Source: Vicugna vicugna
Lineage: Eukaryota
DNA: 64,000 bases
Reading direction: 5' to 3'
Assembly (NCBI GenBank): GCA_013265495.1
Contig: MU058213.1
Span: 4,464,001-4,528,000 of the forward strand
The translations under genes and the position numbers were made by a program. The first letter of the stretch is position 1, and each line of letters starts with the position of its first letter. Below, one piece after another: positions 1 through 64,000 of the stretch. The notes beneath the pieces are model-generated. The model was not told where the DNA came from. It made no database searches and saw only the letters and a list, made by a program, of their open reading frames with translations.

Positions 1-1799
1 AATAAAGCACACGGTAGGAAAAATTTATTTAACATGATCAGTCTGGGTTCAAAAAAATCAAGACTTTATTCATCTGATTATTTAGATTTAATTTTACAGA
101 ATTTTGTTTTGAAACATTATAAGTGCACATTGTCAGGAAAATGGATCATTCTTTTGCCTTTGAAAACATGGGCAGAATAGACTAGCATCACAAGTGGTGT
201 GAAACTATAAGAAATCTTCTTGTTCTTACCTCAGTTGCATAAGTGTTGCCTTTTTTGCTCTTTGACGTTTGAGTGTATTACCCTGTCAGAAGCTTAGTAC
301 TTGGGAAAATGATTATGGTTGGCAGTGACCCCAAGGTGCTTATCAGCTACTGGAAAAGATATAGGCTGTTTAACCTACTGTAATTTTTACATGAATTATT
401 ACAATTTTATGTGGAGATAGTGGTGATATGGGTGGGGTGGAAAGAACTTTTGTAAGTGTTGTTAGGATGCATGAATTTCTCTCAAAACTGGTTCTTGTTT
501 GGCAAAATCTCAGCATTGATTCTTCCCATTCTTCCCAAGTAGACAGTGCTGTTGGTTTCATAATATACTTGGTTGAGTTTTAAGTTGTCTTATATTTTTG
601 TCCTTTATGTCTTGCACTAGTAAGTGCATATTGAATAAATGAATGAATAAAGCAGTTACGTATTAAACTCAAAACTAAAATGAGGGTTTTTTAATGCAAA
701 GAGGAAAGAAAATTGAAATTAACCTGAAGCATCTTCATTTTGCTTTGTTTATATTTATATTGCATGACAGTAAAAATAAAACAATTCTCAAACAATTAAA
801 CATCTGACTGAGCTTCGGTTTAGTCTGGGAATACTTTCAGCTTTCAGATTTGTTCTATTTCTGTGGTTTTAAAAGATAAAGATTCTTTGGGTATCCACTT
901 ATTTCAGAGGGTAAGTAATGGATTTTCACTCTTTCTTTAATTGGAAAAATTAAAGAACGTCAAAGGTTAAATGCTCTTGAAAATTGTATTTTGGTCCCTA
1001 TTGATATTGATCAACTTTAATACATTTCATTCAGATGTTTATAGAATAGTTATATAAACAAATAAAATAGAAATGTATTCTATTCTAGATGTTAGCATCT
1101 AATCAAGGTAAATAAAAATTCTACAATTTCTAAGTTTTCAACATCAAAATATGATTTTGTAGTTATTGTGAAATTAGCAGGGACATTGGTGACATTGGTA
1201 ACTTATAAGCAGCTGGCTGTGCTTACCTTCATACTGCCATGGAATCTGTTTTGAAAGTACTCAGAACCTGGTGGACATGTGGATTATATTGGGAGAAGCT
1301 GTGACTAGTAAAAATGACTTAGCAGATCTGTAAGCAAATTCTTAGAAAAGGCTGGTCTGTCTATTTTTGCCTAAATTTTAATTTTGTCTCATTGCCTTAT
1401 ATTCTACAGGTGATTGGTTAGGGTTAATAAGCGTAATCTGTTGGAATGTTAATGTGTTATTAAAACTTAGTCAAGTTGGATTGTTTAATTCCTGGCAGAC
1501 AAGTTTTAATTGAGGGAGAAGGGAATTCAGTCATTTTGAAGTGTGATGTACTGAGGATGACAAATCACTGCCAGGATTTACAGTAAAGATTTGAGCACCC
1601 TGGGTACCAGGAGAGCAGGGGGATGCTAGGTAATAGGAGAGGGTTATACGGTGAGAGGTAAGAAGAAAACAAAGATATGCTTCTTCCCTCTGTACTCAAA
1701 GAGGAGGAAGAAAATGCCATTTTTCTTCTCTCCTGTTCAGTTCCCAGACTACCATTTACACAGGACCTTATTATGTTGGATTCTGTTCTAATTGTTTCT

Positions 1800-1892
1800 A
1801 TAGCATTGTCTCATTTAACCCTCAGGAAAAAATATATGAGATTGGTGGTGATATGTCTGTTTTACAGATGACAAAACTGAGGCACTGCAAGG
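1800..1892 (-). mobile_element. MIR SINE fragment split by the L1 insertion (continues about 3571-3650)
   Basis: MIR core on the minus strand: ttttacagatgacaaaactgaggcac...aaggttaaat; MIR-like sequence resumes after the L1 (ctgactgcaaagc...tttttaaccatcacactgtac). Confidence 0.7.
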
Positions 1893-1906
1893 TTAAATAT
1901 TTTCTT

Positions 1907-3556
1907 TTTTCTCTTTTTTTCAAACTTTTTTTTATTGAGTTATAGTCATTCTACAATGTGTCAAATTCCAGTGTAGAGCACAATTTTTCAGTTATACATG
2001 AACATACATATATTCATTGTCACATTTTTTTTCACTGTGAGCAACCACAAGATCTTGTATATATTTCCCTGTGCTATACAGTATAATCTTGTTTATAGAT
2101 TCTATGTTTTGAAATCTCAGCCTGTTCCTTCCCACTCCCGCCCCTTTGGCAACCACAAATTTGTATTCTATGTCTTATGAGTCTGTTTCTGTTTTGTATT
2201 TATATTTTGTTTTTTGTTTGTTTGTTTTTTCTCAGATTCTGCATATGGAATCTTTCTCTTTCTGGCTTACTTCACTTAGAATGACATTCTCCAGGGACAT
2301 TCATGTTGCTGCAAATGCCGTTATGTTGTCATTTTATGGCTGAATAGTATTCCATTGTATAAATATACCACATCTTCTTTATCCAGTCATCTGTTGATGG
2401 ACATTTAGGCTGTTTCCATGTCTTGGCTATTGCAAATAGTGCTGTTATGAACTTTGGGGTGCAGATGTCTTTTTGAAGTAGAGTTCCTTTTGGATATATG
2501 CCCAGGAGCAGGATTCCTGGGTCATATGGTAAGTCTATTCCTAATCTTTTGAGGCATCTCCATACTGTTTTCCACAGTGTCTGTACCAAACTGCATTCCC
2601 ATCAGCAGTGTAGGAGGGTTCCCTTTTCTCTACAGCCTCTCCAGTATTTGTCATTTGTCGACTTTTGAATGATGGCCATTCTGACTGGTGTGGGGTAATA
2701 CCTCATTGTAGTTTTCATTTGCATTTCTCTGATAATTAGTGATATTGAGCATTTTTTCATGTGCCTGTTGATCATTTATATTTCTTCCTTGGAGAATTGC
2801 TTGTTTAGGTCTTCTGCCCAGTTTTGGATTGGGTTTGTTTTTTTTCTTATTAAGTCATAATGAGCTGCTTATATATTCTGGAGATCAAGCCTTTGTCGGT
2901 TTCATTTGCAAAGATTTTCTCCTATTTCATAGATTGTCATTTTGTTTTACTTATGGTTTTCTTTGCTGTGCAGAAGGTTGTATGTTTAATTAGGTCCCAT
3001 TTGTTTATTCTTGCTTTTATTTCTATTGCGTGGGTAAACTGCCCTAGGAGAACATTTTTAAGATGTATATCAGATAATATTTTGCCTTTATTTTCTTCTA
3101 AGAGGTTTATTGTATCTTATCTTATGTTTAAGTCTTTGATCCATTTTCAGTTTATTTTTGTGTATGGTGTAAGGGAGTGTTCTAGCTTCATTGATTTACA
3201 TGCTGCTGTCCAGTTTTCCCAACACTATTTGTTGAAGAGACTGTCTTTATTCCATTGTATATTCTTGCCTCCTTTGTCAAAGATTAGTTGACCAAAAGTT
3301 TGTGGATTCATTTCTGGGCCCTCTATTCTGTTCCATTGGTCCATATGTCTGGTTTTGTACCAATACCATGCTGTTTTGATTACTGTAGCTCTATAGTATT
3401 GTCTGAAGTCTGGAAAAGTTATTCCACTCCAGCCTCTTTTCTTCAGTAATACTTTGGCAATTTTAGGTCTTTTGTGGTTCCATATAAATTTTATTATAAT
3501 TTGTTCTAGTTCTGTGAAATATGTCCTGGGTAATTTGATAGGGATTGCATTAAATC
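1907..3556 (-). mobile_element. Relatively young 5'-truncated LINE-1 (ORF2 C-terminus, 3'UTR, poly-A) with 14-bp TSD
   Basis: Minus ORF 2329-2589 is the L1 ORF2 C-terminus ([14 protein letters not shown]...WKQPKCPSTDDWIKKMWYIYTMEYYSAIK); T-rich tail at the left end; identical ttaaatattttctt at 1893-1906 and 3557-3570. Confidence 0.95.
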
Positions 3557-4459
3557 TTAAATATTTTCTTACTAAATACTGTTAGTAATGATAAGGACAT
3601 GATAGTCTCCCTGACTGCAAAGCTTCATCTTTTTAACCATCACACTGTACTAACTCTGAGTTCCACATATGAACACTTCCTCATATACAAATAAATTACA
3701 GTTTGCTAATATAGCTGAGTTATAAATATAATTGTGGAACTCAGTGGTTCATAAATTATGTATTTTTTTAGTTTGGGAGATACTGTTGCATAATATTTTC
3801 TAAGTATGGATTTTTCTTTTTGTAATTATTTAGATGATATTTAACAACTATAAAATCTTGTCCTCTGAGAGGTTATAATTTAGTATAGGTTATATAATAA
3901 TTACCATTCTCGTTTCATTTAGGCTACTGCATTTTGTATTTTCCTACATAATTTAATGAGTGGGAAGCAGGTATTTTGTTTAGTTATGACTGAGTAATTG
4001 AGAAGAAGCCTGGGAACAGAATGTTGAAGTGATTTATGAACAAATTTTATTGACTCTTTTCTGGGTGTGAGTTGATTTGAGTACTAAGTTTCCAAATTTC
4101 AAAGTTTCTACATTCCAAAGAGTGTGTTATCAGTCTTCGGCCTGAGTGTTAGGCTGCTAACCATGTAACTTTATTCTTTTAATGACAAGTTTTATTTATG
4201 AGGAAAAATTAGGCTGAAGTAGAAAAATATGTTTTATGTTGAAATTCAACTACCAGGATCTTTAAAAATCCAATAAAATAAAATAAAGTAGAAGAAAAGC
4301 ATACTAATTTCATATTTATAGTAAAAATCACTCCTATCATTAGGTATTGCTAACTTTGTAAGAAAATGACCTCTCACATTACTATAATTTTGAGATCTTC
4401 TTTGAATGAACAAATCCTCTTCGTTACTATAGGTAAGAGTAACTTTCCTACAGCAAGAC

Positions 4460-4640
4460 TAATGTCAAACCACCTGGGTTCAAATTCTAGCTGTTGTTTC
4501 TTTAGTGTCTTTATATATAAATGGAGGATAGTGATTACACGTGAGTTATAGGATTGGTTTGAAAATTAAAAGACATTAGCATACTCAGTGCAAAGAGCTT
4601 ACGTAGTATGTAGCACATTGATAGTATTCAATAAACATTC
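4460..4640 (+). mobile_element. Degenerate MIR
   Basis: cctgggttcaaattctagct...aaatggaggatagt...gtattcaataaacatt resembles the MIR consensus. Confidence 0.6.
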
Positions 4641-5731
4641 TGTTACTGGTAGATTAAAATTTGTAATAACATTTCCCTCAATTCTGGATAAGGTCATTTT
4701 ATTTCAGTTTGAATCCCACAGCTCTTAATATGAGAACTGTTGTTAAAACACTTGGGTAATTTCAAAAGCAGCTTTATGGATCATAAGAGACATAGGAAAG
4801 GTTGCAGATATTTTAAAAATTGTTTTTGTTTTGTGAAGAGCTCATATTCAACTACATAATCTGTACACTGAAAAATAGCAGGGAGGCATGTTAAATAAAG
4901 TTTTGTTGTTGATAATTTTTATCAAATCATTTTTGTCTGTTATCTTTGTTCTGTCAGTTCTTGCAACGTGGAAGGCTTATCTTGTATTCAGTCCAGTGAT
5001 CGATTTAATTGGCTCTGCAGTATTTAGGATGAGGCTGCTAGGCCAGGATATATCTGGCAGTAGGAGGACACAAGCTTCAATGTTGAGGATTACTCTGCCG
5101 CATCTCCATTGTGTTCTTTCTAAGTACCAACACAGCTTGGTCCCCTGGCAGTGAGATACAATAAACGTCACTATCAACCTTTGTAAATGTTAAATAAAAG
5201 AGCAAATTGAAGGGCAGTGATTAATTAGGAAAGAATTTGGTCTGAGCAAATTAACTCTTATTTTTCTGTTAACCCTTGTTAAAGAATCACTGACTGTGTG
5301 TCTTGAGTCTTTGTATGATTGAACTAAGAACTACACAGATGAAGGGCCTCTATTCCCTTTAATAGGTGCTTTGGATCTAGAATACGTGCTGTTCATTTGA
5401 AATATCTTTTTCTCTCTTTTTTTCTTTTTCTTTTTTAATTATACTTTGACATCTGGCCTGTTTGTTCAGCCTCAGACAGTAATGTTTACCTTAATTTACA
5501 GTGCAGTTGTCAGAGACCTTCTGAACTTCATAACTGTGGAAACATTTTTCGTCATAGATTTTTCAGTCAGTGGTTGCATTGTTGGTGTGTGTAACTTCCT
5601 CAGACCCACCTACCTGGATCAAATCACTCATCATTCTACTTCAACGGTCTTGCCAGGCAGACAGCCAAACAGCTAATGTATTTTCAGATTTTTGTATCTA
5701 ATATATATCAAACCAAAAACTAAGAAAAAAG

Positions 5732-5932
5732 AATTAAAAAGAGTATACTTCTCATAATACTTATATGGTTATATGGTTATATAACATAACCATATAACTT
5801 ATATGGTTAATATGGTTATATAACAACCTCAGTTTGTTCAGCACATACCTATGGGCAATTAAAAAGAGTATACTTCTCATAATAATTATGGTTATATAAC
5901 AACCTCAGTTTGTTCAGCACATACCTATGGGC
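5732..5932. repeat. Local tandem duplication (125-bp and 76-bp copies)
   Basis: aattaaaaagagtatacttctcataata...tatggttatataacaacctcagtttgttcagcacatacctatgggc occurs at 5732-5856 and 5857-5932. Confidence 0.95.
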
Positions 5933-7029
5933 CAGACATTATAAGCAGTGTTTATATTAATCATTTCATTCATTTCTTACAGCAGCATTGTTTTATGGGT
6001 AAAGGAACAAACTTGAGAAGTCAACTAGCAGACCTGCCTCAACAGCTATGAAGTTGTGAATTGGAAAGTAGAACTCAGCTCTCTTATTCCAGAGTCTCCA
6101 CTGTTGCCATACTGCTACTATAATTTCTTAGCTTCAAGTAGAACCACACAAAGAACCAGTTCACTCTGTCATTTTCTTTCCTGTTTTCATTAGGACCTTT
6201 GGAATATATTATTTAAATAAAATTAAATTTGGAATTACGTGTTCAGGAAAATGCATAGTTAAGTAGCCATCTTATAGTCATAGACTAAACCTTGTGAAAG
6301 AGAGACTTATCAATTTGAACATGTGTTCATTAGCTGTAGGAATAAAAAAACAAGAGATTTATTCTGTATATATAAAATGGTATTTTGAAAGAATTTCCAG
6401 GTGAAGAACAGCAATAGTTTTGTTACAATGTTGTGTAAGTTAAGCAGGATAGACTAACTAAAACTAACTTTTAATTGATTTAATGGAAAGAAATCTTGAG
6501 TGGATGAGAAAATCAAACACTTAAATAAATACTAAAATAATGACTGACATTAAAGCAAAAAAGAAAAAGAGATTCACATTAACAACTATGAAAGGAAAAA
6601 GAAAGACCATTACTAAAACTTGCTTTTCTATGCATTTTTTTCTTGTTAAATTTAAACTTTTGATCTTTGCTATTTCGTTGTACATGGCTTTGGCAATATA
6701 AATGAAGTGGATGAATGTGAATGAAGGCAATTCTTAAGTGAGTGAAAATCTGAGGCTTTCGGAATAAACTACACAATTAGCATAATTTTTTACTAATGAG
6801 CTTTATTTTGAAGCTGAAACCATTGCTAAAGACTGCAAAAAACTTTCTTTCAAAATTTCTTAATTTATTTGGGATACTCTTACAGAGTTAAATAACTTTG
6901 AATCCCATGGTGAGATTTTTAAATCTTTTTCATTTCTTCTGACGAGGTATACAATCTCCTTTTGCTGCTAATATTTCCTCCACCTCTCTAACTCTTGTGA
7001 GTCTCCCTTCTAAAGGAAGAGAATTAATG

Positions 7030-7484
7030 TGTTCAGTTTTTTTCAGTTATATACCCATGAGTGGAATTGCTGAGTCATGGTAGTTCTATTTTTTGTCTTT
7101 TGAGAAATCTCCATACTGTTTTCCCTAGTGGCTGCAGTTCCCACCAACATTGTACAAGGGTTCCCCTTTCTCCTCATCCTCTCCACCATTTGTTATTTGT
7201 GATCTTTTTACTGAATGGCCATTCCGACTGGAGTGAGGTAATACCTCGTTGTGGTTTTGACTTGCATTTCCCTTATGATTAGCAATATTGAACATCTTTT
7301 CATGTGCTTGTTGGCCATCTGCATATCCTCTTTGGGAAAATATCCATTCAGGTCTTCTGCCCATTTTTAATTGGGTTGTTTGTTTTTTGATATTGAATTG
7401 TATGAGCTGTTTATATATGTTGGATATTAACTTCTTATCGGTCACATCATTTGCAAATATTTTGTCCCATTCAGTAGGTTGTCT
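7030..7484 (-). mobile_element. Inverted 5' segment of an L1 (ORF2 3' part)
   Basis: Minus ORF 7125-7445 (TDKKLISNIYKQLIQFNIKK...) is L1 ORF2-like. Confidence 0.9.
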
Positions 7485-8030
7485 TTATGTTCACAGCAGC
7501 ATTATTTACAATTGCAAAGATAAAGAACCAACTTAAGTGGCCATCAACAGATGAATGGATAAAGAACATGTGGTATATATATATGCAAAAGAATATTAGC
7601 CATAAAAAAGAAATTTTGCTATTTACAGCAGCATGAATGGAAGTTGGAGGGTATTATGCTAAGTGAAATAAGTCAGACACAGAAAGCCAGATAACTGTAT
7701 GATATCACTTAGCTGTGAAATCTAAGAAATACAACAAACTAATAAATGTAACAGAAACGAAAGAGACTCAAAATAGAGAACAAACTAGTGGTTACCAGTG
7801 GGGAGAAGGAGGTGGGGAGGAGCAATATAAGGATAGGGGATTAAGTGGTACAAGCTATTGTGTATAGACTAAGCCCGAAAGATACATTGTACAACACAGA
7901 ATATAGCGAGTATTTTATAATAACTGAATGGAGTATAACCTTTGAAAAATGTGAATCACTTTATTATACACCTGTAACTTATATAGTACATCAGCTATAC
8001 TTCAGTTTAAAAAATAAAAATAAATAAAAC
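7485..8030 (+). mobile_element. Sense 3' segment of the same L1 (ORF2 end, 3'UTR, A-rich tail)
   Basis: atgttcacagcagcattatttacaat...ccatcaacagatgaatggataaag...ctatacttcagtttaaaaaataaaaataaataaaa. Confidence 0.9.
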
Positions 8031-8675
8031 TTGGCTGTACAGAAAGAAAGGACAAAAATAAAGAGAAGCAGGCTTCATGCTAGGTATCTAGGGCTAGAAA
8101 AGTGTCTTTATGCCAGGTGCTGCTGATTTTCAATTATGTTCTGTTGGGGCTTCTCACATACTTCAGTTTCATTGTTTCTACTTCCACTTAGTTCCACAAA
8201 AGTTTATCATTTTCTTTTTCAGTGACTTGAGTTAAGGGAAAAAATGTGGAAAGAAACTATTAATTAGTATAACTATTGCAAATAATGCTGAAGATGAAGA
8301 TAGTCTGGAACTGGCTTGGAAGTTTGGGGACCAGTGCATTTCAGCGTCTTTAGTTGTGTTGTCATCTCCTAGAAATTCAGGGTGGTCTGTTGAATTTCCT
8401 TCTAGCCAGCATAGTTGGTGCCATCCTCATGTGGAAGATCAGATTGATTCCATGGGTGTTCCCAGACTTCCCAGATGTCCCAGGTGACAGCTTCATTTCC
8501 TCCTCAGAAATGAAGAAAGCACAGGTGGCCATGTCCCAGGAAGTTCCCTGTGCTGGCTTCCCACTGCAAATAAAACATCAGTGCACTGACATTTTCACCA
8601 GATACAGTGTCTTAGGTTTCACGTGATTCATTCTTTCTTAGACTGCACATCATCCTGGGTTTTGTTTTTTTTTTC

Positions 8676-8760
8676 CTTTCTTTTCCTTCCTTTCCCTTCC
8701 CTTCCCTTCCCTTCCCTTCCCTTCCCTTTCCTTTCCCTTTCCTCCTTCCCTCCTTCCTTT
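8676..8760. repeat. (CCCTT)n-type pyrimidine microsatellite
   Basis: Direct reading; explains the FPSLP / GKGR ORFs. Confidence 0.9.
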
Positions 8761-8844
8761 CTTTCTACATTCAAATTTATTTTTGTTTTGGGTACCCATA
8801 AAAATTTTCCTGAACTGGACCTGATCTGAGGCCTAAAATATGAT

Positions 8845-8990
8845 TGTCTGTCTCCTGCCCCAGCTCTGGACTCAGCAGTTTCTCCAGGGAGAAATGGCCC
8901 CTGTTATTGAAGCATGGTGTTAGAGACCGAGATCTCCGCCTGGTGGGCTCACTGGTCTGGGCTGTCATTGCTTCTTGGCCTTCTCAGCTG
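8845..8990 (-). mobile_element. Old L1MC-like 3'UTR fragment
   Basis: cctgccccagctctggactcagc...ttagagaccgagatct...gtcattgcttcttggccttctcag resembles the reverse complement of the L1MC segment near 31290-31440. Confidence 0.55.
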
Positions 8991-9061
8991 TCTGTTTTTA
9001 AGTCCAAGTCATCTGTGCACAAACCCACAAGGCTCTGTACAGCTGGCCCTGCCAGCCTCAC

Positions 9062-9147
9062 TCCTCCCCTCCCCTCCCCTGCCCTGCCCTTCCCTTCCCT
9101 TCCCTTTCCTTCCCTTCCCTCCCCTTCCCTTCCCTTCCCTTCCCTTC
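9062..9147. repeat. (CCCTT/CCCCT)n microsatellite
   Basis: Direct reading. Confidence 0.9.
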
Positions 9148-11914
9148 TTGCTAAGCATTACCTCAGCAGAAAGAAAACACAAAGTGGATGGGAAAATCAA
9201 ATGGTGGGGTAATAATGTAGATCCCACTGGGGACAGATAACTGAGCTCGCATGCCCAGGTTCAGCTGCCACTCCAAGATCTGTCCAGGTCTCTGTGGAAA
9301 ATTATTTGGGGCCTTTGTGTGTACAGAAACCTGAGAGTACTAGGTGTGATTTGAGGCCTGAAGTGTAGCTGGCCCTGTTCATCTTTCTCTGTTAGAAGAG
9401 CCTAAAATAAAACTGAAGCTACATACTTTCTATAATATTCTTTAAATTTTATTGTAGTGGATCCAGCCAATAAGCCAGAATAAAATCATACAACTATGGA
9501 TATAGTTGGTAATATGATGCCCAAAGTTAACTTAAGCCACAAATGAAGTGATTAATATTTTGCTGTTACCCTGGGTAAACCTGGGTGGAATGAGCAGTGG
9601 TATTCATGAAATAAGTAAATAGAAAATGATTATGTATTGGCCTTTAAACATCACAATACTAGACTAACAGTGAATTTCTGAGCAGCTGTGATTCCACAAT
9701 TAGTTAAGTAAAACTAGATAAATTTTACTTTATTATTTTTAAACTCAGTGAATTTCTAGAAAGCAAGAAGTTTTCCCTTTACATTGATGAATTTAATATT
9801 CGTGATGTTTTTGATAAGTATGGGATGTACTATATTTTAAGAAATTCTTTCCTGTTTATTGTTTATATAGTTTTAAATTATTTTATAACCCTTTAAATAA
9901 AATGTGTATATCTGTGTAGATAGAGGCTATTCTTAGCTTGTTTTCTTTACATACAGAATACTAAAATTGGAGAAAAGATACAAAGGCAATTTATAACTCC
10001 AGTTAAAACAATGTTTTAAAAATGTTTAGGTTTATCATACTTACATTTTGTGTTTAAAGACTCTGATTTTTAAAATTGAGACCTTGATGATAAATTATAA
10101 ATTGTCTTTAGTTCAGGGTTTTTCCCAAAGATGCCTACTTTGGTGTTATCACCTTTATAATCTTCTAGCTAAATCTGGTTGAGCTTTTCATTCTGTTCAT
10201 TTGTAAAACCTAAAAGGTATACTGAAATATTTTTTTCAAATTTCACAATCTCTATTCCTCTTCCCCTTTAGTATAATATGCTTTATCTCACTCCTATTTG
10301 AGAATCATTGCTCATGTATTTTGCCATAAGAAACAGAAACCAAAACTTCTTCCTCCCCATAATCTACATATTAGAAAAAACTCAGTTGCTTGAAGTTATA
10401 TACGTTTCTCTGACAATGTTGGTCCTTGGCTGCTTGGTCAGATTCCAGTATTCTTCTCATTAATGTGCCTAAACCAGACTGCAACTTCCAATTCTGCTTT
10501 ATTATCTGATCATCTAGTCCCCCCAGTGGGTCCAAAAAGATCACAGTGAGCATCTCTTTACTACTATTTATTAATGTTTAATGGAAATTTTCCATGTAGG
10601 ACATCACAGGATAACTGTAACTCATCAAGATTCTCTGTAATTGGCTGTAATTATATCAGTCCTTTGTGGCAGTCTGTTTTGGATGTTGGGGTGAGGGAGT
10701 GAGGTGCAGAGTCCTTTTTCATGAAATAAAAAAAGAATAAATTTATTCTTATTCTTCTTTTTTCTCTTCTTCTTCTCTTTTTTCATTCCTGCATTCTATA
10801 AACATTTATAAAACTCTATAAAGTATAAGAAGTTCTTCCAAACTTGGAGGACACAAAGATGGTTAAGGAACATTTTCAGTGTTAATAGTTTTTGGTCATC
10901 TGCAGATCTCATAAGTAAAAGCAGGCTGTATTGAGGAGAATTACGCTTGTCCCAAAATGCCGTCACCATTTATTTAGAGAATTTTTAGTCTCCTTAGGTT
11001 TTGGGCTCTCTTCCCAGTGCTTCCCACACTGATTTAAACATAGTAGGAACTCTCACCAAGTTAGAGAAGTATTTGTGAAGTGCTGAATGAATGAATATAA
11101 GAATATAGTTATCAGTAGTAAAATTATTTAGCAAGTAATTCAGTGGTCACCCACCACCCTCACCCCTACCCCCGTGAAAGTATAAGAATAAATATAGAAA
11201 CTCTTCCTGGAGGTAATGTTGCCCCATGGAAAGAGGACTCTCAGTATCTATTCTTCACTGTCACCTGGGGCGATAAATTTATTGGAATATAAAGACTTGC
11301 CTATTGTATTGTTCTGCTCACTGTTACCAGTTTCCGGAGAGCTATCTGATAGCATGGGACACAAATTTTTTGCTTGTTTGTTTTGAGATTTAAAAAATAC
11401 TTTCCAGTCAATTAGAATATCTAATTCTGAAATTAAAGTATTCTTTTTTAAAAAGGAAGTGATGTTCATAGCTACAGCTCCACTGTTCATGAGATGATTG
11501 CTAATAGATTTGAGAGGAATTCTTCGGAGTTGTATATAACTAATATGGTTGTCTTCAGTAAATTTTCATTATACTTAGGTCAGCTTCAGATGTGTGCCCA
11601 TTAGCCCGTTTCCTTTCATTCTAGTGATAGATATGCATGTTGTAATTTCCTGATTGTACTGTATACCTAAAAACATGTGTTCTTACTTCTTCTTTGCTAA
11701 TCAGATGACCAGAATTGTCAAGTTAGGATCAAAATCATGCTTAACTTCTATTGTTTCTGCAATTGACAAAGGGAAAAAGAGATCACATTCATTAAGAATC
11801 TTCAGTGTGTCTTGGACATCTTGCAGAATGCTTTAGCTTATTACCTCATTTAATATTCATAATTACCCTGTGGAAATGGTTTTATTGTTATTTGTAAATC
11901 TTTGAAACACAGTA

Positions 11915-12730
11915 TTTTTAATAACAACTTTGTTGAGATATAATTCACATACTATAAAATACACCCTTTTAAAGTATACAATTTAGTGAGTTTAGCATAT
12001 TCTCAAGAGTTGTGCAGCCATCACCACTGTCTAATTTAGAACATTTTTATCACTCCATGAAGACACCCCATACCTGTTAGAAGTCAGTCATCATTCTCTC
12101 CTCAACCTGCCCCTTGGCAACCACTAATCTACTTTCTGTCACTATGGGCTTGCCCATTCTGGACATTGCATATCAGTAGAATTATCCAGAATGTGGGGTT
12201 TTGAGACTTTTTTTTTTCACTTAGCATATTTGCAAGGTTCACCCATGTTGTAGTTTGTTCCAATACTTCATTCCTTTTTGTGCTGAATGATATTCCATTG
12301 AGTGGATATACTACATTTATTCATTCATCAATTGATTGAGACATGGAATATTTCTACTCTTTGGCTATTACGAATAATGTTGATATGAACATTGATGTAC
12401 AAGGTTTTGTCTGGACATGTTTTCAGTTCTTGTAAGTGTATACCTAGGGGTAGAACTGCTGAGTAATACAGCTCTATGTTTAACCATTTGAGGAACTGCC
12501 AGACTACTTTCTAAAGTGGCTGTGCACCATTTTACAATCTGACAAGCAATTTATGAGGGTTTCAGTTTCTTCACATCCTTGCCAACATTTGTCTCTTTTA
12601 TTTTAGCCATCCTAGTAGGTGAGAAAACCTAATTTGAAGTTTTGATTCTCATTTCCCTAATGGCTAGTAACATTAAGCATGATTTCATGTACTTATTGGC
12701 TACCTGTATATCTTCGGAGAAATCTCTGTA
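11915..12730 (-). mobile_element. L1MB-like 3' end
   Basis: tttgttgagatataattcacatactataaaatacacc...ggcaaccactaatctactttctgtc...tttgaggaactgccagact. Confidence 0.85.
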
Positions 12731-13884
12731 TGAGGCTCAGTACTTTAATCTCTGAAATGGAGATAGTAATTCTGGCCTTGCTGTATCCTTGAGGATGATG
12801 TAATGGAAGAATGTATCTAATGTCCAGTATAGGGCGTAACACTTAAAAGACATTAATTAAATGTTCATTTCTTCTTTCCCATTTTATCTCCAATTTTACA
12901 GATGAAGAAACTGGGACTTAAGGAGTGTGTGAGTGAGGGATTGCACAATGAGCAATTAATTCACCAGAGTTCATTTGATACTTTGGTGGCAAGTGCTAGA
13001 TTCAAATCCAGCATTGAATCTCACTAGATTTAGTAGTGTGTTTCTCACAACAGTTCCTTTTGCCTTTGCCAAAAACCCTCCCCTGCTATGGAATGGCTGC
13101 TATGAGTAGGCAAACTTAGTTACATGATACTGTCTTTTTTATCTTTGCTCTAATATAAGCGAATGTAGCTGAGTTTTAAAAACTTCTCATGGAATTTAAT
13201 TAGGGCTTCCTTCGGATCAATTTTAAAGTGTGCTATATACCTAAATACAAGACTCTTACACTTTCACGTCTCTAGTGTAAAATAGTCTCTAATAGATGAA
13301 AGGCTCCATTTTGGATTAATGTGGATGTGTGACCACCAAATGATATTTCAGCTAAAATAACTGAGATGTTCTGGTTTCCAGATGATGATGAAACTTAAAG
13401 CTAGCTTGTTTTTAAATGTAGTTTTTATGGTGAACAGCAGGACAACTGACATTTTATTGACCATTTTGTTCCTTTGTGCATTCTAGAGAAGCAACATCTA
13501 TCAGATTGTGCAAATCATTGTATGAAAATTGAGCGAGTTTTTTTTTTTTAATTTTGCACAACTCTAGAGAAAGAAAGGGGAGAAATCTTTCTAGAGGCAG
13601 ATTTACTCTTTGGGGTGCATTTTACTAATTCATGTTCTCTAGAATGTATTATTAGGGGGCCAGTTGAGGAATGCATTGACCAGTATCTGCAGTTTATTTG
13701 CTGGTTACCGTAAGGGAGCCTTCAGTTTTCTGTAAAGTATTATTTTTTAAAAAGAGTTGAGATCCGTACTGTTTATGAATTAAGATTAGAACATTAAAGA
13801 GATTAACTTTCTCCTGACTTTGATATTTTCAAACTAGTGTTTTATTATTAATATTAAATTATATTAATATTAGTATTTTAAAAA

Positions 13885-14120
13885 GTGTTGCTTGCTGTGT
13901 ATTAGGCATGTTGCTAAGTACACATGCATTAGCTCATGAAATCGTCCCCACAACCCCTGCTGTGTAGTTATTACCTGTATTATTATTCATCTTCTGCAAA
14001 TCATGAAACTGAGGTTTAGAGGGTTTAGGTAACTCATCCAAAAGTTAAAAAAGTAGTTAAGTCATGGAACTGACTCTTAAGCCAAATACCGTCTGACTCC
14101 AAAACTGCTCTCTTAACCTT
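13885..14120 (-). mobile_element. MIR SINE
   Basis: gaaactgaggtttagagggtttaggtaact...gtctgactccaaaactgctctcttaacc. Confidence 0.75.
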
Positions 14121-14233
14121 TCTCTATAATGCTTTTAAATGCCGTTTTGTATTCAAGTGGTTAAAAAGTGAAAGTACAGCTTGCTACTTTGCTTTTCAGT
14201 GCATTATTAGCAGGGATGTATGTTTTTACATGG

Positions 14234-14414
14234 TTTTTTTTTTTTTGAAGTATAGTCAGTTTACAATGTTTTGTCAATTTCTGGTATACAGCATAATACT
14301 TCAGTCATACATGAATATAACATATATTTGTTTTCATATTCTTTTTCACCATAAGTTACTACAAGATATTGAATATAGTTCCCTATGCTATACCGTATGA
14401 ACTTGTTTAATCTA
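14234..14414 (-). mobile_element. Short young L1 3'-end insertion
   Basis: Poly-T then gaagtatagtcagtttacaatg...gatattgaatatagttccctatgctata; homologous to the 3'UTR at 1930-2095. Confidence 0.85.
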
Positions 14415-16509
14415 TGTTTCCTGTGTCTGTGGGGGAAAGTTTCAAACATAGGCGCTCTCCCTTAGGATTGAACTTTGGAATCATGAAAGAGAGAAAACAT
14501 GTTTTGGTGGTCACCCAAATTGTCTGGTGGCAACAGCTTTGAATGCTGTTCAGTTTCTTCTGCTGATTTGCTGAGACCAGTCACAACTCCTCTTACCTTC
14601 ATGTTTTTCTTTCTCTATAATGTGATACAATTTTGGTGATGTTACACAGTTCCAGGAACAAGCAAACTTCAACTAAAATATTGATTATTTTTACTCATAT
14701 TTCTGTAAACTACAGGAATGATTGTCTTTTGTATTTTCATAAGAAAATAAAATGACCTCACAACATCCATTCAAATTGACTGCTTGTCCATTTTAACAGT
14801 AAACACATTTTATTATGCTTCCCTGCCAGGCTTTCGGAACTGGCACACCTGATCTCTATTCATCCCTATCTGGTACTCTGAAAACTACTAGATAGAGCCT
14901 TTAAAGATGTCAGGCCATAGAAGAAAATCATAAATATGATTTTCATAAAGAAAATCATAAAAAAGGAACTTCAAGATCCTCTCTAATCTGGCCACTCTAC
15001 AAATTAATAAATTGAGGTCATTTGCATTCTCTGATCTGATTGAAGACTATACAACTAATTAGTAAGAATTTGAACTATAATCTTAGTCTTCTGGACTTGA
15101 ATCTTGTATCCTCTTCTAGTGTAAGATATTTCCATTTAGAAACAAGTTAGGCATTCTTTCTAAAGTAAATTATATGTAATAAGCTACCATTGAGGTTATC
15201 TTGCCAGTTACCCTCTGTGGAGTAATAATTCCTTTGGCTAATCACTGATTTCTTCCTGAAAAGGACCAACCTCTGTTATAGTAGGTGTATTTTCATAGAA
15301 TGTGTATGTTCTTTCTTTTAGACTGCTGACGATACAGTCAGTATTAGACTTACGTGGACAAGGCATCAAATTTATATTTATATGTAAGTGAACACTGATG
15401 TATCCAGAACCCAAATATGAAATTCGTTTTCTGTATGTTGTTTTTATGAGGGGCAAAATGATAAGAATATTAACATCAGAAATTAATCACCCATGCCAAC
15501 TTTCTGTGTCGTCAAAGGTCAGTTTAGACTCTGCTGTGTAACTTGCACTGGTTTCCACAAGAACCCTGGCTCTGGTGATTGATGTTCCTAGTGGGATCTA
15601 AGGATCTATAAGGTCCCAAATTGCCCTCCGAATTATCAACGAAATCTGGTGTTTAAAAACGTGTGTACAGCCAGCCTTGATCCACCAAGGATTTGAGTTG
15701 ACTAGTTTGCTTTTTTAGGATCAAACATGTTTTCCCTAATTTTTCTTTTTAAATTAAGTCATCTCTACATGGTGTGTGGTGAAATAGTTATTCAGAATAC
15801 TCAATTATCAAGGATATCCCTGCCTGCAAACTCTCTGAAAAGGAGCCAGCAAGAGCTCTGTGAGTGCTGCCTAGTACAAGGCAGTGGAGCTCTTCCTTGA
15901 TGGAGTTATAGCAATGTATCCTGGAAATTGTTGTGTTTATCTTTTCCTGTAATTATGCACTATACAGTGTCACCCCTAAAGCACTGGGAACATGTGAGGA
16001 AAGCAAAGCCAATGAATGTACATTTAAGTTTTATTCAGGGTCACCTAATTTTTATTTGCAGTTCAGTTTTAATTAGGTTATTTTAGGACGATGTAGCTAG
16101 TGCCTTTTTATCCTTCATACATGATTACCGACTTCCCTTTTTATTTTCATTCTCCTTTGTCCTTTATCTCTTCAGCATACTATTGTTTAACAGAGCTTTG
16201 TATAAGATACGAGCCTTGCATGCCAACTTTGATGTGGGAGAATGAATCATGTTGCCATTGATCTCAGCCTGAACAGAACAGCCATCTTCTAATAGGAGGA
16301 AGTTTCTAGCTTCAGGTTGTTTCAGCCCTCCATGCCTTGCTTAGCCTGCCATGTAAAGTCAGTTGCTTTACTCCAAACAGCACTGTATTAATATGCACAA
16401 CATGACCATTTTCAGTAGAAGGTTATTAGAATGCTAGTTTGTATCCTCTAGTGAATGAAATGATGTGTGATTATGAAGTCATCAGGCATGGACCAGTAAG
16501 ACTCCAGAG

Positions 16510-16670
16510 AGCCTGCCTCCTCCGAGGTCCTCGGGGGGCCATTGATTGGTGGCCATGTGTTTGTGCCCGATAGACTGTGAAATGGTGTGTTGCTACACGG
16601 CTGTGTTGCACCTGCGCCCCACCGAGGTGATTGATTGGTTTGGTCATGTGGAATGTTCCCATCTGGTCTG
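16510..16670. promoter_or_regulatory. Candidate intronic promoter/enhancer (CpG-retaining; reverse CCAAT boxes and E-boxes)
   Basis: Six CpGs within about 16522-16624; ATTGATTGG twice (16541, 16630), CATGTG twice, GCACCTGC at 16608-16615; no recognisable repeat. Motif evidence only. Confidence 0.45.
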
Positions 16671-17344
16671 CAGTAATGTGGTTTTTTTCTTTTTTTTCTT
16701 TTTCATCTGTGAATAGCAAGTGCTGGCTGGATAGTTACAGCAAACAGTTTCAGAGGCTAAATAATCCTTTTCCTCTAAGAACAAATTGGGATTTGAAGGA
16801 GTTTGTTTTTGCTCGCCTTGTTTTTATGAAGGTAGTCATTCTCCATCACATTGCTACCCCTTCTCTCTAGGATGTTATACTCCTTTCTCTTTGACCTGTT
16901 TCCACCTCCTCCTCCTCCTCCTCATACTAGATTAAAATGTGCTTTATATATTTCTAATTTGTGCAACTCTAAAGCAAAATCTTTTTTTTTTTTTTTTTTT
17001 TGCTATTTGTTGTTCTGACTTGCCACTTGAGGTGGTTTGCAATTTTTTAAAAGATGGTTTCTATGATCCTAATTGGATTATCAAAGTGCTGATGTATTTT
17101 TAAGCCTTCATTTAACCTTGCAAAAGTAGTGGTTTATTTATTGAAAACTACTGATGTTGCAGTTTAAATGTCAAGAAATTATTTATTAGGTTCTTTTTTT
17201 AAGAAGATTCTATAGTTATATTGGGCGGTCTTGTTTGATATTTCTTAATCTTAGTCCTTTTTCATAATTGATCTATTCATTCCACCTAATGACTAATTAC
17301 ATATCAGAGCACATCATCAGCCACATTCATCATAGTAGAATGTA

Positions 17345-17460
17345 ATAATCAATGACATTTCAACAAAGGAAAAAATAAATATGCAAATAAGGCCTCATTA
17401 ACATTTGCATGAGTTGTTTGAATAATCACGTTGCTGACAAGGCTGTAATTAACAGAAATT
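17345..17460. promoter_or_regulatory. Candidate SOX/POU enhancer module
   Basis: AACAAAG at about 17362, ATGCAAAT at 17381-17388 and ATTTGCAT at 17403-17410 in repeat-free sequence. Motif evidence only. Confidence 0.35.
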
Positions 17461-20306
17461 GATGCTGAGTTCAGTATTTGATAGTGTGTTTTCTCAGCGT
17501 TTTATTGTTGTCACTGCGGGGGCTGAAATGAAGTTCTGCTCTACTTGTACCTTGACTGGAGTTTGATGTGCTGGGCTGTGCCAGGTACCAAAGGCTTCTG
17601 GGAGCCCTTGATTCATCTATGACCTACACTTAATGCATATAAAGACACTTTATTTAAATGGCCTTATTTTTTAATGAAGCACTGTTAGGTTTTAGCAATT
17701 ATGAGACAACTGCAGAAATAAAACAAACATGAAAATTTAAATCATTATTTTGCCAGAACTGCTTTATATGAATCAGATACTGTAAGACTTTAAGATGTAG
17801 GTTTGTTCATGCCATGGAAAACTGATGTCATTAAATTTTGTTTTTTCTTAAATAAGGCCCAGTGGATCACTGTCAAGGGTTGGAGCTTACTGTAATTGAA
17901 GATCACTTGCTTAGGAAAAAATCTAATTATAAAATGTACAATTTTTTTAATAACTCTGCTCCCCCACATTCCTCCTCCTTTTCCTGTACTGTTTCCTGTT
18001 TTTGTCATGGATATTAACTGAAATGCACTAAACACAATAAAGCTGTTTATGTCAGTTTTTTGGATGACTGCAAGTGCTGATTATAACAAGTTTAAGGAAT
18101 TTCCTTTGTTGAATGTGTACCCGTGCCATATGGCTCAACATGGAACATTAACTTGACAGGGATAATGGATTGTGGTATATGGAGACAATTTTGCCTGCAG
18201 CTTTACTATAACTCATTCTGGTTGGGGATCACAGGTTTATAGTATGGGATGCAGCAAACATCCAGATGGATTTACTTTACATAAAAGAGTTGCATTTCTT
18301 TTTATTTCCTCCCTGTAATTGGAAAAAGAACATTTTTTTAAAGAAGCAAAATATAAAGAAGTAAACAAAGAAGGAAAGATTGTCCAAAAAAGAAAAACGG
18401 ATTCTGTGCAGTCTTTTTGTAAAATGCCATGAAAAAGACTATTATTTTTGTATATACAGCACATTACTTTAAAATCATGGTTTTACATTAGCTTATATTA
18501 TTCTTTCTAGGGAAGTATCTAAAATGAATTTTCCTTTTTAAGATTAGAGAATTGTCTGTAACAACTTCCTTATATTACAGTGTTGCGGGTTTGTAAACCC
18601 AAAGGATCAAGTGGTGTCATTTCTGAAATTATTTTAATAATGCTTAAACAGCAACCCTCCATGAGATGAATTGGATATGTAAGGTTTAAGATAGAAAACC
18701 CTTTTTAAAAAATATATCCAGTTTTTTAACGTAAATGTATTACATATAATAGAGGATAAGGTTAGTTTCTTTATTAAACAGTAATAAAACAAAATTTCTG
18801 ACTTCAGCTCCTTGGCTTTGTATGTATCCCTGTGATGCTTACTTGTGAACTCAGATTTATTTGGTGAGAATAGGGAAACTAAAAGCCACTTTGGCAGAAG
18901 GATTAGTGAAATCAAAGGTTAGTTGCCTATATAATGTTTAAATGTATTGTTGTTAAGAACTGACATCTATTTTACCTTACAAAGAAAAAAATTTAGACCT
19001 TTTTTTAATGAAACAGTCCTGTGCTAAGAAGCTGGCTTGCTTGCTTATTTTCAGTTTCTTTTTAAATCATTCACATCTTTTTTAAAATTTTCCATTCTGT
19101 ACTTAGGTGACATGTAGAACTGATGTCATCAATTAAATCGTGTGGAGTTCTACATTTTTCTACCTAATAAAACCATTAATCTATAATTTTGAGCTAGAAT
19201 CTTTTGATTCTTTAGGTAATATGCCCTCTCTGAGCACGGAGGGTAAAGAAATGTGTTTCTTGCACCCTCTGAACTCTAGCCGTCATATTACTGACAGCTT
19301 CGGAAGTTTACTTTGGGTATCTGAGACATACAGAGAAGTCAAAAGCTGAGCCCTTTAACCATCTTTGGTTAGAAGTCGGAAGGAAGCTAGGCTGGGAGGC
19401 CATGTGGAATAACATGCTAGGTTTTGTTTTGTTTTGTTTTGTTTTGTTTTTGCTCTGGGGAAGCAATTCTGTTTATGCATCTTAGGAAATCACAGTGGTC
19501 TTTCAGAGACTGATTGAAGATTTGAACATAAAACAGTAATATCCTCCTCATACCATAATTAAGTCACATGTTTTAACAGATCAATAGGTATTTCTTTTCT
19601 CTGTATTCCGAAGAGTAAAAAATGGGTTTCAATTTCCAGTGTATCATCTTACACTGATACATACATAGAGAGTAAATACATGAACTTTCCCTTAAAAAAT
19701 AATAAAATTTTCAGGGACATCAAAATCATTTATTTCAGATTTGAGGGCTTCCTTCATTCCATTATATAGTAAGTGGTTTCTTAAATTAGATCATACTTAC
19801 TATATGCTTATAAATAAAATACATTTTTTCTAATGTTTAAAATTTTTAATTTTCAAAGGATATGTGAATGAATAATGAAACCCTTACTTTCTTCCACTTC
19901 AGTAAAAGTTTGACACTTACCATAAAAGGCTTTTATTATATTATTTTGAAAAATAGTCTATAGTAATCTTTGACAAATGTCAAAAGAAAAGATTTTTTTA
20001 AAGCTTCTTATCTAAATTGTATGTCTAAAAATACTATTTTAAAAATATTTTTGGATAAATTTGGAACATTGGAACAGTTGTAGAAGTTATACATGCCATC
20101 CATTGATTGTCAGTGGTGATGACATTGCTACTATAATGCTGTGGCTCCACAACTGCTATCGAGATTTGTTTAAATTGTACAGTGCAATAATTTTGCAAAA
20201 TGTTTCTTATATTGGCAGAAGTTACAGTTCTGACATACTGTGCTTTTCTCCAGTTATAGTAAAGTGTTCATCATAAAGAATATTTGATTTAAAGAATATT
20301 ACCACC

Positions 20307-20453
20307 CAACCTATAATGAAAAAGTATGAAAAAGGATATATATGTGTATGTATATGTGTATGTGTGTGTATATATATATATAACTGAATCAGTATCCTGT
20401 ACACCAGAAACTAGCACAACATTGTAAATTAACTATACTTCAATTAAAAAAAT
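20307..20453 (+). mobile_element. Short L1 3'-end insertion with TSD
   Basis: taactgaatcagtatcctgtacaccagaaactagcacaacattgtaaattaactatacttcaattaaaaaa; atattaccacc at 20296-20306 and 20454-20464. Confidence 0.85.
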
Positions 20454-21176
20454 ATATTACCACCAACTCTACCTTTTCTTCTCTTTTAGCAGTCTGTTCT
20501 TCTTGGAGTCAGTTTTCTCCTTGGTAGCACTCGATCAAAGAGAACAGAGACAGAGAAAGGAAAAGGAGTTCCAATTTTTCTGTTTTCTTTTTACCTATTT
20601 GCATCACTGGGTAGCTAAATATTTCACAAGATTGGACTTTGATATTTGTATCTAAAATAATATAAACACTATCTGAGGATTTCTGTATTTCATGCTTTTT
20701 CCTTTAAGATAGTTTCTCTCAAGTTGGAACCAGCTTTCATTGCTTAAATCAGATTTTGGAGAGTCTTTCCCTAAGCCTTAACTTAAGACTTTTGTTTTAC
20801 ACAATATTGTTAACCATTCCTGGCTTATAAAAATCTTTGGGAAGTCTATGTACTTGAGATTGCATGGAGAGTCTGCTGCCTCCAGTGGAAGTTCAGGTAA
20901 CTGCAGCTGCAACCTCAGACAACCAACTCTATCTCATACATAAATCATCCCCAAATGGTAAAGTTTTGTAGGTGTTACTCATGTGTATCATCTTATAAGC
21001 CATGCTAGCAGTAGATTTGAAGGAAAAGGCAGCTGTTTCTCTCAGAAATGACTTACTATCAAAGGAATTCATTAGGATTGGGATAGGAGAATAGGCAAAA
21101 GGAGGGAATTAGAAGAGGCCTAACCATATTTATTGGGATTAAAAGATAAAAAACAAGTGACAGAGTATTATTGTTA

Positions 21177-23532
21177 CAGGCATACTTTGGAGATTTTGTG
21201 GTTTTGGTTCCAGGCCACCACAATAAAGCAAGTCACATGAATTTTTGGTTTCTCAGTGCATATAAAAGTTACCTTTACACTGTACTCTAGTCCAGTAAAT
21301 ATGCAACAGCATTATGTCCGAAAGAAGTGTACATCCTTAATTAGAAATACTGTACTGCTAAAAAATGTTAACCATCATCTGAGCTTTCAGCAAATTACAA
21401 TCTTTTTGCTGGTAGAGGGTCTTACCTCGATGTTGATAGCTGCTGACTGTTCCAGGGTGGTGATTGCTGAAGGTTGGGGTGGCTGTGGCAGTTCCTTAAA
21501 GTAGCAGTGAAGTTGGTTGCATTGATTGACTCCTTCTGTCATGAACAATTTCTCTGTCTCATTCAGTGCTGTTTTGATAGCATTTTAACTCACAGTAGAA
21601 CTTCTTTTAAAATTGGAATCAGGGCTCTCAGACTCTGCTGCTGCATTTTCAACTAAGTTTTTGTAGTATTCTAAATCTTTTCTTGTCATGTCAACACTCT
21701 TTCACAGCATCATCACCAGGAGTAGATTCCATCTCAAGAAATCATTTTGTTTGCTCATCCATAAGAAGCAACTCCTCATCTGTTCAAGTTTTCTCATGGA
21801 ATTGCAGCAATTCAGTCACACCCTCAGGCTCCGCTTCTATTTAGTTCTCTTGCTATTTCTACCATATCTGCAGTTACTTCCTCCACTAAAGTCTTGAACC
21901 TCCCAAAGTAATCCATGAAGGTTGGAACCTACTTCTTATAAACTTCTGTGTGTGTTCATATTTTGACCTCTTCCTGTGAATCATTCTTAATGGCATCTAG
22001 AATGGTGAAACCTTTCCAGAAGGTTTTCAGTTTACTTTGCCTTGGTCCATCAGAGGAATCACTCTTTGGCAGCTATAGCCTTGTAAAATATTTCTGAAAG
22101 AATAAGACTCAAAAGTTAAAATTACACCTTGGTTCATGACCTGCCAAATAGATGTTGTGTTAACAGGCATGAAAACAATATGAATCCTATTGTGCATCTC
22201 CATCAGAGCCCTTAGGTGACCAGGTGTATTGTCAGTGAACAGTAGTATTTTGAAAGAAATCTCTTTTTCTGAGCAGTAATTCTCAACAGTGGGCTTAAAA
22301 TATCCACTAAACCATGTTGTTAACAGATGTGCTGTCGTCCAGGCTTTGTTCTTCCATTTATACAGCACAGGCAGAGTAAATTTCACATAATTCTTAAAGG
22401 TCCTAAGATTTGAGGAATGGTAAGTGAGCACTGGCTTCAACTTCAAGTCACCAGCTGCATTAGCCCCTAGAAAGAGAATCAGCCTGCCCTTTGAAGCTTT
22501 GAAGCCAGGCATTGACTTTTCCTCTGTAACTATGAGAGTCCTGGAGGGCATCTTCTTCCAAGATAAGGCTATTTTGTCTACATTGAAAATACGTTGTTTA
22601 GTGTAGCCACTTTCATTAATGATCTTAGTTAGAGCTGGATAACTCACTACAGCTTCCACATCAGCAATTGCTGCTTCACCTTGCACTTTTATGTTAGAGA
22701 GATGGCTTCTTTTCTAAAACCTCATGAAGCAAATTCTTGTTAGCTTCAAACTTTCCTTCTGCAGCTTCCGCACGCCTCTCAGTCTTTATAGAATTGAAGA
22801 AAATTAGGGCCTTGCTCTGGATTAGGCTTTTTCTTAAGGGGATATTGTGGCTGGTTTGATCTCCTGTCCAGACCACTAATACTTTCTCCATATCAGCAAT
22901 AAAGCTATTTCACTTGTTCCAGTGTTCACTGGAGTAGCACTTTTAATTTCCTTCAGGAACTTTTCTTTTGCTTTCACAACTTGGTTAACTGCTAGGCACA
23001 AGAGGCCTAGCTTTCAGCCTATTTTGGCTTTCGACATGCCTTCCTCACTAAGCTTCATCATTTCTAGCTTTTGACTTAAAGTGAGACTTGCATCTTTTCC
23101 TTTCACTTGAACACTTAGAAGCCATTGTAGGGTTATTAACTGGCCTAATTTGTTGTCTCTCAGGAAATAGGGAGGCCCGAGGAGAAGGGAGAGAGACGGG
23201 GAACAGCAGGTCAGTGGAGCAGTCAGAACACACACAACATTTATTAAGTTTGCCATCTTACATCGGCACAGTTTATGGTGCCCCAGAACAGTTACAGTAG
23301 TAACATCAAAGATCAGACATCACCATAGCAAATAGAGTAATAATGCAAAAGTTTTGAATATTGCAAGAATTACCAAAATGTGACACACAGACATTAAGTG
23401 AGCAAATGCTGTTGGGAGAATAGCACCGATAAACTAATTGACACAGGGCCACAACCGATGTTCAATTTGTAAAAAAATGTAGTATCTGCAAAGTACAGTA
23501 AAGTGAAGCACAGTAAAAATTAGGTTTGTCTG
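21177..23532 (-). mobile_element. Full-length Tigger1-family (pogo/Tc1-mariner) DNA transposon
   Basis: TA|caggcatact... at the left and ...aggtttgtctg|TA at the right (decayed CAGGCATACCT TIRs, TA TSD); 2356 bp; transposase fragments in the ORF track. Confidence 0.95.
21368..23125 (-). pseudogene. Disrupted Tigger1 (TIGD1-like) transposase
   Basis: MASKCSSERK start at 23125; LSQKLEMMKLSEEGMSKAKIG; 219-aa DDE segment at 22027-22686 ([20 protein letters not shown]...[12 protein letters not shown]); several frameshifts and stops. Confidence 0.9.
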
Positions 23533-24020
23533 TATGTATAAACAAATTTTAAGCTGTTAAAAGTTTCCTTTTCAGGTGCATGCTACCAGTTGATGCATTG
23601 TATTACTAAGACTTCTTCCATTATTAAGTGATCAAAATTTTAGATTTAGGGTATTATAACTAATATTTTTGAAATCAATAAGTTTTAGATAAGTGAATTT
23701 ATGGTTGTATTAACCAGTAGCTGAAGTCATTTAGCTCACTTTAGTTGAGAGCTTGCGTTCAAATTTGTTTTATATTAGAGCTGAAGTTTTCGAAAGGCCC
23801 TTGGGAGGTCTTCTAGCTAAGATCATGTTTTCACTGTCCCAAACACAAATTAGTCTCTGTCCATTTCAGCCTTGTCTGCATTTCTCCCCTCTGCTCCCCA
23901 CTCCTCTCTGGTACCCCTCCTCCCTAATATTTTTTTTCTTCCTTTGGTATTTACTTGCCTACTGCTCTCAAATTTCTTACTCTTTCTTACTTTCCTCCTA
24001 CTCTCAAATTTCTTATTCTT

Positions 24021-24092
24021 TTTTTCATTGAAGTATAGTTGATTTACAATGTTGTATTAATTTCTGGTATACAACGTAGTGATTCGTTTATC
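24021..24092 (-). mobile_element. 72-bp L1 tail insertion with 16-bp TSD
   Basis: ttgaagtatagttgatttacaatgttgtattaatttctggtatacaac flanked by caaatttcttattctt at 24005-24020 and 24093-24108. Confidence 0.9.
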
Positions 24093-24568
24093 CAAATTTC
24101 TTATTCTTATGTATCACAAGGAATGATGATCTTTGATAACCCATTTTATGGCTACTAATTAATTACATACACTAAATTTCAAAAGTAAAGGCCTGATGTC
24201 CTGTTATATGGATGTTTTTGGAAATCTTAATAAACATAATTACATTTCAACTGCCTGTCTCTATGTGCCCCAGCATAACTTAAGAGCATTAGTAGTGACT
24301 CTGATAGTTGAGGACACATTCTCTGGACTAAGCATACTCTAGTGAGTCTTAGTACTCTTCCCTGGAAAAATCAGTAGTGATATTCATCACACAGGGCTTT
24401 GCCTCCTGTGTCATAGCTAAACCACCAGAGAAATCTTCCATGTACCTAGCCATCATCTTTATTTGCCACCACTAAACAATCTCTTCAATTTATGTCTTTA
24501 AATTAAAACCTTAGAAAAGTTTGGGGGTTACAGCTTTGGCCCACAGTCATACAGAAAGCTATCCTTGC

Positions 24569-24883
24569 TCTTGTAGCCCCTTTGAGCTTCTGTGACAAAG
24601 TACCACAGACTGGGTGATTTGTAAACGACAAATATTTATTTCTCCCAATTCTAGAGGCTAGGAGATCAGCGTACCAGCTTGGTCTAGTGCAAGCCCTTTT
24701 CCAGATGATAGGCTTCTCGTTGTGTCTTCACGTGTTGGGCCTCTTGATGAGGGCATATTAATCCCATTCATGAGAGCTCTACCTTCATGACCTAATTCAA
24801 AAGTCCCCCTCATAATACCATTTGCCTTAAGTGTTAGATTTCAACATGAATTTTGGGTAAACGCAGACATTCAGACCATAGCA
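24569..24883 (-). mobile_element. MLT1A-like MaLR solo LTR
   Basis: acaaagtaccacagactgggtg...gacattcagaccatagca (reverse complement TGCTATGGTCTGAATGTC, an MLT1A-type start); 5-bp TSD cttgc at 24564-24568 and 24884-24888. Confidence 0.85.
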
Positions 24884-24980
24884 CTTGCCCATTAGGGGCC
24901 AGGAATATTCAAGCCTTTCTTCTGATACATTCATAAGAAAAAGTAACAGCATCAAAAAGCTTTACACATGTTTTCATTAA

Positions 24981-27344
24981 CACATTGATCACCCACTGTG
25001 GATCGAGTGTTTCCTGCAGAGCCCAAATTCATCCTTCACCAGTGTGACACACTAATAATATATGTTCTTATAATTAATCTGTTTGTTTTTCCAGTATAAA
25101 TGGAATTGTTTTAAAAAACAATTTCTTTTCTTATTTCCAATTTTCAACCTCTTTACAGTTTTATTTTTTCTTGGAATGTCATTGTTCTGCATGGAATAAA
25201 TTCAGATAACGGAATAGTCTGGGATGCTGTGGCATTACTTTGCTGTTCATTAGCTGGAGAGTGATATATGATCCGATTAGTAGAAACAATAGATAAGCAG
25301 TTGTTCAGAATGGTACCCTTTTTGTTAATCTGCTGTCTTCGACTCAGCTCGGCAGTTTTATTCTGCATTTCAAAGTCTTCACATCTTTCAAGTATCGTTC
25401 TGAGGTTTTTTGTACCCTTACAGTGCCTGTCAGACAGTGTAAAAACACAGTTGAAAGTGACACTAGTAGTGACGACGAAGTGATCCATGTCAGAAGACAC
25501 AGAGATGAAATTTTGTCAAGTTCAAGCTCAGAGAATGTGGAGACAGGTGATGTTGAAGTTGAAAACAATGAGTTTTTAGAACAATTAGTTGTAGAAGAGG
25601 AAGAAATAGATGTTAGTAGTGATGCACTGGGAAGTACTCAGTGGAAAGAGTTTACTGGCAGACAAAAGTCCTTTATATTCACAGGAAAAAGTGGACTTCT
25701 GACAGAATTACCTCTTGATAACAGCCCAGGTGAAGTTCTTTTGCTATTTTTAGATGACAAAATAATAAACTTTCTGGTAAAGGAGACAAACAGATGCAGA
25801 ACAAAAATTACTTCAACATCTAAATATGGAATATAGTTGAATAAAGAGATGGAAACTTACTTCTGAAGAAATTTAAAAATTCCTTCTTCTAATTCGGATG
25901 AATCTAGTGAAACTAGTATCTACGACTAAATAATGTGTCATAATCATTTTGAATTATTATTACCAAATTTGCACTTTGCAAATAATGAACAATTGAAAGA
26001 GGTGAAAGGCTTGGAAAAGTACTACCTTAACACTTTGACTGAAAATACCAAAAAATTTTTTCACCAGGCCCAGATGTCATAATCAATGAGACAGTGGTTC
26101 ATTGGAGGGGGAGGCTTACATTTAGGCAATATATGCTAAATAAGAAGACACACAAATATGGAATAAAATTATTTAAGTTATGTTCAACCGAAGGTTATAT
26201 GTGGTCGATAAAAATATATTCTGGACAAGAGACTGGTGGAGTTAGGCAAATTGGATTAGCTCAAAATATTTGCAGTAAGCTTGCAGAAGAATTATGGAAT
26301 GAAAGACATACCTTGTATGTAGGTAACTTCTACACCAGCTACAAATTGGCCCTAAATTTTTAAGTTTGAAAACTCGTGTTGTTGGGACTGCAGAGCGTAG
26401 TAAAAGTTTATTATGTTAATGACGTTAAGATGTTATTGTTTAGGTTAATGATGTTAAGATGTTTAAGATGTTAATGTCCCATCCACTAAAAAGAGGTGAA
26501 ATGGTGTTGAGGGAAGATGACAATGGAATTGTCATTCTAAAATGGAAAGATGTTTGGAATATAAGAATTTTAAACAAAACATGCACCTGTTATGGTGTCC
26601 AGTTCACATTTGTCTGCTTGTCACCACAGTCTTATAAAAATGAAGCCACTAGCCATACTTGATTATAATAAAGGAAAATGTGGCATCAGTCTAAGTGACC
26701 AGATTGTTTCATACTCAACAATTTTATGAAAAAGTATCAAATGGTGCTGAAAATTAGCACTACATCTACTTCTTGGGATTTCTGTCATAAACCCACATAT
26801 TCTATACCAGGCAAAAGCAAATTGAAAAATAAAAATATCAGAATTTAAGGAACTTTTAGTTGAGGAATGATTATATTCTCCAAATATTAGGTCCAGTGAT
26901 ATGCAAAAGGATAAAGAAGAAGTGACTCACAATTTACAAATTAGAAAAAAATCCACAAGGCAAAACAATCAGAAGAATGTGCGTCCTCTGTTATCAGAAA
27001 AGCAGGCACGCTCTGGAATGACAAGAAGCTAGAAAAAAATGTAAAAAAGGCAGGAACATATTGTCCTAGTTGCCCCTAAAAAACCGCAGCTTTGTATAAA
27101 TTGTTTCAGTGAATATTGTAAGAAATTCTATACTTCTGTTCAAAAGAAAGGTTTTTTATCTATCTATGTATGTACTTATATGTTGTTACTATTAAATACT
27201 GGTATTACAAATGAAAACTGTTGCAAATTACTTGTGAAAACCTGCATAATTGGATGAAGGAAAGCATCACCCATATCTGGGTGACAGGGCCCCCTAGGAG
27301 ACAAAACTATCACCCAGATTTGGGTGATGGTGGCAATCAACATG
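24981..27344 (+). mobile_element. Fossil piggyBac DNA transposon with both ends (2364 bp)
   Basis: TTAA at 24977-24980 and 27345-27348. Left end CACATTGATCACC, right end reverse complement CATGTTGATTGCC; both reduce to CACGTTGATCGCC by CpG decay. Internal piggyBac transposase remnants. Confidence 0.93.
25423..27130 (+). pseudogene. Decayed piggyBac (PGBD4-like DDD) transposase with C-terminal Cys-rich domain
   Basis: Acidic N-terminus (25423-25836); HFELLLPNLHFANNE; VIINETVVHWRGRLTFRQY..KKTHKYGIKLFKLC; LYVGNFYTS; LKWKD; KPLAILDYNKGKCGISLSDQ..KSIKW; CVLC, TYCPSCP and LCINCF motifs at 26975-27110. Many frameshifts and stops. Confidence 0.93.
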
Positions 27345-27524
27345 TTAAGTACCGTAATAATGCTCTGTAGAAAATTTGGAAATTATAATAAGCCAAAAGG
27401 AAGACAGTAAACTTGATTCACTCATAATCCCGTCATTCAGTGAATCAGTGTTAACATTTGGAATCTAGCAGAGATTCTCTTTCCCACAGGAATGTGACAG
27501 GTAATTTGTCTTTTAATTGAAAAG

Positions 27525-28090
27525 TTTATTTCTCAAAAAAATTAAAACCACAGTTACCATATGACCCAGCAATTCCACTTCTTGATATACACTCCCCAAA
27601 ATTAAAAGATCCTTAAAGAGATATTTGTACACCATGTTCATAGCAGTATTAGTCACAGTAGTGAAAAGGTGGAAGCAGTCCATATGTCTATCAACAGATG
27701 AACAAGTGAACAAAATATGGTATATACCTACAATGGAATATTATCCATCCTCAAAAAGAAAGAAATTCTGACATGTTATGGCATAGATGACATTATGCTA
27801 AGTGAAGTAATACAGTCACAAAAAGACAAATACTGTATAATTCCCCTTGTATGAACTGTAATGAGTAGTGAAATTCACTGAAACAGAAAATAGAATGGTG
27901 GTTGCTAGGGGCTGGGAGGAAGGGAGAATGAAGAATATCTAATGGTTATAGAATTTTAGTTTTATAAAATGAAAGAAATTCTGGAGATTGGTCATACAAT
28001 GTAAATATGCTTAACTCTACTGAATTGTACACTTCAGATGGTTAAGATGATAAATATTACGTTAATTATATTACCACAATTGAAAACGCA
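27525..28090 (+). mobile_element. L1MB-like 3' end
   Basis: gttaccatatgacccagcaattccact...ccatgttcatagcagtatt...gaatggtggttgctaggggctggg...tactgaattgtacact. Confidence 0.85.
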
Positions 28091-29794
28091 CAATTTATTG
28101 AACCAGAGATAAAAATATATAAATGTCTATCAGTCACCAATCTTTTGAAGTAGAAGCAAGGCCTGTCTTTAGTGGATGGGGCAATTTGATTGGGTTGTAG
28201 ATTACTTTTCTTGCTTTAAACACCTGTAGTTCACTGAAAATCACAGATGGTGAATTATGAGTATAGTTTTAGCAAGAAAAATAATATACAGAGGCATAGT
28301 AAGAAATATTTCTGGAGCAATTGTTTTCATTCCTTTAGATTTCTGTGGATGGCCTCCCCACCCCTCATCTTTTGCAGTTGTCTAGCTACTGTACGCAAAT
28401 CATTAGATGATGATTTAGGGGCAGCTTCCTCATGCATTCAACTCAGTTTTCATAGAAATGACTACCTTTCTTTTTGCATTCATATTTCCTCAGTTTAAGG
28501 GTTTCATTTAGTTACACAGTCACAATAAAAAGTACAGTTGTCATCAAACAGATTTGGGGATGAATAGAACTAGCTCTTGGTAAGCATATAACTGAACTAG
28601 TGAGAGTAAAAATGTGAGGGTATTAAGAGAACAGCCTGTCAACCATGAGCACTCAGTATGTCGTAGAGACCAGTCCTACGTTTTCTAGAGGGAATGTGTT
28701 AAGGGCATTAGTTAATCTCAAGGGTTGATTTACCTAGTATTTTTCTTTCTAGTCTTTTTCCTTTACATACTTTTTCACAGATGAGAGCATATTTAGTCCA
28801 ATCTTGTATTGGACTTTTTCACTTACTATTATGTAATAACACTTACTATAAATATGATTTTGAAGGACTCTGTCCGTGGTAATCTACTGTGTAGTGTTTC
28901 ATATAGTATAACTTTCTCCACTCTTCACCTGTTAATTGGCCATTTAGATTGTTTAGAAACAATACTGTATTGAGCATCTTTTATGTGTAAAGTTTTATCT
29001 TCCCTGACTTGATTATTTAGAATAAATTTCTAATATTTAAAAGTTGCTTGGTCAAAAGGTAAGAGTTTTTTGGGTGGTTTTATGGTACACATGTTGTTGA
29101 TACATCTGATACACATAAAATTGTTCTTTATTTTCTCCTCAAACCCAGGTACTTGGGAGAACTTAGTGCCTCATGTATGCATTGAGTCCTGAGTGGATGT
29201 CTGTTCAATATACACAGTCTATTTTCCACTAGATCCTAGCTTTTCATCTTTGTTTTTTAGACAGGCAAGTCCATTGACATACTGTTATTTCCTCTTTTTG
29301 TAATTGCTTGGGCAGTCTCTCTTACTCATACAATGCTGTTTCTTCCTCTCAGCCCCTCTTCCTTCCTAATCTTCCCAGCTCTTGTCTACATGTTCTGTGA
29401 AACATTGCATGATGGCCGTCATCTACCTTGCTCTCTTTTCCGACTCCTTTTTTTGAAATTAATTCAATCAACAATACTAGATGCTGTGAGAAAATAGCAG
29501 TGAGCAAAACTTTGTGGCCCTTCCTTCATGAAGCTTATGCTCTAGTGTTAAATTGTGCCATGTATTTGTCCTGTTTAACCTACTAGATTGTAGGTGAATG
29601 TGTTAGGTACATACAAGGTATTCATTGAACTGCTCGATTGACCATTCTAGATATACAGAAAAGAAAATTGCCAAGGGTTACGAATATTAATACAGGGATA
29701 TTGTTTAATGATTGCCACGTGGCTGGGTCATTGATTATCAGCCTTGGAAGGGTCCTTAGAAGTTTATAATCCAATAACCCTTTAATGTTTTAAT

Positions 29795-30170
29795 CTCCTT
29801 TTATTCAACAAATATCTATAGATCATGTGCTAAATGTCAGGCATTGTGCTAAGGACTGGGAAAGTGAAGGGAACAAGAGTGATCAAATTCCCTGCATTCA
29901 TAGACTTAATGTCCATTCATAAAGCCTTCTATAACTTAGGGTTTGTTGATTACAAAGTACTACCTAATTATAAAAGAAAACACTTATTAAGCATTTATTT
30001 GTGACAGACACTAAGCTAAGCCATTTGTGTACATTAGTGTATTAAGTTCATACAGCAATTATATTCAGTAGACAGAGTTGTTTTCATTTTACAGATGAGA
30101 AAACTGAAGCACCTTACATTGAAAACTCAGGTCTGTCTGGCTCCCATAACCTGTGCTTTTAACCAGTGTG
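29795..30170 (-). mobile_element. L2 3' end followed by a MIR fragment
   Basis: ttattcaacaaatat...tgtcaggcattgtgctaagg (L2 tail); cattttacagatgagaaaactgaagc (MIR core). Confidence 0.65.
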
Positions 30171-31169
30171 TTGTGACTTCTGACTCCAAGTCCAGTAATT
30201 CTCCTTTTACTCTTTTGTGCGCCTTTTGTCTCCATCAAGATATTGTCCAACCTGTGTGTTGACTAACTTTAGTAACGTAGTACTTAACTCTCCCAAGGTA
30301 GCTACTTAATTTTTGACTATTTATTAGAAAGGTCTATTTTGTGATATGACTGAAAAACAAATAGAAATTTTCCTATTTTGGCCTTAGATATATTCTTGAT
30401 ATCACACCAAACTGTGGCAGCCCTTCAGATATTTAAAGTAAGCTGTCACCTTTTCTACTCCAGAAATATTTCTCCACTCAAATCCCACGATTTCAAATGT
30501 CTTTATTTTACTGTCTCGGTGACTGACTGTGAACAAGTTTTAGATCACTTGCAGGTTTTTTTTGTTTTAACTGTGGACTCAGAAATCACTGTTATCTCCA
30601 GATGTAGAGAAAAGACAATACTAAAGTGATAAAAGCCAGGATTAGCTCACCATTTCCCACTCCTTTTTCTTGAAGACCTCCATTTATATTATAATCATTT
30701 TTTAGAAACATCTGAAATATTCAAAGCTGAGGAAGGAACCACCTTTCTTTTCTTTTTAAACTGTATGGGCCTTATAATTATGCACTTGAATGTCAGAAAT
30801 TAATCAACATAGGTACATCTCTAACTTGCAGGGGTGTGCAGGAGTAGGTAGGAATAGGAAGATTGATAGGTTGTGGAAATATTGGAAGATTTAGGAACTC
30901 TTGGTTAAAAATCATAAAAAAAAAAAAAAGGCACAAACCAGGATGGTAGTTTGGGTGTTTAGTAGTTTGGAAGAGGGAGGACACAGGCATGGTCCTCCAT
31001 GGTTTGGGGCAGCAGCCCTTTAGAAGCCAGTGGTCACAGCAAACAAGAGAAGGAGAGATAAGAGCTTATGTGCAGGAGGGCATCCATATAGAAGGGCAAA
31101 GGATGCTATGGCAGAAACTGGAAGTTGGTTAAATGTAGGTATTAGGTAGGAATTGGTGACATTGGTGTG

Positions 31170-32260
31170 AATTCATAGTTTGCAGTATATAGTAAGATTC
31201 AGTGAGAGGCAGAAATACAGGTACAGACGTGTGTTGTGAATATATGTCTATTATACATATATTCCCTCAGTGCTGTCCATTTAGCCTAGGAATAGGAAAA
31301 CCCTGGTACCAGTGACCATCCCTACTGTCCAGAAATTGGTTTCAAAATCCTTTTTTTTTCCCACTAAAAGAAGCCGGGGCTCCTCGGAGTAATGACTGAT
31401 TCTAGGGTTAGGACAAGGAGAGTACAAGATGAGCCTGGAACATCTTGCTCTGCTGGAAAGAAGGACATACTCAAAGAATGATGAGGACTTACAGAAGGTC
31501 ACAGAAGCCAGCTTGGAGGGCTCCCTCTGGCCAAATCTGGACAATCTGAACAGCAAAATAGTGATAGTAATGGATTATAACTCATTGAATAAAATAGGAA
31601 AGCATGAGTCTGTGCTGATACAAATTGAAAGTTTTGTGAAGAATAGGATTTTTACCTAGTCAAAGTACCTTCTTACAAAATCTTTATTAACTGCATTGGG
31701 AAAAAGTAAGTTTTGAGTTGAGAAGCCTTGGCAGATGGCACTTTAATGAAGCAAAGTGAACAACATCAGTAGTGAGACAATTCAGTTCATGTGCCATTTA
31801 ATAGGATTCACTGGGAAGAACGTGGCATCACTTCTGTGATATTCCTGCCCAGAATCCTGACCTGAATCTAATCTTGAGGAAACATCAGATAAAACTAATT
31901 CAGAATGAGTGACATTCTGGCCTGTGATATCAGAGATGTGAAAGTCAGAGTTAAAGACAACTGAAGACAGTAACAATTCTGAACTCAGTCCTTTCACTAA
32001 GGCATTATTCAGATGTTTGGCAAAAACTCGAATGGGACCTAAAGATTAGAAGATAGTTATATATAATTGTTAATTTGACTAGTCTGGTGGTTGTATTATG
32101 GTTACTTGCACGATACACAGTACGACATATTGTATTGGATAATGGTGAGGCATCATGTCTGTGACTTGTTCTCAGAAATTCTTCAAGGGGAAAAAGTTCC
32201 TTTTACTGTATGTGCAACTTTGTTGTATTTTTTTTTGGACTTTTTTCAGAATAAAACAAA
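31170..32260 (+). mobile_element. L1MC4/5-like 3'UTR
   Basis: gtacaagatgagcctggaacatcttg...gagggctccctctggccaaatctggacaat...catcacttctgtgatattcctgccc...tgaatctaatcttgaggaaacatcaga. Confidence 0.8.
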
Positions 32261-35200
32261 ATAGCAACAAAAAAGTGGGATTAAAACGTGGATGATGTCT
32301 TTCTGTATGCTTCATTTCTGAAAGGATATGTAACTTAGAGAATTGCTCATTTTGTCACTACAAATACCCTTGAAAATTTTATATTAATTTCTTCCATTTA
32401 GTACAGACTGTCTGTTGTCTTAGTAAAACTTGGAACTCACTGGTTGTCCCACAGTGATAATGAAGGTAACCAATATAAATGTAAAATGGTACAGAGGAGA
32501 ACCAGTACCAAAGGAAAATATGACTAAAGGTGGTGAGTCTTTTTCTTTTCATTTTAAAAACTTTGTCAACCTAATAGTAAATTAAAGATGCAATTTAAAA
32601 TAAAAATAACTACTTAGTATGTCCAAAGTCATTACATTCTCCTCATATTGCAGATTATAAATGTTAAAGTCACTGATACTAAATAGCCAGTATATTTATA
32701 TAATAAGTTAGAATTTTTGTCTTGGGAGAGCTGTTATTAAGTCCTTTTTATTTCTGATATAAAAATTATATAAATCCATACCATAGAACTCTAGGGAAAT
32801 AAATATTGGATTTAGTCAAGGCAGAAATACCAAGACACAAGGGGGCACTGTTTTACCATAATCCAATTGAATTTAACAGCTTTTGTTTACTGTGAATGCC
32901 TCTCCCAAAAGTCTGTCTTCTCAGTAGTTATCATGAAAACTTAAACACTTTAAATTTCTCTAAATCTGTAACACTTAAACCAGCTAAGCTTTCAGAGTTC
33001 ACAAATCAGATGTGCTCTTAGCAAAATTCAGGAACTTTTTATTGTATTTGGCATGAGTTTGGGGAGAGTGGATGATTTGAAGATTGAAGGTGGTGTAACA
33101 CATTTAGTTGTTAGTGTTTAGGTCTAGCAGTGGGGGAAAATCACTGTAAAAACATTTCAGTTGCTTTGGAGAAATATAGTGTCTCTGTTCTGTAGAAAAG
33201 AGTTGGGATAAAGATTGAACTGTTATAAGCTGCAGCTGCATTTGCCATCAAATACCAAGTTGGTGCTGATGAATGTTTTGTTTTTATTGTCATGGAAACT
33301 TGGAGTCAGAGAATGGATATTCTTTTCATCTGGGAAAATAGCAGTTCCTTGCATAAAACGTAAGGACCTTCCAAAGCAGTTCCTAAAATAGATATAAGCT
33401 GAATGTAATCCAGAAAAGTTGAGGAAGTAAATGTGGAATAAATGCAATCATTTCTGGATCACTTCTATTCTCAATACTAAGAATATAACTGTATTTTCAG
33501 TTACTAAGCATATTATTTGCTGCTAGAAGGCTGAATTCCAGGAAACATGGTATTTAACATCAATATGATAGTTACCCAGCCCTTTAAGAGCTATCTTTAT
33601 ACTTCTTCCTTGATCTTAATATATCTATGAGAACTCTAAACTTAAATCTTATTATACAGTTGCTTCTGATCCCTGAATTTTTTTTCATTCATGCTACTTA
33701 CTTGCTATAATCTTCCATTCAGAATATTTTAAAGCATGTTATATTAGGGAGAAAAAAAAACTTTACCCCCAAAAAAAGAAACTCCTCTTTGAAACATCAA
33801 ATGTAAGATGATTGGAAAAAAAGGAAGTACAAAAAATTTTTAAATGAAGATTCGTGTAAATCCTATTTTATTTTATAAAGTTGTAAATGGTAAGAGACAT
33901 CACAGAAACTGAAAATGCAAAGGAATTTTTAAATTACAGCAAATATGATACAACAAGATACAAATATGGGAAATAATAGTAAAAAGTAGATAAAGTGGCA
34001 ACACAAATTAAAGCAGTCTCTAAACTTACATTAAGAAAAGGGGAAAATTGTGAGTTATTATCATTACCAGCTAAGTTATTTTGTCTCTGCAACGGCAACA
34101 AGGCATATTTTTATGACTTAATTAAAGATGGTAGAGAAGGAAGGGTTACAGGGAACTCTTTTAGATAGGATAGTCAGCGAAGGCAGGTAACATTTGAGCA
34201 GAGATCAAAATGCTCCAGCAGAAGAGCATTTCATTCAGAGAAGCTAGTAAGTCCAGCAGCCTTCTGTGGGATTTAGAATGTTTAAGGAAAATAGCAGAAT
34301 ACAAGTTTATGAACAGGGTTGAAAAAAAAATGTTCAAATAGATTTTAAAGCAGTATGATTAACTAGAACATATTATCAGTTTTCTCACATGAGACAGGTG
34401 CAGGATTAGAATTAGAGTTCTAAATCAAAAGATTAAGTTTCCAAGATGTCGGAATCTCTCAGAGGAAGAATAGGATTGTTTCAAAATAAACATTATAAGT
34501 GTGAGTTTTACTGTTATTTAGTATTGTTTTTCAAAATATTATAATGAAATCAGTGTTTTTTATTATTGAATATAGTCTGAAGTAGGCAAGAAACAATTCA
34601 GAAAAAAAATGTCAAAATAAATGTTAACATAATTTAGCTTAAGAGTTTAAGAAGCAATAACCTCTAATAGAATATAGTTTATGATCCCGGCATTACTCCC
34701 ACTGCACCACTCTGCTGGTCCAGAATATAGTTTAATAACAGCAATTTTTACAAATGTTTTTAATGCTGTATGGTATCTAGAGCACATATATATGTACATA
34801 TATATGTATAATATATTGTAACACATACCATAGGATGCGGAATTAAAGATCTGCACAACAAAATACCCAACTCAATTTAGAGAACTAGTTAACACGCCAG
34901 AAGAAAATACAGGAGAAACTACAAACTGGACATTATATTCCATAACTGAAGTAATGAGAAAGAATTGGAAAATTGCCAGCTTTTTAACCTTTTAGAAATA
35001 ACAGTGTGTGTAGTCAGTGCAGGAGATCATATTCTTAGAGCAGTTTGCTCCAAGTTCAAATATGTCAGCAGACTTAGTGGAATTCAAAGTATGTTAGAAA
35101 TAAAGCATTGAAGGTTAAAAATAAGAGACCCTCTTTACAATGTCATTAAAAACAAAAGTAGTTTAAGAAAGTTTTTAGATTTTCCAAAAGTTTGTCAAAT

Positions 35201-35479
35201 CCAGTTTCTATTATGGTACAGTCTAGCTGAGCAGGATGTATTTAATTTAGGATACTCTAAAATATAAAGATAGTAACATGTTTGGAATCTCGTGTTATGT
35301 TATCTTCTACCATACAAAATCCCTTGAGTAGTTTTTTTTTGGTCAGAAAGTCTGATTATTTATAGGTGTCAAGTTTTGCTGTATTCTGCTTTCTGGTCTT
35401 TAAAATTGCGTTTGCTAGAGAAAGACTAGGAGAATGCTTTTCTTTTTTTTCTCCCCCTTTTTAGTGGGGAGACTGGTGG

Positions 35480-38400
35480 AAGGATTTCCAAGAGCTATAT
35501 AAAATGCTCAGAAAGTTTCATAGTAGTCCTAATTAAACCATTAGTTTTCAGACATTGGACAATAGGCAGTGCCTGAGAAAAGCAGAATAATCAAGGTGAA
35601 TCCTGCAATTCTCCAACTTACTCCCTGGAGGAAGATTCCCAGCCACAGCAGTGGGAAGAGAAAATCAGAAGAGACTTACTTAGTTGAGGAGACAAAGAAT
35701 AGGCGTCAAAGAAGCCACGGTGGGTCAAATTTTCAGGGCAAAAAGGAGGGAGCACAGAAAAAGAGCTCGAGATCTGCAGAGGGGTTCCTCAGGTCTTAGG
35801 CTGAATACTAATCTGTGTATATGTGAGAAAATATTTAACTTGAATCCAGGAAGGATCACGAAAGGAGTAGGCTGAATAATTCCTGAAACACACAGAGCTA
35901 GAAGTAGTTCTTCTCTAGCCAACCAAAGTGGAAAGATCTCATAATAAATGACATTGTGTTGAGTCCTCAAAGGGTATTGTATTGGTGAAGCTAGCTTAGC
36001 CCTGGCCTAGAGGCTGTTCTGGACCTGCCTTAGCAAAGCTTAAAGGCAACCCTGGAAAAGGATCAAACTGATTCCAAGTGACCTAACTGCTTACCAGAAC
36101 AGAGTCCAATATTCTTTAAAGGAAAACAACAAAATCTAGCACCCAAAAATCCGAACTTTGTAATGTATGGTATTAAAGCAAAAATTACTGAGCATGAAAA
36201 GAAGCAAGAAACTATGTTCTATAACCAGTAATAAAAGTCATCAGTGGAAACTGTAGAGCAAGAAGTTATAAAGATAATGGAATTAGCAAACAAGGGTATT
36301 AAAATGGTTGTTACAAATATGCTCCATAGCTCAAAAATATAAGTGAATATGATGAGAGGGATAATGAAAGATACAAAAAAGAAAAAAACAAAGGAAATTC
36401 TAGAGATAAAAACATAATATCCAAAATGAAAAATGCACTAGATAGGATCAATAACAGATTATTCACTGCAGAAGAAAAGATCAGTGAATTTGCAGACATG
36501 GTAACAAACTATCCAAAATGAAGATCAGAGGATATATAGCATCTCCTTTGGTAGAAAGAACTGCAAAGAATGTCATTTCCACTCTTCCCAGTGAGAAAAA
36601 ATGAAAAAGCCTGATAAAGTACATAATTAGTTTTTGAATCCATCAGAGAGCTGATACTACATGGCTATCATGTGACCTGAATTGCAAGGGGAAACGGTAC
36701 ACGTGAACTGTCTTACCTGAGGCAGAGCATGAGAGAATAAGGTGTCACAACACAAGCAGGTAAGAGGAATCAACAAAATATTTTAAGTTCAACAGAAGGC
36801 TAGTTGTTAGCAGAAGGCCATGGGCTGGCAACATAGTTTGAAATAGCTGGGGGCATATAACAAAAGAACAGTTCAAAGAGGGATTTCACACTTAATCTCA
36901 AATTTTCCCCCTCAAACGTCCACTGAGTATTCAGAAGAAAGATTAGGGGTAGGGCAGGAAACTGAAGGAAGTATCCATTGATGGTACAGGCTTGCAAGAG
37001 CTGATTAGTTACCACTGTGGGAAATGCAAGAAACATGCCAACTTCCCTGGATCCTAAATACTGAAAGACTTAAGCTGCTTTAAGTGGGCCAGCAAAGATT
37101 CTTGCCCAAAGATAAGCTAAGACACATTGTGATTGGTGGGGGACAGAAAACTTACCTAAGACCTAAGAACTTATGCTAATAACAAGTACAGATCTTCTCC
37201 CTGTCTGGGAGGGGTGGAAACTCCAATCCTCAGTCAACTTTAGATATAAAACAGAGTTTGCTCTTATAGGGAGGAAGGAACGAGGTACAGAAAAGCAACA
37301 GCAGTCTACCACTGGGGGAGGGGAAGGCAAAACCATGGAGAAACCTGGATCCCCACCCCACCAGCCTCCACTCTGGCGCACAGGTATTTGGATCTGTTGA
37401 AACCTAAGGGTGAAAAACCGAACACTGAGAAAAATCCTGTAGCACCCTAGGCACATACTAAGCATTAGGCTAACGCAGCCAATCACTAGAAAGAGTTCAA
37501 GCTTCTGGTTAGCTGAAGGTAGTCGTAGCAGCCAGTCACACCCAGCTAAACTTTTGACTTAGATTGACTCATCTCACACCAAAGGCCTTATGCTGGAATA
37601 GGCATGCTCATTTCCAGGCCTAAATACTATTTACCTCGGTCTCTCCTCTTCTGCACACAACATCCTGCATTCAGTCAAAATTATGGGACATATACATAAA
37701 CACAAAGGAAAAAAAAAAAGCATTGACAAGAGGCAAAATAATCAACAGAATAAGATTTACAGGAGGTGACTCAGATGTTGGTATTACCAGACAAGGACTT
37801 TAAAGTAACTAGTTAACATATTAAAGAGTCTAATGGAAAAGGGTGCGCAGCATGACAAATGGGAAATTTTTAGCAAGTAGGTAGAGGTAATAGTCAAATT
37901 GAAATGCTACAAATAAAAGTCATGATATCAGAGACGAAGAATTCCTTCAGCAGCATCAATAGACAACAATTGCAGAAGAAATCAGTAGATTTGAATATAG
38001 TTAATAGAAATCCAAACTGAAACATAAAGAGAAAAAAGTGATCAAAGATCTATGGGACAATGTCAAAAAAAGCTAATACGTTTGTGATTGAAGTCTCAGA
38101 GAGGTAGAAAAAAATCACAGACACAAGATTTCAAAGACAAACCTATGCACACATGTGCACACACACATCCGTACACGTATATTCCAACTGCTGAAAACTA
38201 ACAATTTAAAAAATCTTGAAGCAGCCAGAGGTAGAAAAAACATCTATGTACAAAGCAATAAAGAAACTACAGTAGACTTATCATTAGAAAAGATGCAAGC
38301 AAGAAGATGATAGAGTGACATCTCCAAAGGATTAAAATAAAAAGCCCTGTCAACCCAAAATTATATATCCATTGAAAATAATATGCTTTCTTTAATGAGG

Positions 38401-39190
38401 GCAGGGTAAGAACTTTTTCAGATACATGAAAAGCAGAGCGAATCCATTCCCAGCAGACTTATGCTGCAATAACCATTAAAAGTCTTCAGGCATGGGGAAT
38501 GTAACACCAGGCAGAAACTTAGGTCTCCACTTGGACTCAACAAATTTTCTCTGTAAAGGTCCAGATATTTTAGACTTTGGAGGTCAGTCTCTGTCACAAC
38601 TACTCATCTCTGCCATTGTAGCACAAAAGCAACCATAGACATTACATAAACAAAGGGTATGGCTGTGTTCCAGTAAAACTTTATTTACAAAAACTAGAAG
38701 CAGGCCAGCTTTGGATTGTGGGTTAAAGTATGCCATCCCCTGATCTATACAAACAAATGAGAGCTCCAGAAATGGTAAAAATGAAAGTAAAGATGGAAGA
38801 TATGTTTCCTCATTTTTTATCACACTATAAAATAACTGTAGGTCTAAGCAAAATAGTAACACTGTACACAGCGTGTATAAACGTGTAAAAGATGTGACAA
38901 CAATAAACCAAAGGATGGGAGGGAGGGTTTTGGAAGTATGCTTTTGTAAGGTTCTTACACTTTTACATTATTTGAAAGAAGATCCTGTTAGTTAAAGATA
39001 TATGTTGTTAAATTGAGGGTGAACACTAAAAAAATGAAAACCAATAGTGGAGACTAAATTGAATACTTAATCCAAAAGCAGGCTGAAAAAGAAATAAAGA
39101 ACAGTTGAGACAAATAGAAAACATCTAGCAAAATGTGGTAGATTTAAATCCAGCCATATCAGTAATCGTATTAAATATAAGTGGTCAAAA
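35480..39190 (+). mobile_element. Ancient L1 5'UTR/ORF1 remnants (two successive, possibly nested elements; second starts about 36540)
   Basis: ORF1-like coiled-coil tracts at 36250-36530 and 37780-38500 (aaaaatcttgaagcagccagag, ccctgtcaacccaaaattatatatcc); ORF2-start-like sequence near 39140-39185. Confidence 0.7.
38532..38742 (+). mobile_element. MER58A-like hAT-Charlie MITE inserted in the old L1
   Basis: ctgtaaaggtccagata...gtctctgtcacaactactcatctctgccattgtagcacaaaagc...ggctgtgttccagtaaaactttatttacaaaaa...cccctg. Confidence 0.88.
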
Positions 39191-39269
39191 TAAAGCACAC
39201 AGAGAAAAAAGAGGTTGGGGAAAAGTTTTTGACTTTTTTAATTCTGTGTTTTCCAGTGGTTTTTATTCT

Positions 39270-39430
39270 CACAAAAACCCAATAAGGTAAACCTGTTATT
39301 ACCCCTCTTCACCATTCAGGCAACTAAGGGACAGAGAGGTTAGATAACAGTATTAATAAGAAGTGGAGTGGAATTTGAACCCAGTTAGTCTGCATGCATA
39401 GTCTCTGTTCATAACCTGTTCCCTATGCCT
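39270..39430 (-). mobile_element. MIR SINE
   Basis: gcaactaagggacagagaggttagataac...ggaatttgaacccagttagtctg. Confidence 0.7.
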
Positions 39431-42400
39431 CCTCTGTAATTTTATTATCACAATTTTTTTCCTTTTCTTAATTCCTTTAGTCTTTACTTTCTTCCTGTGT
39501 TTCTTCCTTCAATAAATATTTTATACCGACATACTGTGAGTGACTTAAGTTGATTTGTTTAGCCATTTATAATGAGTTGGTATGTAAAAAGACTCATTTT
39601 GAGTTATGCCTGACTCACCAATGAATTCTGGATTATAACCCATTGAGAATTTGAGGCAAGCCTTTACCTATTTTCAAACTACAGTGGTAGGAGGGCAGTG
39701 AATTGCAGTACTGGAGGTCACTCAGTGAAAGCTGAATGTCTCATATTCTACCCTCAGAGTACCTATTATTGTAGCAAGAACCTTATTTAAATCTCAGTAG
39801 ACCAGAGATAGAATTTAAGGCTCTCTTTTGGAGTTTCTGTTTCAAGAAAATAGAATCGTCTCCTTTCAGTTGCTCAATATGTATGTATTTTCTGTGGTGT
39901 ATAGAATATGTTTACCTTCTTACATTATGTAGGTGGAAGGTGTCCATCCCCAGTGAGAAGTTTTATTACCATTTAGTTTTTCTTAATCTGAGTAGAGTGA
40001 AGTCCTGGTAATTCTGAATGTGTTAACTTCAGTTTCCCATATTTAGCATACCGTATTCACGGTTTAAATATCTCAAAATGTATTAAATGTATGATAAACT
40101 GTTTATGTATTTCATTTTTATAACTGCGCTTCATCATTATTCCAAAAGTCCATACATTTTTTAGCAGCTTGTCTTCCTTTTAGTACCAGCAGTGCCCAAA
40201 TTTACATTCTGTCAGAAGGGAGTGCCTGATTAATAACAGTATAGATGAGGATGTCAGTTTCATAGGATATTAAAACAGAGAGGTCATCCATTCCAAACTT
40301 CCCCTACCCTCCCCACCTCAATCTTCAGGTATAGAAACTGAGGCCCAGGAGGTTTAATGATTCATGCATGCAGCACTGCTAGTTCACAGCAGAGACAGGA
40401 ATAGACCCTCCTGGCTCTCGTTTCCATGCTTGTTCCACTTCACTACCCTACTTCTGACCAGATAGTTGGTGAATGGTAGCAGTTCCATTGACTAGTTCCT
40501 TTTTCTCTATTCCAGTTCTTGCTGTCAGGGGAAACTAGCTAATTAACAGTCATTTATTATCAGCTATTTTAGAGCACAGTTCTCTTAAACTGTCTCTCCG
40601 CCTCTACATGGCTGTATGCCATAGATAGAGCCTTGGAGTAGAATCTGTTCTTGGCATGCAAACAAAACAAGTCTTGAATTCCAGACCAGTGTTCCCTGAA
40701 CAAGTGGCATCTGCCTTCTGGTCCCTGGATGCCACAAAAAACAGACTCAGACACTGACCTTGCCTGGTAAGGTCATGGTTTAAATTAAACAGCCAAAATA
40801 CAGAAAGATGTGAGAAAATCACAGGAATTAACAATAATGAGCTTAATGTTCTGTTTATCATTGTATGATGCAAGAAATTTCTGAGAGAAGCATTCATACA
40901 AGGATTGGTGGAAGCAGAGTCAGTATGTCAGAAGTAGATTATTTAAGTGTGTGATTGCCAATATAATTTAATAACATGCTACTTTGCCTTCCCCCAGACA
41001 CATTATTTAGTGATGTGACTTTTACCTGATTTTCTTTTTTTCTTTATTTTTGGTGTAAGGGAAGTAGACAATATTGAGGTGTTGAAGGATTGGCTTAGTA
41101 GAATTGGCTAGAAAGTTGTCAAGTGTCAGTTGAATTATTTCAAATTTTCTTTTATTAAAGAATGGAATAAACATTAAGGTACAAAGGTTACTTGATTATT
41201 TTTAGAGAATATGTATTCACTATGTTTTCTCCTGACATGCAGCCAAAGATGAAGAGATCATCTTTGTTCCATAATCTGTTGGATTGCTATAAAAATGAAA
41301 TATCTTTTGTTTCTGAGTTTTAAACAGCATATGGTTAGAAAAGTGTGTAGACATTAAGTGAGAAAACACACTTAAGTTCTGAATCTAAGGAAAAGCAGCA
41401 ATGCAATATCTAAAAATATGTTTCCAGATACAATGTAGAAAAGCAATTATTAAGTAATATGTCTCAGAGAAGTGGAGTTTAGATATTTAGAATGAATACC
41501 TTGGCATATATCCTATATGTGGCACAATTGGACCATAAAATGATCTAGATGGTTTTATTAAATGACTAAAATTGATCAAATGTATTTTCTTACTCTACGC
41601 TGCTCATTCCTAATTTCTACCTGCCTACTTCCTCACCCTCATACTGAATCCTGCATTTTAATATTCCCTCTGGGCATTCTGATGGGTGAAAGGCACACTG
41701 TTTTGTGTAAACCTTCCCATCCTTTTCTGTTTGTTTATATTTAATTTGTGAATTTGATTGTTGGGGGAGGGATGGAGAGCGTGGGGAAGGGTAGCTGGAT
41801 TGGCGAACATTTGCATTCTGGACTACTTCATCTCAGGTTTTAGTTTCAAGAGGTCATTTCTTAAACCTATTCAAATTGCCCAGGTCTGACTGTGTGCTCT
41901 TACCAAGGACAGGATCCTGTGCTGGTGTCTGAGTGATTCTGACAGGGAAGATGCTTACAGCTCTGATGCCTGTCACAGGAAGTTGGTGCAGTTAAGATGG
42001 AATAAGTGGTGAAACAAAGGCTGGGTTAGACAAGTGATTTCAACTGGGAACTAGCTAATCACTAACCTCTGTAGGGATCCTCTGGTTTATCACTGATCTC
42101 CCTCACACTTGGCATTTTCCTGTGCTGCTGCCTCATCATTCATAGCTGTGTGAGTAATTTGGCACAGAGTGAACAAGAGGAGGGCATAGAGAGTCCAGCA
42201 GCTGTGCTTGTTGGCACTAGATATTTAAATATCTTCAGTGTAGCCAGCAGCGAGCTTGGCGCAAATGTTAGCCAATAATACTTAAACAAATTGTTGTGAG
42301 GAAAATAGGGAAGCATTTATGTTAAAAACTCTCTCTTCCTTTCCTTTCCTTTTTCAAAAAAAAATCTATTAGTTTGAATTTCTTTTTAGATTTTTTTTCT

Positions 42401-44494
42401 GTAAGTTTGAATAGGTTGCTACCAAAATGAAGTCTGTAATTCTAATAGTTAGCATTGGCCTAGGTTCTTTCTTGAGAATTTCCAAATCCTTTATAAGCAT
42501 TAATTAAGTAGACATGCCTGTGTGACTTATGTGTTACTGAGTTGATTTTCTAAAAGAGTGAGTGGGGCCATTGATGTTAACTGACTTGTAACTTGCCCAG
42601 TTCCCTCGCTGAGAGAGAAGCAAGAGCCAAGAGGTGAATCCTGTAAGCAGAACTCCTGGGTCTCTGCTTAGATGCACCCAGCGGCATTACAGGTTTCCCC
42701 ACTTTGCAGGATGGTACTTGATGTTTCTCCAAGAGGTTGGTGTGATTCAAATTGTACGAAACTTTTGTTAGTGTTCACCCACAAAAGGGGAGGAAAAGCT
42801 TCTCCATAAGTAAACAGGTTAGGTATTTGAGTTTTCAAAGATACCCAAGGGGGAGGAGAAGAGTCTCCTCATAAAACTGTGATCAAATTTAGATTTGTGC
42901 CCAAATATTTCAGTTTGCTTATGTGAGGATTTCATATTGTTTTTCTGAAATTAAATGCAAAAATGCTCTCATGATTTATATATTGAAATATTTCATTTTG
43001 AAACATAGTAATGTTGATCTAGGTAATTTTTGAAACATCCAGAAATTCTTTCTCTAGATTAAGCCTTTACCTTTTATGAGAAACAGTCTAATGCTGCCCA
43101 TTTAAAATACAATGGTGGAGTTTTTTAATTTAATAGATTTTGAATTTGAATGCAAATCAGCATGCCTGAATGAACATTGAAATAATATTGGTTTTCAGAC
43201 AGAAAGAGAAACTATTTGTTCTAATTTCTGCTGTTACTCATGAAGTCAACAATTATTTCTTGAGTAGTATCTAGTCATTGAAATGACTAAACTTTGCTGA
43301 AGTTTTCAGGTATTCAGTGGACTGCTGCAGAAATCAATGCTGAGTCAGCCACATCTTCCATAGTATCTTTGTCTCTAGCCATTTCCTCATAAAACATTGT
43401 TTTGAATTGGTAGGAAAAAAGCACATAACAGCTGAGAGAGTATTATAGGGCAGGTTTCTCCAGCCAGTAGATTGAGATCTATGGGAGCTCTTGAAAACTT
43501 ACTGCTGTATCTCACAGCTTCCTTCAATCACTCCTTGGTATGAACAGGATATCTAGTAGGAAGAAGAACACAACTAGCAGTGGTACCAGCAGTGTGAGTA
43601 AAGCACCTTCCTACAGTGCCTTGCCCACGGTAGCTAGTCAGCAAATGCCCCCCAGCCACCTCAAGACATTGCGAGTGAAGACGAGAAGTGGAAGAGTCCT
43701 CGACTGCTGTGTCCTCTAAGGATGGTTCAGCAAAGCAGCTGGGGAGTTCTTGAGCCAAAGTTGGTCAACAGAGTAATGCTACGTTTCCAGGAAGGGATGT
43801 GTTTTAGTTTCCCCACCATACTCTGTCAAATGTGTTATAAGCAAGTGCAAAAGCAGTCATGGATTTCAGAGCACAGCAGCTGGAGTAGTTCCCCACAGAA
43901 ACTTCAGGGTGTCAGTTACATTCCCCAAAGTAGGAGTTCTGCAGGGTGCATTCTCATCACTAGGATAGCAATTAATTTTTTTAAATTGTTTTAAACATAT
44001 GCACAAATCCTGGCATTGGCCACACAAAACAATCTCTCAGGATGCCATTATGCAACCTCTGATCTTGTCCAGCTGGTTCTTTCCTATGGATTAGGAAACT
44101 GAAGCCCACCCAGAAAGACACAATCAGAATAAATATTTTTTTAACAGGCACTTGAAGCAAGGGTAACATCATCTTGTGCTCTTTGTGAGAACTGAAAAGA
44201 ATGACAGTTACCTTTGATTGAAATCAACGTAACTGCCTGTGTTCTCATCATATCCAGAGTCAACCGATGGAGTAGTTGGGGTGTGCTGCCAATCACTTTT
44301 GGGATAATTTGTCATCATTCCCTGTTTTCAGCAGGAATGGGTTTCACATCCAGTGCTCAGTCAGTTGATTGGTAGAGACTGCCTGAAGGCTAAATAGAGG
44401 GGGAAAAAAATCTTATTCTATATTTGGGCTACACCAAATGTCTACGTATATGATCAGAACATGGGAATTGTGTCCTAAAACCTCCACTGGAAAA

Positions 44495-45240
44495 CAGTAC
44501 AGTATAGTATGCTGTTAAGAATTTGGTGTCAGAGAGCCCTACATTCTAACTCTTTAAGCTACTTATTCTGTGACCTTGGATAAAGTATTTTTCCTCATTA
44601 GTGAAATAGGGATTTAATAGTACCTACCTCAGTGGGTCAGAACAATTAAAGCCCCCATTAGCTTTCATCTGGATTATTTCATTAGTCTTCTAATTGGTCT
44701 TCCTGCTTTCACACTTGTTTCTCCGTAGTTTATTTGCCACACAGCAGCCACAGAGATACTTTTAAAATGTGGGTCATCTTTTTCACTAAACAGTACTGAA
44801 GTCAGTTGATTATCCTCTGGGGAAAAACATGTACCTTGACCCCTTACCAGCATACACAAAAACCAAATTCAAATTAAAGTGTGAAATTTAAGCTTTTAGA
44901 AGAAAACATAGAAGAATAGATTTGTAACCTTGCAATAGGCAGAGATTTCTTAAACAGTACACACACCAAAGAATGTTAACCATAAAGGAAAAAAATGGAC
45001 AAGTTGGGCTATGTTAAAACAAAGGATTTCTGTTTATCAAAAGACACCAGTAAGAGTGAAAACGCAACCTACAGAAAATATTTACATAAATACAATAAAA
45101 GGTCTTGGGTCAAAAATACGTGACGAACTCCTACAAATCAACAAGTAAACAACAAATAATCTAATGAGAAAAAAGCAGGCAAAAAACTTGAATGGCCATT
45201 TCACTATTAGATACCTGAATGGCCAATAAGCAGGTACTCA
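44495..45240 (+). mobile_element. Cluster of MIR (44495-44640), L2 fragment (44650-44780) and old L1 ORF2 fragment (44810-45240)
   Basis: ctgtgaccttggataaagt; ctaattggtcttcctgctttc...ccacacagcagcca; aagcttttagaagaaaacatagaagaata. Confidence 0.7.
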
Positions 45241-47687
45241 TTGTGGTTCACCAGTAGTAACTTGTCTGCTAAAAATGTTTATTAAGTCTTCCACTGCATT
45301 AATAAATAAATTCTCAACAAAAGAGCTAATGGTTCCACAAGTCTCTTTACTAGTAAGAACAACTGGAATGCTGTATAATTTTCTCCACAGTTTTTATTTT
45401 ACTGCTGGAAATTCTGTTTTCTGAGAATTCTCCCTCACCATCCCTATGCTTCAGCTTTTTAATGTTATTCTTCAGATGTGGGTGATACAAAGTAGAAAGC
45501 AGTTATCAGGGGACCTTTTTTGCTGAGACTCTTCATGTTCAAAGTAATACTGCTTGGGGCAGGAGTTGGACTAGATAACTTCTGTAATGTCATTGAGAAG
45601 TGAGTCTGTGATCCTAGGAGAGGTCATTTGGTCTCACTTGGTATTTCTAATTACTCAGAAATGATGTAGGATTCCTTTAATTCACCTGCACTTCAAGGAG
45701 TTACCAAAATCAGAGTTTAGTTTTATCCTGCTTAAAATCTGAACCCTTACAACCAGGGTTCCCACAATTGGGTGTAGCACATTTCACCAACTTAAATGAC
45801 CTGCCAGGAAGATTCCTGTCATTTCAACTCTTTCCTCCACTCCTCTGGGAGTGGGCATGCCTTCAGTTTTTAAGGTGGAGTAAGTGTTAAGGAAATTTCT
45901 AGGCATGTTCTTCCTACCTCTCTTTTCTTGCAAGTATTTAGCATTAACTCAGATAGATTAGGGTATTGTGATGAATCAAAGATGAAATTTAAAATAATAA
46001 TTTTAGGGAATGAAATCCTTCATTTACATTTAGAAAAATCACTTGTATAAATTCAGGATAGGGTGACTTGGTTTAACAGTGGTACAAGTTTTTGGTCTAA
46101 TTTGTGCCCAGCAGGGTAGTATGACTGTTTTTTAAAAAGCCAATGTATTCTTGACTATGCTTATGGAATAATAAAATTCAAATGGAGATGTACAGGAAGG
46201 CTGGTTTCTATGTTTCTCTTCTGTTGTGTCTTTTTTCATTTCCTTTTCTCTTTGCCATATATGTTTTCAGTCCTTATTTTTCTACCCCATCGTTTTGTTA
46301 TGCTGATTAGTGGGAAAAGGCAATTAATCACTTTTGGAAGAAAAATCAGTGAGTTATCTCTCTATAAGATAAAAGATGGGATCCCCTTTATATTTGGTTC
46401 TCACTTCACTAGAAGCTCTGAAGACTAGCTAGATTTTTCTAGATTTTCATTCTTTAGCCCTTGGGCAAAGAAAGAGTGTTCAGCTCTGACCTTAGAGTTT
46501 ACTCAGGTGTTTGATCAACTTGTCCCAGTCAGTGCATATCCCTTTTATCCTTGGGAGTGATTGTTGTCACAGCCTTGGGATGGCATTGTATCAGTTTAAA
46601 TGAAAACCAGTTTGACAGCTCTTAAACTGTACTCTGCCCTACACATAGTTTATCTCCCGGACCACTTAAGTTGGAAAATTACTTGCCTAAAAGGCCATAT
46701 TGTTCTTATATAAGCCATCTACTCAGAGGACCCTTCTTCTGTGAAATGATAGGTAGTTTCATCTCTACCTTTAGTATGAACAGAAGGTGCCTATTTCTCC
46801 ATTCAAGTTTGGATAGGTGATACCCTTCCTTGTTCAGTAGGCTTTATGAATTGCCTCAGCCTCAGACAATTCCCTGTCCACCCCTCTAGATCCACCCATA
46901 CATAGTGCATTTTGGATCTGGACCTCAAGACACCTGACCTTTATTGTGAAACTTGTTTTTCATCCAGTTGGGCTATAAGCTTTTCTACTTGTTGACACGT
47001 ATTGAGGGCAGAGGCGTGGGTCTTCATCTCATAACCCCCACCATCTGTCTGAGTGACAATCCATAAATGTTTGATGGAATGTATCAAACTCAAGTTCTTG
47101 TATGTAGTCAACTCTAGAATATTTGTGATTGGGTTGAAGAGTAATGGGAGTGTAGACCTGTTCATTCTCAGCCTCTGCTTGACTGCTGATTGTGTCCTAT
47201 GCCGAAGAATGTAGGCAGAATTCTCTTTTGAAGAGTTCTTTATAGACTAATATTAACATTAGTTTGTATTTTGGGAGCTTAGGCAAATAATGGGAAGTTG
47301 CAACTTAACGTTATTGCTAGGGAACGAGGTGACAGATTTTTTTTTAATTCCAAGATGATTTGATACAGTAATGACTGTCTCTAATAGTTTATTCATCTTA
47401 GACTAACAACTGGTTAAAATAATTTCTCAGATTTCATTAATTTGCTATTTCTTGAACAATTACTTTAAACCCTGTCCAAATTAGTCAAAATCATCTGTCA
47501 TTTCTTGAGCATTTCAGTTTGGGGTCAGAAAATACTGAGTCTGATTAATGTAAACCATGTAAGTCTAGCTACTTAAAGTAACGTTACACACAAAGTACTT
47601 ATTTATGAAATATGTGTTTGATGGCTTGATACACAAATATGTATATAAATGTGTATCTTTCAATAACATGTTACTCTTCTACTAGTG

Positions 47688-48072
47688 TTGGGATTCTTAG
47701 CCTGGAGTCCAGAGACTCCCAGAATGGAAGGAAAATCAGTGAACTTAGGGAATAAACTGTCATTTTTACCAGTCTCTAAGTGAAATAACATGTATAAAGT
47801 ACTCTTATAGCATAGTATGTTTGTTGCATGTATCTTAAACTGTCATTTATGATTTGAAATTAACATTGTTGATAGGCCTGCCTCTAGCTAGAGCTATTTA
47901 ATGTGTTAATTTAAAAGCATATATATTACTCTGTAGCAAATTTGTTTAATAATTTGATAACATATCACTTTATAATACTGTATATTTTGCTTTGTTCTTT
48001 TAAATACATTTTTCTGAAGATTGCCAAAGAGGCCCATGGTGCATACATACCCACACACAAATAAAACCCCTC
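47688..48072. mobile_element. hAT-Charlie-like non-autonomous element (Charlie4-like)
   Basis: gggattcttagcctggagtccagagac at the left and gattgccaaagaggcccatgg...aaaacccct at the right. Confidence 0.55.
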
Positions 48073-50449
48073 TACTAGAAACTCCCAATAAATTATTTGT
48101 AATATTTTTTCATAGGTGTTTAGAGGGAAATTATGTATTTGTTCAGTTACTGATAGTTCTTAAACTGTATTCAGTGGATGTTTACTGTTAAAATTGTCCA
48201 CTTATCACATTTATATATAATATTTATGTAAAAGTTACTAGAAATTCCGTAATACAGTAGTCAAAAGTTTTTGTTGTCAGACACCTAAGATAAAATAAAA
48301 AGACATATGTGATTCATTTTAATTCATGAAAAGAGTTCTTGTGAAAAATAATTTTGAAAGAATTAAAGATGAATGTCTTTTAAATCTCAGACTGAGTACG
48401 CATAAATATATTTCAGGAGTACCCAAACATCTTAGTCTCTAAGAAATATGTAGTTCCTAACAAATTAAAGGTGAAATAAAGATGTATTTACATTTCAGAA
48501 TCTCATTTGAATAGGTTAAGTCATTTTAAAGACTAGCTATCAGTTTTCCATTTCAGAAGAAACTTTTACTTTGAAATGTTTTGGCTTCTGTTAAATTGGT
48601 TTTCATTCTCTCTGGTTTGAATGTCCTCTGAAAGGAAGAAGTTTAGAAATTTTAAAAAGCACAGAAAGTAAGTTTTAAAACTTGACATTTCTTTAAAAAA
48701 ATAAAATTTGACATTTTCTTAAACAATCTATCTAATGAGTAGCCTCCACATAGATACTTTAAAGTTGCATTTGAAATCTGTACTTTATTTTTTAAAAACA
48801 GAGCAGATACTGATCTCTCACTTTGTTCCCTTTTTCACCTCAACAATAAATTTTTTTTAAAAGATTCCTTTCTGGTTACATATGAATGAAAGTATAATAA
48901 TTGTTGCTTAGGTTTAAGTGTTTACTGCTTGGTTGAAATAATGTTTCAGGAAGAATTTGCATGGTAGAAAGGGCTTAGTGAGGATTCCAGCTGATAATAA
49001 GTTGATAGTGTATTGTCATGAATAACAAGCCACTGGTATAGTCTTTTCTTTTTTAACTCTATATTATTGATTTACAATGTTTTTGTCCTCTCTGAATTCT
49101 GTCCTGCCAAGTGTATGAGACATGATTTGTTTCTAAATGCAACATCTTAAAATTGAAGACATATACTGAGAATGATTTTTAACATCTCATATATTTGCTT
49201 AATGTGTTTGATTAATAAAGTAATACCTCCAAATCATAGATGTGGTCTGTTCTTTATATTTTCCCAGTAATCTCTCTGCCAGGCATGAGGAGTTGGCATA
49301 TCCCTTCAGTCTTTGGCATCTTCTTCAGTCTTTGGCATCTTCTTCGTCCGTAAGGGGGGTGTGTCAGAATTGCAAATGTATAATGATTTTGTGAAGTCAC
49401 ATTCTAAGAGTTGAAGAGTAGAGTCCAAGATAACACCTTGGCTCTTACAGTCTTATTTGTAAAGGATATATTTAAAGAGTTATAAATGTTTTCCTTTTTA
49501 ATTTCATATGAGTATTTTGCAAATTAAATTCTTTATGTAGAACATACTACATAAAGTACTGATTGTGAGAATGTGAGGCAAACAGACCACATTAATTAAT
49601 TTTCCTGTTCTTATAAATATGCATTTTTTGTGTGTTGGCATTGCTTTGCCTGAAATAGGTGCTTCATCAGAAATAGATAGTAAGTGCTTCTTAATACATA
49701 TGCTATAATATCCTAATAGGCTCAGAAATTATACCCCTAATTATTAAAGTATTTTCTGATAACTAGCTCTATTATTACAAGAATTATTTTGTATATCTAA
49801 ATATACGGCAGAGGCCAGATTCAGAAGTGTTAAGATTTCTACATCAGTTGGCCAGTTGAATACATCAGTGGTGTGCATCCATCAATAAAAATGATTGAAT
49901 GGTAGTGTATATTTCTCCAAGCTTTTTAAAAAATTATGTACCATATCAGTAAATAATTCTGAGCATCGCTTTTATGTGTGGAATTCTTTAAATTAATAAA
50001 CTATATGTTTTTATATAATCACAAGCTGATATCTCAATGTGTAGTATATAATTATGCTGAAGTTTATATAGCCTCAATAATTTTGAATATTTTGCATAAC
50101 ATCAGATTTAATTATGTTATTATTCTTTTTGTCTTGGAATGGAGGAAAAAAACAGCTCTGCCATTGTCATTGTTTATTTGTGTCTCCATGTTTGTTAGGT
50201 GATGCTTGTACAAATCATTTTAAGCAACATGTCTATTTGTGAGGGAGTTTTTAGTTTAAAAATATATAACATTTGAAAATTCACTTTACTGAACATACTT
50301 AAACTCCAGTGTACTGAAAAACAAATGAATAAGAACACTGCTGTCAGTTGTCAGCACTGTGGGACATCTGCTCTCCCTCTAGAGCTGGCCTGTACCATTC
50401 CTGACACTTTGCCATCGGCTTTTGAACTGCAAATATAATCCCAACTAGA

Positions 50450-51140
50450 ATTCTTACACATTTCTGGGAAGTGTATAAATTGGCATGACAGCTTCAGAGA
50501 AAGGCAATATTTAGCTGAAAGTATGCATCCTTTAATTTCAGCATTTCCACTTCTTTATATCTATCCCGAAGAAACTCTTTATTTGTTTACAAGACGTGCA
50601 AGGATATTTGTCTAAGCACTCTTCATGATAGCAAAAAAAAAAAGAGAGAGAAAGAAAGAAACTATCTATTTTTCAATAGAACAGATCAATGTGGTTTTAT
50701 TTGTATAATGGGATATTTTATACCAGTAAAAATGAATGAACTAGGTGTCTGTTTTTAACATATATCTCAAAAACATAAAATTGTGTGAAAATGCAGATTT
50801 CAAAAAGATCTATACTATGTAATCCCATCTGCTTAAATGTATTGAACACAAATAATAATGTGTATAGTTTGAGTACATGAATTCTGAAAGATTCAAAATA
50901 TACATGGGAATCATACATCAATTTTATGACAAGGGTTTCCTTGGTGTCTGGGATGAGATGTGACCTGTAACTACACTGTTTTAATTTCTGAAAGAGAAGG
51001 AAAGAGGGGAAAATGTTCAATCTGAAGCAAATGTGGGAAAATGTTATTCTCACTTGTTGATATATGGATCATAGTGTTGGTTAAATAGACGTCCATCCTT
51101 TTGAATATTTTTGCATTGTTTCACAATGAAAAGAAAGTAT
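50450..51140 (+). mobile_element. Very old L1ME-like 3' end
   Basis: gtgtataaattggca...cagcatttccacttc...ccagtaaaaatgaatgaactag. Confidence 0.65.
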
Positions 51141-51345
51141 TTAATAAAATGCATGCTGTTTCATCTAGAAAGTTAGAATTTGACTGTTAAACTGAGTGGA
51201 ATGGTAGTAAGCTTTTCAAACTTTATTTACTGGATTTTTGTCTTCTTGTTTTTCATTTGTTCTCTGTACTTCCGTGAATGTTCTAGTTGAATTGTGTGTC
51301 AGTAAATGAGAGTTTTTATATAAAATTTTTTTCTTTGTTTTATAG

Positions 51346-51410
51346 GAAAAACGTCAGAGAGAGGCTCATTTTCCTTGTATAGCAGAGACACCGGATTACC
51401 AGGCTGTCAA
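51346..51410 (+). CDS. TCF12: Internal coding exon of TCF12 (HEB, class I bHLH E-protein), probably exon 6; 65 bp, phase 1 in, phase 0 out
   Basis: Polypyrimidine tract ttttttctttgttttatag (AG 51344-51345) and donor GTAAGT at 51411. Translation (G)GA AAA ACG TCA GAG AGA GGC TCA TTT TCC TTG TAT AGC AGA GAC ACC GGA TTA CCA GGC TGT CAA = [22 protein letters not shown], matching the TCF12 N-terminal region as recalled (...[33 protein letters not shown]...). Exon number is from memory. Confidence 0.95.
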
Positions 51411-54400
51411 GTAAGTTTAATAAATACAAAAGCAGTGAGATAATTTTTTAACATGTAAATAAAGACTTTTAATAGGGGAATTAGAAATTTATCCAATTTA
51501 TGTCACCATTATGTGTGCTTTTAACTGGTGACTAATGTGGTGGGTTTTTAGTAATTAAACATTTTCTTTTCTTCTGCTCCTCTGCTTAAAATGATTTCCC
51601 TTCCACAATTTACCAGACCATCTTTCTCTATCATCAGAGAATTTCATAACTCACCTCCATTTTAACTAGAGACAAAAAAAGTAGTTATCTTCCTACTCTC
51701 TTCCAAAATTCTGATTTCTGAAAATGATTTTTGCTTATTTCTTCATAAAAAGAACAGAGTTGCTGGTGTATTACATGAAGAACATAAAATTGCTCTGTGT
51801 AGCTTGACTATGTTAAACTTTATAATGTTGGAAGTGTGTTCATTTCAATCTATATCCAAACAAGTTTTTGAGCTTCCTATGGTCTTTTGGACTTGTAAAC
51901 TTTCTTTCAGCTTTTCTATATTCCTTTGCATGTTGCATTTCTACTAATGACTGTCTTCTCTGCTTCTTTCCCCATATCTTTATGCTGAGAATCCAAAACA
52001 CTCAGTTCACCTGCAGACTCCCATCAGAATCAAGCCAAAAAGCATACAAAGGAAACACAGAATATATTAAATTAGTTTTCTGCTGTCTGCATACCTTTTT
52101 TCAGACCCAGCCTAACTTCAGACGTGAGCATTTAACTGTCATACTAACATACCACTTCATTTAATACATATCCAATAATTGTGCCATTCAGAGTCAGAAG
52201 ACCTAGTTTGAGATTCTGTCTCTACAAGTTACTGACCTGTGGTCCTATGACAAGTCATTTAACTTTAAATCCCATCTCTGCATTGATTTCCTCATTTGAA
52301 AAATAGAATTAGCAACAACAACAAAAAAATGCAAATTGGTGAGACAATATCTGTTTTCCATTTATGTATGGTACAGTCCATTAAAAGAGCACCCAGTGCT
52401 GTGAAATAGAAACTCTTACACTAAAGAGTAACTGTAAATTATTATGATCTTTAGAATATAAACACTATATATTATAAACCTCAAATATGTTCATCTATAC
52501 TACTGCTAGTAATCTGTTCTAAGAAATAATACTAAAACTGGGGATTCTTACAGAAAAAAAAATATCTACAGCATATGCTAAAAGGAGTAAGAATGTTGTA
52601 GCCAATAAAGACAACCTAAGAATAATAAGAATGTCTTTGCGTAGGTGAAGATATTAGTTCCAGTAATTACCATGAAGGAGGGCTGTACCTACCATATGTT
52701 CTGGTCTGTTGGTCTCCCTGCCTGTTATTCCCACCTGTTCTATTCTTTCAGCAGGACTAGACTACTTTCCATATTTTGACCATTTATTTTACTACTTAGT
52801 AAAGCAGTTCTTCTCTTTTTTAAACTTCCAAATATTCATGGATTAGTCATTTTTTTAAGTTACAAATTCTTTTTTTTGGTAATTTTTTAACTGGGCTTAT
52901 GCAAATCTTAAATGAATTTAGGAAAAACTGGCATCTTTATTGTGTATAATCTCTCCATCTAGAAGCTTGGTGTATTCCTCCATTACTTGTCAACTTTGCC
53001 TGTATTTTTCTTAGTAGAGATTTGGAATTTTTCTTTATGTTGAGGAAAGGTACTTTCAGGGAAGGAGATGCGGTGATATGGTTGTTGCTATTACTTTCAT
53101 CTTAGAGTGCCTGTGTCTTTCATTTAATCATGTTTTAAAAGCGAAAGTCAATGTATTAATGTAAAGACTTAAGCTGTATTTTTTAGAGGAATCAGAAAGC
53201 TAGATTTTTACTTATGGCTCTGCTTCTTAGTAGTTTTTATATAATACATTGAACTTTGTGAATCTTGCATTCACCAAAGTGCAAAATCAACACAGAATTG
53301 AAATGATGTGATATATATCTAAGGTCTTAAGATAGTGTCTTTGATACTAAAATTTGTGTTACTACTAATTTTAAAAAAAAGAAAAATAGAATTATCAGTT
53401 CTTGTCCACCTCCTTTATTAAGTCTCTGAAAGCTGAACTACGTGTACCAGTGGAAGTATTTTACAAAATAAATACATATTTTTAAATGTTTTCAATTCAT
53501 ATAATCCACCCCAAAAAAAGCTATTTTGAGTCCTTAATATTATTTTTAAGAGACCAAAAGATTGAGAGCCACTTGTCTAATGTTCATACTTAAGGAAAAA
53601 AACTACTGTAAGATCTTTGAAACTACAGCTGCATGTATTAAATTAGAGTTAATACTTATATTAATTAAGGATCTTTCACTTATATTTTTTAATACTCTCT
53701 TGGCAAAGGTATTGCTATTTAGTTAGAATCAGTAGTAAGTTCTATTTATATAATTCTCCAATTTTGCAAAGATGAATCTTAACATTTTTGCCAAGGATTG
53801 ATATGTGTTTATACCAGATTTAATTCTCATATCAAAAACATTTATTTTAAACATAGATGCATAGCACTCTAATAACAATTGCTATCATTTACTGAGCGGT
53901 AACTAAGCCAGGCATTGAGTTAAACATGATCATATTTAATCCTTTTAACACACCCATTTTGCAGGTTAGAAAATGAGTGTTCTCCAGAGATATTCAGTAA
54001 TTTGCTCAAGGCTGCTCTAGCAAGTGGTAAACCTTCTAAACTCATCTTATGATATAATTATACTGCAGCATTAGAATCTCTTACCTCCCTCCCATTTTAA
54101 TTTGTTCAGTCAAAGAAGGACCTCAGTATTTACTTTTTAAAAAGTGCTCTAGTTGATTTTAATTCACATGGACTGGGGATTATGCTTTGAGAAACCAAAT
54201 TCCTCTGTGTACTTCAAATATAAGCATATATAGAGTACTGAAAAAGAAGAAACTGTAAGATCACCATTTAATAATTGTTTATTACATGTTGGAGAGATCA
54301 GGCAGGCATATGGGAAAGAGAACAAGGTTATTGGAATGTATGAAATCTAAAATAACGAAATTGCTCCATACAAGATGTATTCAAATGAGGTAAAGATTTG

Positions 54401-55534
54401 AAGAATTCACAGAAGTAGTGTATGAGCCCCAAAGAAGAAGCCCAAAATTCAGCACAGAGGAAAGAAGACTATACTGCTGCAAGGATAAATGGCATCAGTG
54501 AAGACCAGAGGGCTCTTAAAATAAGTAAAAGGATTGCTTACTGTGAAAGGAACAGCAACATTGCTATTTATTATTGTTATTTAGCTCTGCCTATGCTGGA
54601 GTTGCTGGGAGAAATTATGATGGATCACACCAGCTTATTTGAGGCCTAAGTAGTAAACTAAGGAAATTCAAGAGTGAAAAAAGATGTGTAACTCCATTCA
54701 GAGAAAAACCTGTATTCCAAACAGTACTTATTATAACGGATCAGAGAAGAAAAAAATACACTGAAACAACTAATACTTGGGTGCCATTTTGTCTTACCTA
54801 TTCACAAGCAACATAACAATCTTAACCACACAGAGATAATAGAAGGAAAAACATACAGTGACTAAAAAATTACATCCAAATGCCACTTTAAAACCATTTG
54901 TCTTCAACAAAATCCCCCAAGGAACATTAACTCTGCTATTAATGTACATAAAATGCTGCTGACATACTGCAAAATTCAGGCTAATTTAATAATGCCTGAT
55001 GGGCCTTACTTCATGTTAAGATGATGTAATAATATGTCACTAAATGAGTCTCCTCATATTACCTTCACAGCAATTGCATAACTGATGAGCCATTAAAAGG
55101 AAACTGGTGTAGCAGTATTACTGGAAACGTTGATAGATCATTCTGCTATTGAATTTTTTTTTTTGATTCAACACGGAATGTAAAAGCCAACATCTTTATT
55201 AGCAGTAGGTATAATACTTTAGTAACTGCCACCATGAAGTGAAAAATCCTTTTACGATTATGAAAGTTTCTCATTGATACCTTTTAAACAAGTATTCATT
55301 CAAGTTGTTTGTGTAAGTTTCTCTCGAAGTGTTCAAACCTGGAAGAGGCAGGGTCTTGTTTTTTCCCCAAGGGATTTAATTTTCATCAGAGTTAAGATAT
55401 TTTACCATTGAAAAAAATGATGGTTAACTCAAAAAACTCAGTTAACAATTATTTGGAAATTTACCTATATCATTTGCTTTTTTATCGTCCTCTTTTTCCA
55501 TTATTGTCAATCCCATTATATACAGACACTTGAA

Positions 55535-57263
55535 AATGATAAAATGATGAGTCATTACATAAGGAAGATAAAACAATGATAAATGTGTAACAACAGTGCT
55601 TCAAAATAAATGAACCAAAAATTGGTATAATTAAAGATTGAAATAAATTCACGACCATAGTTGAAGATCTAAATGCCTCTCTCTCAGCAGTTGAACAGAA
55701 TAACTAGACAAAAACTTAGTAAAGACATAGAACTAAATGAACCATATAAACTGTCTTTACCTAATTAATACTTCTATTCCCAGCAACTGAAGAATATAAA
55801 TTCCTTTCAAGGGTACATATTACATTCAACAGGATTGAATCATATGCTGATTTTTAAACCAATGTCAATAAGTTGAAAAGGTTTAAAATCATAGAGTCTT
55901 TTCTGACCACAAAAGAATTAAATTAGAAATTAGTAAGATACTTAGGAAAACACCAAATATGTGGAAGTGAAACAACCCATGCCTAAATAATCCATGGTTT
56001 TGAAAAGAAATCACAGGGGAATTTAGAAAGTATTTCTAACTAAATTATAATGATATATGATATTAAAAAAATTTGTTCGTGCAGTTACACCAGTGCTTTG
56101 GGGAAAAAGGTGTAGCTCTAAATGCTTGTATTCGAAAAGAAGATCTGTAGTGCATAACCTAATGATTCTGCTCTATGAAGCTAGAAAAAGAAGCATAAAA
56201 TAGGAAGAAGGGAGAAAACAATACAGTTGAGAGCAGAAATCAATGTAATACAACACAAATAATAGAAAAAGCTAACCAAGCTAAAATTTGGTTATTTGAG
56301 AAGACCCACAAAATTAATAATTCTTAGCTAAACTAATTTAAACAAAGGGGGAGAGCAAATGGGGAAAGAACACCAGTTACCAACATCTATAATGGGAGAG
56401 AGGTTATCACTGTAAATGTATAAATTGTATATACATTAAAAGAATAATAAGGAAATACTCAGAATATCTTAATTCAATAAATTTGACAACTCAGGTGAAA
56501 TAAGCAAATTTCTTGAAAATTCTTACCAGAAAGAGACAAGACGAAACAAAGTCTGAATAGCTCTGTGTCTATTAATGCAAATAAGTTTATCTCAAAAATT
56601 TTTCCAAAGAAAGCTTGAGGGTCATATCATTGTATTCATTGGTGAATTCCTTTAGATGCATAGGGGAAAAAATACCAACCTTACATAAACTGTTTAAAAA
56701 AAAGTAGAGGAGGGGTAATGCATTGCAGTTCATTTTACAAGGTAAGCAATACCCTGATAGTTAAAATGCATGTGTGGTTTGTACCAGAAATGAAAATTTA
56801 GCTTAATTGTTGAAAATCAACCAGTGTTGTTCAACACATGAACAGAATTAAGGAGAAAAACAATATGATCATTTCCATAGATGTAGAAAAAGTATTCAAC
56901 AGAATAAAATATTCATAATAAAACCTCTACAAACTAAGCATAGAAAGCAGCTTCCTCAATTTGATAAAAGGCTTGCATGAAAGATCTATAGCTTTTAAGT
57001 AACAGCATGCTTAAAGGTGAAAGACTAAATGTTTTTCCCCTAATATTAGGCATAAGTAAGAATTTCCACTCTCATCACTTGAATTTTATGTTCTAGCCAG
57101 TGTAATAAGGCAAGAAAAAAAAAGGCTTAAAAATAGGAATACAACAAATTAAGCTGAATTTGCAAATGGTATGTTTGTGTACATGAGAAATCCTAAGAAA
57201 TCATCAAGGAAAATTTCTAGAACTAATAAGTTTTAGTTATGTCACAGGTTACATAGCCAATCT

Positions 57264-57327
<64 letters not shown>

Positions 57328-58345
57328 ATTGTATTTCTGTACAATCACAATGAACAATTAAAAAATGAAATTATCAAAATAGTACTATTTATAGTCACAT
57401 CAAAAAGCATAAAGTACCAAGGGATAAATTTGACAAAAGACTATAAAGCTTCAACAATGAAAACTATAAAATACTTGTGAGAAAACTCAAAGAAGATTTA
57501 AATAAATAGGGAGATACACCATGTTCATGAATTGAAATACTCAGTATTATTTAGATGATAGTTCCACTGGGCTATCAGTTGAATGCAGTCCCAGTAAGAA
57601 TTACTGAATTAAGAACATTGACAAGATTATTTAAAAGTTGATTTGAAAAGGAATAGGATTAAGAAGAGCCAAAGGAATCTTGGAAAAGAGGAAAGGAGGA
57701 AGGACTTACTTTACCTAACTTAAAGACTTTCTATAAAGCAAAAGTAATCAAGACAGCACAGTTTTTGTATAAAAACTGACAAAAAGATCATGGAATGAAA
57801 AAGAAGTCCAGAAAGGGACCCACACCTATATGGCAAATGATGTTTGATTAAAGCACCCCAGCAGTTCAGTGAGAAAAGAAAGATCTCTTTTTACTATATG
57901 GTGCTGGAAGAACTGTATAGCAACATAGGTGGAAAAAAAAAAAGGACTTCCACTCTACCTTACATCATATATAAACATAAATTTGAAATGGATCATGGAT
58001 TTAAAGATGAAAACTGAAATAATAAAGGTACTAGGGAGAAAATAAATTAATATCTTTGCTGCTTCAGGGTAAATAAAAAAATTTTAAGGAAGGTACAGAA
58101 AGCATATAACATGAAAGAAAAGTTGATGAATTGAACTTAGTTACAATTTAAAACTGTGTTCATCCAAAAACACCATCAAGAAAAGGAAAAGAGAAGCCAC
58201 AGAATAGGAGAAAGTATTAGCAACACATATCTGACAAAGGACTTCAGTGTAGAATATATAATGATCATTGACAAAGAAGCAACCCAATTTTTAAAAATGG
58301 CCAAAACACTTGAGTAGACACTTCACAAAAGAAAATATGCAAATG
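55535..58345 (+). mobile_element. Old L1 ORF2 body (continues at 61096-61810 after a nested insertion)
   Basis: Decayed EN/RT-region sequence: ttttctgaccacaaaagaattaaattagaa, tatgatcatttccatagatgtagaaaaagtattc, ctataaagcaaaagtaatcaagacag. Confidence 0.88.
57267..57326 (+). repeat. (GATA)15 tetranucleotide microsatellite
   Basis: 15 uninterrupted GATA units read directly. Confidence 0.97.
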
Positions 58346-61095
58346 CAGGATTTCTGGTCAAGATGGCAGAGTGGTAGGACCACAAGCTCACGTCTCCTCA
58401 TGACTACAACAAAACCACAGCTGACTGGTAAACAACCATAGAAAAAAAGACTGGAACCTGCAGGAAAGATCTTCAACTGGAAACATAAAGAGGGAACCAC
58501 AGCAGGACGGTAAGAGGGGCATGCTCACGATATAATCAGACCCCATACCCCCCAGGTGGGTGACCCACAAGCTGAAGAATAATTAAGTCACAGAGGCCCT
58601 CCCACAGGAGTGAGAGGTCTGAGCCCCACGTCAGGCTCTTCAGCCCAGGGTTCCAACATTAAGAGGAGGAGACCCCAGGACATCTGGTTTTGAAGGCTTA
58701 ACTCTAGGAGCCCCGTGGGACTAGGGGAAACGGAGACTTCATTTTCTTAACAGGTGTACGGATTCTCACGTGCGCCAGGTCCAAGGTCAGAGGCAGTGAT
58801 TTCATAAGAACTGGGGCCAGATCAGCCTGCCTGCTGGTTTTGGAAGGTCTCCAGGGAATGTAGGGGACGGCTGTGGCTCACCCAGGGGACATAAAAGCTG
58901 GTGGTGGACATTTTGGGAATGTTCATTACAGGAGCTTTCCTAGAGGCTGAAATCTTGATTGGATCATTAACACCGAGACCTAGCCCCACCCAATAGCCTG
59001 TAGGGAAGACTCAGGCCAAACAATATGCAGGGTAGGAACACAGCCCCACCCATCAGCAGACTTCCTAAGCTACAAAGGCCTCTAGACACAGCCTTACCCA
59101 CCAGAGGTCCAGAACCAAGCTTCCCCCGGCAGTGGGCAGGCTCCTCCTGCCAGGAAACCTGCATAAGCCTCCAGTCCAGCCTCACCCACCAGGGGGCAGA
59201 TACCAGAAATAAGAAAACAACAATCCCAAAGCCTGTGGAAGGAATCCACAAACACAGGCAGACTCCACACTGGGACCAGCTGGACCCCTTAGGTGACAAG
59301 AGAGGAGTGTACTGCTGGGATGCATAGGACGTCTCCCACAGAGGGTCACCTCTCCAAGGTCGAGAAATGTAACTAACCTACCTAAAAATACAAATAGAAA
59401 GATAGACAATATGAGGCAGCAGAGGAATATCTCCCAGGCCAAGTCACAAGATAAAATCCCAGAAGAAGTAATTCACTTGATGAGGAGATAGTCAATTTAC
59501 TTGAGAAAGAGTTTAAAGTAATGATAGCAGAGATGTTCAGAGAACTCACAAAGAGTATAGATGCACAGAGTGAAGTTTTTAGCAAAGAGTTGGGAAATAA
59601 AAAGAATATCCAAACAGAGTTGAAGAATAAAATCACTGAAATGAATAACACACTTGAAGGAACCAAGAAAATACAAACTGAGGCAAAAGAACAGATCAGT
59701 GAGCTAGAAGACAGATTAGTGGAAATCACTAATGCAGAACAGAAAAAAGAAAACTAAGAATGAAAAGAAACAAGGAACATTTAAGAGAACTCTGGGACAA
59801 CATGAAACACACTAATATTTGCATTATAGGGGTCCCAGAAAGAGAGAGAGAAAGAACCTGAGACAATTTTTGAAGAGATAATAATTGAAAACTTCCCCAA
59901 CTTGGAAAAGAAAACAGTCACCCAAGTCCAGGAAGCAGAGTTCCACACAGGATCAACCCATAGAGGAACACACCAAGGCACATAGTCATCAAATTGACAA
60001 CAATTAAGGATAAGGAGAAAATACTAAAATTAGCAAGAGAAAAGCAACAAATAACATACAAGGGAACTCCCATAAAATTATCAGCTGATTTTTCAGCAGG
60101 AGCTCTACCGGCCACAAGGGAGTGGCATGATGTATTTAAAATGATGAAAGGGGAAAGCTTACAACCAAGGATACTCTATCCATTCAGCAAGGCTCTCATT
60201 CAGATTTGATGGAGAAATCAAAAGCTTCACAGATAAAAGCTAAAAGAATTCAACATCACCAAACCAGCTTTACAAATGTTAAAGGACCTTCTCAAGTCAT
60301 CAAACCATGAGAAAAGAGAACAAGAAGAAGAAAGAAAAGGGAATAAAAACCTACAAAAGATTGCTTTGGCGATCTCGGTGTCTTTTATAGTTCCATATAA
60401 ATTTTGGAATTGTTTGTTCTAGTTCTGTGAAAAATGTGAGTTTTTTTTGACAGGGGTTGCATTGGATTTGCAGATTGCTTTGGGTAGTACAACCATTTTG
60501 ATAATGTTCATTTTTCCAGTCCAAGAGCACAAGATATCTTTCCATTTCTTTGTATCACCTTCAGTTTCCTTCATCAGTGTTGTACAGTTTTCAGAGTGTA
60601 GGTAACCTCCTTGATTAAGTATATTTCTAGATATTTTGTTGTTTTTGATGCAATGGAAATGTTTATGCCAGTTATAAAATTATGGTTTTTGAAGTGAAAA
60701 TAAAAGTGAATGAAGGGCCACAAATGGCTAAATATCCTTTCTTAGAGGTGAGTTGTATTCCATTACATATATATGCTGCGTTGTCTTTATCCATTCATCT
60801 ATTGATGTGCACTTAGGATGCTTCCACATCATGGCAATTAAAAATATTGCTCTTAATAGCGGAGTATATGTATCTTTTTAAATTAATTCTTATTTTGTGA
60901 TTGGCTTTATTCCTTTGATAACTATGTAAGTTTAAAAAGCTAAAGCTCTAAATGTTCTTAGAAACAATGAAGAGTACTTATATGCAAATTTTTTAAAATA
61001 TGTGTAGTATGTTGTATATATATATTTACATGCAATATATTGTATATGTGCTGTCAAATTGTAACAATTCTATCTAATAAAACTGAAAAATGTAA
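58346..61095 (+). mobile_element. Nested L1-derived insertion: 5'UTR and ORF1, no sense ORF2 (HAL1-like or rearranged L1)
   Basis: Starts ...ggtcaagatggcagag (L1 5' end). ORF1 fragments at 59521-59757 and 59994-60209 (KEKILKLAREKQQITYKGTPIKLSADFS). Antisense ORF2 pieces at 60352-60655 and 60720-60890. Diverged TSD aaaagaaaatatgcaaatg (58327-58345) / aaaaggagatatacaaatg (61096-61114). Confidence 0.8.
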
Positions 61096-61810
61096 AAAAG
61101 GAGATATACAAATGGACAATCAGTACATTTAAAAACTGTTCCGCATTATTAGTTATCAAGTACTTGAAAATTAAAACCACAGTGACTTGACAGTACACAT
61201 CTACCAGAATAGCTAACATTTTTAAAGAGGTAAAATTAAAAGTGCAAGTTGGACTGTAAAATAGTACAATGACTTTAGAAAACTTTTTGGCACTTTTATA
61301 AAGTTAAATATGAATCTACCCTGTGACTCAGCAGTTTTACTCCCAGTTGTTTATCCAAGAGAAATGAAAACATTGTTCATCAGAAGCTTTCATCAGAAAT
61401 GTTCATAGCAGCTTTATTCATTATAGCCTAAAACTGGAGGCAACCCAGATGTTCATCAACAAGAGAGTGGATAAATGACTTTTGTTATATTCATAGATTG
61501 AATGCTATTAAGTGATAAAATGGAGTGATCTGATGATCTCAATAATGTTACACTAAGTGAAAGAGGCCAAATCTCAAAATTACAGTATGACTTCATTTAT
61601 ATGAACTGATACAATAGGCAAAACTATCTTGTGTTGATAAAAATCAAATCAACAGTAGCCCCTGGGAGAAGGGTTCTTTTGTGAAGGTACCTTATTTCTG
61701 AGGTGATAGAAACATCTTAAGTCTTAATATGCATTCATCAAAACTGACTGAGTCATACTTAAGATCTGAAGATTTTATTGTATGTAAAGAACAGCTCGTT
61801 TTTTTTTTTT
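61096..61810 (+). mobile_element. 3' continuation of the old L1 (ORF2 end and 3'UTR)
   Basis: aaattaaaaccacagtga...atgttcatagcagctttattcatt...aaactggaggcaacccagatg. Confidence 0.85.
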
Positions 61811-61819
61811 AATGAAATG

Positions 61820-62445
61820 AAGTGCAATTTACAGTAATCTAAGAAACTTTACTCAAATACTTAGTATTAACAAAAGACATGCAAAACCACTGAAAACCGC
61901 TAAACTACTAAACATTGCTTGGGGAAATTTTAAAAGACCTCAGCAAATGCAAAGATGTCCCATGTTCTTAAATAGAAAGACAATATTCTTAAAATATCAG
62001 TTCTTCACAAATAAATCTATAGATTAAATGCAATCCCAGTTATAACCCTTCCAGGATTTTTTGTGTGTTTGTTTAGGAATTTACAAACTGGCTTTAAAAT
62101 TTCTTTGGAAATACAAAAGACCTAGAATACCCAAAGCAGTCTTGGAAAGTGAAGAGCAAAGTTGGAAAATTTATGCTGCTGGACTCTGACAGAAGACTTA
62201 GAATAAAGCTATAATAATTAAGCAGCACGGTACTGGTGTGATTGAGACATGACGTCGGAACAGTATACAGTCCAGAAGTACAGCCATATTTAGGCAGTTC
62301 ATTTGATTTTCCACAGTGCTTGCCAAAGTATTCCAATAGGGAAAGGAAAGATTTTTAATAAAAGGCAGTAACAAATGGATATTCATATGGATAAATATGA
62401 ACGTTAGCCCTTCTTCCACACTAAAAGCAAAAAATTATTCAAGAT
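61820..62445 (+). mobile_element. Separate old L1 ORF2 fragment
   Basis: aaatctatagattaaatgcaatccc...ataaagctataataattaagcagc. Confidence 0.75.
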
Positions 62446-62454
62446 CGATATGGA

Positions 62455-62632
62455 GGGCACATTTAACAGGAGGATGTTATGGCCTGTTTCAGGCAAGAAG
62501 GGCTAGAGTCGGGTGGGGCTAGAGGGTGTCAGAACACCTTCCTGTTTCTGCTAGTTTCTCAAACTCTTCAGCTTAAAATATTCAATATGCCAGGGTACCA
62601 TATTTTGTGGTGGTGTATCCTGAACTCCATCA
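62455..62632 (-). mobile_element. ERV1-type LTR 5' fragment (MER34/MER39-like)
   Basis: Reverse complement begins TGATGGAGTTCAGGATACACCACCACAAAATATGGTACCCTGGCATATTGAATATTTTAAGCTGAAG. Confidence 0.65.
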
Positions 62633-63199
62633 TTCTTTTACTCTTAAAATTAAGTTTTTAAATTGTTAAAATGGAGTTTTTAATACATTTTTAAACTATT
62701 TCAGTATCCCTAATTGTTTACTCTCTAGATATAGTTGGGTTTGAGGCAGTTCTTTTACAAACTTCAATAAATTTAAAATAAATTCAAAATGAATTCCTTA
62801 AGAAGTATTTCAAATGATTTGCTTTCTTTTAAACACATTTTTATTTAAATAATAGGAGTTTTTCATTGATTTCATAGGACTTACTACACAAATCTGCATC
62901 CCACAACATAATGTGCTCATTGTATTTTAACATTTTGTTGACCATATTTTTGTAATCTTAGTGTGTTTTATTTTATTCTTAGTAAAAAGAATCCCTTATT
63001 CCGTAAAGGACTGTTGTGCCCTTAGAAATTGTAGCATTCCCAGTTCTGAGAAATTGTTGCCACTTCCGTTTTAGGCAGACACATTGACTTAAAATTAAAT
63101 GCTTCGTTTTTTTCTCATGCTTTTTTTCTTACTGGGTGAGAAAATGACAAGGAAACAATTTCATACATGACAAGGCTTGTTTAAAAGGTAGAGAATCAA

Positions 63200-64000
63200 A
63201 TCAACTAGTATTTGCTTACTTTATCATGTGTCAGGAACTGGGCCAGGCAGGAGAATAAAAGAATTAGTATGAGTCCTCAGGAACCTTACATTCTACTTGA
63301 GAAGACCAACTGTGTACACACAGAAAATAAACTAAAATGATAAGATGATTCATATTAAATCTCAAGTAGCATAGATTATAAGTTAGAACTCAGAGAAATG
63401 AATGTGGTTTTCATACAGATTTTACAAAGGAAGGATAGAACTCTAAGATACTGGAAGGTGGGTAAGAGCTGACAGAGTGAACAAGAAAGCGTCTTGGGGG
63501 GAGAGGACGGATGACCAGTGAGAGAGAGGCAGCAGTATTCAGCACATCTTCTAGCTTCTTCCTGAATCTTCTCCCACCCAAAATACAAGCTTTTTGAGGG
63601 CAGGGTCGTTGGCTGCTTGTTTGTTGCATTTCCAGCATCTAACTGTGTGCCTGACAAATAAAATGTATTAATTAATAACATTTTGAATGAAGAAAAAAGT
63701 GAATGTGAATTCTAGGAATAGTAGCATTTTAGTTTGGCTTGAATTGATTATTTATTTAAGGGAATAGTGTGAGATGTTTGAATTATAAGGATGATGAATT
63801 TTGAATGCCTAACTGAAGAGTTTGTATTTTATCCTGTAAGGGTTTGGAATTGGACATTGGCATGATGAAAAATACAGGTGTTACTTAGAAAAGTTAAGCG
63901 GTGGCTTATGATTTACGAGAGAATTTATAAACTGGAGACAAGGGGAGATGGTATTGCTCTAGGCTACATATGAAGAACAATGGGATAGGTAGTTTAGACA
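63200..64000. mobile_element. L2 fragments in both orientations
   Basis: tgtgtcaggaactgggccaggc (minus); aagctttttgagggcaggg...tgtgcctgacaaata (plus tail); aggagtt-like gaagagtttgtattttatcctgtaagg (minus). Confidence 0.6.

Follow-up and report, generated by a model that had tools for sequence, protein, structure and literature searches.

The window examined here, a 64-kb stretch of Vicugna vicugna DNA, contains at 24977-27348 a dead, full-length piggyBac element. A sequence-only reading had described this interval as a fossil piggyBac with both ends, and its termini, the remains of its transposase and its sister copies bear that description out. The features of the element are as follows.

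24977 to 24980, no strand: left target-site duplication (TSD), TTAA; sister copies break off at 24977 and their flanks are unrelated
24981 to 24993, forward strand: left 13-bp terminal inverted repeat (TIR), CpG-decayed; the same end occurs on 8-9 short derivative contigs per sequencing run, at loose ends before 27289
24997 to 25009, forward strand: half of the subterminal palindrome in degenerate form, still present in the ~83-bp derivative; its role is presumed
25423 to 27116, forward strand: decayed transposase open reading frame of about 560 codons, with 10 frameshifts and 8 in-frame stops
26085 to 26087, forward strand: first catalytic Asp by alignment (equivalent of Trichoplusia ni D268), now Asn
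26322 to 26324, forward strand: second catalytic Asp by alignment (equivalent of D346), now Gly
26391 to 26473, forward strand: copy-specific expansion of 9-bp units, 83 letters against 33 in one sister contig
26688 to 26699, forward strand: third catalytic Asp (equivalent of D447), now Ser; the fourth (equivalent of D450) is kept at 26697
26928 to 27116, forward strand: Cys-rich zinc-binding C-terminal domain, retaining 6/6 Cys and the first His but without two other His
27191 to 27196, forward strand: ATTAAA, a putative polyadenylation signal by sequence motif
27267 to 27284, no strand: inner palindromic subterminal repeat of 18 bp, perfect but for one mismatch
27310 to 27327, no strand: outer 18-bp palindromic subterminal repeat, one mismatch from perfect and 43 bp from the inner one
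27332 to 27344, reverse strand: right 13-bp TIR, CpG-decayed; seen also at loose ends of sister copies
27345 to 27348, no strand: right TSD, TTAA; TTAA follows the right repeat in sister copies too

Outside the element, a 65-bp exon-like stretch at 51346-51410 has AG/GT borders and an open translation in phase 1. We take it to be a TCF12 exon, in which case the element would be intronic. The window also holds a LINE-1 ORF2 fragment whose closest named relatives, among the best 120 of 1,327 matches, are from pig (75%), Molossus (74%), lion (72%) and sheep (71%), with no camelid among the named rows of those 120, a ranking that indicates a laurasiatherian host and would also suit a bat; LINE-1 3′ ends at 1926 and 14236 presumably represent types resembling those of camelids. 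Comparison of the window with itself at E 1e-5 returned pieces of long repeats and no dispersed short family. Lineage SINEs are abundant in ruminants, pigs, whales, horses and carnivores. Nothing in Rfam matched within the 64 kb.

The TTAA duplications reported by the sequence-only reading lie at both ends of a 2,364-bp interior, and TTAA is the target-site duplication expected of piggyBac. TIRs of the superfamily are short, about 14 bp, and start with C[C/A/T][C/A/T] (PMC5381638), and CAC ends are common among piggyBacs (PMC10140906); those of the present element are 13 bp long and begin with CAC. The sequence of the left end is CACATTGATCACC, and that of the right end, as its reverse complement, is CATGTTGATTGCC; both differ from CACGTTGATCGCC by two mismatches, and 4/4 mismatches fall at CpG positions. 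With up to two mismatches allowed, CACGTTGATCGCC matches the 64 kb at these two ends only, and shuffles gave a mean of 0.17 matches and reached two in 1 of 100, a test that is partly circular because the pattern was taken from the two ends themselves. The raw ends are identical at 9 of 13 positions, and the ends alone are weak evidence because 38 of 14,358 TTAA pairs spaced 1.5-4 kb agree at least as well; the case therefore stands on the coding remains and the sister copies. The latter provide independent confirmation of the reconstructed TIR, in that they end in CACGTTGATCGCC followed by TTAA and have unrelated flanks.

Transposase motifs running from an acidic N-terminus to a Cys-rich C-terminus had also been recognized in the earlier reading. 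Frameshift-aware alignment of the read-through translation to six homologs, intact or partial, agrees, with colinearity over 537-561 positions to two Anthophora proteins. The single open reading frame with a PF13843 core that is expected of a piggyBac is recovered at E 8.9e-23 and 4.7e-25 and is colinear with intact homologs, the former value being the Pfam match to a 106-aa open reading frame at 26043-26360. The Cys-rich domain expected at the C-terminus retains all six Cys; in the intact homologs PF13842 itself matches only below its curated cut-off (E 0.004-0.007). The start of the frame was placed by likeness of the N-terminus to P0043, P0040 and P0020, and the in-frame ATG expected near 25423 is missing. 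Four further stops lie within the local duplication of 9-bp units, bringing those read through to 12 overall. With Asn, Gly and Ser at the catalytic D-D-D (T. ni numbering from PMC5381638), 10 frameshifts and 8 stops, activity is ruled out for the copy at 24977-27348, which is dead.

Public sequencing runs served as the source of sister copies. Of 24 runs, 20 (9 studies, 3 organism labels; contig totals of 1,959-2,151 million letters) carry 83-89% of the sampled words of 23500-29000. Contigs of four runs were aligned on 24880-27480 at an 80% likeness cut-off, giving 292, 263, 272 and 271 contigs per run, of which 50, 41, 49 and 53 are at least 99% alike and 108, 103, 102 and 106 are under 90%; these contig counts are lower bounds, not copy numbers. 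The rows listed comprise 40 of 782 substitutions, 12 of 225 indels, 15 of 55 joints, 25 of 332 loose ends and 32 of 1,272 pieces. In run X1, loose ends behind 27326, 27327 and 27329 (3, 10 and 7 contigs among those listed) run through the right repeat and TTAA and then diverge, and the other three runs resemble X1 in their loose ends. At the opposite terminus, 7-9 contigs per run end at 24977 with unrelated flanks (9 in X1, agreement 0.5). The protein likeness to insect elements described below could in principle reflect insect DNA that contaminates, or was mis-assembled into, a mammalian contig. This explanation is refuted by the presence of the sequence across the 20 runs and by the diverged sister contigs: 4/4 aligned runs have pieces with 0-1 differences over 340-376 bp together with hundreds of diverged sister contigs, and the copy itself shows CpG decay and many lesions. 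We assign it a negligible probability.

Internally deleted derivatives fall into two size classes, and both keep both ends. Among the joints listed, 25002-25009 is joined to 27301-27310 and 25166-25206 to 27205-27258, and of the ten for which junction letters are known, five yield 82-84 bp and five 324-336 bp. In the ~83-bp form, some 29 bp from the left terminus are joined to some 54 bp from the right, and the latter part includes one palindrome. At the positions listed, contigs departing from the window number 11-28 per run near the ends and 3-12 in the interior, and derivatives thus outnumber long copies. The search for further copies advised in the sequence-only reading has accordingly disclosed a multi-copy family with MITEs, represented by diverged sister contigs and deleted derivatives.

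The lesions of the present copy are private to it; 5 of the 10 frameshifts (25987, 26026, 26945-6, 27033-9 and 27077) coincide with sister indels among the 12 of 225 listed. For the 26 coding substitutions listed, which fall in 25 codons, the effect of the sister majority letter was compared with the residues of five homologs. The exchange is silent in 3 codons, and among the 22 non-silent codons it leads toward the hymenopteran residue in 13, away from it in 2 and neither or both in 7. The excess of 13 over 2 indicates that the ancestral protein was nearer the insect proteins than the fossil is, perhaps 65-70% identical to them as a rough estimate. A domesticated PGBD gene is single copy, with an intact reading frame under purifying selection (PMC5381638). 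The element described here is multi-copy, retains both ends, has a broken reading frame and is non-silent in 22 of the 25 tested codons, and domestication is ruled out.

A different kind of co-option would make the copy an alternative last exon of the host gene by exon trapping, yielding a host-transposase N-terminal fusion like PGBD3 in CSB. The element and the host exon candidate are read in the same sense. A run of pyrimidines leads to a CAG at 25423, which would be in phase 1, like the candidate exon, and in frame with 137 open codons, and ATTAAA lies downstream at 27191, a layout described as general for piggyBac (PMC2268245). However, the catalytic residues are lost, and no purifying selection is visible because only 3 of the 25 tested codons differ silently. 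The longest lesion-free stretch is 375 bp, which arises by chance in 21% of random placements and in 2% if it is required to come first, and the AG at the putative acceptor may derive from a mutated start codon. Exon trapping thus strikes us as very improbable, and we continue to treat the copy as a decayed member of a transposon family.

Among known piggyBac groups, SG3 and SG4 have subterminal direct repeats, which are palindromic in most SG4 members (PMC5381638). Assignment of the present element to either group would be tentative: palindromic direct repeats occur twice at its right end, and its left end has no more than a degenerate half, where an overlapping 18-mer at 24989 matches the right-end unit weakly (7/18 mismatches). 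The outer palindrome stands 4 bp from the right TIR in this copy and 3 bp from it in 5-7 sister contigs per run, in which the letter at 27329 is absent. The arrangement recalls that of piggyBat (piggyBac1_ML of Myotis lucifugus, PDB 9c0f), likewise an element of a mammalian host, in which motif, 3 bp and palindrome form units that recur every 44 bp as against 43 bp here, and in which each unit is bound by a dimer of transposase whose Cys-rich domains grip the palindrome (PMC11707139). By analogy with piggyBat, the right end may offer two dimer sites and the left end a weak one. In piggyBat, however, the palindromes occupy the left end and are absent from the right, whereas the two clear ones here lie downstream of the reading frame; piggyBat is active whereas this copy is dead. 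Membership in the piggyBat/piggyBac1_ML family was rejected on a match between the 106-aa open reading frame and PDB 9c0f of E 2.8e-8 and 37 bits. T. ni piggyBac (IFP2, PDB 6x67/6x68) shares TTAA, a short TIR, a palindromic subterminal repeat and an alignable DDD-D, and has a 3-bp spacer at one end (PMC10140906), but its protein is distant, and it carries one palindrome per end rather than two at one end and a degenerate half at the other.

The protein comparisons point instead to Hymenoptera. Identity of the read-through translation to two Anthophora quadrimaculata proteins (CAK9796923.1 and CAK9801711.1) is 57.0% over 561 and 58.1% over 537 positions, to a Dinoponera quadriceps protein (XP_014484795.1) 59.9% over 454, and to Athalia rosae 57.0% over 507; two further homologs without an organism name are 55.7% and 61.7% identical. 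Matches that name an organism are all arthropod, 18/18 among 65 matches in one transposase search and 19/19 among 63 in another, the best being from Hymenoptera and none (of the 18 and 19) from a mammal. Scores of the 106-aa open reading frame are 159 bits for an ant protein, as against 37 bits for piggyBat and 33 bits for the T. ni element. The read-through was also placed in a tree with 60 homologs chosen from about 235, obtained by a quick search without bootstrap and without named mammalian piggyBac; in this tree the fossil sits on a long end branch (0.57) within a clade of 15 rows (SH-aLRT 99) whose named members are 10/10 Hymenoptera (sawfly, ant, wasp and bee), four others having no name. 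Elements of Anthophora, Dinoponera, Athalia, Osmia, Polistes and Habropoda therefore appear as colinear transposases in one well-supported clade, at 57-60% identity despite the decay of the fossil. In bee elements CAC ends, repeats of 13-18 bp and lengths of 2.3-2.6 kb are common, as here (PMC10140906). The Vicugna copy differs from the hymenopteran elements in being mammalian, dead and CpG-decayed, and the likeness to them concerns the proteins.

Wider searches extended this comparison. A search of 1.84 billion representatives gave 5,954 matches, the best at 216 bits, with no near-identical relative among the 150 listed. From 184 candidates a metagenome scan retained 6 loci, whose identity to the bee protein is 32-50% and which are too distant for their ends to be compared, and a viral scan returned relatives in 0/213. 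As a separate lead, three top clusters for the bee protein in Atlas consist mostly of arthropods and one mostly of chordates.

Vertical descent across the arthropod-vertebrate split would not leave a neutrally decaying element with about 60% protein identity, and horizontal entry is therefore the best reading. The invasion from outside that the sequence-only reading had entertained is supported as likely by likeness to a distant taxon (57-60% identity of the decayed transposase to Hymenoptera) and by nesting within a hymenopteran clade. The closest affinity to Hymenoptera may nonetheless mirror annotation, since protein databases by nature do not include mammalian families that have died, and some unannotated genome may contain a closer relative.

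The same family could also have invaded the bat, lemur or tenrec lineage and have been named there, which would make the Vicugna element another landing of a known piggyBac. For bats, 29 piggyBac transfer events have been reported, and some of the elements are also found in lemurs (PMC10162687), CAC ends are widespread (PMC10140906), and a Molossus protein is among the top LINE-1 ORF2 matches. The piggyBat protein is distant, however, and published lengths differ: 2,527 bp for piggyBac1_Mm, 2,639 bp for piggyBac2_ML and 240, 276 and 348 bp for lemur MITEs (PMC2997546), and 140 bp for MER85 (PMC2268245), compared with 2,364, about 83 and 324-336 bp here, length being a weak test. Primate MER75/PGBD4, MER85/PGBD3 and Looper, and lemur piggyBac1_Mm, piggyBac2_Mm and npiggy, resemble the present family in having few autonomous copies and more MITEs, and are set apart from it by published lengths and by the lack of mammals among the protein matches that name an organism. 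MER75 and MER85 begin with CCC. On balance we regard membership in an already named mammalian family as improbable and retain a separate horizontal acquisition as the preferred reading.

The timing of this acquisition was estimated from six long sister pieces, which differ from the copy by 364 substitutions over 2,618 sites (13.9%), a K2P of 0.156 or 0.078 per copy; the 80% cut-off and the reliance on 6 long pieces pull this distance downward, and CpG and possible subfamily structure push it upward. The CpG observed/expected ratio of the element is 0.26, compared with 0.10-0.21 in the 24 windows that lie clear of it. The distance corresponds to 36 My at 2.2e-9 per year (10.1101/2022.12.28.522108) and to 61 My at the camelid rate of 1.29e-9 per year (PMC10162687 table S3); subtraction of an assumed 2-3 points for CpG gives 27-51 My, for an overall range of 27-61 My. 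The camelid branch since the 64-My pig split measures 0.082-0.083 in the same table, and insertion before that split is conceivable because the per-copy distance of 0.059-0.078 comes close to the whole branch. Lineage specificity is likely, by a narrow age margin.

The family may thus be older than the host lineage, having invaded a cetartiodactyl or laurasiatherian ancestor, and would then be present in pig, cattle and whale and probably already have a name in a library. An upper age of 61 My at the camelid rate stands near the 64-My pig split, and mammalian curation targeted elements below 4% K2P, older ones being assumed known (10.1101/2022.12.28.522108). Against this, the distance after the assumed CpG correction (0.059-0.065) is shorter than the branch, ancestral Tigger1 in four bats, which represent other lineages, lies at 14-16% or about twice this value (PMC4971623 Table 2), and an ungulate-wide piggyBac was not found in the literature by titles and abstract starts. 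An older family is, in our estimation, unlikely but deserving of some weight, and invasion of a single lineage is the reading we carry forward.

Titles and abstract starts likewise disclosed no paper on a camelid or ungulate piggyBac invasion, in a search outside which most subscription journals fell. The terminal motif retrieved no transposon paper by title among the matches listed, nor was it found in the searched parts of the supplements of PMC10140906, PMC10162687, PMC13461360 and PMC4971623, which may lack consensus sequences; "piggy" is absent from the accessible text of PMC6675863. The family thus fits the earlier label of poorly described as far as the literature searched is concerned, with the caveat that, according to Table 8 of PMC8605555, four camelid genomes have four piggyBac MITE families each. 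These are known as a count only and may include the derivatives described here. Moreover, 20,638 piggyBac entries have been drawn from Dfam (PMC13461360), so that the present family may well have an uncurated model already. Unless a library check (Dfam, Repbase) finds it, the element represents a new member of the piggyBac superfamily with an ordinary piggyBac mechanism.

In sum, we think it likely that the copy is the dead autonomous member of a horizontally acquired piggyBac family that invaded one laurasiatherian lineage, probably camelid ancestors. The more specific account, in which camelid ancestors, already separate from other artiodactyls, received an unreported family from a Hymenoptera-centred clade during the Eocene to Oligocene, has in our view slightly less than an even chance. 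Some 27-61 million years ago the family would have passed horizontally from an arthropod-associated pool into the germ line. By established piggyBac biology, a DDD transposase would have attached by its core to the 13-bp TIRs and by its Cys-rich domain to the palindromic subterminal repeats, excised the element and reinserted it at TTAA with duplication of the TTAA. The derivatives were presumably mobilised in trans by the transposase of this family, and the 83-bp form may mark roughly the minimal ends required. Modest amplification would have been followed by death of the family, and the copy now has no function.

Horizontal transfer of DNA transposons into mammals has been reported mostly for bats, lemurs and tenrecs. 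Bat transfers mostly lack a match outside bats, with 19 of 221 elements matched (PMC10162687), and in a large survey the recent gain of DNA transposons was linked with a meat diet (10.1101/2022.12.28.522108). The present family, in a large herbivore and with close intact relatives among bees and ants, would contribute an example that can be dated and whose source clade can be traced, and its age falls in the range passed over by curation directed at divergences below 4%. Early artiodactyl branching could also be examined with TTAA insertions this old as clean presence/absence markers. If the proposed history is true, it constitutes an arthropod-to-herbivore transfer into a group without a described piggyBac invasion, and the 83-bp natural mini-element would define minimal ends for a transposon whose near relatives are intact in living bees and ants.

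Two stretches on the forward strand bear on how the dead full-length piggyBac element (24977-27348) is placed relative to its host gene:

51346-51410, + strand: exon-like stretch of 65 bp with AG/GT borders, reading open in phase 1
25404-25836, + strand: a run rich in pyrimidines, closed by the CAG at 25423, then 137 open codons

No Pfam match to the exon-like stretch was found; we take it to be a TCF12 exon, and given its strand the piggyBac would share sense with the host gene. The CAG at 25423, at the start of the transposase reading frame, is in phase with this candidate exon, and the length of the open stretch that follows it is not exceptional. The CAG could be the acceptor of an exon trap, with the piggyBac copy serving as an alternative last exon, or a mutated start codon.

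Older repeats and a second transposon fossil surround the element:

about 24560-24880: left flanking repeat, presumably an LTR-like piece
about 27500-28070: right flanking repeat, an old LINE-1 3' piece by self-comparison of the window
about 21180-23520, - strand: second DNA transposon fossil, a short way upstream of piggyBac

The piggyBac appears to interrupt neither flanking repeat. Within the upstream fossil, which we assume to be Tigger1-like, a 228-aa open stretch (22027-22713) matches PF03184 (E 1.4e-30).

LINE-1 remains lie elsewhere in the window:

1926-3558, - strand: LINE-1 3' end
14236-14419, 20369-20452, 24019-24091: short pieces of LINE-1 3' ends
about 58340-60470: LINE-1 5' region with ORF1 remains on the + strand, then a piece matching the first entry at window positions 3452-3551

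In the first, 118 aa of ORF2 remain open, and their best named match, among the best 120 of 1,327, is from pig (75%). The last appears to be a copy that is rearranged or nested. Self-comparison of the whole window (E 1e-5) revealed no dispersed short repeat family, and an Rfam search of it gave no match. At about 16480-16700, GATTGG motifs recur in a segment of higher GC content, which is absent among the self-matching repeats and is possibly regulatory.

In the transposase tree, a quick search without bootstrap that places the fossil in a clade whose 10 named members are all Hymenoptera, the transposases of the sawfly Athalia and the bee Osmia are separated by only about 0.08 changes per site, a distance which suggests that this piggyBac clade was also transferred among Hymenoptera.
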